This document shows, in pieces, positions 1 through 26,368 of a DNA stretch of 26,368 bases. The first letter of the stretch is position 1. Each line of letters opens with the position of its first letter. A program made the position numbers and the translations under genes. The notes beneath the pieces were generated by a model. The model worked only from the letters and a program-made list of their open reading frames with translations. It made no database searches and was not told the origin of the DNA. This DNA is from a virus, in the IMG/VR virus record IMGVR_UViG_3300045988_140494, positions 1-26,368 of that record, one strand, 5' to 3'.

Positions 1-10
1 AGTTTTTTGC

Positions 11-70
11 GTTTTGGGGAACGGCGTGGGGAGGTCAAAAAAACTGGGTCATGAGCGCATGCGGGGGGGT
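11..70. other. G+C-rich island; candidate cos / packaging recognition region upstream of HNH-TerS-TerL
   Basis: I count 36/60 G+C over 11-70 in an otherwise AT-rich window. It contains GGGG blocks, a G7 run (63-69) and the 8-bp palindrome CGCATGCG (56-63). An HNH gene next to the terminase is typical of cos-type HK97-like packaging. Confidence 0.3.
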
Positions 71-87
71 AAAATCTGAATTTCTTC

Positions 88-106
88 ATTTTGTACAGTG
101 TACAAA
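88..106. promoter_or_regulatory. 19-bp element ATTTTGTACAGTGTACAAA (perfect 17-bp palindrome TTTGTACA-G-TGTACAAA at 90-106), copy 1
   Basis: Identical 19-mer recurs at 22018-22036. Both copies are intergenic and lie at the head of a transcription unit. Weak -10-like GATATT follows about 10 nt downstream. Confidence 0.55.
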
Positions 107-200
107 GAAAAACCGTGATATTCTGTAGTCGTGAAGATTGGAAAACATCTTCTAGAACAAACAAGGTAGTTCTTGGATTGTTTCATTTTAGTGCCCGTTG

Positions 201-230
201 AAAAAGACCTGTGGAAACATGGGTCTTTTT
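201..230 (+). terminator. Intrinsic terminator closing a ~100-nt leader upstream of the late (packaging) operon
   Basis: AAAAAGACC (201-209) pairs with GGTCTTTTT (222-230) and is followed by a T run. Leader hairpins GAAGAT/ATCTTC (133-138/147-152) lie upstream. Confidence 0.6.
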
Positions 231-322
231 CATATCACTGCATTCAAAGTGTTTACTGTTAGTTTTTGTCGTCCTTTAAATCTGTTAACTGTAGTTATGG
301 TCAAAACTTTGAATGTAGCGAT

Positions 323-709
323 ATGAAAAAATATTATGGTTCAGAAGCAACAAAAACAGGTGCTAGAAATTATGCTAGAAAATTTTACTCAAGCAAGGCT
401 TGGGAAAAGAAAAGCAAAGCATATAGAAAGGCACATCCACTTTGTGAAAGATGTTTGAAAAAAGGTATCTATACCAGGTCGACTTGTGTGCATCACAAAG
501 TACACATTGACCAGGACAACTATAGAGATGTACACATTCTATTTGGCGATTCTAATTTGGAAGCGTTGTGTGACTTATGTCATGCAGAAGAACATTCCAA
601 ACGTAAACCATCTTTTGAGTTTGATGAAAACGGAATGCTTATAGGATGTGGAAGGGAGGATGATGAATGCAAAAAGGAGCATGGAAAAAAAGAATCAATT
701 CACAACTAG
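323..709 (+). CDS. Phage HNH endonuclease (packaging-associated)
   Basis: Motifs CERC...VHHK...NLEALCDLCHAEEH, with the typical ARKFYSSKAWEK N-terminus. I prefer the ATG at 323 over the TTG at 266 used by the ORF track. No strong SD, so the start is uncertain. Confidence 0.85.
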   Translation: MKKYYGSEATKTGARNYARKFYSSKAWEKKSKAYRKAHPLCERCLKKGIYTRSTCVHHKVHIDQDNYRDVHILFGDSNLEALCDLCHAEEHSKRKPSFEFDENGMLIGCGREDDECKKEHGKKESIHN

Positions 710-1041
710 AGAATTTAGGTACATTTTCTCCTGAATATTCGGTTGCGGTTGATTCACTTGCAGATGCATTGGCCCAATATGATTCAACAATGAAGCAATG
801 GAGAGATTCAAGTAAAGCAAATGGCTACAAATCACTACAGATGGTTGTTGAATATACGAACAAAGGCGGTGCAACGAATTTATCGCGCTCACCATACTAC
901 ATTATTACCGTTCAATTACGTGATCAGATCATGAAGTACTGCAAAGAACTTGGCTTGTCACCTACTTCACTTTCAAAAACAACAGAAGTATCCGGAAAAA
1001 AAGGTGATGAATTGGATGAGTTCATGAGCAGATTTAAATGA
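667..1041 (+). CDS. Terminase small subunit (P27-family-like)
   Basis: Position between HNH and TerL. C-terminal KELGLSPTSLSK motif is typical of P27-type TerS. SD GGGAGGA lies 6 nt upstream of the ATG. Overlaps HNH by 43 nt. Confidence 0.8.
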   Translation: MQKGAWKKRINSQLENLGTFSPEYSVAVDSLADALAQYDSTMKQWRDSSKANGYKSLQMVVEYTNKGGATNLSRSPYYIITVQLRDQIMKYCKELGLSPTSLSKTTEVSGKKGDELDEFMSRFK

Positions 1042-2696
1042 AATATCTAGACATTTATAAAGAACGTATAAAATCGGGTGAAGATGTAGTCGGTAAGTGG
1101 ATGAAGCTTAATCTTCAATATGTTGAAAGAGGTTTAGCAAATGGAGATTTCTTCTATGATGAGAAAAAAGGGGAAATGAATATAGCGTTTATTGAAACGT
1201 TTTGTCATCACGTAGAAGGAAAAACAACAAAAGTGAAGCTTGAGCCTTGGCAAAAATACTATATTGCGTGCATATTCGGACTTGTTGATAAGAATGGAAA
1301 AAGGCAGTTTCGTGAAATACCTACGGTCATGGGCCGAAAACAAGGAAAATCATTTCTTTGTGCAGGTATTGAACTTGATGTTGGATTCACTTCTGATGAA
1401 GCAGGTATGCAGATATACAATATAGCGCCAAAGTTAAAACAAGCGCAGATCATTTACAATGTTCTGTATCAAATGATGGAACACTCTAAAGCGTTGAGTC
1501 AAAGAGTGAAAAAACGTAGAACAGATATCTACATGAAACAGAACAATTGTCGATGGGAGCCAATTGCATTTGCATCTAAAAAATCAGATGGATTCAACCC
1601 ATATTTGACAATCTTTGATGAGTTTGCAGCCTGGGAAGGTGAAGCGGGTATGAAAATGTACAACGTTATGTTGTCGGCAGGTGGTGCAAGACCAGATCCA
1701 CTTTATATTCCTGTAAGTACCGCGAACTATATTGATGAAGGATTATATGATGAATTATTTGTTCGTGGAACATCTGTTTTACTAGGTACGTCTGATGAAA
1801 AACAAATGTTGCCTTTCTTTTATATGATTGATGATATTCAAAAATGGGATGATCCTATTGAATTAAGAAAAGCAATGCCAAACCTTGGAATATCGGTTTC
1901 TTATGAATATTTGCAGAATGAAATTTTAAAAGCGCATAGCTCACCGACATATAAGGCGGAGTTTATAACAAAGTATGCGAATATCAAACAGAATTCAACG
2001 GAAGCGTTGTTTAGTGCAGAAGATATTAACAAAGTTAAAGGTGAAGAACTTAGATTTGAAGATTTTGCACATACATATGCAGTTGGTGGAATTGACTTGT
2101 CACAAACAACCGATTTAACAGCCGCATCTGTTGTTATACGAATTCAAGAGCAGGACTACATATTTACTCATTTTTGGCTTCCAACATTAAAAATCAAGGA
2201 GCTAGAGGAAAGAGACAAGATACCATATACAAGATTTATTCAATTGGGATATTTAAGTCCAAGTGGGGAAAACTTTGTACGGTATGAAGATGTTACGGAA
2301 TGGTTTGAAATGCTACGTAAGAAATACAAGATTTATTGCGTTGTCGTCGGATATGACCGCTATTCGGCACAGTATCTTGTGGATGATATGAAGAAATACG
2401 GATACAAGATGGATGATGTCATTCAGGGTACTAACCTTACACCTGTTATTAATGAATTTACAGGATATGTAAGAGACGGATTTGTTCATACAGGAACGAA
2501 TGGACTTTTACAAGCACATATGTCTAGCGTTGCATTAAAGAAAGTTGCGGAGGACAATCGTGTCCGCATGATTAAAACTGATCCAAGAAAACATATTGAT
2601 GGGTATGCATCTGTTATTGATGCATATACAGTAAGACAAAAATGGTGGGATACATTCAAGTACCGCCTTGAAAACAAGAAAAGGAAGGTGAATTAG
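1038..2696 (+). CDS. Terminase large subunit
   Basis: 552 aa. Walker-A-like GRKQGKS. Start overlaps the TerS stop (ATGA). Position is upstream of the portal. Confidence 0.9.
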   Translation: MKYLDIYKERIKSGEDVVGKWMKLNLQYVERGLANGDFFYDEKKGEMNIAFIETFCHHVEGKTTKVKLEPWQKYYIACIFGLVDKNGKRQFREIPTVMGRKQGKSFLCAGIELDVGFTSDEAGMQIYNIAPKLKQAQIIYNVLYQMMEHSKALSQRVKKRRTDIYMKQNNCRWEPIAFASKKSDGFNPYLTIFDEFAAWEGEAGMKMYNVMLSAGGARPDPLYIPVSTANYIDEGLYDELFVRGTSVLLGTSDEKQMLPFFYMIDDIQKWDDPIELRKAMPNLGISVSYEYLQNEILKAHSSPTYKAEFITKYANIKQNSTEALFSAEDINKVKGEELRFEDFAHTYAVGGIDLSQTTDLTAASVVIRIQEQDYIFTHFWLPTLKIKELEERDKIPYTRFIQLGYLSPSGENFVRYEDVTEWFEMLRKKYKIYCVVVGYDRYSAQYLVDDMKKYGYKMDDVIQGTNLTPVINEFTGYVRDGFVHTGTNGLLQAHMSSVALKKVAEDNRVRMIKTDPRKHIDGYASVIDAYTVRQKWWDTFKYRLENKKRKVN

Positions 2697-3979
2697 TGGC
2701 TAAAAGCAGAAGAAAAAGATTTGGTTTGCTAGGAAGTCTATTAGGACTAAATAAGCCAGCACCTAAACAAAATCAATTACACTCAATGTTTGCAAGCTTA
2801 GGTGAATATTCACCGGTGTATTCATCCTATGATGGTGGAATATATGAGATTGGACTATGCAGAGCATGTATCAATCGAATTGCTACATCATGTGGGAAGG
2901 CTTCACCTGAACTGACAAACAAAGACTACAAAGCTAAGATATATAACTATTTGGTTAAGAAAAAGCCAAATCCTTATATGACAGCTAGTCAATTTTATAA
3001 AAGATTGGCAACTATCTATTTTGCAGAAAACAATGCTTTCATAATTCCAATTGAAGATGAATATGGAATGATAAAGGGATTGTGGCCCGCAGTACCAAGT
3101 CAGTGTCAGTTAAAAGAAATCAATGGTGTAGTTTATATTTATTTTAATTTCATCTATGGCGAAACAAAATTAATTGAGTATAGCAAAGTAGGGCATCTAA
3201 GGCAAATGCAGTATAAAAATGATTACTTTGGTGATACGAATGATGCATTTGATACAACAGCTAAATTGATGCTTGCTCAGGAAGAAGGAGCGATCAATGC
3301 AATCAAATCGAGTTCTATTGTTCGATTCTTAGCTAAAATTTCAACACCAATTGACGATGATGAGGATTATAAAGAACAACAAAACATGATCTTGAGAAAT
3401 AACCTGAACAAGAATGAAACAGGTGTATTCCTTGTCGACAATCGATTTGATGAAGTAAAACCAATTGAAAGTAAACCACTATTAGTGGATGCCAAGCAAA
3501 AGCAAGCAATTGAAAACAGTGTATACAGCTATTTTGGAATTAGTGAAGCTATTTTACAAAATAAATATAAACCTGATGAATGGAATGCATTTTATGAATC
3601 AATTATTGAACCATTCTTTATTGAAGTTGGAGAAGTGTTGAGTGGAATGTTATATTCCGTAAATCAGATTATGAATGGTAGTGAAATCATTCTTACAAGC
3701 GATCGTTTACAGTATGATTCAACACAGACAAAATTAAATGTTGCGACTCAAATGTTCGATAGAGGAATGATTGATACGAATGGGGCATTAAATATCATGA
3801 ACAAAGCGCCTTTACCAGATGATGAAGGTAAGAAACGTTTTATTCGAGGTGAATATATCCAGGTAACTAAATCAAATCAAGGAGGAATTAGTTACAATGG
3901 GGAAACCAAACCACAGCAAAATCCAAATGCGCTCGATCCCGTTCCAAATGAACCCGGTGACGGAAAACAAACGAATTGA
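2696..3979 (+). CDS. Portal protein (HK97-family-like)
   Basis: 427 aa. GTG start preceded by AAGGAAGGTGA. Position between TerL and the prohead protease. Confidence 0.88.
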   Translation: MAKSRRKRFGLLGSLLGLNKPAPKQNQLHSMFASLGEYSPVYSSYDGGIYEIGLCRACINRIATSCGKASPELTNKDYKAKIYNYLVKKKPNPYMTASQFYKRLATIYFAENNAFIIPIEDEYGMIKGLWPAVPSQCQLKEINGVVYIYFNFIYGETKLIEYSKVGHLRQMQYKNDYFGDTNDAFDTTAKLMLAQEEGAINAIKSSSIVRFLAKISTPIDDDEDYKEQQNMILRNNLNKNETGVFLVDNRFDEVKPIESKPLLVDAKQKQAIENSVYSYFGISEAILQNKYKPDEWNAFYESIIEPFFIEVGEVLSGMLYSVNQIMNGSEIILTSDRLQYDSTQTKLNVATQMFDRGMIDTNGALNIMNKAPLPDDEGKKRFIRGEYIQVTKSNQGGISYNGETKPQQNPNALDPVPNEPGDGKQTN

Positions 3980-4508
3980 TACTCAGTACTATGTTGAAGG
4001 ATATGCTACAACATTTGAACCTTATGTTCTTTATCGAGATTATCAAGGTAATGATGTATATGAGTTGATTGAGCGTTCAAGTTTGGACAACGCTGATATG
4101 AGTGATATCATCTTCCAATTTGATCATGGAGGAATGGTATATGCACGTACAAGTAATGGTTCACTTATTGTTGAAGTAGATGAACATGGATTGTTTGTTG
4201 CAGCAGATTTAGGAAGAACAGAAGCTGCAAAACGCTTGTACGACAGTATTCAGGCAGGAATGGTTACTCAGATGTCATGGAGGTACATGGTGGATGAGGA
4301 ATCATATGATAGAGATAAAAAGATGTGGACAACACGTAAAGTATCAAAAATTTATGATGTTTCGGCAGTGTCGATTCCTGCAAATGATCAAACATCTATT
4401 GAAGCAAGGGCAAAGTCTTTAATGGATGAAGAACGGACTAAAAAAGAAAATGAAAAGAAACGAGAAAGACTGAGTTTGTTGTTGCAGATTAAGGAGGCTA
4501 TTAATTAA
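3897..4508 (+). CDS. Prohead maturation protease (HK97 / S78-like)
   Basis: YYVEGYATTFEPY and VSAVSIPAND motifs. SD AAGGAGGA lies upstream of the ATG at 3897. It overlaps the portal 3' end by 83 nt; in-frame ATGs at 3927 and 3948 are alternative starts. Confidence 0.85.
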   Translation: MGKPNHSKIQMRSIPFQMNPVTENKRIDTQYYVEGYATTFEPYVLYRDYQGNDVYELIERSSLDNADMSDIIFQFDHGGMVYARTSNGSLIVEVDEHGLFVAADLGRTEAAKRLYDSIQAGMVTQMSWRYMVDEESYDRDKKMWTTRKVSKIYDVSAVSIPANDQTSIEARAKSLMDEERTKKENEKKRERLSLLLQIKEAIN

Positions 4509-5968
4509 TGTTTACAGAGCAACAACTAGCAGCATTCAATGCAATGAATCACGAACAGATTCAAAAAAGATTTAAAGAAATTCAAGATGAGGTCAACAAA
4601 AACGATCCTAATACAGACTTGGAAATGTTACAGGCGGAATTTGATATCTTACAAAAGCGTGACAAAGAGTTACAAGGCAAGGTAGCACAACGTCAGGCGT
4701 TCTTAGATACTATGGCAAAATCTATTGTAGATGAAGATGAAGCTTTTGCTACACAACAGGAACAAGCTCGTAGCAAAGCACATCCATCAATGCCTACAAA
4801 CTTGTCAGAACGTAAAAAAGGAATGGAAGACGATATGGAGTATCGTAGTGCATTCATGGAATTCGTTCAAAAAGGAAAACAGTCAGAAATCTTAAGACAA
4901 CGTAGTGCAGAAGCGGGTGTGGCAGCTGATCTAGGTATTTTAATTCCTGAAACAATTGTTCAGAAAGTAATGACTGAATTAAGTAAATCACGTGGTTACT
5001 TATACAATGCAGTATTACATACAAATTTCCGTGGTGGTGTTAAATATCCTATCGGTTCATTCAAGGCTACATTTAAACGTATCACAGAAACAACAGTGTC
5101 TGATCGCCAAAAAGCTGGTTCTGTTACAGAATTTGTACAATTTGGATATTTAATTGGTGAAATTCGTTTAGCACGTACATTACTACAAACTGTATTAACT
5201 GTAAATGCGTTTGAAACTGAATTGGCAAAAGTTATTGTAGAAGCTTATTTGGAAGCTATGGATCGTGAAATTTTAACAGGTAAATCTACAAATAATGAAT
5301 GTGAAGGTATCTTAACGGAAGCTAATAAATCAGATGGCCGTATTAAATCCGATCACATTATTGAATTTACGGAAGCAGAAATGAAAGATTGGAAATCATG
5401 GCAAACAAAATTCTTTGCGAAAATTCCTTTGTCAATGCGTAAATTAAAACCAGAGTTCGTAATGACGCCTGCTACATATGAAGCAAACATTAAAACGTTG
5501 GCCGATGATAATAATCGTCCTGTTTATGCAGAAACATATAATCCTATTGATGGTGCAGAACGTGCAACATTCAAAGCTAGAACAGTTAATTTCGTTGAAA
5601 ATGATACATTCAAAGATTTTGATGAAGCACAAAACGGTGAATATTTCGGAATGTATTGGGTTGGAAAAGAAGCCTATGCGATCAACTCAAATATGCAGTT
5701 TGGTGTGAAAAAGTACTGGGATTATGAAAAGAATGAGGAAGTAACTCAAGCATTGGTTATCAATGATGGTAAAGTATTAGATCCTCAATACATCTTCTTG
5801 TTAAAAAAAAAAAGTAGCTTAAGCAATGGAGATGTTACAAAAGATGAAAGTCAAACAGGAACACAATCATTAAATGATGAAGAACCTGTTGGAACTGATG
5901 ATGAACCTATTTTATTAGATGATGAGCCTAAGAAAACTACTCGAAAAAGCAGTGCGAAGAAAGCTTAG
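4508..5968 (+). CDS. Major capsid protein (HK97 fold) with N-terminal coiled-coil delta domain and an unusual acidic C-terminal extension
   Basis: 486 aa. Directly follows the protease (ATG overlaps its TAA). Coiled-coil N-terminus. The roughly 50 aa after the A11 run (5803-5813) are low-complexity and acidic. Confidence 0.9.
   Translation: MFTEQQLAAFNAMNHEQIQKRFKEIQDEVNKNDPNTDLEMLQAEFDILQKRDKELQGKVAQRQAFLDTMAKSIVDEDEAFATQQEQARSKAHPSMPTNLSERKKGMEDDMEYRSAFMEFVQKGKQSEILRQRSAEAGVAADLGILIPETIVQKVMTELSKSRGYLYNAVLHTNFRGGVKYPIGSFKATFKRITETTVSDRQKAGSVTEFVQFGYLIGEIRLARTLLQTVLTVNAFETELAKVIVEAYLEAMDREILTGKSTNNECEGILTEANKSDGRIKSDHIIEFTEAEMKDWKSWQTKFFAKIPLSMRKLKPEFVMTPATYEANIKTLADDNNRPVYAETYNPIDGAERATFKARTVNFVENDTFKDFDEAQNGEYFGMYWVGKEAYAINSNMQFGVKKYWDYEKNEEVTQALVINDGKVLDPQYIFLLKKKSSLSNGDVTKDESQTGTQSLNDEEPVGTDDEPILLDDEPKKTTRKSSAKKA
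5803..5813 (+). repeat. A11 homopolymer inside the capsid gene; both alternative frames stop immediately after it
   Basis: The zero frame reads KKK then SSLSNG... The -1 frame reads AAG TAG (stop 5815-5817). The +1 frame reads GTA GCT TAA (stop 5820-5822). Confidence 0.9.
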
Positions 5969-5978
5969 GTGATAGATA

Positions 5979-6281
5979 ATGGCGTTCAATATTTCTGAAA
6001 GCCTTCTAGAACGTGTTAGAACTGCTGCTACAAGAGCTAAATCACATGCTTATGATGATGAAATCAAAACATATATCAGAGCATGTTTATATGATTTGGA
6101 TAGATTAAATATCTTATTTGATGAAGATGATTTAGAAGATGAAATTGTAGTAGCGGTAATAACATATGTAAAGTCAAAATTTGGTACAACGGATGCTTCA
6201 TATAAAGAATCAATGGCTAAAACATATGAGGATTTACGTCAGATTCTTATGACAGATAAATCCCATAAGAAGGTGACATAG
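5979..6281 (+). CDS. Head-tail connector (gp6-like)
   Basis: 100 aa. First gene after the capsid gene. The AYDDEIKTYIRACLYDL segment resembles gp6-like connectors. Confidence 0.6.
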   Translation: MAFNISESLLERVRTAATRAKSHAYDDEIKTYIRACLYDLDRLNILFDEDDLEDEIVVAVITYVKSKFGTTDASYKESMAKTYEDLRQILMTDKSHKKVT

Positions 6282-6282
6282 T

Positions 6283-6618
6283 ATGGCATATGAATATACT
6301 CGTGAGAATAATCTTTACTACGATGTGGCATATCTGATTGAAAAAGAAAGATATGTGGATGCAGATGGTGTGGAACATGTTAACGAAACGGAGAAGGAAG
6401 TATTTTGTCGAGTTGGTGGAATTTATTCAAAAGAATTTAATGAAGCCTACCAGGCAGGCATACAGTTAGCGTATAAGCTTGTTATTCCTACTATTGATTA
6501 CAATGATGAAACGACAGTGAAATACAACGACAAAAAGTATGCGGTTTATCGTACATTCCCATCCGGAGATACGATTGAACTATATGTTCAACAGGATGCA
6601 GGAGAATGGAAACAGTAA
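6283..6618 (+). CDS. Head closure / head-tail adaptor protein
   Basis: 111 aa. The pattern VFCRVGGIYSKEFNEAYQAG...KYNDKKYAVYRT is typical of SPP1 gp16-like head closure proteins. Confidence 0.65.
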   Translation: MAYEYTRENNLYYDVAYLIEKERYVDADGVEHVNETEKEVFCRVGGIYSKEFNEAYQAGIQLAYKLVIPTIDYNDETTVKYNDKKYAVYRTFPSGDTIELYVQQDAGEWKQ

Positions 6619-6944
6619 GGCAACAGATTGTAGCTAAATTCACTGAACTTTTAGGTGAAGGACAATTTGTATACGGAAGTTTCAAATCAAAACCCCATAC
6701 CCCCTATGGGAATTATGCATTGGATTATACAAATAATTACTTTGCAGACAATAGAACGTATTGTAAGATTGGAACTTACATATATAGATTAGTGACTGAT
6801 CAAAAAGACTTTGAATTAGAAGCTAAAATCGAAGACATGTTTGATGAATTAGAAATACCATACCAAACCATCACAGATGAAGATATAAACACTCAAAAAG
6901 TACACTGTACAGAATGGACGGTGACATTAGTTGGCCGTCAATGA
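6606..6944 (+). CDS. Head-tail joining / tail completion protein, family not recognised
   Basis: 112-aa ORF in the conserved head-tail joining block, overlapping its neighbours in the manner of translational coupling. Confidence 0.5.
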   Translation: METVRQQIVAKFTELLGEGQFVYGSFKSKPHTPYGNYALDYTNNYFADNRTYCKIGTYIYRLVTDQKDFELEAKIEDMFDELEIPYQTITDEDINTQKVHCTEWTVTLVGRQ

Positions 6945-6957
6945 TGTATATTGCGAT

Positions 6958-7341
6958 ATGTCGCAACTTGGGCCTGAAATCAGAAAGATGATTCAAGAAT
7001 ATAAAGAGCATTCTTTGGCGCAGATTGATAGAGCAGTAGAAGAAACTACAAAAGATTCTAAAGACATTGTTAAAGCTAAGGCCAATGTAGACCATAGAAA
7101 CACGCGTAGAAAAGGCAAGTATAAAAGGTCTATAACATATAAGATAGAACGTGAATTAGCCCATACACGCGGTGTTATTTATGCGAGTGGCCACGAATAC
7201 TCATTAACTCATTTACTAGAAAACGGACATAATTTATGGAATTCTCCTAGACGTACACGTGCATTTAAGCATTGGAAAGATGGAGAAACAAACGCAATCA
7301 AGGAACTGCCAAGTTTAATCGAAAAATATTTGAAAGGATAA
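6958..7341 (+). CDS. HK97 gp10-like tail component
   Basis: LTHLLENGH motif resembles the gp10-family hLvEfGt signature. I prefer the ATG at 6958 over the TTG at 6931; the start is uncertain. Confidence 0.6.
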   Translation: MSQLGPEIRKMIQEYKEHSLAQIDRAVEETTKDSKDIVKAKANVDHRNTRRKGKYKRSITYKIERELAHTRGVIYASGHEYSLTHLLENGHNLWNSPRRTRAFKHWKDGETNAIKELPSLIEKYLKG

Positions 7342-7346
7342 AAACT

Positions 7347-7991
7347 ATGGCAGAAAAAAACAAAGTACGATTCGGTCTAAAAAATGTACATGTATGTTCT
7401 ATTACAGAAAGTGCAGGATCAATTACATATGGTACGCCTACTGCGTGGAAAGGTGCTAAATCATTAACTCTAGATCCAGAAGGAGATACAAATACATATT
7501 ATGCAGATAACACTGCGTATTTCACAACGAATACAAACAATGGATATTCAGGAAGTTTGGAAATGTCTGAGATTCCTGAAGAAATTGAAAAAATGATTTT
7601 CAATACAGTGACAACAGAAGAAGGTAACTTAGCAGAAGATGCAAACGTATTGCCTAATAACGTTGCGCTTATGTTCCAATTCGAAGGTGATGTAAGTGCT
7701 ACTAAACATATCTTCTATAAAGTTGTATTTGCACGACCAAATGTAGAAGGTGAAACAAAAGAAGAGAGCACTGATCCAAAAACAACATCAATGGATATTA
7801 CGGCTGTTCCTGTTGAGAAAGATGATCATCAATGGGTAAAGTCAAAATGTCGTAAGGGTGATACAAATTATGAGAGTTTCTTTACAACTGCTCCAACATT
7901 ACCTACTCCAAAAGTTGGTGAAATGAGCCAGGAAGAAAGTACACCGGTAGTTGCACAAAGTGATGATGGAAAGGAAGTGAGCACATTATAA
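7347..7991 (+). CDS. Major tail protein (phi13-family-like)
   Basis: N-terminus MAEKNKVRFGLKNVHVC is typical of the family. SD GAAAGGA lies upstream of the ATG at 7347. The ORF-track start at 7272 overlaps the previous gene and is unlikely. Confidence 0.8.
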   Translation: MAEKNKVRFGLKNVHVCSITESAGSITYGTPTAWKGAKSLTLDPEGDTNTYYADNTAYFTTNTNNGYSGSLEMSEIPEEIEKMIFNTVTTEEGNLAEDANVLPNNVALMFQFEGDVSATKHIFYKVVFARPNVEGETKEESTDPKTTSMDITAVPVEKDDHQWVKSKCRKGDTNYESFFTTAPTLPTPKVGEMSQEESTPVVAQSDDGKEVSTL

Positions 7992-8010
7992 GAGGGGCAA
8001 CCCCCTCTTT
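7990..8010 (+). terminator. G+C-rich hairpin after the major tail gene (partial terminator or mRNA stabiliser)
   Basis: AGAGGGG (7991-7997) pairs with CCCCTCT (8002-8008). Only a short T tail follows. Confidence 0.4.
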
Positions 8011-8020
8011 GTGAGGTTAT

Positions 8021-8449
8021 ATGGAAACAAAAATTAAGATTGATGAAAAAGAATATGGTGTTCTTTATAAAGGTAAAACAGCGAAAATCTATAGAGAATA
8101 CTTCAATAGAGATATGTTGGTTGACACTCAGAAAGCACAGATGAAGTTTTCGGAAGCTATCAAAAAGAAAGTGGGAACAGATGAAGAAGATGAACCTGCA
8201 TATTATGTATTGTTAGAAGCGAATGGTTCAGAATTCTTTGAACGTGTGTTGTGGGCATGTATTAAAGCATATGATGTTGTTCAAGGAAAAGAAACGGAAG
8301 ATTTTTCAGATTTTATTGATAATGTTGTAGACTATGACACATTTGTCACAGTAGGTATTATGGTGTTTGAAAAAATCGTTTTTGCGAACAGTCCAACTAT
8401 CGATAGTGAATCAGAAGATGTAGAAGAAAAAAGCAAAAAAAAAGAATAG
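8021..8449 (+). CDS. Tail assembly chaperone (gpG-like)
   Basis: 142-aa acidic protein between the major tail and tape measure genes. It ends in a slippery A run. Confidence 0.75.
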   Translation: METKIKIDEKEYGVLYKGKTAKIYREYFNRDMLVDTQKAQMKFSEAIKKKVGTDEEDEPAYYVLLEANGSEFFERVLWACIKAYDVVQGKETEDFSDFIDNVVDYDTFVTVGIMVFEKIVFANSPTIDSESEDVEEKSKKKE

Positions 8450-8640
8450 TTAGCTACTCTGATTTGATTATAGGGTGCATGAATTTAGGGCTTAAGATGA
8501 ATGAAATAGATGATATGGACATTGGAATGATGTTTGACTTGATCATAGCTAAAAGCAATATGAGTGCAAGAGCAGCCAAACAATCTAGTAACAAAGTACA
8601 TATCCGTAAAGCAACCCAAAGCGACTTTGACAGATTTTAG
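8021..8640 (+). CDS. Tail assembly chaperone -1 frameshift fusion (gpGT-like)
   Basis: A AAA AAA slippery site lies within A9 (8435-8443). The -1 frame is open from 8410 to the TAG at 8638-8640 and encodes ...RIVSYSDLIIGCMNLGLKMNEIDDMDIGMMFDLIIAKSNM...DFDRF. It ends just before the tape measure SD. Confidence 0.65.
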
Positions 8641-8652
8641 GAGGTACTAAAA

Positions 8653-11600
8653 TTGTCAGGTTATAGTCAAATAAAAGGTATCTCCGTAAAGATTGATGGA
8701 GATACTACAGGATTTCAGAAAGCGATAAATGAAATCAAAAGAGAAACATCAGGGTTAGACCAAACAATGTCTAAATTAAAAGCTTCGATGAAGCTAAATC
8801 CGAATGATTTCTCGTCATTTGCGACATACCAAAATCTATTAAAAGATAAGATTCAGAGCACTTCTAAGCAATTGGATGTCTATAACAAAAAGCTTAAAGA
8901 ATATCCTAAAACACAACAACAATGGGCAGATCAAGTTAACAAATCAAAAGCCACGTTATCGCAATATCAGACTAAATTAAACAGTACTGAATCGGCGATG
9001 AGCGCCTTACAAAAAGAATATAAGACAAATCAAACTCAAATCCAAGCATGGAAAGATGCGATTGGTGATAGTTATCACACTACAGAACAATGTGAAACCG
9101 CAATTTCCACTCTAGCTGCTAGAAATAAAGAACTTTCAGTTTCTATGAAGGCAAATAGTGCTTCACAAAAGGAATACAATGCGAAAATTGCGGAACAAAA
9201 GAAAAATCTTGTTGACTTAGGAAGCACGTATGAGGAATCGCAAAGGACGTTTAATGGTCTAAGAGCTGGTGCAGCAGCATTAAACAATGAACTAAAGAGC
9301 TTGAATAAAAGCTTTATTACAGATAATGAAAATATATTAAAATTATCACATTCATTTGGTGTTGCTAGTCAGAAAGCAAATCAATTTGCAGAAACTATTA
9401 AGCCATTGTCTGCTTTGGCAGCAGCGGCTATTGTCGGAGCGACAAAAACTGCAATCGATTTTGAAGATGCATGGACTGGTGTTACAAAAACAGTAAATGC
9501 AACACCTCAACAGTTTGAAATAATTAATGCAGGATTAAAAAATCTTGCACAAACTACATCGAGTACCTATCAAGATATTGCACATTATGCAGAACTTGCA
9601 GGACAAATGGGTATTCCTACAGATTCTATTGTCGGGTTTACTAAAACTATTACAGAATTGGGTGATACTACAAATCTTGTTGGTGAAGAAGCAGCACAAA
9701 GTATTGCCAAGTTCTCAAACGTAATGGTTTCACAGTCTAAAAAGACGAACACATATTATTCTCGTTTAGGTTCTACAATCGTAGACTTGGGAAATAAATT
9801 CTCTACAACCGAAGCAGATATCATGGCAATGGCAACACGATTAGGCGTTGCTGGTAAGATGGTAGGCTTTAACTCTAACCAAGTATTAGGATTATCAACT
9901 GCATTATCTTCATTAGGCATTGAAGCTGCTGCTGGTGGTAGTTCTGTATCTAAAATGCTAAAGACAATTGATCTATCTGTTTCTACAGGAGATAAGAAAC
10001 TACAAAAGTTTGCAGAAGTATCTGGCATGACTTCTCAACAATTCCAAAAGGCTTGGGGAGAAGATGCAGCGGGAACATTCTTAAAGTTTGTAGAAGGTAT
10101 TGGAAAATCGGCGGATGTTACAAAAACATTGGATGAATTAGGTATTAAGGAAGTACGACAAGCACAGTCAATGGGTGCTTTGGCGCAAAGTTCGGATGTA
10201 TTGGCTAAAGCATTAAATGTTTCTCAAAACGCATGGCAAGCGAATTCAGCCATGGCAACTGAAGCGGAAAAACGATATGGAACATTAAAATCTCAACTGT
10301 CACAGACATGGGAAGCAGTTAAACAAGCCGGTAATGAACTAGGCCAAGCATTTACACCTACTCTTACATCTATATTGAAGGTTGTAAAGAAAGCGGCTAA
10401 TGCGTTCTCTAATTTAGATGACAGTACACAAGAAACAATAGCAAAATTGTTGTTGGTGACTGCGGCTGCATATCCTACTGCAAAAGCAATCAGCAAGATT
10501 TCAGATGGACTGAATTATGGAGTAGGGAAGATGGCGGGGTTCGCTAGAAATACAAAGAGCCTTGTAAAAGCAATCGAAAATACATTATCTCCAGCAAGCG
10601 AATTAACTGGTGCACTTGCAGATGCTGGTACACAAGCTACGGTTACAGGTGGTGCTTTCTCGTCTACAAGTGTGTTATTGTCAGGCTTAGGCATTGCAGC
10701 AGGATTAGCGGTTGCTGAAATTGCTGTATTAGTTCCTATGTTTGAGAAGGTTAAGCAAAAGGAAATTGAAGATTTAAAAGCGAAAGATGCTTTGTATGAA
10801 GCTGATTTAAGAGTTATTGATGGTTTATCAAAATACAATGCTCAAATAGATAAATACACATCTAAAGCAGAAGGATATATTGATACATATAAATCAAATG
10901 AAAAGGTAGCAAAAAATTTAGTTACTCAGATTGAACAACTAAATGATGTTGAAAATAAATCAGAAACACAAAAAGAATTATTGCGTGAAAAGGTTGAACA
11001 GTTAAATGCTATTTATCCTGATCTTAATCTAACAGTAGATGAAAACAGTGGCAAGGTTGCTGATAATACTGGAAAAGTGTTTGAAAATGTTGGTGCTTTA
11101 GAAGAATATATCGACAAAATTCAGGAAGCTGCTAAACAAGAAGCATATGCTGATGCAATTAAGACAACCACAAAGTCTATTGTTACTCAAGAATCCAAAT
11201 ATCAAGAACTAGGTGCAACTTTATACGATTTACGTGGTAAATACGTAGAATTACAACAAAAGCAAAAAGAAGCCATTGCAGATCATGACAACGAAAAGAT
11301 TGCTCAATATACAGATCAATTAGGCATTGTAAAAGGACAAATGGATGAGGTCACTGCTTCATTAGGTAATATGGGTGAAAAGCTTCTTGAGTCTAATCAA
11401 AAATTAGCAGATTATACAAACCAATTAGAAACGGGAGGTTTAAAAGAAATTGGTGATACTTTAAAAAGCCAATTGCAAGAAGTTGTAGATACGGCCGCAG
11501 AAGATGGCTATAAAATTCCTAAGAATTTGACAGACGGAATCATGAACGGAACAGAAAGTTATACAACTGCTCGTGATTTTATAACTCAGATGCTTACATT

Positions 11601-12486
11601 CCAACAATTAACAGAAAACGCTGGCCAAGCTGGTTTAGCGATACCTGCTGCAATTGCAGAAAGTATTGTTGAGAATGCAGGAAGCGTTAGTGAAGCAAAC
11701 GCTCAATTGAATAACATGATTGAGTTTAACGAAGCTGTTCAAAAGGCGGGATATGATGGATTACAAGTTTCGCCTAAAGTTGCAGAAGCAATCGCTAGTA
11801 ATCAAATATCCGTTTCCGATGCAATGAAAGCTTTGGGAAAAGGCGGAGTTGACGAATTAGAAAAGGAATTAGATAAATCTAAAGATAAAACTTCAAAAAA
11901 ATCCAAAGATATTGGAAATAAGATGGGCGATGGAAAATCCAATGCAAAGGCATCTTCTGGTTCTATGGGAAAATCAGGTGGAAGTTCATTGTTTAATGCT
12001 TATGAGCCGTATGCGCAAGCAACTATAGATTATGCAAAAAAAGTTGAAAAAGCTATCCATAACGCAAAAGCAGCCGCCAAAGATCCTATTATCATTACAA
12101 CTATAAAGAAAACTGTACACAAAACTGAAAAACATTCTTTAGATAATTTATCTCGACCTGTTGTTGATTCTGATGTTGCACCTATGAGTGCTGATTCTAT
12201 TGCAGCGTTGGCTGATACAAGCGCATATGCAGCGGCTAGTGATGCTACTACATCTATTATGGGTGGTACAGTATCGCACTCTAATTCTACGGCATACAAT
12301 TTAAACATGGATGGTATTTACAAAAGAATGGACAATTTAACGAGTGCTTTAAATGCAATATTGAATAGCAATATCACAATCAATCTACAACCTATGCAAT
12401 TGGATGGAAATGTTGTTACAGATACTGTACAAGAAATTATATCAATTCGAGATATGTTGAAATCATGGGGAAATGGAGGTTCATAG
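8653..12486 (+). CDS. Tape measure protein
   Basis: 1277 aa. TTG start preceded by AGGAGGT. TP901-type core (AWTGVTKTVNATP...), central hydrophobic stretch and long coiled-coil regions. Confidence 0.92.
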   Translation: MSGYSQIKGISVKIDGDTTGFQKAINEIKRETSGLDQTMSKLKASMKLNPNDFSSFATYQNLLKDKIQSTSKQLDVYNKKLKEYPKTQQQWADQVNKSKATLSQYQTKLNSTESAMSALQKEYKTNQTQIQAWKDAIGDSYHTTEQCETAISTLAARNKELSVSMKANSASQKEYNAKIAEQKKNLVDLGSTYEESQRTFNGLRAGAAALNNELKSLNKSFITDNENILKLSHSFGVASQKANQFAETIKPLSALAAAAIVGATKTAIDFEDAWTGVTKTVNATPQQFEIINAGLKNLAQTTSSTYQDIAHYAELAGQMGIPTDSIVGFTKTITELGDTTNLVGEEAAQSIAKFSNVMVSQSKKTNTYYSRLGSTIVDLGNKFSTTEADIMAMATRLGVAGKMVGFNSNQVLGLSTALSSLGIEAAAGGSSVSKMLKTIDLSVSTGDKKLQKFAEVSGMTSQQFQKAWGEDAAGTFLKFVEGIGKSADVTKTLDELGIKEVRQAQSMGALAQSSDVLAKALNVSQNAWQANSAMATEAEKRYGTLKSQLSQTWEAVKQAGNELGQAFTPTLTSILKVVKKAANAFSNLDDSTQETIAKLLLVTAAAYPTAKAISKISDGLNYGVGKMAGFARNTKSLVKAIENTLSPASELTGALADAGTQATVTGGAFSSTSVLLSGLGIAAGLAVAEIAVLVPMFEKVKQKEIEDLKAKDALYEADLRVIDGLSKYNAQIDKYTSKAEGYIDTYKSNEKVAKNLVTQIEQLNDVENKSETQKELLREKVEQLNAIYPDLNLTVDENSGKVADNTGKVFENVGALEEYIDKIQEAAKQEAYADAIKTTTKSIVTQESKYQELGATLYDLRGKYVELQQKQKEAIADHDNEKIAQYTDQLGIVKGQMDEVTASLGNMGEKLLESNQKLADYTNQLETGGLKEIGDTLKSQLQEVVDTAAEDGYKIPKNLTDGIMNGTESYTTARDFITQMLTFQQLTENAGQAGLAIPAAIAESIVENAGSVSEANAQLNNMIEFNEAVQKAGYDGLQVSPKVAEAIASNQISVSDAMKALGKGGVDELEKELDKSKDKTSKKSKDIGNKMGDGKSNAKASSGSMGKSGGSSLFNAYEPYAQATIDYAKKVEKAIHNAKAAAKDPIIITTIKKTVHKTEKHSLDNLSRPVVDSDVAPMSADSIAALADTSAYAAASDATTSIMGGTVSHSNSTAYNLNMDGIYKRMDNLTSALNAILNSNITINLQPMQLDGNVVTDTVQEIISIRDMLKSWGNGGS

Positions 12487-12487
12487 A

Positions 12488-13270
12488 ATGTATCATTTTA
12501 GATTTACACCTGAAAATAAACTGCGTTATACACAAAATATTATGTATTTATTAAAGGTAAGTGAGCGCCCTGTTATTCCTATGGCAGAGGAAATTGTAGA
12601 AACATCTACACTTGGTGACGGTACAACATCGTATCGTCATACAGGTGTATATCAAGATCGTAAAATTCCTATCAAATGCAACTTTGTTTTAAATAGCAAG
12701 AAAGAATATCTAGATCGTATCTATAAAATTCAACAATATTTCAATGGAAATAAAGGAATATTGGAGTTAACTAGTGATGATAGAGAACATTATTGGAAGG
12801 TAAAAAATGTAACGTTTGATATGGATTCAAGAGACTTTGGACGAGGAAGTGAATTTACAATCACATTTATTTGTGAACCTTACAGATATGTAAATAAATA
12901 CTCAAGGCCGTACGATATTGTAAGTGGAAAAAAGGTAGAACTTGCGAATTATTATGAAACAGCATATCCGATCTATCGTTTATATAACACTTCCATGAAC
13001 GCAAAAAACATTACGATCAATTGTAATGGAAATAATTTTACGATCACAAATCCTTTCAATGGTACATCGGATATTTCGTATGTTGAAATCAATACAGAGA
13101 ATTCTTATATGAAAACATACTATAAAAATGGAACGTATAAATATGACACATTGAAAACAAGTGGATCTTTTGACGGACTTAAATTTAATTATGGTTCAAA
13201 TAATGTATTGATCACAACGGATATTGGTGCTATTCGTGCAGAAATTATACGTAATTATAGGGAGAAATAA
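12488..13270 (+). CDS. Distal tail protein (Dit)
   Basis: Position after the tape measure. The FICEPYRY motif is typical of siphovirus tail family proteins. GGAGG lies 8 nt upstream of the ATG at 12488. Confidence 0.75.
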   Translation: MYHFRFTPENKLRYTQNIMYLLKVSERPVIPMAEEIVETSTLGDGTTSYRHTGVYQDRKIPIKCNFVLNSKKEYLDRIYKIQQYFNGNKGILELTSDDREHYWKVKNVTFDMDSRDFGRGSEFTITFICEPYRYVNKYSRPYDIVSGKKVELANYYETAYPIYRLYNTSMNAKNITINCNGNNFTITNPFNGTSDISYVEINTENSYMKTYYKNGTYKYDTLKTSGSFDGLKFNYGSNNVLITTDIGAIRAEIIRNYREK

Positions 13271-13272
13271 AG

Positions 13273-14862
13273 ATGATTCATTTATTCTTTTCTAGAAAAA
13301 AAACAACATATGCACAAATGAAAGAACGTAATGGAGATGTGATTTTAAAACATTGTGTTAGTGCAAAAGCAGTGTTTGAAAGAAATTCTATTTGGTACGT
13401 AGAAATAGAATTCCCAAAAAGTGATTTGATGGGTATGGAAATCAGTGATGAATCCGTGTTTAAAGTGGACATAAATTTTGAAGAACCACAGTTATATAGA
13501 ATTGTGTATCCAAAATACAACAAACAAAGCGATACATATACATGCTATGCAACACATGTGTTCTTTGATTCTCAAAAAGAAGTGTTTGTGTTTGATGATC
13601 GTACTATGAGTGGTACGTGGCAAGATGCGATAAATACCGCAAATGATATTATCACAAATTCACGGCCCAATTATCCTTATAAAATATATGGACATGGAAA
13701 ATATGCAAATTATACAAATGTTAATGCAGAGGATGAAAAAATCGTTTATTTCCGAAATGTTCAAAATAGTGGGCATTGTTTGGATGTTCCAAACGCAAGT
13801 GAAGATGCATCTATACAATTACAGATGTATCAGAGAAACAGAACGTCTGCACAGACTTTCATGTTGAAAAAAGTAGGGTCAGACAAATATGGAGATATAT
13901 ATGGGATTTTATCTTTATGTTCATGTAGATGGCTTAAATTGGATTCAGGAAAGGTTGTGTTAGGAAGTCTATCTGAAAGTCCATCAGATAATTCTGAGAA
14001 ATGGTGGTTCATTAATAATGGTTCTAACTATGAAATCGCACCGTATATAAACATATATTATGGCATCTACACTAGTTCAACAAGTATCGGCAACGGAAAC
14101 AAAGTTATTGTTGCTGATAGAGGTACTGTTGAAGTTGGAAATGCGTGTAAATGGATGATTGAAGATGTGGATTCTACACAAACGGCATATTGGGTTCGAT
14201 ATAATCTGATTCAATGTTTGTTTGGCACAGAAGAAAATTCTATGATGAACAGATGGCCCGAATGTGAAAATAACAGATATGTTGCGATGTTTAACAATTA
14301 TGACTGCTACTTTGGAAATCCAGATTACTATGCTTCCAATTTGAAGCCAAATGGTTTCTTTATAAGTAATAAAGAAATGTCTGAATACACTAAGAAAAAA
14401 TCAATGGAAAATGTAGTTACAGGAATCATACCAAAAGCGTACAATGGACGGCTTCTACCAAATCACGAGATTGTCAAGGCTAGTAATTGGTATACAGATG
14501 AAATTCACAGAATTGATGTAAAAGAATATTCCGATATCAAATTGATTGCGGATGATTCACAAGCAAAGAAAATAACATTGGGCGTATTTACAAATGAAGT
14601 GAACCTAAGAAATTATCTTAGAATACAAGCTAAAAAATCTTTAGAAAAAGAGTTACAAGAACCCAATACGGAAACGTCTGTTAAATTTGAAGAATTATTT
14701 CCATACAATGTGCCGAATGCACAGGCGTTAAAAATAAATGATTCAATTTTTGTAGAGACTGATTTTGGAAAACGAGAAAGGTTTTATTTAAACAAATTGA
14801 CCTATAACTTGATCACAGAACGACCTGAAGATTTAGATCTTGTATTAGAAAGTGAGGTATAA
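13273..14862 (+). CDS. Tail-associated protein (Tal, minor structural protein) with an inserted ricin-type beta-trefoil-like lectin module
   Basis: Position after Dit. Residues ~156-300 (nt ~13738-14172) show three Q/K-x-W/F-type subrepeats (CLDV...QTFML, EKWWF, CKWMIED). Confidence 0.7.
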   Translation: MIHLFFSRKKTTYAQMKERNGDVILKHCVSAKAVFERNSIWYVEIEFPKSDLMGMEISDESVFKVDINFEEPQLYRIVYPKYNKQSDTYTCYATHVFFDSQKEVFVFDDRTMSGTWQDAINTANDIITNSRPNYPYKIYGHGKYANYTNVNAEDEKIVYFRNVQNSGHCLDVPNASEDASIQLQMYQRNRTSAQTFMLKKVGSDKYGDIYGILSLCSCRWLKLDSGKVVLGSLSESPSDNSEKWWFINNGSNYEIAPYINIYYGIYTSSTSIGNGNKVIVADRGTVEVGNACKWMIEDVDSTQTAYWVRYNLIQCLFGTEENSMMNRWPECENNRYVAMFNNYDCYFGNPDYYASNLKPNGFFISNKEMSEYTKKKSMENVVTGIIPKAYNGRLLPNHEIVKASNWYTDEIHRIDVKEYSDIKLIADDSQAKKITLGVFTNEVNLRNYLRIQAKKSLEKELQEPNTETSVKFEELFPYNVPNAQALKINDSIFVETDFGKRERFYLNKLTYNLITERPEDLDLVLESEV

Positions 14863-14863
14863 C

Positions 14864-15460
14864 ATGGCAATTGTATATAATGATTTAACCGTTAGTTTAA
14901 CGAAGCCAAACGACAACTTGATTGTTGAAATGGTAAGAGCTGATTCGGGACGAGGATTAAGGATTTTTGTCAGTGATGATGTGATTACTAGTAATAGCTC
15001 AAATGTTGATGAATCCTTGCATGCGATTTTATGGACTAAAAAGCCGAGTGGATTAATGGTTAGCATTGGTTCTACATCTGTATCAAGGTTTGAAAACTCA
15101 AATGCATACGAAATTGAATTCTCAGATACAGAAGCTTTTCAAAATATCTTAGCAGAATTAGGAATTTGTGAATGCCAGGTGACATTAGAATCTAGTGGAA
15201 CATTTGTCACAACTTTTAATTTTAAGATTAAGGTTGTTGATAATCTTGCAGCGCAGGAATCGTTAGAATCGACTGAAGAATACAAATCTATGATGGAATT
15301 GATTGCAAAAGTAAATGCATATAAAAACGAATTAGAAAATTATGTGGCTCAATTTAAAGATCAACTGAAATTAAAAGTTAATGTTAGATATGGTACTTCA
15401 GATCCTGTTGTACAAGATGGCGATAAAGCTGGAGATATCTATATCAAATATGAGGAGTAG
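14864..15460 (+). CDS. BppU-like baseplate upper protein (N-terminal Ig-like domain plus coiled coil)
   Basis: Position after Tal. Pattern ...RADSGRGLRIFV...KKPSG...ECQVTL...FNFKIKVV resembles BppU N-terminal domains. GAGGT lies 5 nt upstream of the ATG at 14864. Confidence 0.5.
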   Translation: MAIVYNDLTVSLTKPNDNLIVEMVRADSGRGLRIFVSDDVITSNSSNVDESLHAILWTKKPSGLMVSIGSTSVSRFENSNAYEIEFSDTEAFQNILAELGICECQVTLESSGTFVTTFNFKIKVVDNLAAQESLESTEEYKSMMELIAKVNAYKNELENYVAQFKDQLKLKVNVRYGTSDPVVQDGDKAGDIYIKYEE

Positions 15461-15463
15461 TGT

Positions 15464-16510
15464 ATGACTGTTTTAGCGACATTAACCTATAATCCGTATT
15501 TAATGCTTACGTTTGAATCTTACAATGAGAGATATGAAGGGTCATATCCTGATTTAAAATTTAAAGCGGATGTAAGGTTTAGGTTCACCGGAAACTTCAA
15601 AATCCAAGCAACCAACGTTGTTACGCTTGGAGGACTTTCTAAAACTATTTCAAGATGGGATTTAAATTATATCCAGGATTCAGGATGGTATTATCTAGGA
15701 CAAATTAATGATCCAATGTATTGCAATAGGCAACGGTCTTTTGAATGGAACGTGAGTTGCAAAGGTTGGCCAAATCTATCAGGAATAGTACATTTTACTA
15801 CACCTGAGATTGATTTGCCAACGTATGAAGCAGAGATATCAGATATTAATAGTACCTCAATTTCTATTTATGGAAGGCTAAAAACAAATCCTTATAATTT
15901 GTATACTTTGCGTATTTATTCAATGGCAACACAAAAATTTATTTTGGACAAATTAAATGGTACACATGTTGTAAGTGGATTGAAAGGTTCTACAAATTAT
16001 GAATTTCATATCGAACCGTTTATGGCCGACTGTTCGGGATCGTATTTACTTCAAACAGTATTAGAAGCAACAACGTTAGAAGACTATAAAAAGATATCTG
16101 TAACGAGTGTAGATGTAACTATATCTCATATTGATGATAAGTATGATAAAGCAGTGTGCGTTGCACATACAACGGATGATGCACATGTTACAAAGAGTCA
16201 TTGGGATTATGATGGCATGGGAAGTGATTTAACTTCAGATAATCTTACAAAAGAATTTAAAGTGCAGAATGGAAATGAGTATAGAATGCTTGTTTATGTA
16301 ACAGATACTTTAGGAAGAACGAGTGATATGTTTTACTTTTTTATCATTGCATCTGCCGCTTATAGAGAAGTATGGGTGTTTGATGGGAATAATTGGAAAA
16401 AAGGAAAATCACTTGTTTTGAGTAGAGATGGAAAAACATTTGAGAAATGTAGACTTTATTGTGATACAGGACTTGAATGGAAAGGCGCAAAAAGATATGG
16501 AGAGGATTAA
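15464..16510 (+). CDS. Tail/baseplate structural protein with FN3-like module
   Basis: 348 aa. The segment ISDINSTSISIYGRL...VVSGLKGSTNYEFHIEPF looks like FN3. SD GAGGAG upstream. Confidence 0.5.
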   Translation: MTVLATLTYNPYLMLTFESYNERYEGSYPDLKFKADVRFRFTGNFKIQATNVVTLGGLSKTISRWDLNYIQDSGWYYLGQINDPMYCNRQRSFEWNVSCKGWPNLSGIVHFTTPEIDLPTYEAEISDINSTSISIYGRLKTNPYNLYTLRIYSMATQKFILDKLNGTHVVSGLKGSTNYEFHIEPFMADCSGSYLLQTVLEATTLEDYKKISVTSVDVTISHIDDKYDKAVCVAHTTDDAHVTKSHWDYDGMGSDLTSDNLTKEFKVQNGNEYRMLVYVTDTLGRTSDMFYFFIIASAAYREVWVFDGNNWKKGKSLVLSRDGKTFEKCRLYCDTGLEWKGAKRYGED

Positions 16511-16512
16511 AA

Positions 16513-16806
16513 ATGGAAATTAAAAGAGATCATATTTTCATAAATCAAGGAGATACTATCTATACAGATATTTTAATTAAGTATAAGAATGGACAAGTAT
16601 TTGTTCCTGGTAAGGATGCTACTTTAGAATTTATCATTTATAAAGATGGCAAAGAACTTATTAAAATTCCTATTGATGAATCTTTGAAGGTGATTTGCCA
16701 AACGGATGAACTTTCTGTTGGTGTTTATAATTGGATGGTTCATATAGATGTTAATGGGATTAAAGAAACACCGTTAAAAGGAATTCTTAAAGTGAAAGGA
16801 GACTAG
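16513..16806 (+). CDS. Small structural protein, function unknown
   Basis: 97 aa, beta-rich. ATG at 16513 follows GGAGAGGA. The ORF-track start at 16477 overlaps the upstream gene. Confidence 0.55.
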   Translation: MEIKRDHIFINQGDTIYTDILIKYKNGQVFVPGKDATLEFIIYKDGKELIKIPIDESLKVICQTDELSVGVYNWMVHIDVNGIKETPLKGILKVKGD

Positions 16807-16808
16807 AA

Positions 16809-18737
16809 ATGGATGGATTGAAAGCAAGACTAAGCTTTGATGCAGTTGCTTATGATTATGATGATGAATATCTTACGATTGATACAGATACACATACTAT
16901 TAATATTAATAATGTATCTAGATTGTTTGGAGTGCAATATGATGGAAATTCTAAACTGATTAAATTTAGAATCAGAAACAAGTTATCTGAAATTCAAAAA
17001 ATGCAAGATTCAATTGTTTATATAAATTGGATTGATTCTAAGGGAGTTAAGGGCCAGTCAATTGCGATTAACAAAACAATTAATAATGATACTTGTGAAT
17101 TTGCATGGAAAGTACCATTTGATGCTTTGAAAAATTCAGGAGTATTACATTTTGCGATGAGCGCAGTTATGACTAAAAATAGTTCAAGTGTAATTGATCA
17201 AAGATGGTCTACACAAATTGCATCTGTAATTACACCTGATGGAATTTATATTAAATCTTATACACCTAGTAGTGAGGAAGAAGATAGAATTGCACAAATC
17301 TATAACGAGTTATCAAATATGATAAATAAGCAAAACGATAATTTGCAATCACAAGTTAATTCACTAAATGAAGGTTTAGGTAATAAAATTGATGTTGTCT
17401 GGAATGAAGGGACATATATTGAATATTCTACTGGTGCAGTTTATAAACTAGCTCAATATTCATCTACTAACTATATAAACGTATCAAATATTGATAAATT
17501 ATTTTATTTCGTAAAACAATATCAAGATGATGATTCTGGATATACTTTTATGGATAAAAATTGGAATTATGTTAGTGGCGGTAAAATTTATGGGCATGAA
17601 TACGGTGAACTCGATGTACCAGAAAATGCTGTTTACTTTGCTATTTCAACAAACAAACCATTGGAAAGCTATGTTAAAGTCTTAAATGTCAGAAATAATT
17701 TAATTAAAGAATGTAAACAGAAAATGCTAGTTACACAACAAGTACCAACAAATAATGGATATATTACCAATACTGGTAACATTTATAGTAATGATAATTA
17801 TTTGTACACAGATATTATTACTCTTAGGGCTGGCGAATCTATTAAAGTTGTATCATCTGACACTTCTGGTTCAAATATCTCAAGAATTGCTAAATATGGA
17901 GGTAAATTAGAATATGTGAGCACGATTTGTACTGGAACGCTTGCTAATACTGAATATACATATACGGCAACTGAAAAAGTTGAATATGTCCGTGCTTGTG
18001 TCTATGATAAATCTGAATACACAATTCAAACATTTACATACGCTATGCTTGGGAATGATATTAAATATACTTCTTTAGGGTGCTATAAAAGCATGGGTAT
18101 TGTTGGTGATAGTTTTGCAAGTGGTGAAACACGCTATGGAGATTCTTGGCATGATAATTATTGGCAGTCGTGGGGTCAAATCCTAAGTAGATTAGTTGGT
18201 AATCATTGTACTAACTTTTCAAGTGGTGGATTGACAACACGAAGTTGGTTAAAAGCTGAAACAGGTTTAACTTTGCTTAAAAATAGTGAATCATGTGATA
18301 TTTATATTTGTGCTTTAGGTATCAATGATACAGATGAATTAGGTACATCATATTTAGGGACTATTGATGATATGACTGATAACTATGAGAATAACCCAGA
18401 TACATTCTATGGTAATTATGGAAAAATTATCGGAAACATCTTAAACAAAAATCCTACAGCAACTATCGTATTATCAAGCATCGCTTTACATAGTAATAGC
18501 TATGATGTATTCTCAGATGCAATTAAAGAGATTGCAAATAAAGCTGGTGTTGTTTTCTTAGACACAAAAGATAACGATTTTTTTAATAGTCCAGTGTTTA
18601 ACAACTCTAGAAAAAACGGACATCCAAATAATCAAACATATGCTGGTATGGCTTATGCTTATGAAGAATTATTTAATAATGCATACCCAAATTATATTGA
18701 TTACTTACATGAAAAGTATCATGGATATGTAGAATAG
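16809..18737 (+). CDS. Tail fibre / receptor-binding protein with C-terminal SGNH (GDSL) esterase domain
   Basis: The C-terminal ~214 aa (nt ~18093-18737) carry SGNH blocks GDSFASG, SSGGLT, GINDT and NGHPN. Two similar beta-sandwich-like modules precede them. Confidence 0.8.
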   Translation: MDGLKARLSFDAVAYDYDDEYLTIDTDTHTININNVSRLFGVQYDGNSKLIKFRIRNKLSEIQKMQDSIVYINWIDSKGVKGQSIAINKTINNDTCEFAWKVPFDALKNSGVLHFAMSAVMTKNSSSVIDQRWSTQIASVITPDGIYIKSYTPSSEEEDRIAQIYNELSNMINKQNDNLQSQVNSLNEGLGNKIDVVWNEGTYIEYSTGAVYKLAQYSSTNYINVSNIDKLFYFVKQYQDDDSGYTFMDKNWNYVSGGKIYGHEYGELDVPENAVYFAISTNKPLESYVKVLNVRNNLIKECKQKMLVTQQVPTNNGYITNTGNIYSNDNYLYTDIITLRAGESIKVVSSDTSGSNISRIAKYGGKLEYVSTICTGTLANTEYTYTATEKVEYVRACVYDKSEYTIQTFTYAMLGNDIKYTSLGCYKSMGIVGDSFASGETRYGDSWHDNYWQSWGQILSRLVGNHCTNFSSGGLTTRSWLKAETGLTLLKNSESCDIYICALGINDTDELGTSYLGTIDDMTDNYENNPDTFYGNYGKIIGNILNKNPTATIVLSSIALHSNSYDVFSDAIKEIANKAGVVFLDTKDNDFFNSPVFNNSRKNGHPNNQTYAGMAYAYEELFNNAYPNYIDYLHEKYHGYVE

Positions 18738-18804
18738 TTAACTAAATAAGAAATTAGTAAATTGTTGCATTTAAATAGGATGAAAAGTTGAAAGGAAAAT
18801 TAAT

Positions 18805-19098
18805 ATGAATGGAGAATATCTTAGTGTTATTATTTCTGCATGCATGCTTGTAATTGCATTTATTACGTATAATCGTGGCACACGCAAGATGGATGGAGAG
18901 CAAATATCCAATATGGCATTTTTGAAGAATGAATTGGAACATATTAAATCGGATTTAGGTGATATTAAAGATTCAATTTCAGAAATAAAAAAAGGAAGCA
19001 ATTCAATGGAAGTGGAGCTTTCAGAACTAAAACAACAAATAAAAACTTTGTTTAATCGTGTAGAAGCGTTGGAGGAACGTAATAAAAATGGATATTAA
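18805..19098 (+). CDS. Small membrane protein, N-terminal TM plus coiled coil (BhlA/UviB-like holin-like architecture)
   Basis: TM segment YLSVIISACMLVIAFITY followed by a heptad-rich charged tail. SD GAAAGGAAA upstream. Confidence 0.5.
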   Translation: MNGEYLSVIISACMLVIAFITYNRGTRKMDGEQISNMAFLKNELEHIKSDLGDIKDSISEIKKGSNSMEVELSELKQQIKTLFNRVEALEERNKNGY

Positions 19099-19321
19099 AG
19101 ATGCAAACAAGAAACTTCAGAATGTAGAAGAAAAAGTAGATAATATTTATGGTTTTTGTTCAAAATTAATTGATCGAAACTATAAAACAAGTAGAACGAT
19201 TATTACAGTATTGGTTTTAGTGATTATTGTTCTTTATTCTACTATTGTTTGTTGTGGTTATTGGAAAGATGATCATGTGAATAATTGTTCTTGCGAAGCT
19301 AATTCAAGCCAACGAATTTAA
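19088..19321 (+). CDS. Small membrane protein, coiled coil plus TM (XhlA-like architecture)
   Basis: N-terminal coiled coil followed by TM segment TIITVLVLVIIVLYSTIVCCGY. Overlaps the previous gene by 11 nt. Confidence 0.45.
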   Translation: MDIKDANKKLQNVEEKVDNIYGFCSKLIDRNYKTSRTIITVLVLVIIVLYSTIVCCGYWKDDHVNNCSCEANSSQRI

Positions 19322-19329
19322 TTAAGGCG

Positions 19330-19563
19330 GTGGTTTATATTAACAAAGCTAACAGATTAAAAGAAATACGTCCTAATGATGCATTAATACTTATCAAATC
19401 TGTTGGATTAAGAAAGAAATATGAACAGGTTTTGATTATGAGATACGTATATGACATGTCATGTACCGAAATTGCAGATGCATTACATATGGAAGTACAA
19501 ACCATAAGGAACAGAGTATGTAAAGCAAGAAAAATGTTCGATAAATATGTGAGCAACCTATAA
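19330..19563 (+). CDS. Sigma-70 region-4-like / YlxM-like HTH DNA-binding protein
   Basis: The pattern KKYEQVLIMRYVYDMSCTEIADALHMEVQTIRNRVCKARKMF matches region-4-type HTH. GTG start has a poor SD, so the start is uncertain. Confidence 0.6.
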   Translation: MVYINKANRLKEIRPNDALILIKSVGLRKKYEQVLIMRYVYDMSCTEIADALHMEVQTIRNRVCKARKMFDKYVSNL

Positions 19564-19582
19564 TGGTTGCTCATTTTATTTT
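19551..19582 (+). terminator. Intrinsic terminator after the HTH gene
   Basis: GAGCAACC (19551-19558) pairs with GGTTGCTC (19565-19572), followed by ATTTTATTTT. The stop codon sits in the loop. Confidence 0.75.
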
Positions 19583-19609
19583 GGGTATTTTATGAGTATT
19601 ATTCGAGTA

Positions 19610-19638
19610 TTAAATTATTTATTACGTAACCATATAAT
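19610..19638 (+). promoter_or_regulatory. Candidate promoter of the accessory cassette
   Basis: TTAAAT, 17-nt spacer, then a perfect TATAAT (19633-19638). The extended reading is CATATAAT. Confidence 0.4.
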
Positions 19639-19661
19639 TAAAGCGTAAAGAGGTGGTTAAA

Positions 19662-20102
19662 ATGTATAACAATTATAATCCAGCACAAGCACGAATTGAC
19701 AGTTTGATGCAGCAAAGACAAATGATAGATCAACAAATTCAGCAAGTACAACAGTATGCAAATATTCCACCTATCAACATTAATAATCAGATTACACCAC
19801 AACAACAAGGAAGTTTTGATTTTAATGGAAAATGGGTGAATAACGAACAGGAAGCTAGAAACTTTGCCAATGCAAACCTACCAACAATTTTATTTGATAA
19901 TAATAAATCTATTTTTTATATGAAATCTTTAGATGGATCATTTAAAAAATTTAAATTTGAAGAAATCACGGAAGATCCTTCTAACAGTATAGAAAATCGT
20001 GTAAATGGAATCGAAAAGAAATTAGATGATTTGATATGTGCATTAAGCAAACCACCAAAACAAGCTAATGAGCAACCAAAGAAAGGAGCACAAACAAAAT
20101 GA
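19662..20102 (+). CDS. Gln-rich N-terminus plus small globular C-terminal domain, unknown function
   Basis: SD AAAGAGGTGG lies 5 nt upstream of the ATG at 19662; the ORF-track GTG at 19653 falls inside the SD. The N-terminal ~50 aa are rich in Q. Confidence 0.7.
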   Translation: MYNNYNPAQARIDSLMQQRQMIDQQIQQVQQYANIPPININNQITPQQQGSFDFNGKWVNNEQEARNFANANLPTILFDNNKSIFYMKSLDGSFKKFKFEEITEDPSNSIENRVNGIEKKLDDLICALSKPPKQANEQPKKGAQTK

Positions 20103-20341
20103 ATCCTTTAAAAAGTATTATGGGAAATATGAATCCAATGAATATGATGAATATGGGAAATCCACAACAAATGTTAATGAATATGCTATCACAGAGAAAT
20201 CCACAAGCATTTCAACAATTTCAAATGCTTATGAATAGTGGCCAAAATCCACAAATGATTTTAAATCAGATGATGGGTAATTTAAATCCACAACAAAAGC
20301 AACAACTGCAACAAATGGCAAAACAGTTTGGAATCAGGTAA
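20099..20341 (+). CDS. 80-aa Met/Asn/Gln-rich protein built of NPQ/NPM repeats
   Basis: Start overlaps the upstream stop (ATGA). Five NP(Q/M)-initiated helical-looking repeats. No TM segment and no signal peptide. Confidence 0.7.
   Translation: MNPLKSIMGNMNPMNMMNMGNPQQMLMNMLSQRNPQAFQQFQMLMNSGQNPQMILNQMMGNLNPQQKQQLQQMAKQFGIR
20158..20293 (+). repeat. Four in-frame copies of AAATCCACAA (20158, 20197, 20245, 20284) underlying the NPQ repeats
   Basis: Read directly from the sequence. Spacings are 39, 48 and 39 nt. Confidence 0.9.
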
Positions 20342-20382
20342 CAACGGCTAAACCGTTATTATAGAAAGAAAGGAGAACATAT

Positions 20383-21006
20383 ATGATGGAAAACGGAATG
20401 GGAATTCAACCAACTTACAACTTAGCCGAAAGAAATGACGGCTTTGGAGACGGAGGAGGTTGGTGGATTTGGATCTTGCTAATCTTCGTGTTATTTGGAT
20501 ATGGAGGCTATGGCAATGGAAACCCAGTAAACGATTCTTTATTAAATGAAGAATTCATTAAACGAGATATTTTTAACACAAACACAAATGTATCTCAAAC
20601 AGGTTGTCAAACCCAACGTGATGTATTAGAAAGTCGCTATACGAATCAGTTAGGACTTCAAAGTTTGCAGGCTCAGCAACAAGAATGTTGCTGCAACACT
20701 CAACGAGCAATTGACAATGTAAATGCTCAAAGTTTCAAAAATACTTGTGACATTACAACAGCAATTCATTCAGAAGGTGAAGCAACACGTGCATTGATCA
20801 ATGCAAACACTATGCAAGAATTACGTGATCGTTTAGCTGATCGTGATCGTGAATTATTGACGGCTAATTTCCAATTAAGTCAACAGGCACAATCAGCAAA
20901 CATCATTAGTACTTTGCAACCAACACCAAAACCAGCTTACATTACATGTTCACCATATTACGCTTATAACAACGGATGTGGATGTAATGGCTACAACAAC
21001 TTATAA
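20383..21006 (+). CDS. Membrane-anchored Cys-rich coiled protein, unknown function
   Basis: SD AGGAGA upstream. Gly/Trp-flanked TM segment GGGWWIWILLIFVLFGYGGYG. Contains ECCCN, a Q-rich helical region and the C-terminal GCGCNGYNNL. Confidence 0.75.
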   Translation: MMENGMGIQPTYNLAERNDGFGDGGGWWIWILLIFVLFGYGGYGNGNPVNDSLLNEEFIKRDIFNTNTNVSQTGCQTQRDVLESRYTNQLGLQSLQAQQQECCCNTQRAIDNVNAQSFKNTCDITTAIHSEGEATRALINANTMQELRDRLADRDRELLTANFQLSQQAQSANIISTLQPTPKPAYITCSPYYAYNNGCGCNGYNNL

Positions 21007-21047
21007 TCTAGCACATATGTGATTAGGCAATTGCCTTTGGATTTAAC

Positions 21048-21075
21048 GGGATAGTCGAAAGGCTATCCCTGTTTT
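21048..21075 (+). terminator. Hairpin plus short T tract between the third and fourth cassette genes (attenuator or partial terminator)
   Basis: GGGATAG (21048-21054) pairs with CTATCCC (21063-21069), followed by TGTTTT. The palindrome AGGCAATTGCCT lies at 21025-21036. Confidence 0.5.
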
Positions 21076-21093
21076 AATAGGAGGATAAAAGAA

Positions 21094-21513
21094 ATGATTA
21101 ATAGTATTGCTACGGCTGTTCAGACAGTCGATAATTCAAATAATGTATTGTTTCCTACAGATCGTGTAAGAAGCAAATCATGCCAGTGTCCATGTAAAGG
21201 ATGGTTGGCACATGATCTAGGAAGTGGATTGTTTACACTAACAAAGCCAGGTATCTATGAAGTAACTTATACTGCGGATATTACGAGTGCAGCGGCAGGA
21301 CAAGCTTCTTTAGTGCTTGAACTAAATGGAGAAGTAATTGGAGGAACACAATCTATTTATACTGTTGCAACTGCAAGTGCGTATGGAAATGTAAATGGAG
21401 ACACTCTAATTCAAGTTCCATGTGGCGCATCTTATACAATTGCATTAGCAAATGACAGTGGTTTAGATCTATCTGTTCAAAATGCAAACATTATCATTAA
21501 AAAGATTGCGTAG
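21094..21513 (+). CDS. BclA C-terminal-domain-like (C1q/TNF-like jelly roll) protein with no collagen-like region
   Basis: GIYEVTYTADITS...LVLELNGEVIGGT...ANIIIKKIA parallels, from my memory, the Bacillus anthracis BclA C-terminal domain (GFYKITVIANT...IQVNGVPVPGT...ASIIIEKVA). Strong SD GGAGGA upstream. Confidence 0.7.
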   Translation: MINSIATAVQTVDNSNNVLFPTDRVRSKSCQCPCKGWLAHDLGSGLFTLTKPGIYEVTYTADITSAAAGQASLVLELNGEVIGGTQSIYTVATASAYGNVNGDTLIQVPCGASYTIALANDSGLDLSVQNANIIIKKIA

Positions 21514-21522
21514 GTGAAATAT

Positions 21523-21996
21523 ATGCATAAAGCAATGGAAGTTAATGAGAAGATAATGCATGAGTCAGTAAACATGTTAGAGAAATATGGATATGCAGAA
21601 TCTTATTTCCATGCATTATCTCAAGCTTTAGATAATATCAAAGACATTGAAACTATAGAAGCAATGAGAAATAAATATCAAATTGAGATAGGAAAAGATG
21701 GAGTTTCAACTGTAGCACGATTAAAAGAAGATAATGATGGATATAATATTCATGATCCAGAAACAGAAGATATTGTTTATAAGCTTGTAGAACATTTGAA
21801 AAAATATAAAGCGTTCAAAGAAGAATATAAGCGTACAAAAGGTGAGATGGATTTGGAAAAGTCTCATCGTGAATTAGATAAGACTATGAAATGTATGCAA
21901 CAAATCGTAACTATGATTCATGGATGCGTTGATTCAGATGAAGAAAAAACAATGATTAAGACACATATACGAGACATGTTTAATATGTATCAATAA
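21523..21996 (+). CDS. Helical protein, unknown function
   Basis: AGGTGA lies 5 nt upstream of the ATG at 21523; the ORF-track GTG at 21514 abuts the previous stop. Charged, helical-looking composition. Confidence 0.65.
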   Translation: MHKAMEVNEKIMHESVNMLEKYGYAESYFHALSQALDNIKDIETIEAMRNKYQIEIGKDGVSTVARLKEDNDGYNIHDPETEDIVYKLVEHLKKYKAFKEEYKRTKGEMDLEKSHRELDKTMKCMQQIVTMIHGCVDSDEEKTMIKTHIRDMFNMYQ

Positions 21997-22022
21997 GGCC
22001 GTTAAATACGGTCTTTTATTTT
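21995..22022 (+). terminator. Intrinsic terminator closing the accessory cassette
   Basis: AAGGCCGT (21995-22002) pairs with ACGGTCTT (22008-22015) with one G-U pair, followed by TTATTTT. Confidence 0.6.
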
Positions 22023-22036
22023 GTACAGTGTACAAA
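22018..22036. promoter_or_regulatory. 19-bp element ATTTTGTACAGTGTACAAA (palindrome 22020-22036), copy 2, upstream of the holin
   Basis: Identical to 88-106. TACTAT lies 9 nt downstream. TTGTAC, 19-nt spacer, TACTAT is a possible activator-dependent promoter. Confidence 0.55.
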
Positions 22037-22075
22037 CGATTTAAATACTATCATTAGGATAGGAGGTATTTGAAA

Positions 22076-22300
22076 ATGAAAAAATATAGTAAAGAATGGT
22101 GGATTCAATATGGCTATTACGCAAGTATCAGAGCATTAAAGACAATTGCTCAAACTGCTGTTGGTGTTATTGGAGCATCTGCATTATTGGAAGCCGTTGA
22201 TTGGCGAGTTGTAATTTCGTCAGCGCTTTTGTCAGGCGTTGTTTCGCTATTGACTAGTATTGGTGGATTACCTGAAATTAGTGTACCGGAGGATGAATAA
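22076..22300 (+). CDS. Holin (LL-H / phiLC3-type)
   Basis: IRALKTIAQTAVGVI...VDWRVV...LLTSIGGLPE is typical of LL-H-type holins. AGGAGG lies 9 nt upstream of the ATG at 22076. Confidence 0.8.
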   Translation: MKKYSKEWWIQYGYYASIRALKTIAQTAVGVIGASALLEAVDWRVVISSALLSGVVSLLTSIGGLPEISVPEDE

Positions 22301-22302
22301 AA

Positions 22303-22416
22303 ATGAATGATGAAGAAAAAGTAGTAGATTATGAGAATCTATCAGAAGAAGCAAAAGAAGAATTAAGCAATGGCAAGGAAGAAGGTGTAGATGAAGAATG
22401 TCATATTCCGGATTAG
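22303..22416 (+). CDS. 37-aa acidic peptide between holin and endolysin
   Basis: My own translation is MNDEEKVVDYENLSEEAKEELSNGKEEGVDEECHIPD. It starts 3 nt after the holin stop and overlaps the endolysin start by 19 nt. It is below the ORF-track length cutoff. Confidence 0.35.
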   Translation: MNDEEKVVDYENLSEEAKEELSNGKEEGVDEECHIPD

Positions 22417-23474
22417 CAACATATTGTAACAGAACATCACAACATTATGATGGTCGTTTTGGATATAAGGTTTGTAAAATCACTCCACACTACATGGCTG
22501 CGGCATGGAGTGGTAAACAATGTGCAGATTATTTTGCACGAAACACTCGTCAAGCATCTTCCAATTATTGTATTGGAATTAATGGAGACATTGCATGCAG
22601 TGTTGATGAAGAAAATGCTGCATGGACAAGTTCAAATTGGTTGAATGATTCTCAATCAATTACAATTGAATGTGGAAACATTAATAACGCAACTGGAGAA
22701 ATGACGCAAGCTACTTGGGATAGCTTGGTGAATCTATGTGTTGATATTTGTAAACGATATGGATTTAGATTGAACTATACAGGAAATTCTAGCGGATCAT
22801 TGACTATGCACAAAATGTTTGCGGCTACATCATGCCCTGGAGCATGGTTGGAAGCACGTATGCCACAATTGGCTAATGAAGTAAATGCAAAGTTAGATGG
22901 AAAGGTTGAAACACCAAAACCTACAACTCCAAGTGGAGAAAAATATTCAGTTAATTTACCTATCTGTACAAACACATTGAGTGTGAATTGCTACGGAACT
23001 TCTACAGTTAAAAAAGGTGATTGGTCAGGTGTCATTGGTAGAGTAATTAAAGGAACAAAATATCCATATCGTGTTGATCGTAATGGAGTAGCGATTGGAT
23101 GGACTAATGATGCTGGTATTGATACAGACCCCCATACACCAGTAGGCGCCACACAGTCTAGCGCAGAAGCTATCGACCAAATTTTGCATGAAGGTAGCTA
23201 TGTTACATCTGTACATATGAAAATTGGTAATCAAGGCTTGAAAAAGATTGGTGATGATTTATGTTGCTATCTATCAAAACTGGGTGGTTGGTTCCCAATT
23301 CGTATGGTAGATAAAGTACCTAATTCAGACGGATATAATGACAATGTATTGCATACCACAAATGCAGTAGTCTATGTATCTAGAATCAGAGTCGATGCAG
23401 TGAATGTTCAAAAGAATATTGTCAAGATTGGTGGCGTTTGGGTTGACCCAACACCATTAACAGAAATTGAATAA
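22398..23474 (+). CDS. Endolysin: N-acetylmuramoyl-L-alanine amidase (Amidase_2/PGRP fold) plus C-terminal SH3-like wall-binding region
   Basis: Motifs ITPHYMAA, ASSNYCIGINGDI...ENAAW, SQSITIEC and MHKMF..TSCPG align with PlyG/PlyL-type amidases. Position directly after the holin. Confidence 0.9.
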   Translation: MSYSGLATYCNRTSQHYDGRFGYKVCKITPHYMAAAWSGKQCADYFARNTRQASSNYCIGINGDIACSVDEENAAWTSSNWLNDSQSITIECGNINNATGEMTQATWDSLVNLCVDICKRYGFRLNYTGNSSGSLTMHKMFAATSCPGAWLEARMPQLANEVNAKLDGKVETPKPTTPSGEKYSVNLPICTNTLSVNCYGTSTVKKGDWSGVIGRVIKGTKYPYRVDRNGVAIGWTNDAGIDTDPHTPVGATQSSAEAIDQILHEGSYVTSVHMKIGNQGLKKIGDDLCCYLSKLGGWFPIRMVDKVPNSDGYNDNVLHTTNAVVYVSRIRVDAVNVQKNIVKIGGVWVDPTPLTEIE

Positions 23475-23496
23475 AATAAAAAAATTCAAAAAATGT

Positions 23497-23525
23497 TTGA
23501 CATAATATAGTTTATACTGTATTAT
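23497..23525 (+). promoter_or_regulatory. Near-consensus sigma-A-type promoter
   Basis: TTGACA (23497-23502), 17-nt spacer, TATTAT (23520-23525). Confidence 0.55.
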
Positions 23526-23531
23526 CTTTCT

Positions 23532-23698
23532 TGCGTGAAGCAGTGAGGTACATTTTGGGGTACAAAACAACAAAGTACTATCAAAACACGTAGATAATGA
23601 TGTAAATAACATCAAATATCAATTGATATGAGGTATTTATATAATCCCCTCATCTGCTCCATTGAAATTTAAGCCTTTATTTAAAGGCTTTTTTATTT
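23532..23698 (+). ncRNA. Candidate ~165-nt non-coding transcript (alternatively the attP region)
   Basis: Bounded by the promoter above and the terminator at 23671-23698. The longest plausible ORFs are 12-14 codons and lack good SDs. Hairpins ATGAGG/CCTCAT and palindrome ATATCAATTGATAT (23613-23626). Confidence 0.3.
23671..23698 (+). terminator. Intrinsic terminator
   Basis: AAGCCTTT (23671-23678) pairs with AAAGGCTT (23683-23690), followed by TTTTATTT. Confidence 0.75.
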
Positions 23699-23700
23699 GC

Positions 23701-23753
23701 CTTGGGGTATATTGGGGTATAATTTGATATTAAAATATTGAATTATACCCCTT
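23701..23753. repeat. TTGGGGTAYA repeats (candidate integrase arm-type sites) forming an 11-bp inverted repeat
   Basis: Direct copies at ~23702 and ~23713, an inverted copy AATTATACCCC at 23743-23753, and a further direct copy TTGGGGTACA at ~23553. GGGGTATAATT pairs with AATTATACCCC, followed by a T6 run. Confidence 0.45.
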
Positions 23754-23766
23754 TTTTGCATATTAT
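23738..23766 (+). promoter_or_regulatory. Candidate integrase promoter
   Basis: TTGAAT (23738-23743), 17-nt spacer, TATTAT (23761-23766), overlapping the inverted repeat. Confidence 0.35.
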
Positions 23767-23789
23767 GGACATATAAGAGGGCACAAAAA

Positions 23790-24887
23790 ATGGCAGTGGA
23801 ATTAGATAAGAAGACAGGAAAATATATGTTTGCCGGGAAAATATATAAAGATGGTAAATGTATAAAGAGATATCGTAAGCGTGGTTTTGATTCTAAATGG
23901 GAAGCACAAAAAGCTGAGGTTGAATTTAGGAAAGATTTCTTTATGCTTCCATCAGATATGAATTTTGATAGACTATATAAAGCTTTTAAAGAATATAATA
24001 AAAAATATGTAAAAGAATCAACACTAAAATCAGATGAATATTTGTACAATGTTCTTTCTAAGGAAATGAAAGATATTGATTTTCTAGATAAAAGGCAAAT
24101 GCAAAACTTGATCAACAAATTTGATGAGAAATATTCAAAAGCATACGTATCAAGAATATATTTCTTTTTAAATAAGCTATATAAATTTGGTGTTACTTCT
24201 GAATACATTCCAACCAATCCAATGACATATGTAAAACGTGATCTTAGATTGAATGAAAGAAAAGAAGAAATGACAATATGGCAGCAATATGATTTTGATT
24301 TATTCATTGAAGAAGTGGATGAACAAATGATGAAATGCTTTTATTCTGTTTTATTCTATATGGGATTACGAAAAGGTGAAGCCATGGCCCTACAATGGAA
24401 GGACATTGATTTTAGAAAACAAACTATAGACATCAACAAAACATATAGATACAAAGAGAAAGACCCTAATAAATGGCTTACACCACCAAAAACAAACAAT
24501 AGCTATAGAACTATCACAATGCCTAATACATTGTCTAAAATGCTTCGAGAATGGTTTATAGAATGTTCTAAATGGGATGATTTTACAAAAGATAAATTTG
24601 TGTTTGGATACTATAAACCAATATCACCTCAGACAGTACAAAGAAGATTTGATGATGCATATAATAAGGCAAAAGAAAAAGATGATGGATTGCCTAAAAT
24701 AAGAATTCATGATTTTAGACATTCACACGCATCATTTCTAATTAATAACATGGCAGGTGCTGGATTCTCAGATTTTGACATAGCCAAACGCTTAGGAGAT
24801 ACGGTTGAAACATTGCACAATACATATGCACACTGGTTTGATACAAAAGATAAGAGCATTGTAGATATGATGAATAAGTTGTTATAA
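23790..24887 (+). CDS. int: Tyrosine recombinase / phage integrase with N-terminal arm-binding-type domain
   Basis: Catalytic-region motifs GLRKGEAMAL, HDFRHSHASFLI and TYAHW. N-terminus GKYMFAGKIYKDGKCIKRYRKRGFDSKWEAQKAE is typical of arm-binding domains. SD AAGAGGG upstream. Confidence 0.92.
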   Translation: MAVELDKKTGKYMFAGKIYKDGKCIKRYRKRGFDSKWEAQKAEVEFRKDFFMLPSDMNFDRLYKAFKEYNKKYVKESTLKSDEYLYNVLSKEMKDIDFLDKRQMQNLINKFDEKYSKAYVSRIYFFLNKLYKFGVTSEYIPTNPMTYVKRDLRLNERKEEMTIWQQYDFDLFIEEVDEQMMKCFYSVLFYMGLRKGEAMALQWKDIDFRKQTIDINKTYRYKEKDPNKWLTPPKTNNSYRTITMPNTLSKMLREWFIECSKWDDFTKDKFVFGYYKPISPQTVQRRFDDAYNKAKEKDDGLPKIRIHDFRHSHASFLINNMAGAGFSDFDIAKRLGDTVETLHNTYAHWFDTKDKSIVDMMNKLL

Positions 24888-24943
24888 AAAGTGATATTAG
24901 ATTACACAATGTTACAAAAAAGTACAAAATAGGAGAAATTTGA

Positions 24944-24972
24944 TTGAAATTCACTAGCAAATAATGTAATAT
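24944..24972 (+). promoter_or_regulatory. Candidate promoter of the structured transcript
   Basis: TTGAAA (24944-24949), 17-nt spacer, TAATAT (24967-24972). Confidence 0.45.
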
Positions 24973-24978
24973 ACGGAT

Positions 24979-25249
24979 GAAGATAAGCTTGCTGCTCTAT
25001 CTTGTTTGTCACAGATTAGGTTCTGTTAAGCTATGATTAAGTATTGTGTTCCAGCATGCATAGTGCTTATAGCTTCCGTAGGGTTGTTTGTGTTCACCTC
25101 GAACTGGATAGGTCTATTGGCTGAAAGAAAACATTCTGATTGTGTATGTGAGGATAGAAAGATGGCTATCGCGCACGAAAGTGTCAAGGGTAGGAATGTA
25201 AATTCTGATGAGATGTGGGAACTATCGCCCCACCATATACACAAATTGT
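24979..25249 (+). ncRNA. Candidate structured RNA / long structured leader, family not recognised
   Basis: I count ~41% G+C over 25021-25250, against much more AT-rich flanks. Stop-free 72-codon ORFs lie on both strands at the same place. Several nested helices include a CAC-GAAA-GTG tetraloop hairpin. Promoter upstream and strong terminator downstream. Confidence 0.35.
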
Positions 25250-25287
25250 AGGCCTTGTTAATGCAACAAGGCCTTTACTTTATATTT
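25250..25287 (+). terminator. Strong intrinsic terminator
   Basis: AGGCCTTGTT (25250-25259) pairs with AACAAGGCCT (25265-25274), followed by a T-rich tail. Confidence 0.8.
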
Positions 25288-25300
25288 GGGAGATATAATC

Positions 25301-25669
25301 ATGAATAAATCAAAAAAGATGTTATATAAAATAACAGATGAATATATAGAAACGTTTGGATTGGATGAATCATATAAAGATAAAACTATTGCTTTGTATG
25401 ATGATAGAATAAATCATATAGAAAGACACAGAGAAGATTTTAATGATCCTTTGTTTTTAGATATTGTTTTCAGAGATTTATCATTGATTGTTTCTAATCC
25501 AGATTTTATATCGGAGGACAAAAAGAATAACAGCTTACAAATTGTCAAGAAAATGGAAGACAATGTACTAGTTGCAGTTAGAATAAGTTCAGGGCCAATA
25601 TTAAAAATTAAAACGATTTATCCAATAAATGAAACTAAATACAATAAATTAAAAACAAATAAATTATAA
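25301..25669 (+). CDS. PBECR-like (phage Barnase-EndoU-ColicinE5/D-RelE-like) putative nuclease
   Basis: Pattern ...IALYDDRINHIERHREDF...IVSNPDFISEDKKNNSLQIVKK...VLVAVRIS...IKTIYPINETKYNKL matches my recollection of this family. GGGAG lies 8 nt upstream of the ATG at 25301; the ORF-track TTG at 25286 is unlikely. Confidence 0.55.
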   Translation: MNKSKKMLYKITDEYIETFGLDESYKDKTIALYDDRINHIERHREDFNDPLFLDIVFRDLSLIVSNPDFISEDKKNNSLQIVKKMEDNVLVAVRISSGPILKIKTIYPINETKYNKLKTNKL

Positions 25670-25684
25670 TAGTTAGAGGTGTAT

Positions 25685-25858
25685 ATGAAGATAATAGATT
25701 ATGTAATAAAAGGACTTAAAAATATAAACTTGTTTCCAAAGGTTGAGATTAAAATAGGATCGTTTTATGACGACTATATATCATTATCTAATGATTGGAA
25801 TATAGTTGGTGAAGATATTAAACAAGTTATGAAAGAATACAAAAAGAAAAACAGATAG
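25685..25858 (+). CDS. 57-aa partner protein, unknown function (candidate immunity/antitoxin)
   Basis: My own translation is MKIIDYVIKGLKNINLFPKVEIKIGSFYDDYISLSNDWNIVGEDIKQVMKEYKKKNR. GAGGTG lies upstream. It starts 15 nt after the previous stop and shares that gene's terminator. Confidence 0.5.
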   Translation: MKIIDYVIKGLKNINLFPKVEIKIGSFYDDYISLSNDWNIVGEDIKQVMKEYKKKNR

Positions 25859-25889
25859 TGTATGCTGCTCAACACCACTATCTGTTTTT
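25848..25889 (+). terminator. Intrinsic terminator of the two-gene module
   Basis: AAAACAGATAGTG pairs with CACTATCTGTTTT (stem core 25851-25860 / 25876-25885), followed by a T run. Confidence 0.8.
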
Positions 25890-26064
25890 CATTCTCTGCT
25901 AATCTTTTCTTGAGGAAATAGAAAAAAGCCTAAAATATTTATCATGTACACATGAATAATAACATCACATTTTAAAAAGAGTAATGAAAAATGCAAAATA
26001 TTAATAAATATTTACAAAACAAAATTAGTTAATAATATAACCAAAAGGTCATTTAAGAATTCTA

Positions 26065-26074
26065 CCCCCCCCCC
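26065..26074. repeat. C10 homopolymer tract in a ~370-bp non-coding region
   Basis: Counted directly from the sequence. Highly atypical for this composition. Confidence 0.9.
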
Positions 26075-26158
26075 GAAAAAATTCGAGACTGGAAATGTGA
26101 TATATAACCACTTGCACATTTTAGTAATATGTTTGTACAATTTAATACAAAACAGACA

Positions 26159-26186
26159 TTGACATATAAAATTTAAGACTTATTAT
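26159..26186 (+). promoter_or_regulatory. Near-consensus promoter (early-type) reading rightwards
   Basis: TTGACA (26159-26164), 16-nt spacer, TATTAT (26181-26186). Inverted TTTGTA/TACAAA half-sites at 26132-26152 lie just upstream. Confidence 0.6.
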
Positions 26187-26248
26187 ATTAGAATAAGGAA
26201 AACGTTTTTCTTTTTATTCATAGAAAATGAATGGAAAGGGATGATCTT

Positions 26249-26368
26249 ATGGAAAGGGATTTATGGATAAAAAAATTAATTATCCTAGCAGAAAAACTTA
26301 ACGTTGATGATTTGCAAATTCTATATAATCATGCACAAAGACTGTTGTTAGCTTCTAAAAATGAATAA
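26249..26368 (+). CDS. Small (39-45 aa) helical protein, unknown function
   Basis: Reads MERDLWIKKLIILAEKLNVDDLQILYNHAQRLLLASKNE and ends with TAA at the window edge. An in-frame duplicated ATGGAAAGGGAT at 26231 offers an alternative start. Confidence 0.4.
   Translation: MERDLWIKKLIILAEKLNVDDLQILYNHAQRLLLASKNE

Follow-up and report, generated by a model that had tools for sequence, protein, structure and literature searches.

A mobile accessory gene cassette with a putative HTH regulator and a structured RNA leader next to the lysis genes of a Holdemanella biformis phage

Phage morons are independent transcription units found between conserved late genes and defined for the HK97/lambda-like phages; they consist of one or two genes and are expressed from the prophage. 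The lytic cassettes of PBSX and SPbeta in B. subtilis include XepA or YomS, XhlA, XhlB and XlyA, and BhlA and BhlB. Among the building blocks of the exosporium are BclA with ExsY/CotY in the Bacillus cereus group and BclA1-3 with CdeC/CdeM in C. difficile. Here we describe a gene cassette of 2.7 kb located at 19330-22025 of the IMG/VR record IMGVR_UViG_3300045988_140494, of which positions 1 to 26,368 are the whole stretch analysed (the window). Like the morons, it has its own promoter and flanking terminators, sits between conserved phage genes at a position that differs in related phages (four insertion contexts), and is dispensable. Unlike them, it comprises five to eight genes, among them one for an HTH regulator of its own, has an RNA attenuator inside, occurs among the early genes of Clostridium perfringens phage isolates as well and has a layout that suggests late lytic expression.

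All the features described are on the plus strand, and the open reading frames, hairpins and TATAAT hexamer of an earlier sequence-only reading were all located where it had placed them (ORF list, terminator scan and sequence). Two membrane coiled-coil genes (18805-19098 and 19088-19321) precede the HTH gene (19330-19563), which is followed by genes at 19653/19662-20102, 20099-20341, 20383-21006, 21094-21513 and 21514/21523-21996. Downstream are an r1t-type holin (22070-22300; Pfam Phage_r1t_holin, E 6.7e-12) and an Amidase_2 endolysin (22398-23474; Pfam Amidase_2, E 6.6e-17), with a 37-aa ORF between them (within 22070-23474). The terminator scan placed intrinsic-terminator-like sites at 19549-19574, 21048-21069 and 21995-22015. 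The first belongs to a terminator that closes the upstream tail-gene stretch (19549-19584; 10-bp stem with 5 GC pairs, then TTTTATTTT), the second is inside the cassette, and the third belongs to a terminator at the cassette end (21995-22025; 8-bp stem, then TTATTTTG). The region had 10 such sites, against 2.3 +/- 1.5 when shuffled. These two terminators and the TATAAT at 19633-19638 bear out the claim that the cassette has transcription signals of its own.

The cassette genes travel together, as the sequence-only reading had supposed. A single order (Q-rich, NPQ, Cys-rich membrane protein, BclA_C-like and, usually, the last-gene protein) was found in every complete locus among about 150 examined, and the Q-rich gene was syntenic in all of them. 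In most lineages a terminator and then a promoter lie upstream of the Q-rich gene, the terminator just before it; the exceptions to the latter are L001 and L002, in which another gene abuts. Four types of genome neighbourhood were found, in sipho- and myoviruses. The cassette lies between tail fibre and holin in the window, L005, L089 and L090; together with the HTH gene, between holin and amidase in the L060 group, or after the endolysin in Butyrivibrio virus Ceridwen, Dulem virus 33 and the myovirus L154; between minor capsid and scaffold in L004, L092 and Dulem virus 35; and between antirepressor and Gam/recombinase, in the early region, in the C. perfringens phages HMD-PC1 and CPD1. Several lineages, which have it in the head module or among the early genes, carry it at a distance from the lysis genes, and its differing positions across phages indicate that it is an insert and not part of the lysis module. 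With the synteny and the signals of its own, this supports a self-contained accessory cassette inserted at the lysis region. A natural deletion variant, which has lost part of the HTH gene and everything from there up to and including the beginning of the BclA_C gene, indicates that the cassette is dispensable for keeping the genome.

The HTH protein (77 aa, 19330-19563) had been described as resembling sigma-70 region 4, and it matched Pfam Sigma70_r4_2 at 40.6 bits (cut-off 25.7, E 2e-10). It therefore has the region that binds the -35 element of promoters; at only 77 aa it has no region 2, the part that binds the core and recognizes the -10. With the NCBIfam sigma profiles it aligned solely along their C-terminal 45-55 positions (ECF sigma factors), far below the cut-offs. 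The HTH located directly before the cassette in the myovirus L154 shares 34% identity with the window protein (E 4e-11), and L004, L092 and the L060 group likewise have HTH genes upstream of the cassette. In the window this gene, which probably codes for the activator of the cassette promoter, is the last one before the terminator that ends the tail-gene stretch, so the protein would be made with the tail genes, and the lack of room for a promoter between it and the preceding gene points to late lytic and not to prophage expression.

Just downstream, at 19583-19610, there are three direct repeats (GGGTAT, GAGTAT and GAGTAT) with an 11-bp period, putative activator binding sites upstream of the -10 that were not part of the original finding. 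This triple repeat occurs once in the window, against 0.05 occurrences expected by chance. Among 31 sequence variants the repeats were almost invariant and so was the TATAAT hexamer, with a polymorphic spacer between them. L090 keeps three (G/T)AGTAT repeats with a spacing identical to that of the window, and other lineages have different 11-bp-phased repeats at the corresponding place. The L069-type lineage retains the repeats without an adjacent HTH gene. The position of the repeats next to the HTH gene suggests that the HTH may act on them. At the -35 position of the promoter the sequence is TTAAAT, and the TATAAT was missed by a sigma-70 scan because there is no good -35. A promoter of this kind makes constitutive expression from a prophage unlikely.

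The first protein of the cassette is Q-rich (146 aa, 19662-20102) and its gene most likely starts at the ATG at 19662. Its AlphaFold2 model (mean pLDDT 73) consists of a coiled-coil helix, a disordered Q/P linker, a small alpha/beta domain (residues 56-98, pLDDT about 90) and a C-terminal helix. No PDB fold matched it at E<0.1, and in BFVD the only matches were gut-phage proteins, most of them unnamed, from Sipho-, Podo- and Myoviridae sp. Overlapping its stop codon (ATGA) is the start of an 80-aa protein with repeated NPQ motifs (20099-20341), for which no significant Pfam or PDB match was found and whose family alignment covered 15 lineages. The unusual compositions noted earlier held for this protein (17 Q, 16 M and 13 N in 80 residues) and for the next one, a predicted bitopic membrane protein of 207 aa (20383-21006) with 8 Cys. 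The latter has an acidic Gly-rich N-terminus, one TM helix (residues 27-39, in a low-confidence model) and long helices. Alignments showed the conserved motifs CCCxTQ, KNTC, TCSPY and GCGC, with the cysteines in the conserved CCC and GCGC motifs; the AlphaFold2 monomer was unusable (pLDDT 47.7). A search of public metagenomes gave 5103 homologues (E<=1e-3), most of them on human-gut contigs of phage size, and none of the 120 matches listed had a Pfam domain or an informative name.

Another addition to the original finding is a structured RNA leader at 21004-21077, supported by conservation, covariation and alternative folds, that can fold either as a terminator or as an antiterminator. It begins at the stop codon of the 207-aa gene (TAA, 21004-21006). 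The OFF fold has an outer stem (21005-21011/21037-21043), two further stems (21012-21014/21019-21021 and 21025-21028/21033-21036) and a terminator in which 21048-21056 pairs with 21061-21069, plus a U-run. In the ON fold an antiterminator pairs 21034-21043 with 21053-21062. Blocks of the leader are invariant in three lineages whose membrane proteins share only 75-80% identity. In the alignment 91.6% of the cells of the OFF fold were paired, versus 32-52% when the partners were slid, and five pairs had changed on both sides, a covariation that comes from only three well-sampled lineages; the antiterminator was fully paired (100%) in 15 of 15 sequences. At -15.6 kcal/mol the terminator is far more stable than the antiterminator (-7.5 kcal/mol), so that a switch between them would have to be kinetic. 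A covariance model found the leader at the corresponding intergenic position of Dulem virus 35 (E about 2e-4 to 1e-3) and gave weak matches in L099, L100, L154 and L094. As in attenuators and riboswitch expression platforms, the folds are mutually exclusive, with one strand pairing either an upstream segment or the 5' arm of the terminator, and the sensing part is a compact three-way junction. Unlike the catalogued attenuators, the leader matched no Rfam family at E<=1 (the search gave one chance snoRNA match elsewhere, on the opposite strand), and unlike the leader-peptide attenuators it starts at the stop codon of a 207-aa gene.

Beyond the leader is a stand-alone protein of 139 aa (21094-21513) in which a BclA C-terminal-like domain had been suspected. 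It did pass the cut-off of Pfam BclA_C (PF18573; TNF/C1q-like), narrowly (40.8 bits against 38, E 2.4e-10, residues 39-139), and it matched phrog_20016 at E 4e-18. A precomputed BclA_C match is present in the close L005 homologue and absent in the divergent L154 protein. The conserved cysteines are in the motifs SCQCPC and VPCG. Its relatives form 307 clusters at 50% identity, and the best 150 of the 307 are nearly all stand-alone proteins of 130-150 aa. The gene that abuts it is the last of the cassette and codes for a fast-evolving protein (21523-21996), whose start is most likely the ATG at 21523 because the homologues are of 157 aa. A word search gave only six homologues, and an iterative search placed it at the corresponding position in L004, L060, L092, L094-L096, L099 and L003; some lineages have a DUF7841 protein in its place.

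TNF/C1q-like trimers form receptor-binding tips of viral fibres. Moreover, in most lineages the cassette is part of the structural late operon or closes it (following the tail fibre or a Gp10_C baseplate protein, or lying between minor capsid and scaffold), and in PDB the BclA_C profile had a weak match to a phage short tail fibre (E 0.22). The products might then be virion accessories, with the trimer as an auxiliary adhesin or decoration on heads or tails and the others as assembly factors. We consider this rather improbable, given that a core member is a Cys-rich integral membrane protein and that the cassette is unchanged across sipho- and myoviruses (BFVD relatives are labelled Podoviridae sp.), has an early-gene location in the C. 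perfringens phages and possesses its own regulator, promoter and attenuator. Besides, no PHROG structural category was matched, and between related phages the BclA_C protein varies no more than the proteins next to it, unlike typical receptor-binding proteins.

Actually, the HTH regulator is the only member of the cassette with a functional annotation. Neither the homology nor the fold searches gave a function for the cassette proteins; no enzymatic, defence or virion family was matched (Pfam, PHROG, NCBIfam and PADLOC), and no enzymatic domain or signal peptide was found. These results bear on a further alternative, a phage-borne exclusion or anti-phage defence module that would block superinfection at the membrane. 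This cassette occurs both in integrase-bearing prophages and in isolates of C. perfringens phages, a distribution known from exclusion genes, and it is accessory, dispensable, mobile between genome positions and has a membrane-anchored core protein. None of the 5027 PADLOC models was matched beyond coiled-coil noise (in PADLOC-DB 2.0 only low-scoring matches to LmuB and JetA, E>=1e-4), nuclease, NTPase and other effector domains are absent, an exclusion system made of five to eight proteins that are all structural would be unusual, and expression appears tied to the late genes, all of which makes such a module distinctly improbable.

The host could be assigned from RefSeq, in which WP_302129786.1 and WP_302129787.1, members of the 90%-identity clusters of window proteins, are from H. 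biformis; the 139-aa protein is named there 'BclA C-terminal domain-containing protein [Holdemanella biformis]'. Butyrivibrio virus Ceridwen, whose isolation host is Butyrivibrio fibrisolvens (a species that we take to be non-sporulating), carries a related cassette. The sequence-only reading had proposed a lysogenic-conversion moron, expressed by the prophage, that remodels the cell or spore surface with the Cys-rich and BclA_C proteins as coat- or exosporium-like blocks. Like those blocks, the cassette combines a BclA_C-type TNF-like domain, above the Pfam cut-off, with a Cys-rich partner, and lacks signal peptides; exosporium proteins put together in the cytoplasm of the mother cell lack them too, so that cytoplasmic self-assembly is conceivable. 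Among the nearest relatives outside cassettes are chromosomal proteins whose N-terminal half is very Cys-rich and fused to a BclA_C-like domain (e.g. in Negativibacillus massiliensis, on contigs up to 683 kb). The promoter and terminators would also fit a moron, and in Dulem virus 33 the cassette is between endolysin and integrase, a classic moron position. However, H. biformis DSM3989 is classified as 'Former-Spore-Former' and is not ethanol resistant (Browne et al. 2021; PMC8340488, Table S3). Because the host species no longer forms spores, the cassette is not a spore-coat module, and the sigma-E reading of the -10 loses its host context. The Ceridwen cassette speaks against a confinement to prophages of spore-formers, and phages of non-sporulating hosts and early regions, as in the C. 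perfringens phages, are unlike what is known for exosporium blocks. The partner is a membrane protein, and the putative activator is co-transcribed with late genes. We therefore regard lysogenic conversion of the cell or spore surface as very unlikely. A BclA-type exosporium glycoprotein was likewise rejected, the 139-aa protein having no collagen-like GXX repeats and its host not sporulating. BclA_C domains and Cys-rich or Q-rich composition should not count as evidence of a spore function.

The two genes before the HTH probably belong with the accessory operon. The first codes for a 97-aa membrane protein (18805-19098) with an N-terminal TM helix and a coiled coil, and the second for a 77-aa protein (19088-19321) with an N-terminal coiled coil, one TM helix and a Cys-containing tail. 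The label 'BhlA/XhlA' given to them before stands as far as this TM-plus-coiled-coil architecture and weak PHROG matches of the 97-aa protein (hemolysin/XhlA-type families, E 1.4e-4 and 8e-3) are concerned. It found no backing in Pfam, as XhlA (PF10779) and BhlA were absent among the 25 of 54 matches listed for the first protein and among the three of the second (E<=1); the L004 counterpart of the 97-aa protein reached XhlA at E 0.019, below the cut-off. In L092 and L004, with the cassette in the head module, a protein with the architecture of the 97-aa protein precedes the HTH and the cassette. In L154, whose cassette follows the lysin, the coiled-coil proteins have their TM closer to the C-terminus, and a 111-aa protein shares the architecture and relative position of the 77-aa protein. 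Such membrane coiled-coil proteins are a likeness to the PBSX and SPbeta cassettes, as is a non-enzymatic, beta-rich oligomeric protein without signal peptide beside holin and endolysin. In contrast to those cassettes, no sequence similarity to XepA or YomS could be detected, the Pfam families XhlA and BhlA are absent among the matches listed, and cassettes of the window type are also found far from lysis genes.

The anatomy and regulation of the cassette are well supported, and on them we base a proposal for its function. The region 19330-22025 would be an autonomous accessory operon, exchanged as a unit among phages of anaerobic Bacillota with hosts in Erysipelotrichia, Lachnospiraceae and Clostridium. 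The HTH would bind the three repeats and recruit RNA polymerase to a promoter that, having a perfect -10 and no usable -35, would depend on it. The proximal transcript would provide a coiled-coil oligomerising protein, a translationally coupled Met/Gln-rich helper and the Cys-rich single-pass membrane protein. By forming either the three-way junction with the terminator or the antiterminator, the leader may meter read-through into the BclA_C gene and its partner; as for the direction of the switch, we infer that the outer stem would be covered by a ribosome terminating at the stop codon, which would shift the balance to the antiterminator. At about the time of lysis the products might form a structural complex, anchored in the membrane of the vegetative infected cell, and act on the envelope to assist lysis, egress or exclusion; homology ties none of the cassette proteins to lysis, egress or the envelope. 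In our best reading the cassette may thus encode an assembly without enzymatic activity that is regulated, anchored in the membrane and produced late in vegetative infected cells, and to the explanation as a whole (an exchanged, HTH-driven, RNA-metered operon for a membrane-anchored complex) we give somewhat less than an even chance.

A module that stays intact while moving between head, tail, lysis and early regions must give the phages of gut Firmicutes a general advantage, and once this is identified, a recurring block of gut-virome 'dark matter' would have a function. The cassette also offers two tractable regulatory parts, the HTH with its phased operator repeats and the leader of ~75 nt with alternative folds. 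It is conceivable, if unlikely, that this is an undescribed, widespread phage system that builds an exosporium-like, self-assembling structure of Cys-rich and TNF-like proteins on the membrane of vegetative cells that do not sporulate, under the control of the HTH as a dedicated activator and of an RNA attenuator, uncatalogued so far, that reads how the membrane subunit is translated. If true, this would be a new class of phage-built cellular structure together with a new cis-regulatory RNA motif.

The window covers the late half of a temperate siphovirus genome: from the HNH endonuclease and large terminase genes it runs through those of portal, capsid, tape measure and tail proteins to that of a 642-aa tail fibre, and the cassette region comes next. 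Beyond it lie the genes of an r1t-type holin and an Amidase_2 endolysin, then those of a tyrosine integrase and a PBECR3 nuclease. No near-identical DNA was found in the phage collection. The G+C content is 28-38% across the window, with no compositional break at the cassette, and no convincing flanking direct or inverted repeats marking a site-specific insertion of the cassette were detected. The cassette (19330-22025) contains the genes of a helix-turn-helix (HTH) protein, a Q-rich protein, an NPQ (Met/Gln/Asn-rich) protein, a Cys-rich membrane protein, a BclA_C-like protein and a last, helical protein. All the ORFs listed in the sequence-only reading were found, on the + strand, and its terminators and attenuator-like hairpin were recovered by the terminator scan at 19549-19574, 21048-21069 and 21995-22015 (10 terminator-like sites in the region versus 2.3 +/- 1.5 in shuffles). 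The resemblance of the 77-aa HTH protein to sigma-70 region 4 was borne out by Pfam (Sigma70_r4_2, 40.6 bits against a cut-off of 25.7), and the 139-aa BclA_C-like protein passed its threshold narrowly (BclA_C, 40.8 bits against 38). ATG 19662, downstream of a AGAGGTGG ribosome-binding site, is the probable start of the Q-rich gene, and ATG 21523 that of the last gene. Two translationally coupled pairs are suggested by the gene junctions: the NPQ gene begins within the end of the Q-rich gene (ATGA), and the last gene abuts that of BclA_C.

Outside the cassette, a tail protein with a ricin-type beta-trefoil lectin domain (13273-14862) and the 642-aa distal tail protein with a C-terminal GDSL/SGNH esterase domain (16809-18737) suggest that a host surface glycan is recognised and deacylated. 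A very acidic ORF of 37 aa (22303-22416), located between holin and endolysin and overlapping the endolysin start, gave no family match. Just past the integrase, at the prophage end, the gene of a 127-aa PBECR3/PBECR2 (Barnase-EndoU-ColicinE5/D-RelE-like) nuclease (25286-25669) could be toxin or defence cargo.

Related loci (designated with L numbers) were collected by tblastn and homologue searches among phage isolates, IMG/VR contigs, metagenomes and genomes, and their gene order was established by iterative profile searches over the ORFs. The cassette genes do travel together, in a single order in every complete contig: Q-rich, NPQ-rich, Cys-rich membrane protein, BclA_C-like and then usually the helical protein. 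This order is kept even where identity falls to ~25-30%, as in Butyrivibrio virus Ceridwen (L001) and Dulem viruses 33 (L002) and 35. Some lineages have additional members (one or two small coiled-coil proteins, a protein of 175-197 aa) or replacements, either a DUF7841 protein, of which no mention was found in the literature, for the last gene, or an unrelated 119-aa Cys-containing beta protein for the BclA_C protein. The possibility that this beta protein, found in the C. perfringens phages and L153, is a divergent BclA_C was not borne out (hhalign probability 0.3%). The cassette of Dulem virus 33 is interrupted between its NPQ-type and membrane-protein genes by an endonuclease gene in the opposite orientation (L002:4401-4952). 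In Ceridwen (L001:4002-4379) and Dulem virus 33 (L002:3325-3705) the Q-rich gene is directly preceded by that of a ~125-aa protein absent from the window cassette; both versions have similar C-termini with Cys, His and Asp (...CP(D/E)CYT...H...D.W...YW).

The sequence-only reading described the cassette as an insert within the lysis region. It is indeed an insert, and its position varies between phages. In the window and its close relatives it lies between the tail fibre, two membrane coiled-coil proteins (97 and 77 aa, 18805-19321) and the HTH on one side and the holin on the other, and in the L060 group between a Phage_holin_4_1 holin with the HTH and an Amidase_2 lysin. In Ceridwen, Dulem virus 33 and the myovirus L154 (with baseplate J and sheath initiator) it comes after the endolysin. 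In L004, L092 (a Coprococcus comes genome) and Dulem virus 35 it is found between a Phage_min_cap2 or Mu-F-like minor capsid protein and the scaffold, and in the C. perfringens phages HMD-PC1 and CPD1 between an antirepressor or KilA and Gam, recombinase and ThyX. The two membrane coiled-coil proteins had been labelled BhlA/XhlA-like membrane proteins, a name whose basis is only their architecture and weak PHROG hits. Together with the HTH they tend to accompany the cassette, also in the head module (L004, L092) and after the lysin (L154), and are therefore better counted with the module than with the lysis genes. Between the window HTH and the one preceding the cassette in L154 the identity is 34% (E 4e-11).

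Among ~50 relatives found through the 97-aa protein, on contigs reaching far enough, all but two had the cassette; the exceptions were an internal-deletion variant and a rearranged contig, and no other close relative without the cassette was found in this set. In the deletion variant L147 (L147:6284-6963) the 3' end of the HTH gene, the 5' end of the BclA_C gene and everything in between are missing. Protein P0254 likewise joins the Q-rich protein in frame to the second half of the BclA_C protein, and P0128 (221 aa) has a BclA_C hit in Pfam besides a match to most of the Q-rich protein. These deletions may be natural variants or assembly artefacts; if natural, the one in L147 indicates that the cassette is dispensable for genome maintenance.

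In most lineages an intrinsic terminator and then a -10 element are found upstream of the Q-rich gene, with the exceptions of L001 and L002, in which another gene abuts. The perfect TATAAT noted from the sequence is present at 19633-19638, and was missed by the sigma-70 scan because the -35 position reads TTAAAT. Between the terminator and the -10 there are three hexamers (GGGTAT, GAGTAT and GAGTAT, 19583-19610) exactly 11 bp apart, a pattern with one occurrence in 26 kb versus 0.05 expected. Comparison of 31 variants of the intergenic sequence showed hardly any change in the repeats and the -10, and the 22-bp spacer between them was its most polymorphic part. Furthermore, three (G/T)AGTAT repeats with the window's spacing are found in the Waltera-associated L090; TTGACATTNAT occurs twice, at a distance of 11 bp, in the L060 group, which has a different HTH, and GATACT twice in the L058/L069 group. 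Such a combination of a perfect -10, a missing -35 and direct repeats in helical phase next to the -35 position is typical of activator-dependent promoters, and the adjacent HTH would be the evident candidate for the activator. In L058 and L093 the gene directly upstream of the cassette (L058:2744-3316, L093:6580-7137) codes for a membrane protein with an AgrB-like N-terminal half (PF04647, E 4.6e-11 and 1.5e-5), which retains a His-x7-Cys pair spaced like the catalytic residues of AgrB. Its C-terminal part looks HTH-like by eye and had no Pfam match, and a polytopic membrane protein is encoded just upstream (L058:2101-2742, L093:5956-6510). The AgrB-like protein looks like a membrane-tethered regulator, possibly peptide-processing.

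The HTH gene of the window starts 8 bp after the preceding gene and has a terminator downstream, so the HTH would be made with the late genes, which favours late lytic rather than prophage expression of the cassette. A true lysogenic conversion of the cell surface, close to what the sequence-only reading had proposed, is ranked below the action at the envelope proposed here.

The attenuator-like hairpin turned out to be the terminator of a larger conserved element of ~75 nt (21004-21077) between the membrane-protein and BclA_C genes. The blocks AATCTAG, ATTAGG, CCTTTGGATT and AAAGG are invariant in three lineages in which the membrane proteins are only 75-80% identical, and in all three the membrane-protein stop codon abuts or falls inside AATCTAG. 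Two mutually exclusive folds are compatible with all the sequences. The OFF fold is a three-way junction plus terminator, with an outer stem (21005-21011 with 21037-21043), two covarying inner stems (CAC:GUG, CUC:GAG and UCGC:GCGA in the first, AGGC:GCCU and AGGUUU:AAACCU in the second) and the terminator (21048-21069), whose arms vary between lineages. In this fold 91.6% of cells are paired versus 32-52% with slid partners, and five pairs changed on both sides. In the ON fold CCUUUGGAUU (21034-21043) pairs with AGUCGAAAGG (21053-21062), a segment belonging to the terminator's 5' arm and loop, and this pairing is intact in 15 of 15 sequences despite their differing terminator arms. Since the terminator (-15.6 kcal/mol) is more stable than the antiterminator (-7.5 kcal/mol), switching, if it occurs, must be kinetic. 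A search with a covariance model of the leader sequences located the element at the corresponding intergenic site of Dulem virus 35 (33 bits), with weak matches at exactly that site in L099, L100, L154 and L094. No Rfam family matched the leader, and no riboswitch or other known RNA was found in the intergenic regions. A ribosome halted at the membrane-protein stop codon would mask the 5' side of the outer stem, releasing UUGGAUU for the antiterminator; because this would favour antitermination, we propose that BclA_C read-through is coupled to translation of the membrane protein. Alternatively, a protein or small ligand stabilising the junction could be the signal.

Apart from the HTH and BclA_C, Pfam, PHROGs, NCBIfam and PADLOC gave nothing informative for the cassette proteins, and exclusion or defence is a function that we rank lower. 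Profile searches of the Q-rich, NPQ and BclA_C families against PDB sequences gave nothing significant, the best match being 'Gogy' (7bqq) with the NPQ family (E 0.004). A similarity of the NPQ protein to the Met-rich domains of STI1/ubiquilin found no support (RAD23 only at E 8.3). In the AlphaFold2 model of the Q-rich protein, helices at 7-32 and 110-129 flank a disordered Q/P linker and a small alpha/beta domain (56-98) that is modelled with confidence; Foldseek found no PDB match at E<0.1, and its BFVD matches were solely gut-phage proteins, either unannotated or auto-named and labelled Siphoviridae, Podoviridae or Myoviridae sp. The word-based search with the last protein gave only six matches, which was not enough to build a useful alignment. 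For the membrane protein 5103 homologues were found at E<=1e-3, and none of the 120 listed has a Pfam domain or informative name. Its monomer model was unusable (pLDDT 47.7), and a cytoplasmic C-terminal domain is mildly favoured because the N-terminal tail is acidic and almost without Lys and Arg. Its partners have no signal peptides and would sit in the cytoplasm, on the same side as this domain.

A search among 50%-identity cluster representatives gave 307 relatives of the BclA_C-like protein, nearly all stand-alone and of 130-150 aa. Three more distant, chromosomal homologues (P0282, P0313 and P0370, 225-363 aa) combine an extremely Cys-rich N-terminal half (e.g. CCNPCCCNPCCNPC) with a BclA_C-like domain 37-42% identical to the window protein, so that the association of a Cys-rich moiety with BclA_C recurs. 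The P0282 cluster is named in Negativibacillus massiliensis, and members of the P0282 and P0313 clusters are on contigs of up to 683 kb. They could be true components of the spore surface and represent cellular relatives of the phage protein.

For the cassette itself, the spore-coat role suggested by protein composition is not supported. Ceridwen, which carries a related cassette, was isolated on Butyrivibrio fibrisolvens, a species not known to form spores, and in the C. perfringens phages the cassette is in the early region. The RefSeq proteins sharing 90%-identity clusters with the window BclA_C and membrane proteins are assigned to Holdemanella biformis (WP_302129786.1 and WP_302129787.1), and a 97%-identical locus is found in a MAG labelled Solobacterium sp., likewise Erysipelotrichaceae. 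H. biformis DSM3989 is listed as a Former-Spore-Former and as not ethanol resistant (Browne et al. 2021, PMC8340488, Table S3). Thus the cassette recognised in the sequence-only reading is real, but its link to spores is not maintained.

In the infected cell the cassette products would most likely form a membrane-anchored, non-enzymatic assembly of several proteins. This assembly would act at the envelope around lysis, which is the weakest step of the proposal, placed there because the cassette is often beside holin or endolysin genes (window lineage, L060 group, Ceridwen, Dulem virus 33 and L154) and is associated with the XhlA/BhlA-like membrane coiled-coil proteins. Decoration of the virion is ranked below this envelope assembly; no virion proteomics of the cassette-bearing C. 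perfringens phages was found in the literature. Neither the module nor its operator repeats or leader RNA appear in the libraries and literature searched. Most likely the cassette is a moron-type accessory operon, autonomous and under the control of a regulator, larger and with more elaborate control than classical morons, and the H. biformis status, Ceridwen and the C. perfringens phage positions indicate that it works in vegetative cells of non-sporulating hosts.

Follow-up and report, generated by a model that had tools for sequence, protein, structure and literature searches.

What occupies the gap between the integrase gene and a putative nuclease gene in the 26,368-nt stretch of viral DNA analysed here (the window)? 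An earlier note on this sequence had proposed a novel structured RNA or a toxin leader. The rise in G+C content that it described is real: the value is 0.40-0.41 at 25000-25299, whereas the integrase gene has 0.24-0.33 and the sequence downstream 0.21-0.30. A structured non-coding RNA does lie between a promoter and a terminator, as Rfam matches and covariation attest; what fell away was its novelty, since two curated Rfam families, drum and skipping-rope, were matched at full length and above threshold (Table 1). We regard the identity of the RNA as drum plus skipping-rope as practically certain. The fold is not a new one: two catalogued motifs are fused in tandem.

Table 1. Features of the RNA-nuclease cassette, in window coordinates
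Feature	Position	Strand	Details
Promoter-like site	24944-24972	+	TTGAAA 24944-24949, 17-nt spacer, TAATAT 24967-24972; 9/12 match
5' hairpin, transcript start	24980-25003	+	AAGAUAAGC / GCUCUAUCUU; 24980-24985/24998-25003; fold prediction
Small hairpin ACAGA/UCUGU, immediately 5' of drum	25011-25026	+	fold; kept in L004, L147, L166, L206
Drum RNA (Rfam RF02958)	25028-25139	+	74.8 bits, gathering score 43; E=1.3e-12; model 1-112 of 112
Drum P1	25028-25031/25072-25075	+	RF02958 fold
Drum P2	25038-25049/25058-25069	+	RF02958 fold
Drum conserved core	25083-25131	+	GGGUU..ACC.C.A.C.G..UAG..GAAAGAAAA; RF02958
Skipping-rope RNA (Rfam RF02924)	25141-25243 (model match 25143-25241)	+	57.9 bits, threshold 36.7; E=1.2e-11; model 1-80 of 80
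Skipping-rope P1, closing stem	25141-25150/25234-25243	+	covariation, fold
Skipping-rope P2	25153-25157/25166-25170	+	covariation, fold
Skipping-rope P3, GAAA tetraloop	25172-25176/25181-25184 plus 25210	+
Skipping-rope insert hairpin, subtype-specific	25193-25197/25201-25205	+
Skipping-rope P4	25215-25219/25229-25233	+	covariation, fold
Loop-loop pseudoknot in skipping-rope	25161-25165 with 25222-25226	+	GAUGG (P2 loop) with CUAUC (P4 loop); covariation
Intrinsic terminator	25250-25284	+	10-bp stem 25250-25274 (5 G-C pairs), then UUUACUUUAU, T-rich tail
PBECR3 nuclease gene, 122 aa	25288-25669	+	SD GGGAGA 25288-25293, ATG 25301, stop ends 25669
Small conserved ORF, 57 aa from ATG 25685 (59 aa from GTG 25679)	25685-25858	+	ORF list, homologues
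Second terminator-like hairpin, after small ORF	near 25852-25890	+

The transcription unit and its two RNA motifs

Positions 24975-25285 form a single non-coding transcription unit of about 300 nt, ordered as promoter, two small 5' hairpins, drum, a 3-nt linker, skipping-rope and terminator. The promoter and the 10-bp-stem terminator that had been seen to bracket the segment are both present, and relatives support both. Taken alone, the promoter is not significant, as 26 matches of 9/12 were found in the region with 22.1 expected from shuffles; it is supported because related cassettes, in which the RNA precedes the nuclease gene, have promoter-like sites (9-12/12) at the equivalent position. 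These sites end 21-39 nt before the RNA model, or 70 nt at one locus. Terminators of this kind number three in the region against 0.8 expected, and compensatory changes preserve the stem in two relatives (L009 and L013). The gap containing the terminator has a folding energy of -16.9 kcal/mol, and the minimum free energy of the whole transcript has a modest z-score of -2.5. The helix first drawn by hand at the transcript start reappears in the fold as the 5' hairpin, and most other drum loci have, ahead of the drum, a 6-8 bp hairpin whose sequence covaries. Tandem Repeats Finder reported no tandem repeats in 24850-25350, and the DNA of 24880-25700 had no match among 50,697 GenBank phages. A reading as a tmRNA or att-site RNA was rejected, since the window contains no tRNA or tmRNA.

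Where Weinberg et al. 2017 (PMC5737381) describe the drum and skipping-rope motifs, they assign them no function. Among 18 drum relatives, identified through a conserved core pattern and Rfam, compensatory changes occur at 15 of the 17 consensus pairs. The long hairpin previously placed at 25028-25045/25062-25075 is there, as P1 and P2 of the drum. Like drum loci elsewhere, the window drum has its own promoter, a 5' hairpin and the invariant core. Elsewhere, however, a terminator follows at once and then, in the sampled cases, PBECR4, whereas in the window skipping-rope begins 3 nt on, the first terminator lies 110 nt on and the gene that follows is PBECR3. No PBECR4-like ORF is present within 2.5 kb of the window's drum, which is a drum fold in an atypical context. 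The drum-skipping-rope tandem occurs in 8 of 197 distinct skipping-rope contexts, all of them from the window's phage lineage, and the complete hybrid with terminator and PBECR3 is confined to that one lineage. In a MAFFT alignment of drum RNAs, the window lineage is displaced by 2 nt.

A purpose-built covariance model of skipping-rope scores the window at 66.9 bits. Across 62 distinct relatives, 96.6% of helix cells are paired, compared with 36-47% when the partner is slid, and 331 cells show double changes, compared with 113 in shuffles. P1, P2 and P4 are 93-100% paired in the 62 RNAs, with double changes at 13 of 18 pairs, and all three form in the window. The check by homology and covariation that the earlier note had called for thus found covarying pairs in skipping-rope, in its pseudoknot and in drum. 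The helices it had drawn at 25153-25170, 25173-25184 and 25215-25233 correspond to P2, P3 and P4. Its long-range pairing proved to be the closing stem P1, which encloses the local hairpins and does not compete with them.

The three shared pairs of the pseudoknot are 99.5% paired in the 62 RNAs and covary (pair counts GC 48, AU 10, GU 3; UA 26, CG 21, UG 15). In the window subtype, the P2 loop reads AAAGAUGG and the P4 loop AACUAUCGC, so that the pseudoknot helix can be extended to 5 bp. The other family features are likewise found in the window: four helices, the GAGG and GAGAUG joiners, a downstream terminator and a single adjacent protein family. A Rho-independent terminator at the 3' end is part of the description of skipping-rope in Weinberg et al. 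2017 (PMC5737381), and here it is the stem at 25250-25274; the adjacent family is PBECR3, 59 nt downstream. The window RNA nonetheless differs from the usual skipping-rope as a distinct subtype, with an insert hairpin of about 25 nt in P3, a drum fused to its 5' side and a gene order inverted relative to the majority, the RNA standing ahead of PBECR3.

We also weighed the possibility that the region codes for protein. Mirror-image frames of 72 aa each run from 25033 to 25251 (+) and from 25026 to 25244 (-), and a 29-codon ORF spans 25162-25251. Both plus-strand ORFs exist, and the longer is hydrophobic in its N-terminal part and unbroken in the closest relatives, as a small membrane toxin might be. 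Beyond the window's phage lineage, this frame carries stop codons in 11 of 15 drum RNAs and, across skipping-rope RNAs, in 38 of 63. The mirror frames were thus rightly suspected of being artefacts, and the proposed type I toxin does not hold. The ATG of the 29-codon ORF sits in the P2 loop, which reads AAAGGCUCC in the common skipping-rope subtype, with no ATG. Neither ORF has a Pfam match, and stem substitutions are compensatory. Both were rejected as not conserved, and we consider a coding role for the region scarcely credible.

PBECR3 and the pairing of RNAs with nucleases

The nuclease gene, whose start codon lies 26 nt past the terminator, encodes a PBECR3 protein (Pfam PF18812, E=5.2e-14, 52.6 bits against a threshold of 30). 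Its only Pfam matches are PBECR3 and PBECR2. Residues H39, P67, S78, K83 and K113 are invariant among 51 relatives, and T105, or an equivalent serine, is kept. A catalytic-type histidine with a C-terminal threonine or serine is the PBECR active-site pattern (PMC5512222). The protein is predicted to be a solo endoribonuclease of the BECR/RelE fold. An AlphaFold2 model (pLDDT 91.6) has HigB2, RelE/ParE-type proteins, BrnT and Cami1 as its nearest solved folds, all of them weak matches, with nothing below E=0.016 in a Foldseek search of the PDB. These nearest folds belong to toxins of toxin-antitoxin pairs. The protein had no PADLOC match, a PHROGs search matched only families without known function, and a search for close relatives returned only near-identical phages and two relatives at about 65%.

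No conserved protein gene that could serve as an antitoxin or immunity ORF accompanies PBECR3 across loci. In sister phages, homologues of the small ORF downstream adjoin the same RNA whether PBECR3 is present or not; this ORF has no Pfam or PADLOC match. It is probably co-transcribed with the cassette, and its membership of the module is uncertain.

The tie to a downstream PBECR-like gene, suggested before from position, is confirmed by the Pfam assignment and by the recurrence of the pairing across many genomes. Among species-representative genomes, a PBECR3 ORF is present at 75 of 120 skipping-rope loci (65 of the 102 with at least 700 nt of flank); among viral loci, at 30 of 85. In 74 of the 75, the gene lies directly upstream of the RNA on the same strand, 15-100 nt away. 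Tblastn revealed PBECR3-like sequence beside skipping-rope at 14 further loci, comprising gene remnants, a pseudogene, copies cut at the locus edge and one intact downstream gene. Skipping-rope and PBECR3 were always on the same strand in the sampled loci, a finding that rests on samples with the same strand only and may carry a sampling bias. RNA retrieval required an exact conserved core, and related streptococci predominate in the genome set; the skipping-rope search pattern specified 22 bases, an earlier 17-base pattern having given mostly chance matches.

Approached from the protein side, skipping-rope lies 20-45 nt past the stop codon for 4/4 sampled PBECR3 proteins, and drum lies 45-125 nt upstream of PBECR4 for 4/4 sampled proteins and at three viral loci, the samples being small (four PBECR3, four PBECR4) and drawn from top-scoring matches. 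Solo PBECR3 genes amount to 1114 clusters and PBECR4 genes to 497. The association of drum with PBECR4, which derives from the present analysis, has the layout promoter, RNA, terminator, nuclease. A profile of the window-subtype PBECR3 retrieved nothing from the species-representative genomes, and a PBECR4 profile retrieved only five loci from viral contigs, four of them already known.

The order RNA, terminator, PBECR3 is found in six divergent lineages (the window, L009, L013, L331, L375 and L391). In L009, L013, L375 and L391, PBECR3 identity is 41-64%, compared with an RNA identity of 78-88%; in L331, the RNA alone was measured, at 81%. In each of the 12 RNA-then-nuclease cassettes examined, a promoter (9-12/12) and a G+C-rich terminator carrying a U tract precede a Shine-Dalgarno sequence and start codon, with too little space before the nuclease for a second promoter. 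RNA subtype tracks both protein subtype and gene order. Skipping-rope is the conserved genomic partner of PBECR3, and drum that of PBECR4.

The RNAs also outlast their nucleases. In ten species of the Streptococcus mitis group, the last ~16 codons of PBECR3 are left beside an intact RNA; PBECR3 is precisely absent in L372 and L374, and PBECR4 is frameshifted in L217. Such decay, in which the nuclease is lost and the RNA kept, is typical of toxin-antitoxin pairs. Roughly one skipping-rope locus in three is without a nearby PBECR3, and many loci have no nuclease within 2.5 kb, which indicates that the RNA has a use of its own. In a 92-kb phage contig (L222), drum and skipping-rope both lie inside a 13-tRNA array without a nuclease, and in L226 a tRNA directly adjoins drum. 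Skipping-rope is 3' of a lysin gene in MissC and Javan308, both cultured phages; it also follows other operons and precedes a terminator. We consider a functional partnership between these RNAs and PBECR nucleases very probable.

Possible roles of the RNAs

The closest parallels are the type III toxin-antitoxin systems ToxIN, CptIN and TenpIN, in which the antitoxin consists of tandem direct repeats of 34-36 nt. These systems share with the window the order of promoter, RNA gene, intrinsic terminator and endoribonuclease gene in one operon, and, like the RNA-PBECR cassettes, they are small mobile two-part cassettes in phages, prophages and chromosomes. Phage PhiTE escapes ToxIN by means of a pseudo-ToxI RNA, which the orphan drum and skipping-rope copies in phages resemble. 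The likeness has limits. The type III antitoxin is a repeat array, whereas the window RNA is a single pseudoknotted molecule; type III toxins belong to the ToxN/CptN/TenpN family, whereas the window protein is PBECR3, of BECR/RelE-type fold; and in most skipping-rope loci, unlike type III loci, the nuclease gene comes first. The type III features compared here are reportedly those set out by Fineran in 2009 and Blower in 2012.

RelBE, HigBA, colicin E5/D-Imm, CdiA-CT-CdiI and barnase-barstar offer a second comparison. They share the fold class of PBECR3, a predicted metal-independent RNase, and have the partner gene adjacent. There, the partner of the toxin is a protein inhibitor, whereas the conserved neighbour of PBECR3 is an RNA. 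The RNA holds the position that an immunity or antitoxin gene normally takes beside BECR toxins.

We infer, with a probability of a little under one half (about 0.45), that the RNAs are cognate neutralising partners, as antitoxin or immunity factors, of RelE/BECR-fold RNases. The unit would then operate as type III toxin-antitoxin or immunity cassettes do. The promoter would drive the structured RNA in excess, and the terminator would pass only a fraction of transcripts to the nuclease gene, which would lack a separate promoter. This compact pseudoknotted RNA may bind the cognate RNase and keep it inactive as a pseudo-substrate or inhibitor; the enzyme would be freed when RNA supply or stability fell, for instance because another phage infects the cell or the element is lost. 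Since the cassette sits in the lysogenic-conversion slot beside the integrase gene, its role would be that of a defence or addiction module in the lysogen. As a speculation, the drum in the window might be a second neutralising RNA, stacked with the first, that confers cross-immunity against the PBECR4-type RNases carried by competing elements. Stand-alone RNAs fit trans-acting orphan antidotes. Against a neutralising role, the commonest layout puts the RNA in the 3' UTR of the nuclease mRNA, which gives no obvious excess of RNA over protein; the lack of tandem repeats and of a PADLOC match for PBECR3 also count against it, as do the many skipping-rope loci with no nuclease within 2.5 kb.

The same 3' UTR layout makes the RNA 1:1 with the mRNA, and this suits a stoichiometric partner better than an excess antitoxin. 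The RNA might accordingly act as a positive partner, serving the nuclease as a scaffold, an activator, or a guide or specificity subunit, or being a precursor that PBECR3 processes; the unit would then be a ribonucleoprotein RNase. Tight adjacency and same-strand co-transcription apply equally here, the RNA is better conserved than the protein, and Weinberg et al. (PMC5737381), in discussing such RNAs, suspected a "biochemically challenging task". We find a positive partner rather unlikely all the same: the RNAs are kept, and still score highly, where the nuclease has been deleted or was never present, including the tRNA array, when a cofactor without its enzyme should decay, and the RNA-terminator-nuclease layout yields far more RNA than protein. 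Orphan copies could also mean that the RNAs are independent of the nucleases, as generic phage small RNAs, RNA-stability or 3'-end elements, or tRNA-like molecules that merely share mobile cassettes as cargo. The third of skipping-rope loci without a nearby PBECR3, the positions after lysin genes and other operons with a terminator after the RNA, and the copies among tRNAs in L222 and beside a tRNA in L226 are all consistent with independence. It is the less likely of the two, as each of two unrelated folds has its own PBECR family (4/4 and 4/4 from the protein side), the pairs keep a fixed distance and strand across unrelated chromosomal and phage settings, RNA subtype tracks protein subtype and gene order in a way not expected from hitch-hiking, and a 3'-end element has no need of a four-helix pseudoknotted fold.

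The relationship to the nuclease had been put forward earlier as either cis-regulatory or that of an RNA antitoxin. A leader acting only in cis, whether riboswitch-like or a protein-binding attenuator, would set terminator read-through into PBECR3. RNA and terminator do lie in the nuclease 5' leader in the window and in all drum-PBECR4 cassettes, and the U tract is able to pair with the purine-rich Shine-Dalgarno sequence. Skipping-rope, however, lies beyond the 3' end of the gene at 74 of the 75 genome loci, or alone, so its position in a 5' UTR is not consistent, and according to Weinberg et al. 2017 (PMC5737381) these motifs seldom occur in 5' UTRs. RNA and terminator also have no alternative pairing and are separated by 6 nt; with P1 ending at 25243 and the terminator starting at 25250, there is no expression platform overlapping an aptamer. 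A purely cis-acting leader is improbable, and a putative RNA antitoxin stands as the best reading.

Drum and skipping-rope belong to a 2017 list of complex RNAs for which their discoverers, in the account given there, thought sophisticated biochemistry likely (Weinberg et al., PMC5737381). The pairing of each with PBECR4 or PBECR3, small solo RNases of the BECR fold, turns this into a concrete, testable question like that of a toxin-antitoxin pair. The cassette is only about 750 nt long, and versions occur in the Streptococcus mitis phages MissC and Javan308 and in isolates of Lacrimispora sphenoides, Aerococcus mictus and Blautia sp. MSJ-19. Should the RNA neutralise the RNase, RelE/BECR-fold toxins would have their first RNA antitoxin, the presence of orphan copies among phage tRNAs would be accounted for, and prophage-encoded defence would gain a new module. 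If it is a cofactor instead, a new small ribonucleoprotein nuclease would be defined.

A bolder proposal, possible but doubtful, is that drum and skipping-rope form a new class of RNAs that inhibit BECR/RelE-fold ribonucleases, as antitoxins or immunity RNAs, with one PBECR family as the specific target of each fold. For multi-nuclease immunity, phages would stack such RNAs in a single transcript, as seen in the window, and large phages would carry nuclease-less copies in tRNA arrays to counter injected PBECR effectors or abortive infection that relies on PBECR. The DUF3800 RNAs might embody the same idea for an RNase H-like nuclease; if true, a "structured RNA plus nuclease" conflict module would emerge as a general type, separate from type III toxin-antitoxin systems. 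Like the window RNAs, the DUF3800-I to -XI RNA motifs (Weinberg et al. 2017) are structured, often followed by a terminator and tied to a nuclease-like gene. DUF3800 itself resembles RNase H and has links to defence and to mobile elements (PMC13594972, PMC7736814). These RNAs differ in pairing with another protein family, and the window has neither a DUF3800 gene nor a DUF3800 RNA. At one locus (L218), a DUF3800-XI RNA directly follows drum.

Two catalogued RNAs in one transcript

The structured RNA that the earlier note had placed at 24944-25287 is real and was well observed. Its fold had been put forward as a candidate novelty, and this did not survive an Rfam scan of the entire window at curated thresholds, which returned exactly two matches, both inside that region. 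These are drum (RF02958), which scores 74.8 bits (gathering score 43) over all 112 model positions, and skipping-rope (RF02924), with 57.9 bits (gathering score 36.7) over all 80, and score and structure both place the sequences in these families. The two motifs were first described by Weinberg et al. 2017 (PMC5737381), and that article presents them as highly conserved RNAs with terminators after them, considers a riboswitch or self-cleaving ribozyme role unlikely, and lists them without an assigned function. The region joins two known orphan motifs in a fusion specific to its lineage and is not a new fold.

Features of the RNA region and its surroundings
Feature	Position	Remark
Amidase endolysin gene	22398-23474	5' of the RNA region
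attP core	23645-23661	context 23540-23800
17-bp inverted repeat	23714-23751	may be part of arm-type sites
Tyrosine integrase gene	23790-24887	5' of the RNA region
Promoter-like site	24944-24972	TTGAAA-17-TAATAT
5' hairpin	24980-25003	
Drum RNA	25028-25139	RF02958
Closing stem P1 of skipping-rope	25141-25150/25234-25243	
Skipping-rope RNA	25143-25241	RF02924
Extended kissing helix	25161-25165/25222-25226	GAUGG/CUAUC
Terminator	25250-25274	10-bp stem
U tract to SD	25275-25299	predicted pairing
PBECR3 ORF	25301-25669	PF18812
Small conserved protein	25685-25858	
C10 homopolymer	26065-26074	
Consensus promoter	26159-26186	TTGACA-16-TATTAT
Next gene	26231 onward	

Most of the anatomy read by eye was accurate, including the terminator, the mirror 72-codon ORFs on both strands and the rise in G+C (0.40-0.41 in 25000-25299 vs 0.21-0.33 to either side). 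The promoter described there is present and agrees with 9 of 12 consensus positions, a match that alone is not above chance (26 such sites found vs 22.1 expected); the real support for the proposed transcription start is that this promoter and the 5' hairpin match the pattern of the RNA-then-nuclease cassettes described below. The long hairpin with a GCAUGC tip drawn by hand corresponds to drum P1 and P2, and the hand-drawn GAUAG/CUAUC, CAC-GAAA-GUG and GUGGG/CCCAC helices are skipping-rope P2, P3 and P4. The long-range pairing also exists, as the closing stem P1, but it encloses the local hairpins and does not compete with them. The minimum free energy fold of 24975-25285 (-91.7 kcal/mol, z=-2.5) recovers the skipping-rope architecture and the terminator unaided, and no tRNA or tmRNA was found in the window.

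Covariation, named in the earlier note as a check on the RNA, bears out the folds. Across 62 distinct skipping-rope RNAs gathered from viral contigs by a 22-base pattern, P1, P2 and P4 are 96.6% paired, compared with 36-47% in a control with a slid partner, and 331 cells are changed on both sides vs 113 ± 10 in shuffles. A kissing helix of 3 bp joins the P2 and P4 loops; in the same set it is paired at 99.5% and covaries, with GGC/GCC or GGU/ACC across skipping-rope RNAs and GAU/AUC in the window subtype, where the helix can be extended. The drum helices covary as well, with compensatory changes in 15 of 17 pairs among 18 relatives. Protein coding, suggested earlier for a 72-aa frame on the + strand and for a 29-codon ORF, is very improbable for this region: the 72-aa frame stays open only within the same phage lineage and is broken by stops in 11 of 15 drum RNAs from outside it and also in 38 of 63 skipping-rope RNAs, and the 29-codon ORF would start at an ATG within a loop whose sequence in the common skipping-rope subtype is AAAGGCUCC.

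Pairing of the RNAs with PBECR nucleases

The ORF downstream of the terminator is a solo PBECR3 domain (Pfam PF18812, E=5e-14), one of the PBECR domains defined by Iyer et al. The residues of the PBECR active-site pattern persist among 51 relatives, H39 without exception and T105 as T or its S equivalent. The AlphaFold2 model is confident (pLDDT 91.6), and the nearest solved structures, all weak matches with E of at least 0.016, come from toxin-antitoxin pairs and are the toxins HigB2, BrnT, RelE1, Cami1 and one of RelE/ParE type from Salmonella. The suspected tie between the RNA and this downstream gene held up, as the pairing recurs across bacterial skipping-rope loci. Of 120 skipping-rope loci in a collection of species-representative bacterial genomes, a handful of them chance matches in high-G+C genomes, 75 have a PBECR3 ORF (65 of 102 among those with at least 700 nt on both sides). 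In 74 of the 75 the ORF immediately precedes the RNA, on the same strand and at a distance of 15-100 nt. PBECR3-like sequence adjoins skipping-rope in 14 further loci by tblastn; one of these has an intact downstream gene, and the others have remnants, a pseudogene or copies truncated at the locus edge. These counts come from retrieval that needed an exact conserved RNA core and from a genome sample in which streptococci predominate. From the protein side, skipping-rope follows the stop codon by 20-45 nt in each of the four PBECR3 proteins sampled (one each from Lacrimispora sphenoides and Aerococcus mictus, two from metagenomic clusters), and drum lies 45-125 nt upstream of PBECR4 in all four sampled proteins (Blautia sp. 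MSJ-19 and three metagenomic clusters), both small samples, and in three viral loci. Outside the supplement of Weinberg et al., which names associated proteins, our literature search found no mention of PBECR alongside drum or skipping-rope.

Drum loci of other lineages open with a near-consensus promoter and a 5' hairpin that covaries; drum comes next, then a strong terminator and a PBECR4 gene (PF18813, E=3e-36). All 12 RNA-then-nuclease cassettes examined have a promoter-like site scoring 9-12 of 12 and a G+C-rich hairpin (-16 to -22 kcal/mol) with a U tract behind it, and have the SD and start codon within about 20-30 nt, leaving no room for a second promoter. In most of the 12, including the window, the terminator U tract is predicted to pair with the purine-rich SD of the nuclease gene, which could further damp translation of read-through transcripts or may mirror U-rich/purine-rich composition.

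The canonical modules are "drum, terminator, PBECR4" and "PBECR3, skipping-rope", and the window matches neither: one promoter precedes drum and skipping-rope, fused by a 3-nt linker, then a terminator and PBECR3, with no terminator directly 3' of drum and no PBECR4 adjoining it. The nuclease is of the family that accompanies skipping-rope in most loci, in inverted gene order. The tandem occurs in 8 of 197 distinct skipping-rope contexts, all of this phage lineage. The window skipping-rope belongs to a subtype whose P2 and P4 loops are altered and whose P3 holds an additional hairpin; this subtype accompanies a distinct PBECR3 subtype and the inverted order in six divergent lineages: the window and the related loci L009, L013, L331 (an Erysipelotrichaceae MAG), L375 and L391. 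For L009, L013, L375 and L391 the proteins are 41-64% identical and the RNAs 78-88%, the RNA values of the last two being inflated by retrieval with the exact RNA core; for L331 only the RNA was measured (81%). Two PBECR3 relatives of ~65% identity occupy unrelated chromosomal settings: a hydrolase gene and sugar-utilisation genes flank one, mnmE and an R2K gene the other. Both have skipping-rope, a terminator and then PBECR3, without drum.

Other arrangements were also observed. In Lacrimispora sphenoides (L350, 2946-3136), two tandem skipping-rope RNAs 26 nt apart, a minimal repeat array, follow one PBECR3 gene. Five large IMG/VR contigs (L150, L193, L203, L205, L208) have a 515-aa RRXRR + HNH protein (PF14239, PF01844), IscB-like or a homing endonuclease, ~220 nt upstream of skipping-rope and a ClpP-like or 150-aa gene downstream, with no PBECR3 within 2.5 kb. 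In Streptococcus cuniculipharyngis (L319), a 194-aa PBECR4-like ORF, not PBECR3, is directly upstream of skipping-rope, resembling cross-pairing between RNA and nuclease families, and a Bacilli-1 RNA (RF02931) is 630 nt away. NYN nucleases may be a third family in these neighbourhoods: NYN-domain (PF01936) genes lie just upstream of the drum-PBECR4 cassette in L364 (869-1537) and L365, and an NYN-like 252-aa gene just upstream of skipping-rope in L247.

Proposed neutralization of the nuclease and its alternatives

Building on the established transcript anatomy, RNA folds and two RNA-nuclease pairings, we tentatively favor, at a probability of roughly 0.45, a reading in which the RNA binds and neutralizes its cognate RNase. 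Type III toxin-antitoxin systems such as ToxIN make much RNA and little RNase, and the cassette layout would do the same. Pseudo-ToxI serves phage PhiTE as an antidote, and orphan RNA copies would act likewise. The window transcript would then be a stacked pair of neutralizing RNAs, one serving the prophage's own PBECR3 and the other acting against PBECR4-type enzymes of competitors. Neutralization is suggested by the type III-like layout, the classic toxin fold of the partner and the position of the RNA where BECR toxins carry an immunity gene, with no protein antitoxin conserved next to PBECR3. It is also suggested by the persistence of the RNA where nuclease genes decay or are deleted, and by nuclease-less copies in phages (the L222 tRNA array, MissC and Javan308).

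Neutralization is weakened by the majority layout, which puts the RNA in the 3' UTR of the nuclease gene, by the absence of repeats, by the lack of a PADLOC match and by the many orphan RNAs. The recurrent pairing would also suit an RNA that is a cofactor, guide or substrate of the nuclease, which we consider unlikely, the RNA outlasting its nuclease at many loci. Those orphans would suit a function independent of the nuclease, a still less probable reading given the pairing itself. A pure cis leader would suit the window order and is improbable, with most skipping-rope RNAs lying after the gene. The cassette resembles type III systems in layout but has neither their repeat-array antitoxin nor a ToxN-family toxin, two defining features, and should not be filed among them. 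The nearest conceptual relatives are the DUF3800 RNA motifs, structured RNAs tied to an RNase H-like, defence-linked nuclease. The locus and census offer a direct and cheap test of the roles of drum, of skipping-rope and of the solo PBECR3 and PBECR4 nucleases. In L218 (485-638; identical in L214), a DUF3800-XI RNA (62.5 bits) directly follows drum, the model matches overlapping by 4 nt; drum is here fused in a second way, which connects the drum and skipping-rope RNAs with the DUF3800 group.

Phage setting and stand-alone RNAs

The DNA comes from an uncultured temperate siphophage whose host is a low-G+C Firmicute, and the window covers the end with the late, lysis and integration genes; the large terminase has <48% identity to those of Butyrivibrio phage Arawn and gut phages. 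In the integrated forms L001 and L187, the 3' end of a host tRNA gene equals the attP core, TCCCCTCATCTGCTCCA. Identity to these prophages begins exactly at the core, and to its left the window runs on into the endolysin region, which makes the window the excised or circular form. After the core, GGGGTATA repeats and an inverted repeat may be arm-type sites. The C10 homopolymer, ~85 nt upstream of the consensus promoter for the next gene, has a C9 counterpart in the sister phage L187 and could be a phase-variable switch.

Within the lineage, the contents of the post-integrase slot vary and the RNA stays. Variants hold both RNAs with PBECR3, with another small gene or without any; skipping-rope preceded by a small ORF and, nearer to it, a DUF2335-like membrane protein; or RNA, terminator and small ORF with PBECR3 precisely missing. 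A small conserved protein of 57-71 aa (also L187 1721-1936, L372, L374), with the motif IKIG[ST]F.DD..SLSNDW..[IV]G.DI and no match in Pfam or PADLOC, accompanies the window-subtype skipping-rope whether PBECR3 is present or absent. In L187 its gene is followed by that of the DUF2335-like membrane protein, and 1 nt separates the stop codon of the latter from the RNA.

Ten Streptococcus mitis-group species retain only the last ~16 PBECR3 codons with the RNA intact. Nuclease loss beside an intact drum is seen in L212, with an IS200/IS605-type TnpA gene ~180 nt past the drum terminator at the expected place of PBECR4, and in L217, where a frameshift splits PBECR4. In L222, an IMG/VR contig of 92 kb, 13 tRNA genes form a phage array (2064-8424) that holds both RNAs as stand-alone copies, drum at 4289-4397, with no PBECR-like ORF detected near it, and skipping-rope at 6142-6233, 1 nt after a tRNA; in L226 a tRNA lies within a few nucleotides 3' of drum. 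Unannotated skipping-rope RNAs without a nuclease also sit right after the autolysin gene in the deposited genomes of two cultured or well-defined S. mitis temperate phages, Streptococcus phage MissC (OL774872, 5764-5866) and Javan308 (MK448902, 41974-42071).
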